DNA of 64,000 nt from Waddliaceae bacterium (GCA_963783885.1 CAWAPJ010000008.1:32001-96000); one strand, 5' to 3'; shown: positions 1-64,000, numbered from the stretch's first letter. Notes: generated by a model from the letters alone, not told the origin. Made by a program: numbers and translations.

Positions 1-8717: not shown

Positions 8718-10448
8718 TTAAACGCTCTTATTTTTTGTGTCAAGATATGTCAAAAATTCTTTTTTCATTTCAGGGTTAGAAGACAGAAATTCCAAGCAGT
8801 CTTCTTTAAGTTCTGGATGGATAATAAAAATTATTTTCCAATTAAGACACGGAGGGAACCCAAACCCTCTCAACCAGACCCCGCGGTGGTGAAAGAGCCT
8901 GAAATAGTCTTCCCAGCGATGCTGGGGAATAAACTTTGCCCTCTCCATCATGGTGATTTTGTACTTGTCGTTTTCAATCAGATCAAGTTGGGGATAGGCT
9001 TTTGCTAAAAGTTCCGAATCGTAGCGGGTTAGGTCCTCGCGAACTTTTTCGATCAAATATTGTGCGTCTTCATATGGATTCACTTTGAGAAGTTCGATCA
9101 AGGAGTCGATGTGGGAAGAGGGAATTTCGGAAATTGCTTGGCATATATTAGACAGTTTACCTTCAGCTCTTAATTTGGTATTGAACTCATTGTAAAAAGA
9201 GGGACCGCGTTCAAAAGCAGACAGAAGAAGGATTGGAAGTGAAGAAAAATCAGCCCAAAGATAGCGGTACCTTAGAACTTTAGCAAAGTTAACGATTGGT
9301 GAATCTTTGCCATTCATATAATCCTTCAGCAGATCAAGGGTTAAGAGTCTTTTACTCGTGTCAATTTTGTGAAATACCTTTAAATATACAGCGAAACGAT
9401 CGAGATCTTCGGAGATTTTAGCGATGAATGGGTAAATTTTTTCCTGCTCCTTGATGGGAAATAATGCCATGAGTTTTAAATATGAAGCGAGATCACTCTC
9501 ATCATGCAGCGTATATCTACATGCAGCTGATTCTACTGCTTTTAGCGAGAGAGACTCTCCCCGTTGAAAGTCCTTCATGATACGTAAGATTGGAATGAGT
9601 TTACCAGATGTTCTGGGACAGCTGCAATCTACTCGATGAATTCTTTTGATAAACGGCATTGACAGCTTCAGAACACGCGAGAAATTGTGGGGCGGTATGC
9701 TTGTCAATTGATTGATCACAGAATACGAATACCCAAAAAAATCATCAGGGTAAGGTTTCAGAAGGGGGATAGCCGTGTCAATAACGACAGCTCTTTGGGA
9801 CAGAGGGAGTTTTCGGAGAGCTTTTAGAGCTTTGTTTCTCGTTTTTTTCGAGGGGATTTTAATAAGGGCAAAATTTTTGCAGGTTTCCTCCTCTTCCGGA
9901 AGAAGTTTTGAGGTTGTTTTTAATATACGCGCCACTTCGTATCCCTCAGTAATGTCTGGATTATCAGCCATGAGCGACGAGGTTAGCGCTATCGCCTTCG
10001 ACCGGGCTTCCGGGTTTAACCGGTGGACGGCGAAGAAAATATCTTTGATATCTTGTCCACGCATCGTTTCTCGAATCAAGGAAGAGCAGTCTTCTGAAGG
10101 CATTTCTTTGGCGGCCTCGATAAGAATTTCGAGGTCTTCCTGGTTCATTGATCGGTTGACAAACGGCGAGAGGGATTCGACTATAGAATCATCATCCGGA
10201 AGGAGGCACTTGAGGAAAATGCGATTGATTGTTGCGCCGAGGTCTTGATTCCAGAGGAGGACCACTTGCCGGTTCATTTTTTTGAGTTTTTCGAAATGGC
10301 CGTCTTGGAATTTATTTCGGTGATCGTTTAGCCACGACTCGATTTTTGAGACCACCTCCTGCGATTTTCCACGGAGGCCTAGGATTTGTTTGAAAGCCCT
10401 GACGCTGTGGGCTACAGATAATCGATTGACTGTATTATCAAGGATCAT
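8718..10448 (-). CDS. Hypothetical helical protein, paralog 2 of a tandem pair (putative effector)
   Basis: 576-aa ORF that aligns along its length with 10452..12233; no recognisable motif. Confidence 0.8.
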   Translation of the reverse strand: MILDNTVNRLSVAHSVRAFKQILGLRGKSQEVVSKIESWLNDHRNKFQDGHFEKLKKMNRQVVLLWNQDLGATINRIFLKCLLPDDDSIVESLSPFVNRSMNQEDLEILIEAAKEMPSEDCSSLIRETMRGQDIKDIFFAVHRLNPEARSKAIALTSSLMADNPDITEGYEVARILKTTSKLLPEEEETCKNFALIKIPSKKTRNKALKALRKLPLSQRAVVIDTAIPLLKPYPDDFFGYSYSVINQLTSIPPHNFSRVLKLSMPFIKRIHRVDCSCPRTSGKLIPILRIMKDFQRGESLSLKAVESAACRYTLHDESDLASYLKLMALFPIKEQEKIYPFIAKISEDLDRFAVYLKVFHKIDTSKRLLTLDLLKDYMNGKDSPIVNFAKVLRYRYLWADFSSLPILLLSAFERGPSFYNEFNTKLRAEGKLSNICQAISEIPSSHIDSLIELLKVNPYEDAQYLIEKVREDLTRYDSELLAKAYPQLDLIENDKYKITMMERAKFIPQHRWEDYFRLFHHRGVWLRGFGFPPCLNWKIIFIIHPELKEDCLEFLSSNPEMKKEFLTYLDTKNKSV

Positions 10449-10451
10449 TTC

Positions 10452-12233
10452 TTATTCTTTTTTATCAAGATACGTCAAAAATTCTTTTTCCATTTCAGGT
10501 TTAGAAGACAGAAATTTCAAGCAGTCTTCTTTAAGCTCTCGATGCACAACAAAAATCATTTCCCATTTAAGCCCATTACCATAACGGTCTTTCACCACAA
10601 CTCTATCGTCGTTATAAAGTCTGAAATAGTCATCCCATCGATGATTTGGAATGTACTTTGCTCTTTCAATCATGGTAATTTTAGCCTTGCTCCATCCAAA
10701 TATCCTGTCAAGGTGTGGATAGACTTTCATTAAAAGTTTCGCATCAAAAAAACGGTTGAGGTCCTCGCGAACAATTTCAATACTATATTCTGTAATTTCT
10801 TTTGGATTAACATTCATGAGTTCGATCAACGAGTCGATATAGGAAGGGGGAATCTTGTCGATTGCCTGACATAGAGTAGCCAGTTTATTGGACACAGGGT
10901 GCAACCCGGTTGTGAATTTATCGCGAAAAGAGGGGCCGCGTTCAAAAGCAGCCAGAAGAAGGACTGGAAGTGAAGAACAATCAGACCAAAGATAGTGTTT
11001 CTTTAGGAATTTGGCAAAGTTAACGGTTGGCGAATCTTTATCATCTACGTAATCCTTCAATAGATCAAGGGCTAAGAGTCTTCTCCTCGTGTCAATGCTT
11101 TTAAATACCTTTAAATATAAAGCGAAACGAATGAGGTCTTTGGAGATTTTAGCGATGAATGAGCAAATTTTTTCCTGCTGGTCGATAGGAAATGATGCCA
11201 TCATTTTTAAATGAGAAATGAGTTCATCAGAACCGTATGTCAGGTATAGGGTTGCAGCAGATTTTACTGCCTCAAGCGAGAGAGACTCTCTCTGTTGAAA
11301 GTCCCTCATTTGGCGTAAGACGGGAATGAGTTTATCGCATGTCAAGCGATAGTAAGGACTTTTTTGGTGAATTCTTTTGATAAACGGCATTGACAGTTCC
11401 AGGACTCGCGGGAAATTGTTTTCCGGTATGCTCACCAGTATACTGATCACATCGTTCGACGACAAACAATAAGGATAAGGTTTCAGAAGATCAATAGCCG
11501 CGTTAATCACGACAGGCCTTTGCTGCAAGGAGACTTTTCGGAGAGACATTAGGGCTTTGCTTCTCCTGGGAATTTTAAGAAGGGCAAACTTTTTGCAGGT
11601 TTCCTCCTCTTCCGGAAGGAGTTCTAGGGTCGCTTCTAAAATGCGGGCGACTTCGTCTCCCTCAGTGATTTTTGGATCAGCAGCCATAAGCGACGAGGTG
11701 AGTTCTATTGCTTTTGAACGGACTTCCGTGTTTAATCGGTGGACGGCAAAGAAAATAATTTTGATATCTATTCCACGCATAGTCTCTCGATTTAAAGAAG
11801 AGCAAAGGGAGGGCACTGTCGTTTTTTCCGAAGGGTGAAAAAATTTAGCTATGTGCTGGAAGCAATAAGAAGGATGGGAGTCAGGCATCTTTTTGATGGC
11901 CCTGATAAGAATTTCGAGGTCTTCCTGGTTCATTGATCGGTTGACAAACGGCGAGAGGGATTCGGCTATAGAATCATCATCAGGGAGGAGGCATTTGAGA
12001 AAAATGCGATTGATTGCGGCGCCGAGGTCTTGATTCCAGAGGAGGGTTACTCGCCAGTTCATTTTTTTGAGTTTCTCGATATGGTCGATTTGGAATTCAT
12101 TTCGGTGACCGTTTAGCCACGACTCGATCTTTGAGACCACCTCCTGCGATTTTCCACGGAGGCCTAGGATTTGTTTGAAAGCCCTGATGCTGTGGGCTTC
12201 AGATAATTGATTGACTGTATTTTCAAGATTCAT
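10452..12233 (-). CDS. Hypothetical helical protein, paralog 1 of a tandem pair (putative effector)
   Basis: 593-aa ORF whose N-terminal ~110 aa are nearly identical to the downstream paralog. Confidence 0.8.
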   Translation of the reverse strand: MNLENTVNQLSEAHSIRAFKQILGLRGKSQEVVSKIESWLNGHRNEFQIDHIEKLKKMNWRVTLLWNQDLGAAINRIFLKCLLPDDDSIAESLSPFVNRSMNQEDLEILIRAIKKMPDSHPSYCFQHIAKFFHPSEKTTVPSLCSSLNRETMRGIDIKIIFFAVHRLNTEVRSKAIELTSSLMAADPKITEGDEVARILEATLELLPEEEETCKKFALLKIPRRSKALMSLRKVSLQQRPVVINAAIDLLKPYPYCLSSNDVISILVSIPENNFPRVLELSMPFIKRIHQKSPYYRLTCDKLIPVLRQMRDFQQRESLSLEAVKSAATLYLTYGSDELISHLKMMASFPIDQQEKICSFIAKISKDLIRFALYLKVFKSIDTRRRLLALDLLKDYVDDKDSPTVNFAKFLKKHYLWSDCSSLPVLLLAAFERGPSFRDKFTTGLHPVSNKLATLCQAIDKIPPSYIDSLIELMNVNPKEITEYSIEIVREDLNRFFDAKLLMKVYPHLDRIFGWSKAKITMIERAKYIPNHRWDDYFRLYNDDRVVVKDRYGNGLKWEMIFVVHRELKEDCLKFLSSKPEMEKEFLTYLDKKE

Positions 12234-12348
12234 TGCGGCCGATTATAGACGGGTGAAAATTTAGTTGCAAAGAGAACGTAGGATCTTGATAGGAAAAGCG
12301 TTTCAAGCTATATCTTAAAGGTGATATATTAGTGATGAGAGGCCAGCC

Positions 12349-13665
12349 ATGATGATTGATTTTCAAATACTTGCCCAGATTCCTTTAAACGTCGATTTCA
12401 AGTTGATCATTTATGCTATCGTGGCTTTTATCTTTGTCGGCGTTGGCCTGGCGACCATGATTTTATTCACTAGGGCAAAGCTGGTGAGTTCTGAAGAGGT
12501 TGAGCTTAAGATAAACGAAGACCCCGACTTGACGATCCATCACCGCGCCGGGACGACTCTGCTGAATGCCCTTTCGGTTCACGGCATCCCCGTTCCCTCA
12601 CCCTGCGGCGGCAAGGCCACCTGCAAGCAGTGCAAAGTACAGGTTCTCGAAGGGGCCGGAATACCTCTGCAGACCGATGTCGACACATTTACTAAAAGGG
12701 AGCTGAAGGAAGGGTGGCGCCTTTCCTGCCAGTGCAAGGTAAAGCACGATATGCACCTGCATATCGAAGAGAAATATCTTTCCGTTCAAGAAGTGCAGGC
12801 AAAAGTTATCAGCAACGAAAATGTCGCGACCTTCATCAAAGAACTGGTGGTTGAAGTCGAGGAAGAGATTCCCTATCGGTCGGGCGGATACATGCAATTT
12901 CATGTTCCTCCTTTTAAAACGAACACTTCCGACTGGAAGGAGACGATGAGTCCCGAATATTTCGAGGATTGGGAAAAGTTCGGTCTGTTCGACCGCGAAA
13001 TTGACTTTAGCGACCTTAGCGAAGAAATTATTAGAGCTTATTCTTTTGCTTCGTTTCCCGATGAAGGAAAAAAACTCAAGTTTAATATCCGTATAGCGTC
13101 TCCTCCTTTTATCAAAGGAAAACTTGCGGAAAATATCCCCTGGGGGATTTGTTCTTCCTATACGTTCATGTTAAAACCCGGTGATAAAATCCGTCTTTCA
13201 GGACCCTATGGCGAATCATTTATGATTGAGGATAACAGGGATTTGGTATTCCTGATCGGCGGGGCGGGTTCTTCGTTTGGCCGAAGCCATATCCTGCATC
13301 TATTCAATACTGATAAAACAAAGCGAAACGTCACATTCTGGTACGGTGCCAGGTCGCTGAAAGAAAATATTTATCAGGAAGAATATGAAGAGCTCGACAG
13401 ACAGCATGAGAATTTCACTTACAAGCTGGTTCTGTCCGAGCCGACAAAAGAAGATATTGAAGGCGGATGGCCTAAAGACGACCCTTTGAAGACCAACTAC
13501 CTCTATCTCGCTTTCAAAGAGGGGCAGCTTAAAGATATGGAAGAGCCCGAAGAGTGTCTGTATTATGTCTGCGGGCCGCCTCTTCACAACTCTTCGGTGA
13601 TGAAATTACTTGAGGACTACGGCGTCCCACGGGAAAATATTATCCTCGACGACTTCGGAAGCTGA
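12349..13665 (+). CDS. nqrF: Na(+)-translocating NADH:quinone reductase subunit F
   Basis: N-terminal TM, 2Fe-2S motif CGGKATCKQC...RLSCQ, NENVATFIKEL, RAYS, YVCGPP and C-terminal DDFGS. Confidence 0.96.
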   Translation: MMIDFQILAQIPLNVDFKLIIYAIVAFIFVGVGLATMILFTRAKLVSSEEVELKINEDPDLTIHHRAGTTLLNALSVHGIPVPSPCGGKATCKQCKVQVLEGAGIPLQTDVDTFTKRELKEGWRLSCQCKVKHDMHLHIEEKYLSVQEVQAKVISNENVATFIKELVVEVEEEIPYRSGGYMQFHVPPFKTNTSDWKETMSPEYFEDWEKFGLFDREIDFSDLSEEIIRAYSFASFPDEGKKLKFNIRIASPPFIKGKLAENIPWGICSSYTFMLKPGDKIRLSGPYGESFMIEDNRDLVFLIGGAGSSFGRSHILHLFNTDKTKRNVTFWYGARSLKENIYQEEYEELDRQHENFTYKLVLSEPTKEDIEGGWPKDDPLKTNYLYLAFKEGQLKDMEEPEECLYYVCGPPLHNSSVMKLLEDYGVPRENIILDDFGS

Positions 13666-13667
13666 TC

Positions 13668-15302
13668 ATGAAAATTCAACTTGCCCAGATAGATCCCACA
13701 GTGGGCGACCTGAAAGGAAACAGAGACAAGATCATAGAGCAGATTCGGTCTGCAAAAAAAAGAGGCGCCGACCTTGTCGTTTTTCCCGAGCTGGCATTGA
13801 CAGGCTACCCTCCTGAAGATTTGCTTCTCTTGCCTCAGTTTATCGATGAGACCGAATATCAGCTTCATCTCATCCTTAAGGAAACTAAAGGGATCACCGC
13901 GCTCATTGGATTTCCGAGAAAAAATAACAGGGAAGGGGAAAAAGCGCTCTGCAACAGCGCGGCTGTTTTATCCGACGAAAAGATTATCGGCTTCCATGAC
14001 AAGATCTTGCTTCCGACATATGATGTTTTCAGTGAGAGGCGTTATTTTGAACCCGGAAAGGACGTCACTCTTTGGAATATCGCGGGAAAAAAAGTGGGCA
14101 TCACTATCTGCGAAGATATTTGGCAGCATGCCGAAGCCGTGAAAGACACCTCATACGGGAGTGACCCCGTGATTCTTTATGACAAACTCTCCCCGGAGAT
14201 ATTGATCAATCTCTCTTCGTCTCCTTACAGCTTCAATAAGCCTGCCAGAAGGTTTGCGGTGTGCAGAAAAGCCGCGCAAACTCTCAAATGTCTTGTCCTG
14301 ATATGCAATCAGGTTGGGGGAAATGACAGCCTGATTTTCGATGGATATAGCTTATTTGTTAATGAACATGGCCAGCTTGTCGAAAATGCCAAAGGATTTT
14401 GCGAGGATTCATTATATTTGGATCTTGAAAAAAAACAGGAGCCCAGAAAGTGGCATAGCGATGCTTATGAGGATCTGTTTCACGCCTTGGTTTTGGGCTT
14501 AAAAGATTACTTCACTAAACTCGGATTTAAAAAGGCCTGTTTCGGACTTTCAGGAGGTATTGACTCTGCTGTCACAGCCTGCATAGCTAAAGAGGCGCTC
14601 GGCCCCGAGAATGTTTTGGCCGTCTGCATGCCGTCCCGATATTCTTCGAAGGCAAGCAGCGATGATGCTTAAGCACTTGTGGAAAATTTAGGAATCGAGG
14701 TCAAGTGGATTGAAATTGAAGAACCTTTCAAGGCTTATCTCGATTTGCTTGGACCGCATTTTGAGGGAAAAGAATCCGATGCCACAGAGGAAAATATACA
14801 GGCGCGCATCCGGTCGATGATTCTCATGGCCCTCTCCAACAAACATGGCTACATCGTGCTGAGCACGGGGAATAAAAGTGAAATGGCGATGGGGTATTCA
14901 ACGCTTTACGGCGATATGAGCGGCGGGCTTGGGGTACTTAGCGATGTGACAAAAGAGCAGGTCTATGCTCTTGCCGACTGGATCAATCGAAATAAAGAAG
15001 TAATTCCGAAAAATGTTATTGAGAAGCCCCCATCGGCCGAACTGCGCCCCGAGCAAAAAGACTCCGACAGTCTGCCCGACTATGCCATTGTCGATGCTGT
15101 TCTCAACGATTACATTATTGATCATTTGCCCCCGGAGGAAATTGCCGATAAGCATGAGTATCCTCTCGATCTTGTGGAAAGTTTGATTAAGCGGATCCAT
15201 CTCAATGAATATAAAAGGCGGCAAAGCCCTCCCGGCCTCAGAGTTTCAGAGAAGGCCTTTTCTATCGGCCGCCGCTTCCCCATTGTTCAAAAATGGGTTT
15301 GA
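13668..15302 (+). pseudogene. nadE: Glutamine-dependent NAD+ synthetase interrupted by one in-frame TAA at 14670-14672
   Basis: Nitrilase domain (FPELALTGYPPEDL, ICEDIW) plus synthetase domain (GLSGGIDSA, MPSRYSS | ENIQARIR, STGNKSE, PSAELRP, NEYKRRQ). Both ORF halves are in the same frame. Confidence 0.85.
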
Positions 15303-18300
15303 TTGAACTTCATGGCTGTGTTCAAGGGTGCTTGAAAAAATTCCAGTAATATAGCAAAGCTTTTCTAACTCTGTGAGACCAAGGGGTCCGTTATAGCAGC
15401 CGTAGTCGCGCCCTCCGTTTGTTCTGAAACCGCGATCTGGATCATAATTTTTAGATCTTTGAAGTTCAATTTCGATCTCGACTTCCGGAGGATAGAGGCC
15501 CTCTTGCAGCTTCTTATTTTTTAGCGCCCCAACGTACCCTTTTTCTGTTGCCTGCATCCAAAATATGAGTTGTTTAGCCAATCTTTCCCAATCGACAGAG
15601 CAATGATTGGCAAAGAGGCTAACTGCTTCTTCGCTTCTCCTTGTAGAGCCTTGCAAAACATAAATAAAACCTTGCCTGAAATCCTCCGCGAGTTCGGATA
15701 TTACCGATGAATCCCGCCAATTCAGGCGGCCTTGTTTGTCAATACGGTCAACGAGCAAAAGAGCATCCACTAAAATCACTGTTGCCCGAGCGGCTAAGGG
15801 AAGATAACGCTTTATGTCTGATAGATCTTCTAAATCTGTTGATTCCAGTTTGATATTTTTTTCAAGGATAGAAAAGGGAATGAAGTCTCCAATATCACGG
15901 GCGCCTGTAGCCAGCGAAACGTTGGGAAAGGCGACAGCGGGGAGAGGGGCGCTCAATCGGCCTGCTCCAAGTCCAGCATTATTTCCTTCAAACGCTTCGT
16001 CTGATCGGATAAGATCGGCAAGAATCTGATACTTTCTTCCAAACATCTCATTATGAAAAAGGGTGACAAGGTCAATTTTTATTTTCCCGACAGATATTGC
16101 CATAGCAGTATCTAGCAGCCAACGTTTTCTCCCTTTCCTCCACTTCTTTGCAAGATGAAGAGAGTCGTTCGGATAATCGTAATATCCTTTAGGTGGCAGA
16201 AAACTATAAACGACTTGACTTTCGGTAGGGCTTATTTCTGGAATCTGATCTCTAATCCAAGATGGAGTACGTTGCACCCAAAAAATACCCTTGGGTTTAG
16301 GGAGAATGGATTGGCAGCCGATCTGATTTAAAAGATCAATTGCAAGAGGTTCGGCGGCAAGTTGTTGAACGGGTTCAGTGAGTTTACGAAATTTTATGGC
16401 TTTTTCCCCTTTGGGCCCTTGCCATGTAATTGTTCTTCCATAAATTTTAATTGTTTTATTCTCGGCTGCAGGAAAGTCGAGCTGACGCACAGGTGTTGGC
16501 TCAGTCTGATTTAGGTATACCGATTTGAATTTATTTTCAAACATTGAACAAGAGGAACTCTGTCCTGCGAGTCCATTCCAGACTAAGACAGCAAAATCGC
16601 CGAAGGTGGAATGAGAACGCCCGCCGGGACGAATGCTGAGCGTTTTGGTATAGAGCAGCGCTTGTAAAACAGGCTCGAAGATTTTTGGATTTTCGAATGC
16701 TGTGGATATAAAAGCTCGTGATTGCGATTCTGTCAGCTTTATTTTGAGAATATCTTTCCGGATTTTTGGGAACTTGCCAACAAGCCAAAACATGGCCGAT
16801 ACCCAGGAATGATCGGGAATGAGTTCAAACGCTTCATCGGTTAATACTGCTGAGAACTCAACAACAAGATCTTTTATTTTATGAGATTTCTTCTCATGTA
16901 GGACATGTTTTAAGATTTGCTTATTGCACTCTGCGAGGTGTTGGTTGAAGTTAATCACAGTCTCGAGATTTTCTTTATCATGATATGTTTCCATTGGGAA
17001 CTGGATATTAGGATATTTTTTAACAACATCCCGAACAAGAGTATCACTGCAGCTCAAGTGAATATAGGTGACGGTTTCAGACCCCTGCCAAAATGTTAGG
17101 ATTTTTCCCAATAGGTCAACGGGATCTTCTTCAACAATAGGAGGGTTTTCCAGGAGCACAGGGAGAAGAAAAGGGCGGCATTTTTCGGGAAGCTTTTCAA
17201 ATGCTTCGGGAAGCTTGAGATTTTCCTTCATCAGGAGGATTAAATTTTGCCTAAAGTTGTTATCAAACGCACCATATCCTAATCCTAGCCAATGTATAAG
17301 TTTGCGGCGAAGCCGCTTGACTTTTTGCGAGGGGTTGTCTGTGAAATAAACTTGCTTTTGGAACTCAATAATTTCATCTTGGGACAATTGCTCTAAAAAA
17401 TAAGAGGTTCTATATTTTTCAGAAGGTAAAGCATCAATAATGCTACGAACCATGAGTTTAGCATTTGATGGGCAGCATGCTCTAAGGTAACGAATTTTCA
17501 TTTTTGCAAAGTGATTTTGATTACCTTTCTTTTCAGTATATTGAATGATTCTAAGGCGCAGTTTTTCTACAACTTCAGCCTCACTCTGCTCGATGAACCA
17601 TGTTAAATAATTTTTTACATAAGTGTCGTTAATTGACTTTTTGTCGATGAGGTAAAATACAATTTCTTCGTGCTCATGCTGGGGCCAGAGGTCGCGCCAC
17701 TTGTGAATGAATTTAACTAAAGTATCAAATTTTTGAATGTATTTTCTGATATTACTTATGTTCCTCATCAGGTCTTTCACTTCATTGATCTGTTGTGAAG
17801 ATGGCTCTTTCAAATCACTGAGTCGGTAGCACATTTTTCTCAGCAACTCAACTTTTTCTCTTTCGGTGTCTGTTTCATGACTAGCAGCTAAAAGCCATGC
17901 GAGCTTTTCATCCTGGACACGAGGTAAATAATGGTCGAATTTGGCAAGTTTATATCCTTTTTCCACAAATTGGGAAACTGAAGAACTGTCTGTTAAAATA
18001 GCGATAAAAAGCGGATTAGGAAGGGAATCGGCATTGGGGATTTTTCCACTCTGAAGATTCTCGATAAATGATGCAGATTCGACGAGATTCTCGTAGGTTC
18101 TGAATTTATATTTTTTTCTGTCTTGCGGCTGCCAGAGGAGTCCTTTTTCGATAAGGAGGGGAACAATGTCTCCCAGATTTGTCCAGAATATCTTTTCTGC
18201 GTCATTTCCACACATGAAGTATTCGAGTTGATCAATTCGACCTTCGAGTCCATTTAGGTCAAGAAATTCATCTGTTTTGATCATTTCTTTTAAGCAAGAG

Positions 18301-18659
18301 AATGCAAAGTAGGTTTTGGGTGAGACATTATTAGCCCGTTGGCACATCACATCCCAAACTGATTGGCCTTTCCCATTATGCTGTCCCCATTTGGCGCCCG
18401 CTTCTAGCAGGATTTGCAAGGCCTCTAAGGATTGGACAAAATGAATGGGAAAATTGCCTTTGCTGTCAGACATTTCAATCAGATAGGGGTAGTCTGAGCA
18501 CCATTTTTTTATGTCCACTAGATGATCGGCCTTTACAGCTTCATGCAGTCGGTTTTCCCCTATTTCATTTAGATATTGAGGACCGTTGAGGTCTTCTATC
18601 ATTTCTTGTTTAAGTTGAGTATTATGGTAATATCTTAAAGGAAATTGAACTATATTCAT
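15246..18659 (-). CDS. Ankyrin-repeat protein with a C-terminal SidJ-like pseudokinase (polyglutamylase) domain; putative secreted effector
   Basis: N-terminal ankyrin-like repeats (GENRLHEAV, GNFPIHF...LLEAGA). C-terminal motifs GRT, AIKFRKxxEP, LPKP, YYDY, LFHN, GRKY, GRL, FPN, GARDIGD and DYGCYNGPxxLxELEKLCY occur in the same order as in SidJ. Confidence 0.8.
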   Translation of the reverse strand: MNIVQFPLRYYHNTQLKQEMIEDLNGPQYLNEIGENRLHEAVKADHLVDIKKWCSDYPYLIEMSDSKGNFPIHFVQSLEALQILLEAGAKWGQHNGKGQSVWDVMCQRANNVSPKTYFAFSCLKEMIKTDEFLDLNGLEGRIDQLEYFMCGNDAEKIFWTNLGDIVPLLIEKGLLWQPQDRKKYKFRTYENLVESASFIENLQSGKIPNADSLPNPLFIAILTDSSSVSQFVEKGYKLAKFDHYLPRVQDEKLAWLLAASHETDTEREKVELLRKMCYRLSDLKEPSSQQINEVKDLMRNISNIRKYIQKFDTLVKFIHKWRDLWPQHEHEEIVFYLIDKKSINDTYVKNYLTWFIEQSEAEVVEKLRLRIIQYTEKKGNQNHFAKMKIRYLRACCPSNAKLMVRSIIDALPSEKYRTSYFLEQLSQDEIIEFQKQVYFTDNPSQKVKRLRRKLIHWLGLGYGAFDNNFRQNLILLMKENLKLPEAFEKLPEKCRPFLLPVLLENPPIVEEDPVDLLGKILTFWQGSETVTYIHLSCSDTLVRDVVKKYPNIQFPMETYHDKENLETVINFNQHLAECNKQILKHVLHEKKSHKIKDLVVEFSAVLTDEAFELIPDHSWVSAMFWLVGKFPKIRKDILKIKLTESQSRAFISTAFENPKIFEPVLQALLYTKTLSIRPGGRSHSTFGDFAVLVWNGLAGQSSSCSMFENKFKSVYLNQTEPTPVRQLDFPAAENKTIKIYGRTITWQGPKGEKAIKFRKLTEPVQQLAAEPLAIDLLNQIGCQSILPKPKGIFWVQRTPSWIRDQIPEISPTESQVVYSFLPPKGYYDYPNDSLHLAKKWRKGRKRWLLDTAMAISVGKIKIDLVTLFHNEMFGRKYQILADLIRSDEAFEGNNAGLGAGRLSAPLPAVAFPNVSLATGARDIGDFIPFSILEKNIKLESTDLEDLSDIKRYLPLAARATVILVDALLLVDRIDKQGRLNWRDSSVISELAEDFRQGFIYVLQGSTRRSEEAVSLFANHCSVDWERLAKQLIFWMQATEKGYVGALKNKKLQEGLYPPEVEIEIELQRSKNYDPDRGFRTNGGRDYGCYNGPLGLTELEKLCYITGIFSSTLEHSHEVQSNPFLNNGEAAADRKGLL

Positions 18660-18736
18660 GAAAAAATCCTGTTAATTAAATTATTATAAATTCATGATAA
18701 CTTTTTGTAAATATTTAAAAAATAAAATTGCAGTTA

Positions 18737-19435
18737 TTAAATATTAAAAACACCAATATTTCCCCGTTCCAGATAGTTGAAGTGGATAGATACGACAAGA
18801 TAGGTTATCAACAGATACCATAGGGCGGCTCCTCCCCAAAAAAGATAGGAAATCTTTTTTTGAGAATCGTTGCCTTTAAGCACTGCATAGAGGATTTGAG
18901 AAAAAGTGCCGATAGTCATCGAGGTCATTCCCAGAAGAACCGGATTGTAGGATCGCATAATTGGGCTTTCGTCTACCTGGTTGTACAAGACCAAAGCAGC
19001 TGTCGGCAATAAGGTTCCTGCATCCCTAAGAGTTTTATTGAATTTTAGAAATGACGAAGAGGATCTTTCTGTGCAAGACACAAATGACTTATGTGCTAAG
19101 TAGACAGGGATTGATAAGAAGCAATGAAAAACCATGAGTGCTGTTTTTATCATATAGATTCTTTCTTCGGGATAAAGATCAGTGGGGATGCACTCGTCGG
19201 GCTTTAGCGTCCTGGCTTTTGGCAAAGCTTCATAAAGGAAAGAGAAATAATTGATGATCCCGCAACTGAATGTAAGTCCTGTTTTCTCATAGTCGTTTTG
19301 GATAACTTTTATTACGTGGAAAAATAATTCTGTCAGACGGCCCGACTTTCCCTTAAAAGGATTCAATTCTCTAGAAAAATCTATTGGCATTGATTTGCTT
19401 TCGACATTCATTTCTAAATACCTTTTGAATGGCAC
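18737..19435 (-). CDS. Hypothetical multi-pass membrane protein
   Basis: 232-aa ORF with several hydrophobic segments; start uncertain. Confidence 0.6.
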   Translation of the reverse strand: MPFKRYLEMNVESKSMPIDFSRELNPFKGKSGRLTELFFHVIKVIQNDYEKTGLTFSCGIINYFSFLYEALPKARTLKPDECIPTDLYPEERIYMIKTALMVFHCFLSIPVYLAHKSFVSCTERSSSSFLKFNKTLRDAGTLLPTAALVLYNQVDESPIMRSYNPVLLGMTSMTIGTFSQILYAVLKGNDSQKKISYLFWGGAALWYLLITYLVVSIHFNYLERGNIGVFNI

Positions 19436-19479
19436 ATTTTCAATGTTTCACAAACTTATAGTCCAATCCTTTTCAATCG

Positions 19480-20370
19480 TCAAGAAAAATGAGAAAGAGG
19501 CATCACATCCGAAATGGTTGTTTCGCCGTGGCGGAGCATCATCAGGCGGTCAAAACCGACAGCGACCCCAGAGCAGGGGGGGAGTCCTTTCTTAAGGGCC
19601 TTAAGAAAATGATGATCTATGGGGAGGGGTTCTTTTCCCATTTCCTTCCGAATTTTATTAGCTTCAATAAACCGTTGTTTTTGGACATCGGCATCGCAAA
19701 GTTCATCATAGCCGTTAGCCAGTTCCATACCCTGATAATACACTTCAAAACGTTTGGCGCAGTCGTTTTCTATTTTGGCAAGAGCCGCTTGCGTTTTCGG
19801 ATAGTCAGTGATGACGGTGAGTTTATCTTTTCCGAGGCGAGGTTCCACCTTCAAGCCGAGAATGATATTGAGAAGTTCGTCTCTAGTATAAATACCTCTT
19901 GGGAGCCCTGCGAGTTTTCTTAGGTCCTCATCCGAAGCGTCAATATAATCGACCATCGCTTGCCGGTAGGTCATTTGCTCTTGATCGAGGTTTCCGAGAA
20001 AAAGGCGGATAAACTCGCACGTTTCATCGACCATCTGCTGATAGGAGAACCCGACGCGGTACCATTCGGCCATCATGAATTCCGGATTGTGTTTGGGGCC
20101 GAGTTCTGCATCACGGAATACGTGCGAGAGCTGATAGATATCTCCGATTCCTTCCGAGAGGAGCCGTTTCATTCCATATTCCGGCGAAGAGTGGAGGTAA
20201 TACGTATGCCGTTTGTCGTAAGTGGCTGTGATGAGGTCGATGTGGGCGTCGACGGAAGCTTCTTTGCTGAGCATCGGGCAGTCAACTTCAAGAATGCCCC
20301 GCTCTGCAAAAAACCGGCGGCATTTGGCCAGCATGCCCGCGCGGTCTAGCAAAATATCAAGACGAGACAC
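19480..20370 (-). CDS. epmA: EF-P lysine aminoacylase EpmA (GenX/PoxA)
   Basis: LHSSPEYGMKRLL, HNPEFMMAEWYR, ELANGYDEL and GVAVGFDRL motifs; no anticodon domain; overlaps efp. Confidence 0.95.
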   Translation of the reverse strand: MSRLDILLDRAGMLAKCRRFFAERGILEVDCPMLSKEASVDAHIDLITATYDKRHTYYLHSSPEYGMKRLLSEGIGDIYQLSHVFRDAELGPKHNPEFMMAEWYRVGFSYQQMVDETCEFIRLFLGNLDQEQMTYRQAMVDYIDASDEDLRKLAGLPRGIYTRDELLNIILGLKVEPRLGKDKLTVITDYPKTQAALAKIENDCAKRFEVYYQGMELANGYDELCDADVQKQRFIEANKIRKEMGKEPLPIDHHFLKALKKGLPPCSGVAVGFDRLMMLRHGETTISDVMPLSHFS

Positions 20371-20929
20371 GGGAGTCGTAAGAGCCGGTTCGGGTATCGA
20401 TTTTGACGATTTCGCCCTCGTTGACGAATATCGGAATTTGTACTTGGGCGCCTGTTTCCAGTGTTGCGGGTTTCATCACCCGCCCCGATGCTGTATCTCC
20501 CCTCACTCCGGGCGCTGTTTCGGTGACCTTCAGTTCCATGAATGTCGGCGGCTCGACGGCGATGGGGGACCCTTTATAGAAGACAATGTCGTAGACGACT
20601 TCTTCTTTGAGCCACTTTTTGGATTCTCCCAGCTGTTCAAAAGTGACGGTGACCTGGTCGTAGGTTTCATCATCCATAAAAACAGCGCCGTGCTGGTCTG
20701 TGTAGAGCAGCCGTTTGTAGGTTTCCTCGATATCGGCGAGATCCAGTTTTTCACCGGACTTAAAAGTTTTTTCAACAACCCGATTAGTGAGTAAATTTTT
20801 TAATTTAATTCGGTTAAAAGCCTGACCTTTTCCCGGCTTGACAAATTCGTTGGCGACGACCACAAAAGGCTGGGATTCAAGTTCGATTTTAAATCCGGGT
20901 CTGATTTCATTTGTCGTCACCTGCGCCAT
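20357..20929 (-). CDS. efp: Elongation factor P
   Basis: KPGKGQAF, PGVRGDTA, KPATLETG and IDTRTGSY motifs. Confidence 0.97.
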   Translation of the reverse strand: MAQVTTNEIRPGFKIELESQPFVVVANEFVKPGKGQAFNRIKLKNLLTNRVVEKTFKSGEKLDLADIEETYKRLLYTDQHGAVFMDDETYDQVTVTFEQLGESKKWLKEEVVYDIVFYKGSPIAVEPPTFMELKVTETAPGVRGDTASGRVMKPATLETGAQVQIPIFVNEGEIVKIDTRTGSYDSRVSS

Positions 20930-20991
20930 AAATTTGTCCTTGAGTTTTTTAATTTAAGAAAACACTATAGCAGAAAAAGGATTTATTTCAA

Positions 20992-21180
20992 ATGTGGCCA
21001 AAGAAGTATAAGGATTACCCCATTGATACCCCGCTAAAGCATCAGACAGTCGAGCCTGGCAAGGGGATCATTGGCGCTGAAATGAACGACATCAATGGGT
21101 GGGGCGGGGAGCATCACATCTATCGCAAGCGGAAAAAGGGGCTTTTTGCTCGTCTATTCGGCAGGAGAAAATCGCCTTGA
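20992..21180 (+). CDS. Small hypothetical protein (62 aa)
   Basis: ATG after an AAGGA-like RBS, divergent from efp; its stop overlaps the next gene's TTG start. Confidence 0.55.
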   Translation: MWPKKYKDYPIDTPLKHQTVEPGKGIIGAEMNDINGWGGEHHIYRKRKKGLFARLFGRRKSP

Positions 21181-21383
21181 GCAGCAAAGGATCGCACACA
21201 TGGGATATCGTTATCGACTACCAGGCATGTCCTGAGTGCGGCTATATCAATGAAGACCGGCAGAAATACCGCTATGAAATGGGCGAATACGTCAAGGAAG
21301 TTACATGCTCTCGCTGCGGGCACAGCTTCACGGCCAAAAAATTCCACCGCCACAAATTCGGTCCTATCTGGGATTACGAGTGA
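21177..21383 (+). CDS. Small zinc-ribbon protein
   Basis: CPECG...CSRCG cysteine pairs; RBS AGGAG before TTG 21177. Confidence 0.7.
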   Translation: MSSKGSHTWDIVIDYQACPECGYINEDRQKYRYEMGEYVKEVTCSRCGHSFTAKKFHRHKFGPIWDYE

Positions 21384-21405
21384 TAACTGAAATAATCTGC
21401 ATAAT

Positions 21406-21472
21406 GAGGGAATTGCAAAACTAATGCAAAACCGATTTTTGAGCGCTTTTGCATTAGTTTTGCAATTCCCTC
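21406..21472. repeat. 26-bp perfect inverted repeat with a 15-nt loop
   Basis: GAGGGAATTGCAAAACTAATGCAAAA / TTTTGCATTAGTTTTGCAATTCCCTC. Confidence 0.9.
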
Positions 21473-21491
21473 TAATAACAAACTCCATCTT

Positions 21492-21650
21492 GTACCCTAT
21501 CAACTTTGTATTGATAAGTGAGACGATGAGACTTTTGTGACTGCCGAAGCGTGGAGATCGAAGGAAACTTAGTCAAGTTTCCGAGATCGAACGCAATGGC
21601 AGTTGCGAAAAGGTCGAGTCTCACTTATCAATACAAAGTTGATAGGGTAC
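21492..21650. mobile_element. MITE-like palindromic element (159 bp) with 33-bp perfect terminal inverted repeats
   Basis: GTACCCTATCAACTTTGTATTGATAAGTGAGAC and its exact reverse complement form the ends; the interior is also self-complementary; non-coding. Confidence 0.7.
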
Positions 21651-21767
21651 TAGCCTTAAATCACCCTGTACCTCCTTCTATATAAAGGGTTGTAGTCATT
21701 TCTTTAATGTTGAGAAAGGAATTTCTATGTTATTTATTATGAAATATTACCTTGAAATTAATACAGT

Positions 21768-22580
21768 ATGTTTATACTATCTATAACTATGAATCAAAAA
21801 AACAATATAACAAACATCTGTTCGGATAACCTCTATCTGATTCTTCAATCAGTTAATGACGATAGGGTTATGAGGCAAGTTTGCAGTCAGTGGATGTCTT
21901 TGATCGAGTATCGTAACGAAGTTCTTTTCAACAGGATATTGAACAACTGCGGCGAAAGCGATCGGAAAACTATAGAAATTCACGCGAGTGGACAAAAAAC
22001 TTTTTTTGGCAGGATATCGACTTTGCGGATGATTTGGCCGATGAAAAAATTTGGGGTCAAGAATTCAGGTGATTGGGTCGGGCTGTTTGAGACTCTTCCC
22101 AAAAAAAATCCAGAAGAGCTCAGAAACTTTATTCAAACCATTAAAGACAATCATGGCAAAATCAAAAAAGTTCATATCGCTTTTAAAAATTCCTTAAAAG
22201 AATCACTGAAATATCAAAACCCCCTTGATACAATTTTGCTGGCGGCAAATGCCCTCAGATCGATCAAAGAACTAGACCTTAGAAATTCTCAGCTTAAAGA
22301 ACTTCCCTCCTCGATTAAGTACGTATCAAACCTCATTACACTTAATGTATATGATAACTATCTGAAGACCCTGCCTGAAGAAATAGGAGAATTGAAACAA
22401 CTGAAAAAATTGAACGCCGCTTACAACTGCATCAAAACCCTTCCAGCGGCTTTGGCTCAGTTGGCGGCGCTGCAAGAACTCAATCTCCTTGCAAATGACT
22501 CACTCAAGGACTACCCCTCCCCCCTTGATGAGATGAAAAATCGGGAGGGGCTCAAAATTTTAGTCCACCAGTCCGCGTAA
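21768..22580 (+). CDS. F-box-like plus leucine-rich repeat protein (putative effector)
   Basis: N-terminal ICSDNLYLILQSV...MRQVCSQWMSL resembles an F-box. C-terminal LxxLxLxxNxLxxLP repeats. Confidence 0.75.
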   Translation: MFILSITMNQKNNITNICSDNLYLILQSVNDDRVMRQVCSQWMSLIEYRNEVLFNRILNNCGESDRKTIEIHASGQKTFFGRISTLRMIWPMKKFGVKNSGDWVGLFETLPKKNPEELRNFIQTIKDNHGKIKKVHIAFKNSLKESLKYQNPLDTILLAANALRSIKELDLRNSQLKELPSSIKYVSNLITLNVYDNYLKTLPEEIGELKQLKKLNAAYNCIKTLPAALAQLAALQELNLLANDSLKDYPSPLDEMKNREGLKILVHQSA

Positions 22581-23753
22581 ATAACGGACCATTTCACCAA
22601 AATCTTTAATGTCGTTTGCTTCAAAGGCTCTCTTCATGGGATCTAAATGACCTGTCAACCATGTTTCAAGATCTTTGAGCATATCAGAATCAACCGGCTG
22701 TTCTTCGCCGCTTGCCTTTTTAACAGCTTCGTTTAGGGTTTCTTGGTTTGAGTTGTACTCATTTTTTAAGGACCTGTAAACTTCTAAAGCGATATAGGCG
22801 GATTTATAGCGAAGGGTGAAGGTTGTTGCCTTAAGTACTGCTTTTAGCCGATCGCCGTGTACGCTCAGCCACTTCTCGAACTGTTCTTTGAGATCTTGGC
22901 TGATTTGAGTATTTTCGCGATAGTTCTCTTGAGCTTTTTCATAGGCTTCGACAATTTCTTGGTCTTCAAACTTTTCTTTGTTTGATAGGCAAAAATATGT
23001 CAAAAATGCCAAAGCTTCCTCCTTATTTTTAAAAGGAACAGGATCTTTCAAGCCAAAGTCTTCTTTTATCTTGTCAACTTGTTCTTGAGTGATTGGCATC
23101 GGATCTTTCTTGTCCTCTTTTTCCGGGAGCGTCTTATTACTGAACCAATATTGAAGAAGCAAGTTGAGGCTGATAGTGAAGGCAAATCCACCAGCTCCTC
23201 CAAGACTCCAGGAAGTATAAAGAACGGCTTTTTCAAGCAAAGCGTTTGCGACAAATTTTGATATAATTGAACTGGCAACCCCTCTCCCTAAGAAAAGCAG
23301 CGTTCCATTTTCTAATGTGAGGTAAAGAAATTCCGGCATTTTTCTTATTGCAAGGCCTTTGATTTGCCAAGCAAGGACGGTTGCGCTTAATCCGGCAAAA
23401 GTATTGGGAGGGATTGATAACTTGATGACACGATCGGTGAAATTCATGACGCTTATGGCGCTGTTGCACACAATATCTTTTGCGGGAAGGATAAAATCGA
23501 TAGCCAATTGCGAAACACCTTGCAGCTGCTCAGCTCCAATGCACGTGGTCCTAACGATTGATGACAGATATCCCGGATTGGGATTGGCAAATTCAACGTT
23601 TTTTCCATAGCCGAGCAGCACCCAATCGTGAATTGACATTTCATCATTCTCCGCCGCTTGGGGATCTGCAAGGACAACAATTTGCCCCTGAGATTCAGTA
23701 CTGCTCTCGACAGGTGTATAATTAGTAATTATTTTTTTATCTAATGGTTCCAT
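22560..23753 (-). CDS. Hypothetical protein with central hydrophobic segments and a C-terminal helical region
   Basis: 397-aa ORF with an RBS-like AAGGA upstream; no recognised family. Confidence 0.7.
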   Translation of the reverse strand: MEPLDKKIITNYTPVESSTESQGQIVVLADPQAAENDEMSIHDWVLLGYGKNVEFANPNPGYLSSIVRTTCIGAEQLQGVSQLAIDFILPAKDIVCNSAISVMNFTDRVIKLSIPPNTFAGLSATVLAWQIKGLAIRKMPEFLYLTLENGTLLFLGRGVASSIISKFVANALLEKAVLYTSWSLGGAGGFAFTISLNLLLQYWFSNKTLPEKEDKKDPMPITQEQVDKIKEDFGLKDPVPFKNKEEALAFLTYFCLSNKEKFEDQEIVEAYEKAQENYRENTQISQDLKEQFEKWLSVHGDRLKAVLKATTFTLRYKSAYIALEVYRSLKNEYNSNQETLNEAVKKASGEEQPVDSDMLKDLETWLTGHLDPMKRAFEANDIKDFGEMVRYLRGLVD

Positions 23754-23913
23754 AATAAAATTATCCTTAAAATGTTATTGCTTTATTCGTATTATAGAAA
23801 TCAGATAATAACATAAAATTAAATATTTATAAAGATTTAATTAAATTTGGCTTTGTTGCGTAATTAACCACAGAGCTCACAAGAGCGCACAGAGAGAATA
23901 TGAGAGATTTGAT

Positions 23914-24858
23914 TTAAGCTGCTATTAATTCACTTTCAGGCATTCCCAGCTTTGTCATTATATTTAGTGCTTCACATTTTGCCCTTGATTCAGCCCTTTG
24001 GGTTTCCAGAGTTCTACTTCTTAAATCATTTCCAAAGAATCGTTTAAATCTAAACATGGCTGTTTCTGCAAGTGATCGACGATGATAACCTTTCAACTTT
24101 TTCCATAATTTTCTTGCATCATCATCACCTCCTAAACCTGAAATTTCCAGCAAACTGATATTCCGCATCTTCCAAGAAGGAGATATGTTTTCTCGAAAAA
24201 CAGCATTCCTATTGGGTGGAATAATAGGAATTGAGCCGTGAACTACATTTGCAGCATAGCATCGCTTAGTATCATAAGCCCCATCTCCATATGTGCGCTT
24301 AACTGATTTCGGCATTACCTCGAGAAGTTTTGGATACACTTCACAATCTGCAACGTTATTTTCAGTAAGAATTTCGAAAATAATTTCGTGAGAGTCAGGG
24401 CAGACTGCCAGATGGAGCTTTCTCCATGTTCGCCTTTTACTGATTCCATGCTGCCTAACTTTCCATTCACCCTCTCCGTACACTTTCAAACCGGTTGAAT
24501 CGATTACAATATTGGTGACTTTTTTTTTCGAAAGTTTCTTCAACTCTTGCCCCAACAACTTAGCTCTGCGACAAATTTGAGTATAAGAAGGAATCGATAA
24601 ACCAACAGATAAAATCATAACAAGAGATGTCAAAAATCCTTCGAGTGCTCTCAATGGAAGATGAAAAACCGATCGAATAATGAGCGCGGTGAGAATAGCG
24701 TCATCAGAATAGAGTTTTGGACGCCCCTTTTTTCCTATTTCTTTTGGAGCCATCCACTTATTGATAGCATCTTCAGAAAACCAAACAGTTATGCTTCCCC
24801 TTTGAATAAGAGATTTGTTATAGTCGTTCCAGTTGCGAATGCGATATTTTGCCTTCAT
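23914..24858 (-). CDS. IS5 family (IS903-like) DDE transposase
   Basis: YRIRNWNDYNKSLIQRGSITVW, IDSTGLKVYGEGEW, WRKLHLAV, DGAYD and GYHRRSLAETAMFRFK motifs. Confidence 0.97.
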   Translation of the reverse strand: MKAKYRIRNWNDYNKSLIQRGSITVWFSEDAINKWMAPKEIGKKGRPKLYSDDAILTALIIRSVFHLPLRALEGFLTSLVMILSVGLSIPSYTQICRRAKLLGQELKKLSKKKVTNIVIDSTGLKVYGEGEWKVRQHGISKRRTWRKLHLAVCPDSHEIIFEILTENNVADCEVYPKLLEVMPKSVKRTYGDGAYDTKRCYAANVVHGSIPIIPPNRNAVFRENISPSWKMRNISLLEISGLGGDDDARKLWKKLKGYHRRSLAETAMFRFKRFFGNDLRSRTLETQRAESRAKCEALNIMTKLGMPESELIAA

Positions 24859-24942
24859 CTTGATCCTCCAATTTGTTGCAACTAAAAATTAGAGTATTAG
24901 GTATTTGTCGGCAAGCTCGCATTCGCCCTTTTTGGAGAAAAG

Positions 24943-25347
24943 ATGACTAGTACCCACACAACTGAAGAAGCCAACCAAAAAAGAAATGACCTTTTAACAG
25001 GGGAAATCATAGGTGCTGCGATTGAAGTTCATCGAAGATTAGGTCCAGGCTTGCTTGAATCGACATACGAAACTTGTCTTTGCTACGAGTTGAACCTTGC
25101 GGGTTTGAAAGTTAACCGGCAGATATCAGTACCTATTAATCGTGATAAAAAGCTAGACTCAGGCTACCGGATCGATATGATAGTGGAAGATAAGGTTATT
25201 TTGGAGATAAAATCTGTGGCCAATCTCTTGCCTGTTCATGAGGCCCAACTTCTATCCTATCTTAAGCATAATGGTGGTGGCAGAGGTTTGCTCATCAATT
25301 TCAATGTAAAACTTCTAAAAAATGGGATTAGGCGTCTAATCATTTAA
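24943..25347 (+). CDS. GxxExxY protein (PD-(D/E)XK nuclease fold)
   Basis: IIGAAIEVHRRLGPGLLESTYE, YRIDMIVEDKVILEIKSV, HEAQLLSYLK and GLLINF motifs. Confidence 0.95.
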   Translation: MTSTHTTEEANQKRNDLLTGEIIGAAIEVHRRLGPGLLESTYETCLCYELNLAGLKVNRQISVPINRDKKLDSGYRIDMIVEDKVILEIKSVANLLPVHEAQLLSYLKHNGGGRGLLINFNVKLLKNGIRRLII

Positions 25348-25480
25348 TTCCTCTCTCATAATCTCTCAGTGAGCTCGGTGGTCTCAGTGGTGATTTATGC
25401 AACAACGCCATTAAATTTTAATGATGCGTGAATTCACGCTAGCGACCATTCCTATTGCCACTTTTCATTAGGCAATAAAA

Positions 25481-28400
25481 TCATTCAGACAACATTTCCA
25501 TCAGCTGCTTTTCCCATTCTTTGGGAGTGCTGACGGGTTTGAAGAGCTTTTGCGAGACTTGTTTTTTCTTTTCTATGCGAACCGAAACTTTGGAGACTTT
25601 GATGGTGTTGATTCCCTTTAAGGCGGCGGTGGTTTTGACGCGGGACATGTGGATGAGCCATTCGGCAGGCTCTGGAAGGGGGCCGAAACGGTCGATGAGC
25701 TCTTCGGAAATGGCGTCGACTTCTTCGAGGGAGACGGCTTCGCCAAGGCGCTGATAAAACTCCATGCGAAGCGATGGTTCGTTGACGTAAGTGTCGGGAA
25801 GGCGGGCGTCGATCGGGGCTTCGATTTTTGTCTCGGTAAAGGTGGCGGGGGTTTTTCCTTTGAGTGTTTGGACGGCCCTTTTTAGCCACTTGCAGTATTG
25901 GTGGAAGCCGATCGTTTCGACTTGGCCCGACTGCTCTTCTCCAAGGATGTTTCCCGCTCCGCGAATTTCTAAGTCGCGAAGGGCGACTTTCATTCCTCCG
26001 CCGTATCCCGATGTTTCGGCAAGGGCGGCGAGGCGGCGGCGCGAGAGGGCGGCGAGGGTGCTGAGTTTGGGGACCATGAAGTAGGCGTAGGCCTGGCGGT
26101 TCCAGCGGCCGACGCGGCCTCTTAGCTGGTAGAGTTCGGCAATGCCGAAGCGGTCGGCGCGGTCGATAAGAATGGTATTGGCGTTGGGTATGTCGATGCC
26201 GTTTTCGACGATTGTTGTCGCCAGCAAAATATCGGCTTTGCCGCTTTTGAATGTGTGGAAGACGGTGTCGATCTCCTGGGCGCTCATCTGTCCGTGGCCG
26301 ACGATGACGCGGGCGTGTGGGAGGATTTTTTTTATGCGGGTTGCGAGGTTGTAAATCGTATCGACGCGGTTGTGGATCACAAATGCCTGGCCGTCGCGGG
26401 ACAGCTCGCGTAAAAGCGCGCTCTTGAGCAGATCGTCGCTAAGCTCTGCGATGACGGTTTTGATCGGGATGCGGTCCTGGGGCGGGGTATTGATGACGGA
26501 TAAGTCGCGGGCTCCCATCAGGGACATATAGAGTGTCCTTGGTATAGGCGTTGCTGTGAGTGTCAGGCAGTCGACCCCTGTTTTGATCTTTTTCAGGTGT
26601 TCTTTTGCCCGGACGCCGAAACGCTGCTCTTCGTCGATAATCACAAGGCCCAAATCCTTGAAAACAATGTCTGGACTGGTGATGCGGTGGGTGCCGATCA
26701 AAATATCGACGGTTCCCTTCTCCACTCCTTCCAGGACTTCTTTTGTTTTTTTTGTCTTTTGAAAACGAGAGAGCACTTGGACGTTAATGGGAAAGTCGCG
26801 CATCCTTTCGGAGAAGTTTTCGTAGTGCTGCATGGCCAAAACGGTTGTCGGCACCAAAATGGCGACCTGTTTTCCTCCGTCGACCACGGCTTTGAAGGCG
26901 GCTCTCATGGCCACTTCGGTTTTTCCGTACCCCACATCGCCGCAGACGAGGCGGTCCATCGCTTTGCTTGATGACATGTCCTGTTTGACAGAGGCGATGG
27001 CGTCTATCTGGTCTTTGGTTTCGATAAAGGGGAATTCGTCTTCGAAAGCAGTGAGATCTTCGCTTCCTTCGGGATATTCGAAACCGGGGGTGATAGAGCG
27101 GTTGGCATAGAGCTCGAGAAGGTCGGAAGCGTAGCCCATAATGGCTGCTTGAGTTTTTTCTTTGGCCCGTTTCCATTTGACGCTTCCAAGAGTGTGCATT
27201 TTGGGGGCTTCTTCGGATGTGCCGATATACTTGGTGAGAAAATGGGCCTGGTTCATGGGAACGTAAAGGCGGGCATTGTCGGCATATTCGAGAAGGAAGT
27301 ATTCATTCATGGCGCCGCTTGCGTCGGGGCGTCTTTCCATTCCCAGATATCTGCCGATGCCGTTTTGCAAGTGGACTACCATATCGCCGGGAGTGAGTTC
27401 ATACGATTCCGACGGGGGAGTGTGGTAGGTGCTGCGGTGTTTTTGTCTTCGGATTTTGTAGCGGTGTGTAATCTCAGTGAGGGAGAAAATCACTCTTTTC
27501 TCCTGGGGAATGATAAATCCCGAAGAGAGATAGCCTAAAGAGACATCTTTATGAAAAATATTTCTTCCGGCAAGTTTTTTTTCAAATGCGTGTTTCTCCA
27601 CTTCACCGGAACAGAGTATCTGCCAGGTATCGGTAAGGTGCGGGTCGGCAAGGGTTTCCAGAACTTCTTCTTCCGAGGTCCCCTCATCGGAAAATTTAAC
27701 AAAAGGCGATTGGAATCTTTTGGCTTTGAATTTTCTGAGAAACATCTCGAAACCGATCGCATAGATTGGATTTTGTTTCGAGTAAAGGCTTCCCGAGACA
27801 TTTTCGAGAATTTCAATCTCGCTGAGCTGCTCAATGTTTGTTTGTGTGAGAAAAATTTTCTGAAAGGAATTCAATTCCTCAAGAAACTCTTCAATACTGC
27901 AAAAATAGGAGGAGCTTCTGCCTGCCATGCCGGTCAGCTTGGCGTAGCGGTCCTCGAGCGCGGTGAGGTTGTCGAGAATCACAATCGTCTCTTTGCCCAG
28001 ATAGTCGAGGATTGTGCTGAGTTTGGGGGCATTTTCGAGCAGCTCTAGCTCTTTGGCGGGGTTGATGCTGACGCTTTCGATTTTCTTGATCGATTTTTGT
28101 CCGATGGGATCGTAAATGCGGAGGGATTCGATCTCGTCTCCCCAAAATTCGATGCGGTAAGGGTCGGGCGATGATACGGGAAATATGTCGATGATGCCGC
28201 CCCGAACGGCATATTCTCCTTTGTCGGAGGCGACAGGCCGCCTTTCATAACCCATGCGCTCAAAGTGTTCAAGGAGGTCGTCGAAGGGAAGAGCTTCGCC
28301 GATCTGCAATTGGAAATGGAGCGAGTGGAAAAGAGAGGGATCTATCAGCTTTTGCAAGGAGGCTTGAAGGCTGGTGAGTATGATGTGGGGCTTTTGGGTA

Positions 28401-28720
28401 GTGACAATTTTTTCCAGGACTTCATAGCGTTCGCCGACAATGTCCGGACTTGGAGGAACTTTTTCCGACGGCAGGGTTTCCCAAGCGGGAAAGTCGACGA
28501 CAGGGGTGTCGGTAAAAAAACCGAAATCATGGAATAGGGCGGCCTCTTCACGGCTGGCCCCAGTCAGGATCAAAATGTGCTTTCCTGTAATTTTTTGCGC
28601 AAGGGAAGACAGATAAGCTTTGGGAGAATCCCAGAGCTCTTCGATTAATATATCATGATTTTCACTCAAAGCCTTTCGAAAAGGTTCGAGTACAGGTAAA
28701 GAAAATAAGTCTTCGGTCAC
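25481..28720 (-). CDS. mfd: Transcription-repair coupling factor
   Basis: [46 protein letters not shown] and QLRGRVGR motifs. Confidence 0.97.
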
Positions 28721-59192: not shown

Positions 59193-59230
59193 AGAGATCC
59201 CAATCTAAAGAAATCGGGAAATGATGGCAA

Positions 59231-59911
59231 TCAATAATACTCGTCGGGAAGCTCCCATTCCCAACCTTCGGTTTCGGAATTTTCATTTTCGTCAAATTCT
59301 TCCTCCTTTTCTTGAATGTTCAGGAACCTGGCAGAATTTTGCTGGGATTGCATTCCCTTGGCAATGACGCTGGCAATATTTACCTGGTCATTGTTTTTAG
59401 ACGATCCCCTATTTCCAGAAGAGTTATCAATGACAGGTGTTGATACCCTGCTAGGTATCGGAGGTTTCCAGTCTTGAGGCGGCAGTGGCTGAGCAAGCGG
59501 TATGGGTTCTTTAGCAAGTGCAGATGAGCGTCTTGCATAGGAAATCAGAGGAGTTTGCTCTGTTTCTTTCATAGGGTCACATTTCTTCCAGTCTTCAGAC
59601 TTTTGAGCCTCTTCTTTCCCATGAGAAAATGGGCCGTTTTTCTTAAAAATGGCCGTGTATACCTTATAAGGAATGTAAGATGAACCTATGACTCCAGCGG
59701 ATATCGCTGCAACAATTATCCAAGGGAGCACACCGATGATGGCAACGGGCACTGCCAAACCCACTGCAGCTACATAGCCCAGAGGTTTCCAGGGGAATTG
59801 CTTTGCGAAATCATCTACCTTAGTAGCTGTTGTTTTGCCGGCCTTGCCCAAAGATTTTCCATAATCCGGCAGGGTATTTAATTTTAAATGTAAACTTTTA
59901 ACGCCTGGCAT
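59231..59911 (-). CDS. Inc-like membrane protein with a Pro-rich region and an acidic, Trp-containing C-terminus
   Basis: Long bilobed hydrophobic segment; PLAQPLPPQDWKPPIPSR; C-terminal EEEFDENENSETEGWEWELPDEYY; RBS AAGGA. Confidence 0.7.
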   Translation of the reverse strand: MPGVKSLHLKLNTLPDYGKSLGKAGKTTATKVDDFAKQFPWKPLGYVAAVGLAVPVAIIGVLPWIIVAAISAGVIGSSYIPYKVYTAIFKKNGPFSHGKEEAQKSEDWKKCDPMKETEQTPLISYARRSSALAKEPIPLAQPLPPQDWKPPIPSRVSTPVIDNSSGNRGSSKNNDQVNIASVIAKGMQSQQNSARFLNIQEKEEEFDENENSETEGWEWELPDEYY

Positions 59912-60068
59912 TATTATTCCTTATTTGGTTTTGAATAGTTAAATATTAAAATATATTTATTAAGATTATATAAAATTTAGGTGAAAAATAATAAAATAAA
60001 TAATTACTATTAAGAAAATTTTTTACTGGCCAAAAACCCCCTATTTTGAGAAGATAACCTTTGAATAA

Positions 60069-60416
60069 ATGATAGGAGATAAGGAAATGAGCGATAAGAT
60101 TAAGCATCTAGATGACGAGAACTTCTCTGAAGTGACCTCAAACGGTGTGACTCTAGTGGATTTTTATGCTGACTGGTGCGGTCCTTGCCGTATGATGACC
60201 CCAGTCATTGAGGAATTTGCCGAAAAGAAATCCGGAGAGATCACAGTTGGCAAGCTGGACATCGACGCTTCGCCATCGGTTACTCAGCAATTTCAGGTGA
60301 CATCGGTCCCCACCTTGGTTCTCATCAAGGATGGCAAGCCTATCGGCACCTATGTGGGGCTGAAAGATCTGTCTCAGCTTGAAGAGCTTGTCAAATCTTC
60401 TCTCGATAATTCGTAA
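60069..60416 (+). CDS. trxA: Thioredoxin
   Basis: DFYADWCGPC motif; the start could instead be 60087. Confidence 0.96.
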   Translation: MIGDKEMSDKIKHLDDENFSEVTSNGVTLVDFYADWCGPCRMMTPVIEEFAEKKSGEITVGKLDIDASPSVTQQFQVTSVPTLVLIKDGKPIGTYVGLKDLSQLEELVKSSLDNS

Positions 60417-60868
60417 ATTGAAGTCTGTCTTAGCGCTTCGTAGAGGCCGATTCCTACCGATGTGGCTAAGTTCAGACATCTTGAGCTCGGAAGCATCGGA
60501 ATTCTCACGCATCGGTCCGGCCATTTTTTAAGCAATTTTTCCGGAAGTCCTTCTGTTTCCGAGCCGAATACCAGTTGAACGTCGGGGGAGAAGCTGGCGT
60601 CGTAAAGAGATCGCTTCGCTTTGCTTGAAAAAAAATAAAAAAAACGTGCGCTTTCCAATAGATATTTCTCAAGATCTTCTTGTTCAGAGATTTTGACTTC
60701 GTTCCAGTAGTCAAGACCGGCTCTTTTCAGCCATCTGTCGCTCGTTTTAAAGCCAAGGGGGGTGATCAGGGTGAGAGAAGAGCCTGTCACCGAGCAGGTT
60801 CTGACTATGTTTCCGGTATTTTGCGGAATTTGGGGCCGATAGAGGATAATTTCAATATTATGATTCAT
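60374..60868 (-). CDS. trmL: tRNA (cytidine/uridine-34-2'-O)-methyltransferase TrmL
   Basis: PQIPQNTGNI, RAGLDYW, FGSETEGL and RIPM...RCLNLATSV motifs. Confidence 0.95.
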   Translation of the reverse strand: MNHNIEIILYRPQIPQNTGNIVRTCSVTGSSLTLITPLGFKTSDRWLKRAGLDYWNEVKISEQEDLEKYLLESARFFYFFSSKAKRSLYDASFSPDVQLVFGSETEGLPEKLLKKWPDRCVRIPMLPSSRCLNLATSVGIGLYEALRQTSIYELSREDLTSSSS

Positions 60869-60909
60869 TTTAGCTTCAAATTATAGTAAAAAACGATTAA
60901 ATGTGAAAT

Positions 60910-61533
60910 ATGGACGAAAACTCTAAGAAGCCGGTAAGCGGAAAAGTTGAAAAAGAGAAAGAAGAGGAGCTTGCGGGCCTTGGCGACTTAAGCGCTATGG
61001 GCGGACTTGTCGACCTCTTTAGCGGATTGTTTACCGGCGGACGTGAAGAAGGAGCAGGGGCGGTAATCACCCCGTCAGAAATTTCCGGAAAGTCTTTTTT
61101 GCATTGGACAGATTTGCCGCATGTCAAAGAGCTTAAATTAAAATATTGCACGAACCTGTCGGATAAAGAGTTGAAGTCTCTTCTTAACCTCTCCAATTTG
61201 GAAGTGCTGGATTTGAGCGGATCGCATATTACGGGAGATGCGTTCAAATACACGAAGGATTTTACGTCGGTACGGGAATTGATCTTATTCAACTGCCCTT
61301 TTTTAAATGATAAGGGCTTGAAGCATTTGAGCCACCTTCCCAATCTTGAAGTGCTTAAAATTTCAGGGGCGCTGATCACCGGCTCCTGCTTTAAGGAATG
61401 GAAGCCTTTAAAAAATCTTAGAGAACTGGTGATTGCCGGCTGTCCGAAGCTTGTCGATAAGAATCTACGTTATCTCAATGAACTCACTGCCCTTGAAAAG
61501 ATTGATCTGTCAGCTCAATCCCCAGCTCCATGA
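60910..61533 (+). CDS. Leucine-rich repeat protein (cysteine-containing, FBXL-type LRRs)
   Basis: LxxLxLxxCxxLxDxxLxxL repeats alternating with LEVLDLSGSHITG repeats. Confidence 0.8.
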   Translation: MDENSKKPVSGKVEKEKEEELAGLGDLSAMGGLVDLFSGLFTGGREEGAGAVITPSEISGKSFLHWTDLPHVKELKLKYCTNLSDKELKSLLNLSNLEVLDLSGSHITGDAFKYTKDFTSVRELILFNCPFLNDKGLKHLSHLPNLEVLKISGALITGSCFKEWKPLKNLRELVIAGCPKLVDKNLRYLNELTALEKIDLSAQSPAP

Positions 61534-63286
61534 ACTGCTGACGGTCAACAGTTGAGGGGCTGTCCATCATCAGGTCGGCGGCTTTTTGTGTTTTCGGAAA
61601 CGCAATCACATCCCGAATATTATCAGTATTAGTCAGGATCATCATCACCCTGTCGAAGCCTAGGGCAATGCCAAGATGTGGGGGAGTTCCGTATTTCAGG
61701 GCCTCGATGAAAAAGCCGAAGCGATGCACGAGGTCCTCTTCGGAAAGATTCAACAGCTCGAAAATACGGTGTTGAAGATCACTGTTGTGGATCCTTTGCG
61801 ATCCGGAGGCGATTTCATAGCCGTTTAAGACCAGGTCATAGCTCGATGACCGCACCTTAAGCGGATCGGAATCCATCAGCGGGATGTCCTCTTCCAGGGG
61901 GGACGTAAATGGGTGGTGCTCGGTTTCCAGCCGGTGTGCCTCTTGGTCCCATTGAAAAAGAGGAAAATCGGTGACCCAGAGAAACTCGTAGCGGGTCTCG
62001 TCGATTAGATCGCGATCTTTGGCGATTTTCCGACGAAGGTGGTCGAGGCCCTGGTTGCTGCGTCTCTTTTCGTCTGCAATCATGAAAATCAGGTCGCCGG
62101 GGCAGCATTGAAATCTTTTTATCAACTCGCTTTGAAGTTCTTCGGAGAAAAATTTCACAATGCTGGAAGTAAGCGAGCCGTTTTCGGACACTTTCATCCA
62201 GGCCAGCCCTTTGATTCCGAAATGACCGACAAACTCGGTGTACTGGTCGATCTCCTTTCGAGAGATATCCGCCCCTCCTTTGACGCAAAGTCCCTTGACA
62301 ATGCCACCGCTCTTCAGTTGTTCTTTAAAGACGGAAAATGTCGATCTTTCGGCGATATCACCGACGTTGACAAGAGGCATATCAAATCGCAAATCGGGTT
62401 TGTCGGTTCCGTAATTGTCCAGGCACCAAGCGTACGTTTGCTGTCTGAATTTCGCAGGAATGGATGCTCCTTTGCACTCCATAAAAATTTTTGCGCAGAG
62501 GGTTTCAACGAGAGGAAACAGCTCCTCTCGGGTGCTGAAGCTCATTTCAAGGTCGACTTGTGTAAATTCAGGTTGCCGCTCGGCCCTCAAGTCCTCGTCG
62601 CGAAAGCAGGAGGCGATTTGAAAGTAGCGGTCCATGCCCGAGATCATCAAAAGCTGTTTAAAAATCTGGGGCGATTGAGGGAGGGCATAGAAATTTCCCG
62701 GGTAGATGCGAGAGGGTACAAGGTAGTCGCGAGCTCCTTCCGGTGTTGATTTTCCCAAAATGGGAGTGGCTATCTCGAGAAACCCTTCCGAGCTTAAGTA
62801 ATTTCTTGCGGTCTGCAAAGCTTTGTGGCGCATGATGAGCTTTTTGGCGATATCTCCGCGGCGCAGATCCAGGTAGCGGTATTTTAAACGTATTTCCTCA
62901 TTGACATTGATGAATTCATCGGAAATTGAAAATGGAGGAGTTTTGGATTTCGAGAGAACTTCAATCTCTGCTATCGCCACTTCGATTTCGCCGGTATAGA
63001 GGTTGGGATTGGTCATCCCTTCAGCGCGGGGAATCACCTCTCCTTTGACGGCGATGACATATTCTGAACGGAGTTTTTCCGCTTCTTTATGGGCCTCGGG
63101 ATTCTTTTCGGGATCAAAGACAAGCTGCGTGATTCCATATCGATCTCTTAGGTCGATAAAGATGAGCCCTCCGTGGTCGCGCCGGCGGCTCACCCATCCA
63201 GCCAAAGTCACTTGCTGGCCGATCATGGAGGCGGTCAAAGTTCCGCAGTTATATGTTCTAATTTTTTTCACTGTCTTTCGGTTCAT
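61484..63286 (-). CDS. aspS: Aspartate--tRNA ligase
   Basis: RRDHGGLIFIDLRD, STPEGARDY, LPQSPQ, RDEDLR..RQPEFTQ, HHPFT and PPHxGIALGFDR motifs. Confidence 0.98.
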   Translation of the reverse strand: MNRKTVKKIRTYNCGTLTASMIGQQVTLAGWVSRRRDHGGLIFIDLRDRYGITQLVFDPEKNPEAHKEAEKLRSEYVIAVKGEVIPRAEGMTNPNLYTGEIEVAIAEIEVLSKSKTPPFSISDEFINVNEEIRLKYRYLDLRRGDIAKKLIMRHKALQTARNYLSSEGFLEIATPILGKSTPEGARDYLVPSRIYPGNFYALPQSPQIFKQLLMISGMDRYFQIASCFRDEDLRAERQPEFTQVDLEMSFSTREELFPLVETLCAKIFMECKGASIPAKFRQQTYAWCLDNYGTDKPDLRFDMPLVNVGDIAERSTFSVFKEQLKSGGIVKGLCVKGGADISRKEIDQYTEFVGHFGIKGLAWMKVSENGSLTSSIVKFFSEELQSELIKRFQCCPGDLIFMIADEKRRSNQGLDHLRRKIAKDRDLIDETRYEFLWVTDFPLFQWDQEAHRLETEHHPFTSPLEEDIPLMDSDPLKVRSSSYDLVLNGYEIASGSQRIHNSDLQHRIFELLNLSEEDLVHRFGFFIEALKYGTPPHLGIALGFDRVMMILTNTDNIRDVIAFPKTQKAADLMMDSPSTVDRQQFMELGIELTDQSFQGQ

Positions 63287-64000
63287 TGATTAAGGTTTTG
63301 ATTTCTTCTAGCCGCTGATGAAATTTTTCCGTCATTTTTCTCGTTTCTTTCAGAGAGTTTTGGATGTCGTCCAAAAAGAATCCGGCTGTTTCGCTATCTT
63401 CAAACGGGCGATCCATTTCCTCCCAAAGGGCTATAAAGGCTTGCGTTCTTTCGACAATCTTTAAAATATTCGGCAATGAGCGGAGGGGGGTTGTTTGAGT
63501 TTTTCCAGAATCCATGTGCTTCAATTCAACAGTATGGCTCTCGAGTTCGGCATCGCCGATAACAGCGGTATACTTGGCCCTGATCTGATTGGCAAGCTGC
63601 ATGGCTTTGCCGAGCTTGCGGCCGGAAAAGTCCATTTGAGTCGAAATGCCTTCTTGCCTCAGCCTGTGAAGCAGTTGAAAAGAGAAATTTTTGGCATCGT
63701 CTCCAATCGGAATAATGTAGAGAGTCGGGCGAACTTTTTCTGGGATATAGGCTCCCTGCTTGATCATGGTCTGAATGATTCTTTCCATTCCCGATCCGAA
63801 GCCGGCGGCGGGAAGGTCGGAACCCTTCATCATTTTGAGCATGCCGTCATACCGTCCGCCTCCGCCAAGGCTGCTTTGAGCGCCAATATCCGAGGTAATC
63901 ACTTCAAATACCACTTCATTATAGTAGTCAAGTCCTCTGACGAGCAAGGGATTGACGGTATAGGGGATTTTAATCGCGTCAAGTTTTTCTCTGACAGCTT
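63258..64000 (-). CDS. hisS: Histidine--tRNA ligase (3' part; continues beyond the window)
   Basis: LVRGLDYY, GGGRYDG and GFGSGMER motifs plus the anticodon-binding domain; adjacent to aspS. Confidence 0.96.
   Translation of the reverse strand, partial: AVREKLDAIKIPYTVNPLLVRGLDYYNEVVFEVITSDIGAQSSLGGGGRYDGMLKMMKGSDLPAAGFGSGMERIIQTMIKQGAYIPEKVRPTLYIIPIGDDAKNFSFQLLHRLRQEGISTQMDFSGRKLGKAMQLANQIRAKYTAVIGDAELESHTVELKHMDSGKTQTTPLRSLPNILKIVERTQAFIALWEEMDRPFEDSETAGFFLDDIQNSLKETRKMTEKFHQRLEEIKTLINEPKDSEKN

Follow-up and report, generated by a model that had tools for sequence, protein, structure and literature searches.

An active insertion sequence (IS) of a chlamydia-like bacterium occupies positions 23849-25409 of the window, by which we mean the whole stretch of 64,000 nucleotides analyzed here (GCA_963783885.1 CAWAPJ010000008.1:32001-96000, from a Waddliaceae bacterium). 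This element is 1561 bp long, contains two ORFs and belongs to the IS903 group of the IS5 family. It is probably best understood as an active transporter IS, namely an IS903-group backbone that has permanently incorporated a GxxExxY cassette, the nuclease of which would be an array-binding selfish hitch-hiker. To our knowledge, no function has been assigned to the GxxExxY proteins, which are a very widespread family. The element provides a natural experiment on this family, since gene and arrays lie within an IS the movement of which can be read from target duplications, and it would be an example of hitch-hiking between selfish modules.

Anatomy of the Element

The outermost bases of the element are GGCTTTGTTGCG... 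at position 23849 on the left side and ...CGCAACAACGCC at position 25409 on the right side. The first-pass annotation of this DNA had placed IS903-type ends at these same positions, with a perfect 9-bp duplication just outside them, and this reading is fully sustained, as the sequence ATTAAATTT is present on both sides. The features of the element are the following, in their order along the window.

23840..23848, no strand: left copy of the 9-bp target-site duplication, ATTAAATTT, read from the sequence
23849..23866, plus strand: IRL, the 18-bp IS903-type terminal inverted repeat GGCTTTGTTGCGTAATTA, near-identical on canonical relatives that are devoid of arrays
23867..23896, plus strand: left arm with three CACNGAG-type units, ACCACAGAG, CTCACAAGAG and CGCACAGAGAG; similar arrays bracket GxxExxY genes elsewhere
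23897..23907, plus strand: left inner part of the extended inverted repeat (AATATGAGAGA), from the repeat alignment
23914..24858, minus strand: transposase, a DDE enzyme of the IS5 family and IS903 group, 314 aa
24859..24942, no strand: divergent intergenic region of 84 bp between the starts of transposase and nuclease
24943..25347, plus strand: gene of GxxExxY / PDDEXK_3 nuclease fold, 134 aa (135 aa in the other eight copies)
25352..25362, minus strand: right inner part of the extended inverted repeat (TCTCTCATAAT), from the repeat alignment
25363..25391, minus strand: right arm with three CACNGAG units, ACCACTGAG, ACCACCGAG and CTCACTGAGAG, read on the minus strand
25392..25409, minus strand: IRR, the 18-bp terminal inverted repeat, GGCGTTGTTGCATAAATC on the minus strand
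25410..25418, no strand: right copy of the target-site duplication, ATTAAATTT, a perfect match to the left copy

The right arm begins 16 bp past the stop codon of the nuclease gene. The extended inverted repeat measures ~58 bp and is composed of one block of 33 nt (79%) and another of 25 nt (88% complementarity), which are offset by one indel. The arms directly adjoin IRL and IRR on their inner sides, which gives the inverted repeat its apparent length of 58 bp. An inverted repeat of this length, with three units at each end, had already been noticed in the first-pass annotation and is indeed present, but its description as extended IS903 termini does not hold, since the arms belong to a separate GxxExxY cassette. 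No promoter-like site was found in the 84-bp intergenic region, and a scan of the element for promoters and terminators gave counts at the level of shuffled sequences.

A scan of the whole genome for clusters of at least three CACNGAG-type units, spaced by 7-11 nt, retrieved 36 such clusters, 32 of which lie at the ends of members of this IS903-type element's family. The remaining four correspond to two small gene-less units located outside the IS family (G000:C28:64019-64143 and G000:C40:1136-1238). These units, of ~100-125 bp, consist of three CACNGAG units, a core of 50-70 bp and three inverted units; they have no IS903-type ends and are the sole non-IS arrays in the element's own genome.

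Transposase and Nuclease

The transposase ORF matches the profile NF033579 with 289 bits (cut-off 140), as well as the Pfam domains DDE_Tnp_1_5 (PF13737) and DDE_Tnp_1 (PF01609), and shares ~46% identity, across 99% of its length, with plasmid regions annotated as transposases of the IS903B and ISSod12 families. The second ORF matches TIGR04256 with 136.5 bits (cut-off 35) and PF13366 with 131.6 bits (cut-off 22). Its nuclease motif D...ExK, previously considered intact, is so in the window copy (D78, E88 and K90), which also has the complete set of GxxExxY residues (G36, E39 and Y42).

The window copy carries an in-frame 3-bp deletion at 25133-25138, by which a Tyr conserved in at least 90% of 79 relatives is lost (N66 is found here). 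The undeleted form is present in the other eight copies of the genome, as well as in contigs from all four public metagenome runs. The window copy of the nuclease, with Y66 lost, is thus a minority allele.

A structural model of the nuclease was built with AlphaFold2 from 79 sequences (pLDDT 90.1). Its structural matches include R.SwaI, with a Z score of 7.7 (rmsd 3.1, 114 aligned residues), and Hjc, with a Z score of 6.1 (rmsd 3.2, 86 aligned residues), the latter type being retrieved also by Foldseek (2wiw_A, E 7e-3). The modeled fold is that of PD-(D/E)XK nucleases of the restriction-endonuclease / Hjc type, all Z scores being below 8 and therefore too low for assigning the protein to a subfamily. 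Comparison with the PDB by sequence produced no match at E values up to 1. A survey of PD-(D/E)XK nucleases lists PDDEXK_3 as a group of unknown function that has undergone multiple transfers.

Copies and Movement as One Unit

The genome contains nine full copies of the element, sharing 98.4-100% identity and having both ORFs intact in every case; given that the assembly is 88.9% complete and split into 46 contigs, copy counts are minimum figures. Perfect 9-bp duplications, all different from one another, flank seven of the nine full copies and are absent from the other two. The nuclease gene lies between the ends in all nine, as in a transporter IS. The combination of both ORFs in 9/9 copies and duplications around 7/9 bears out the earlier proposal that the transposase and the GxxExxY gene moved together as one unit of 1561 bp. 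Internally deleted derivatives flanked by 9-bp duplications were found at C16 (a miniature copy of 378 bp), C28 and C33, the last two having one deletion junction in common; the derivatives at C32 and C6 are without such duplications. (Of note, one of the full copies at G000:C1:101558-103121 and G000:C8:142412-143975 has CAATA as its first five terminal bases, not GGCTT, and the other member of this pair is devoid of target duplication; rearrangement between copies may have occurred).

Copies of the element in a genome of the same genus (G001) are 99.6-100% identical to that of the window, whereas the adjacent mfd-like gene is only 93% identical, and G001 has an independent insertion situated ~300 bp from the mfd-like gene. 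In four public metagenome runs, contigs split into several different flanks at 23849 or 25409/25410, with some breakpoints lying a few bases off the ends of the element. The word depth of these contigs was ~5-10 times higher in the element than in its flanks for the two runs that covered the flanks. No joint, hence neither an empty site nor a circle junction, was seen in the contigs of the four runs. A search for the empty site in related genomes found the gene of the left flank absent from both G001 and G002, and the intergenic DNA not conserved. The DDE transposase moves the whole unit of 1.56 kb, and this transposition has generated multiple copies.

As to the neighbors of the element in the window, the ORF at 25481-28720 on the minus strand (1079 aa) resembles by eye the transcription-repair coupling factor Mfd; its DNA is 93% identical to that of G001 and 82% identical to that of G002, against the 99.6-100% identity of the IS copies between G000, the element's own genome, and G001. 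On the other side, the ORF at 21768-22580 on the plus strand (270 aa) appears, again by eye, to have a C-terminal half similar to leucine-rich repeats (LKELPSSI..LKTLPEEIGELKQLKKL). Proteins with leucine-rich repeats are common among bacteria associated with amoebae.

The Arrays Travel with GxxExxY Genes

Canonical IS903-like relatives of ~1.1 kb are present in three genomes of the same order, G007, G051 and G010, and possess neither arrays nor a GxxExxY gene. The canonical transposase of G007 shares 59% amino acid identity with that of the element, and the 18-bp ends of the canonical relatives in G007 and G051 are near-identical to those described here. The sequence ACCACNGAGNNCACNGAG has no match in the whole genome of G007.

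For comparison with GxxExxY genes at large, we used the loci of the best 80 of 587 nuclease relatives, taken from contigs of one genome per species and distributed among Acidobacteriota, Planctomycetota, Chloroflexota, Proteobacteria, Verrucomicrobiota, one cyanobacterium, two archaea and others. Under a strict pattern, inverted CACNGAG arrays were found on both sides of the gene in 36 of these best 80 of 587 loci, on one side in 15 and on neither side in 29. At distances of up to 200 bp from the GxxExxY gene there are 1.64 CACNGAG clusters per kb vs. 0.042 per kb beyond 400 bp, corresponding to an enrichment of ~40-fold among the best 80 of 587 loci, and the 121 clusters observed compare with none in shuffled loci. 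The link between GxxExxY genes and inverted CACNGAG-type repeats, which had been put forward beforehand, is thereby substantiated for this sample. Neither of the outcomes that had been named as contrary to the first proposal, namely other copies lacking gene and repeats as after a one-off capture, and no enrichment of the repeat near GxxExxY genes, was encountered.

The genes surrounding these loci were scanned with Pfam for 71 of 149 chosen ORFs, covering loci L090-L129, and loci L130-L169 were compared with an IS5 query only. The 71 scanned neighbors are ordinary operon genes, for instance carA/carB, ilvC/leuA and groEL/dnaJ, with transposases appearing exclusively at chlamydial loci. Hence, the GxxExxY cassette occurs without any transposase in many phyla (as judged from the neighbors scanned at L090-L129), and the arrays travel with GxxExxY genes, not with IS903-type ends. 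The existence of array-less IS903 relatives on the one hand, and of array-bracketed GxxExxY loci free of transposases on the other, indicates that the element is a transporter IS with an absorbed cassette. In a canonical cassette the gene is directly bracketed by inverted arrays and there is no transposase, a situation different from that in the element; here the right arm is cassette-like, the left arm is separated from the nuclease gene by the transposase gene, 1 kb upstream, and each arm adjoins an IS end. The element is consequently a fused derivative, not a canonical cassette.

Other Chlamydial Carriers of the Cassette

The fusion of IS and cassette is old and widespread in chlamydiae, extending beyond the genome studied here. 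Same-architecture elements, which the first-pass annotation had recommended to look for, do exist elsewhere. Within the same order but in another family, G011 has the identical divergent layout of the gene pair and ends that bear arms, with 77% amino acid identity for the transposase in a partial match (73% at a further locus that aligns in full length) and 68% for the nuclease. Moreover, the pattern of an IS end directly followed by an arm was retrieved in 13 of 401 sampled genomes of the phylum, in five of which it is multi-copy, and the reversed control pattern was found in none. The fused ends sampled in G194, G224 and G368 are solo ends or miniature derivatives, those of G194 and G224 having neither gene within ~2 kb. 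When the two-gene architecture was looked for at the fused ends of G194, G224, G368 and G288, only G288 yielded a fragment of transposase. At locus L172:314-450 of G194, an 18-bp IS903-type end lies between two arms of the same orientation, with an inverted arm next in line; insertion of cassettes or arms directly adjacent to IS ends is suggested by this layout.

Chlamydiae have cassettes in no fewer than three kinds of IS. Besides the IS903-type element, G016 contains a complete cassette beside a two-ORF IS5 transposase of the NF033580 type, in a repeated unit of ~1410 bp, and in another chlamydial genome the cassette accompanies a transposase of the IS630 family at five loci, the unit being repeated at 99.9% identity. 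The 67 profile matches of G016 include many truncated cassettes, some of which are tandemly arrayed. In the tandem arrays of loci L083, L084 and L085, which have a period of ~340-350 bp, each truncated cassette retains only the last ~55 codons of the nuclease between inverted arms.

A different situation is found in G022, which has two GxxExxY genes, each followed by an arm-loop-arm hairpin, together with 75 arm matches across the genome, most of those listed forming close inverted pairs. A DNA search of G022 found no part of the transposase gene of the element.

Selection on the Nuclease Gene

While borne by the IS, the nuclease gene is under purifying selection (dN/dS 0.07-0.23). Specifically, comparing the active with the old lineages in the element's own genome gives a dN/dS of 0.07-0.14 (dS ~0.22), and the comparison with G002 gives 0.16-0.23. 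Two old copies with a broken transposase show changes at conserved positions of the nuclease (D78, G24 and A26), one having D78Y together with an in-frame deletion and the other G24S together with A26V. The low dN/dS values combined with the changes in these two old copies indicate that the gene is preserved in a living IS and degenerates in these two dead copies. Purifying selection is compatible with the earlier idea of a nuclease that recognizes the repeats or aids spread, without constituting proof of it.

How the Fusion May Have Arisen and What the Nuclease May Do

According to the explanation that we consider probable, the backbone would owe its movement to its own DDE transposase, with the 18-bp ends as substrate and a 9-bp duplication produced at each insertion, and the cassette would consist of a small PD-(D/E)XK nuclease gene plus inverted arms of CACNGAG words spaced by 8-10 nt. 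The cassette presumably entered next to one end of the IS, and ~58 bp of one end would later have been copied to the other. The G000:C6 copy, which has the same type of array at both ends, indicates that such homogenization of the ends does happen. A search for an internal relic of the left arm at the start of the nuclease gene gave no alignment above those of shuffled sequences, the one significant match being coding sequence; thus, the path of the fusion remains conjecture. Once inside the IS, the nuclease probably binds the word arrays and maintains itself as a selfish hitch-hiker spread by the IS, without being required for transposition.

Some observations do not fit comfortably with this explanation. 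The left arm of a canonical cassette lies at the start of the gene, whereas here it is 1 kb away, past the transposase gene, and the 29 loci scored as array-less under the strict pattern among the best 80 of 587 also count against it, as do the two full copies devoid of a duplication and the fused ends of G194 and G224 with neither gene nearby. Purifying selection in the IS lineage is difficult to reconcile with a pure hitch-hiker, and an accessory role would account for it at least equally well.

In such a role, largely that proposed in the first-pass annotation, the nuclease would be a factor of the IS that recognizes the subterminal arrays at both ends and promotes synapsis, excision, retention or spread, loosely like TnpB in IS200/IS605 elements. 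The intact nuclease gene in all nine active copies, its dN/dS of 0.07-0.23 in the IS lineage followed by decay in two dead copies, and the conservation of the architecture between IS lineages with ~75% transposase identity are all consistent with this possibility. So is the presence of arrays directly inside both ends in full copies, deletion derivatives and the 378-bp miniature copy, although their retention in the deletion derivatives may be only positional, because the arrays adjoin the inverted repeats. Yet canonical relatives with near-identical 18-bp ends have neither arrays nor gene, transposase-free cassettes sit between housekeeping genes in many phyla, and in unrelated IS types both arms are located on one side of the transposase gene. 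Overall, we regard an accessory function, the main rival, as unlikely, and retain the absorbed hitch-hiker as the probable explanation.

It is far more doubtful that the arrays are subterminal binding sites for the transposase, evolved within the IS lineage with the nuclease as a neutral passenger. In favor of it, the arrays are inverted at the two ends, where they adjoin the 18-bp inverted repeats, and the fused lineage has conserved them in several chlamydial families. However, 36 of the best 80 of 587 GxxExxY loci have the gene bracketed by arrays without an IS5 transposase, in other phyla; G022 combines 75 arm matches and two GxxExxY genes with no part of the transposase gene found by DNA search; and a neutral passenger would not give dN/dS values of 0.07-0.23. 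No less doubtful, finally, is a nuclease that benefits the host, such as a restriction-like or defense enzyme, which selection on the bacterium would preserve and the IS would simply transport. The predicted fold of restriction-endonuclease type, the purifying selection on the gene and the location of one relative within a type I restriction-modification locus (L108) would agree with this. On the other hand, a gene kept for the host would not be expected in nine near-identical copies per genome, its decay in two old copies with a broken transposase speaks against such a role, and the element contains neither a methylase nor an immunity gene, nor any other partner gene.

Selection on the nuclease while the IS is alive, together with the joining of cassettes to three kinds of IS in one bacterial order, makes any action of the nuclease on the arrays directly testable.

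Comparison with Known Systems

The element resembles IS903, IS903B and ISSod12 in having a single DDE transposase of ~310 aa, 18-bp inverted repeats starting with GGC and a 9-bp target duplication; its DDE transposase profiles, short GGC-starting ends and 9-bp duplication are those of the IS903 group. IS903 itself is ~1.06 kb long, and its known end and duplication values are those used in this comparison. Members of the group measure ~1.05 kb and have one ORF without passenger genes, whereas the element has 1561 bp, a second, divergent gene and an inverted repeat of ~58 bp that holds word arrays of three units. TnpB is the accessory nuclease of IS200/IS605 elements, and the GxxExxY gene is comparable to it in being a nuclease gene that lies inside an IS, beside the transposase, and is conserved along the IS lineage; unlike TnpB, the GxxExxY nuclease does not have a RuvC-like fold.

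Because of its departure from the IS903 group in length and gene content, the element fits the class of transporter IS (tIS), defined as IS derivatives with passenger genes inside their ends (PMC9330008). As in the tIS described there, the passenger resides inside the inverted repeats, moves with every transposition and is lost only by events independent of transposition. It differs from these tIS passengers (PMC9330008) in being a repeat-bounded module of selfish appearance, the arms of which have now become part of the IS termini. In the available portion of the literature on GxxExxY, PDDEXK_3 and PF13366, no description was found of the arrays or of a fusion with IS.

A tentative generalization, which we put forward as a possibility rather than as the expected outcome, is that GxxExxY nucleases and CACNGAG arrays constitute a self-recognizing selfish system akin to REPIN/RAYT but based on a minimal PD-(D/E)XK nuclease, that in chlamydiae it has joined DDE transposons on at least three separate occasions, and that in the IS903-type element the nuclease acts on the arms, now the inner part of the IS ends, and thereby promotes retention or spread of the whole element. 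If this were true, the element would be a two-enzyme IS. The element is not itself a member of the REPIN/RAYT class, for the GxxExxY enzyme has a predicted PD-(D/E)XK fold and no Pfam match to Y1 transposases. Compared with the REPIN/RAYT systems (PMC3116915), which have an HUH Y1 transposase and REP palindromes, the GxxExxY family has an enzyme of the PD-(D/E)XK type and arms made up of 7-nt words in arrays, and in the element's own genome the module is almost entirely borne by the IS, with only two gene-less units outside it. The likeness to these systems (PMC3116915) lies in the wider GxxExxY family, where a single gene for a small enzyme, with inverted repeats on its flanks, coexists with numerous hairpin copies devoid of the gene, as exemplified by the 75 arm matches vs. 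two genes of G022.
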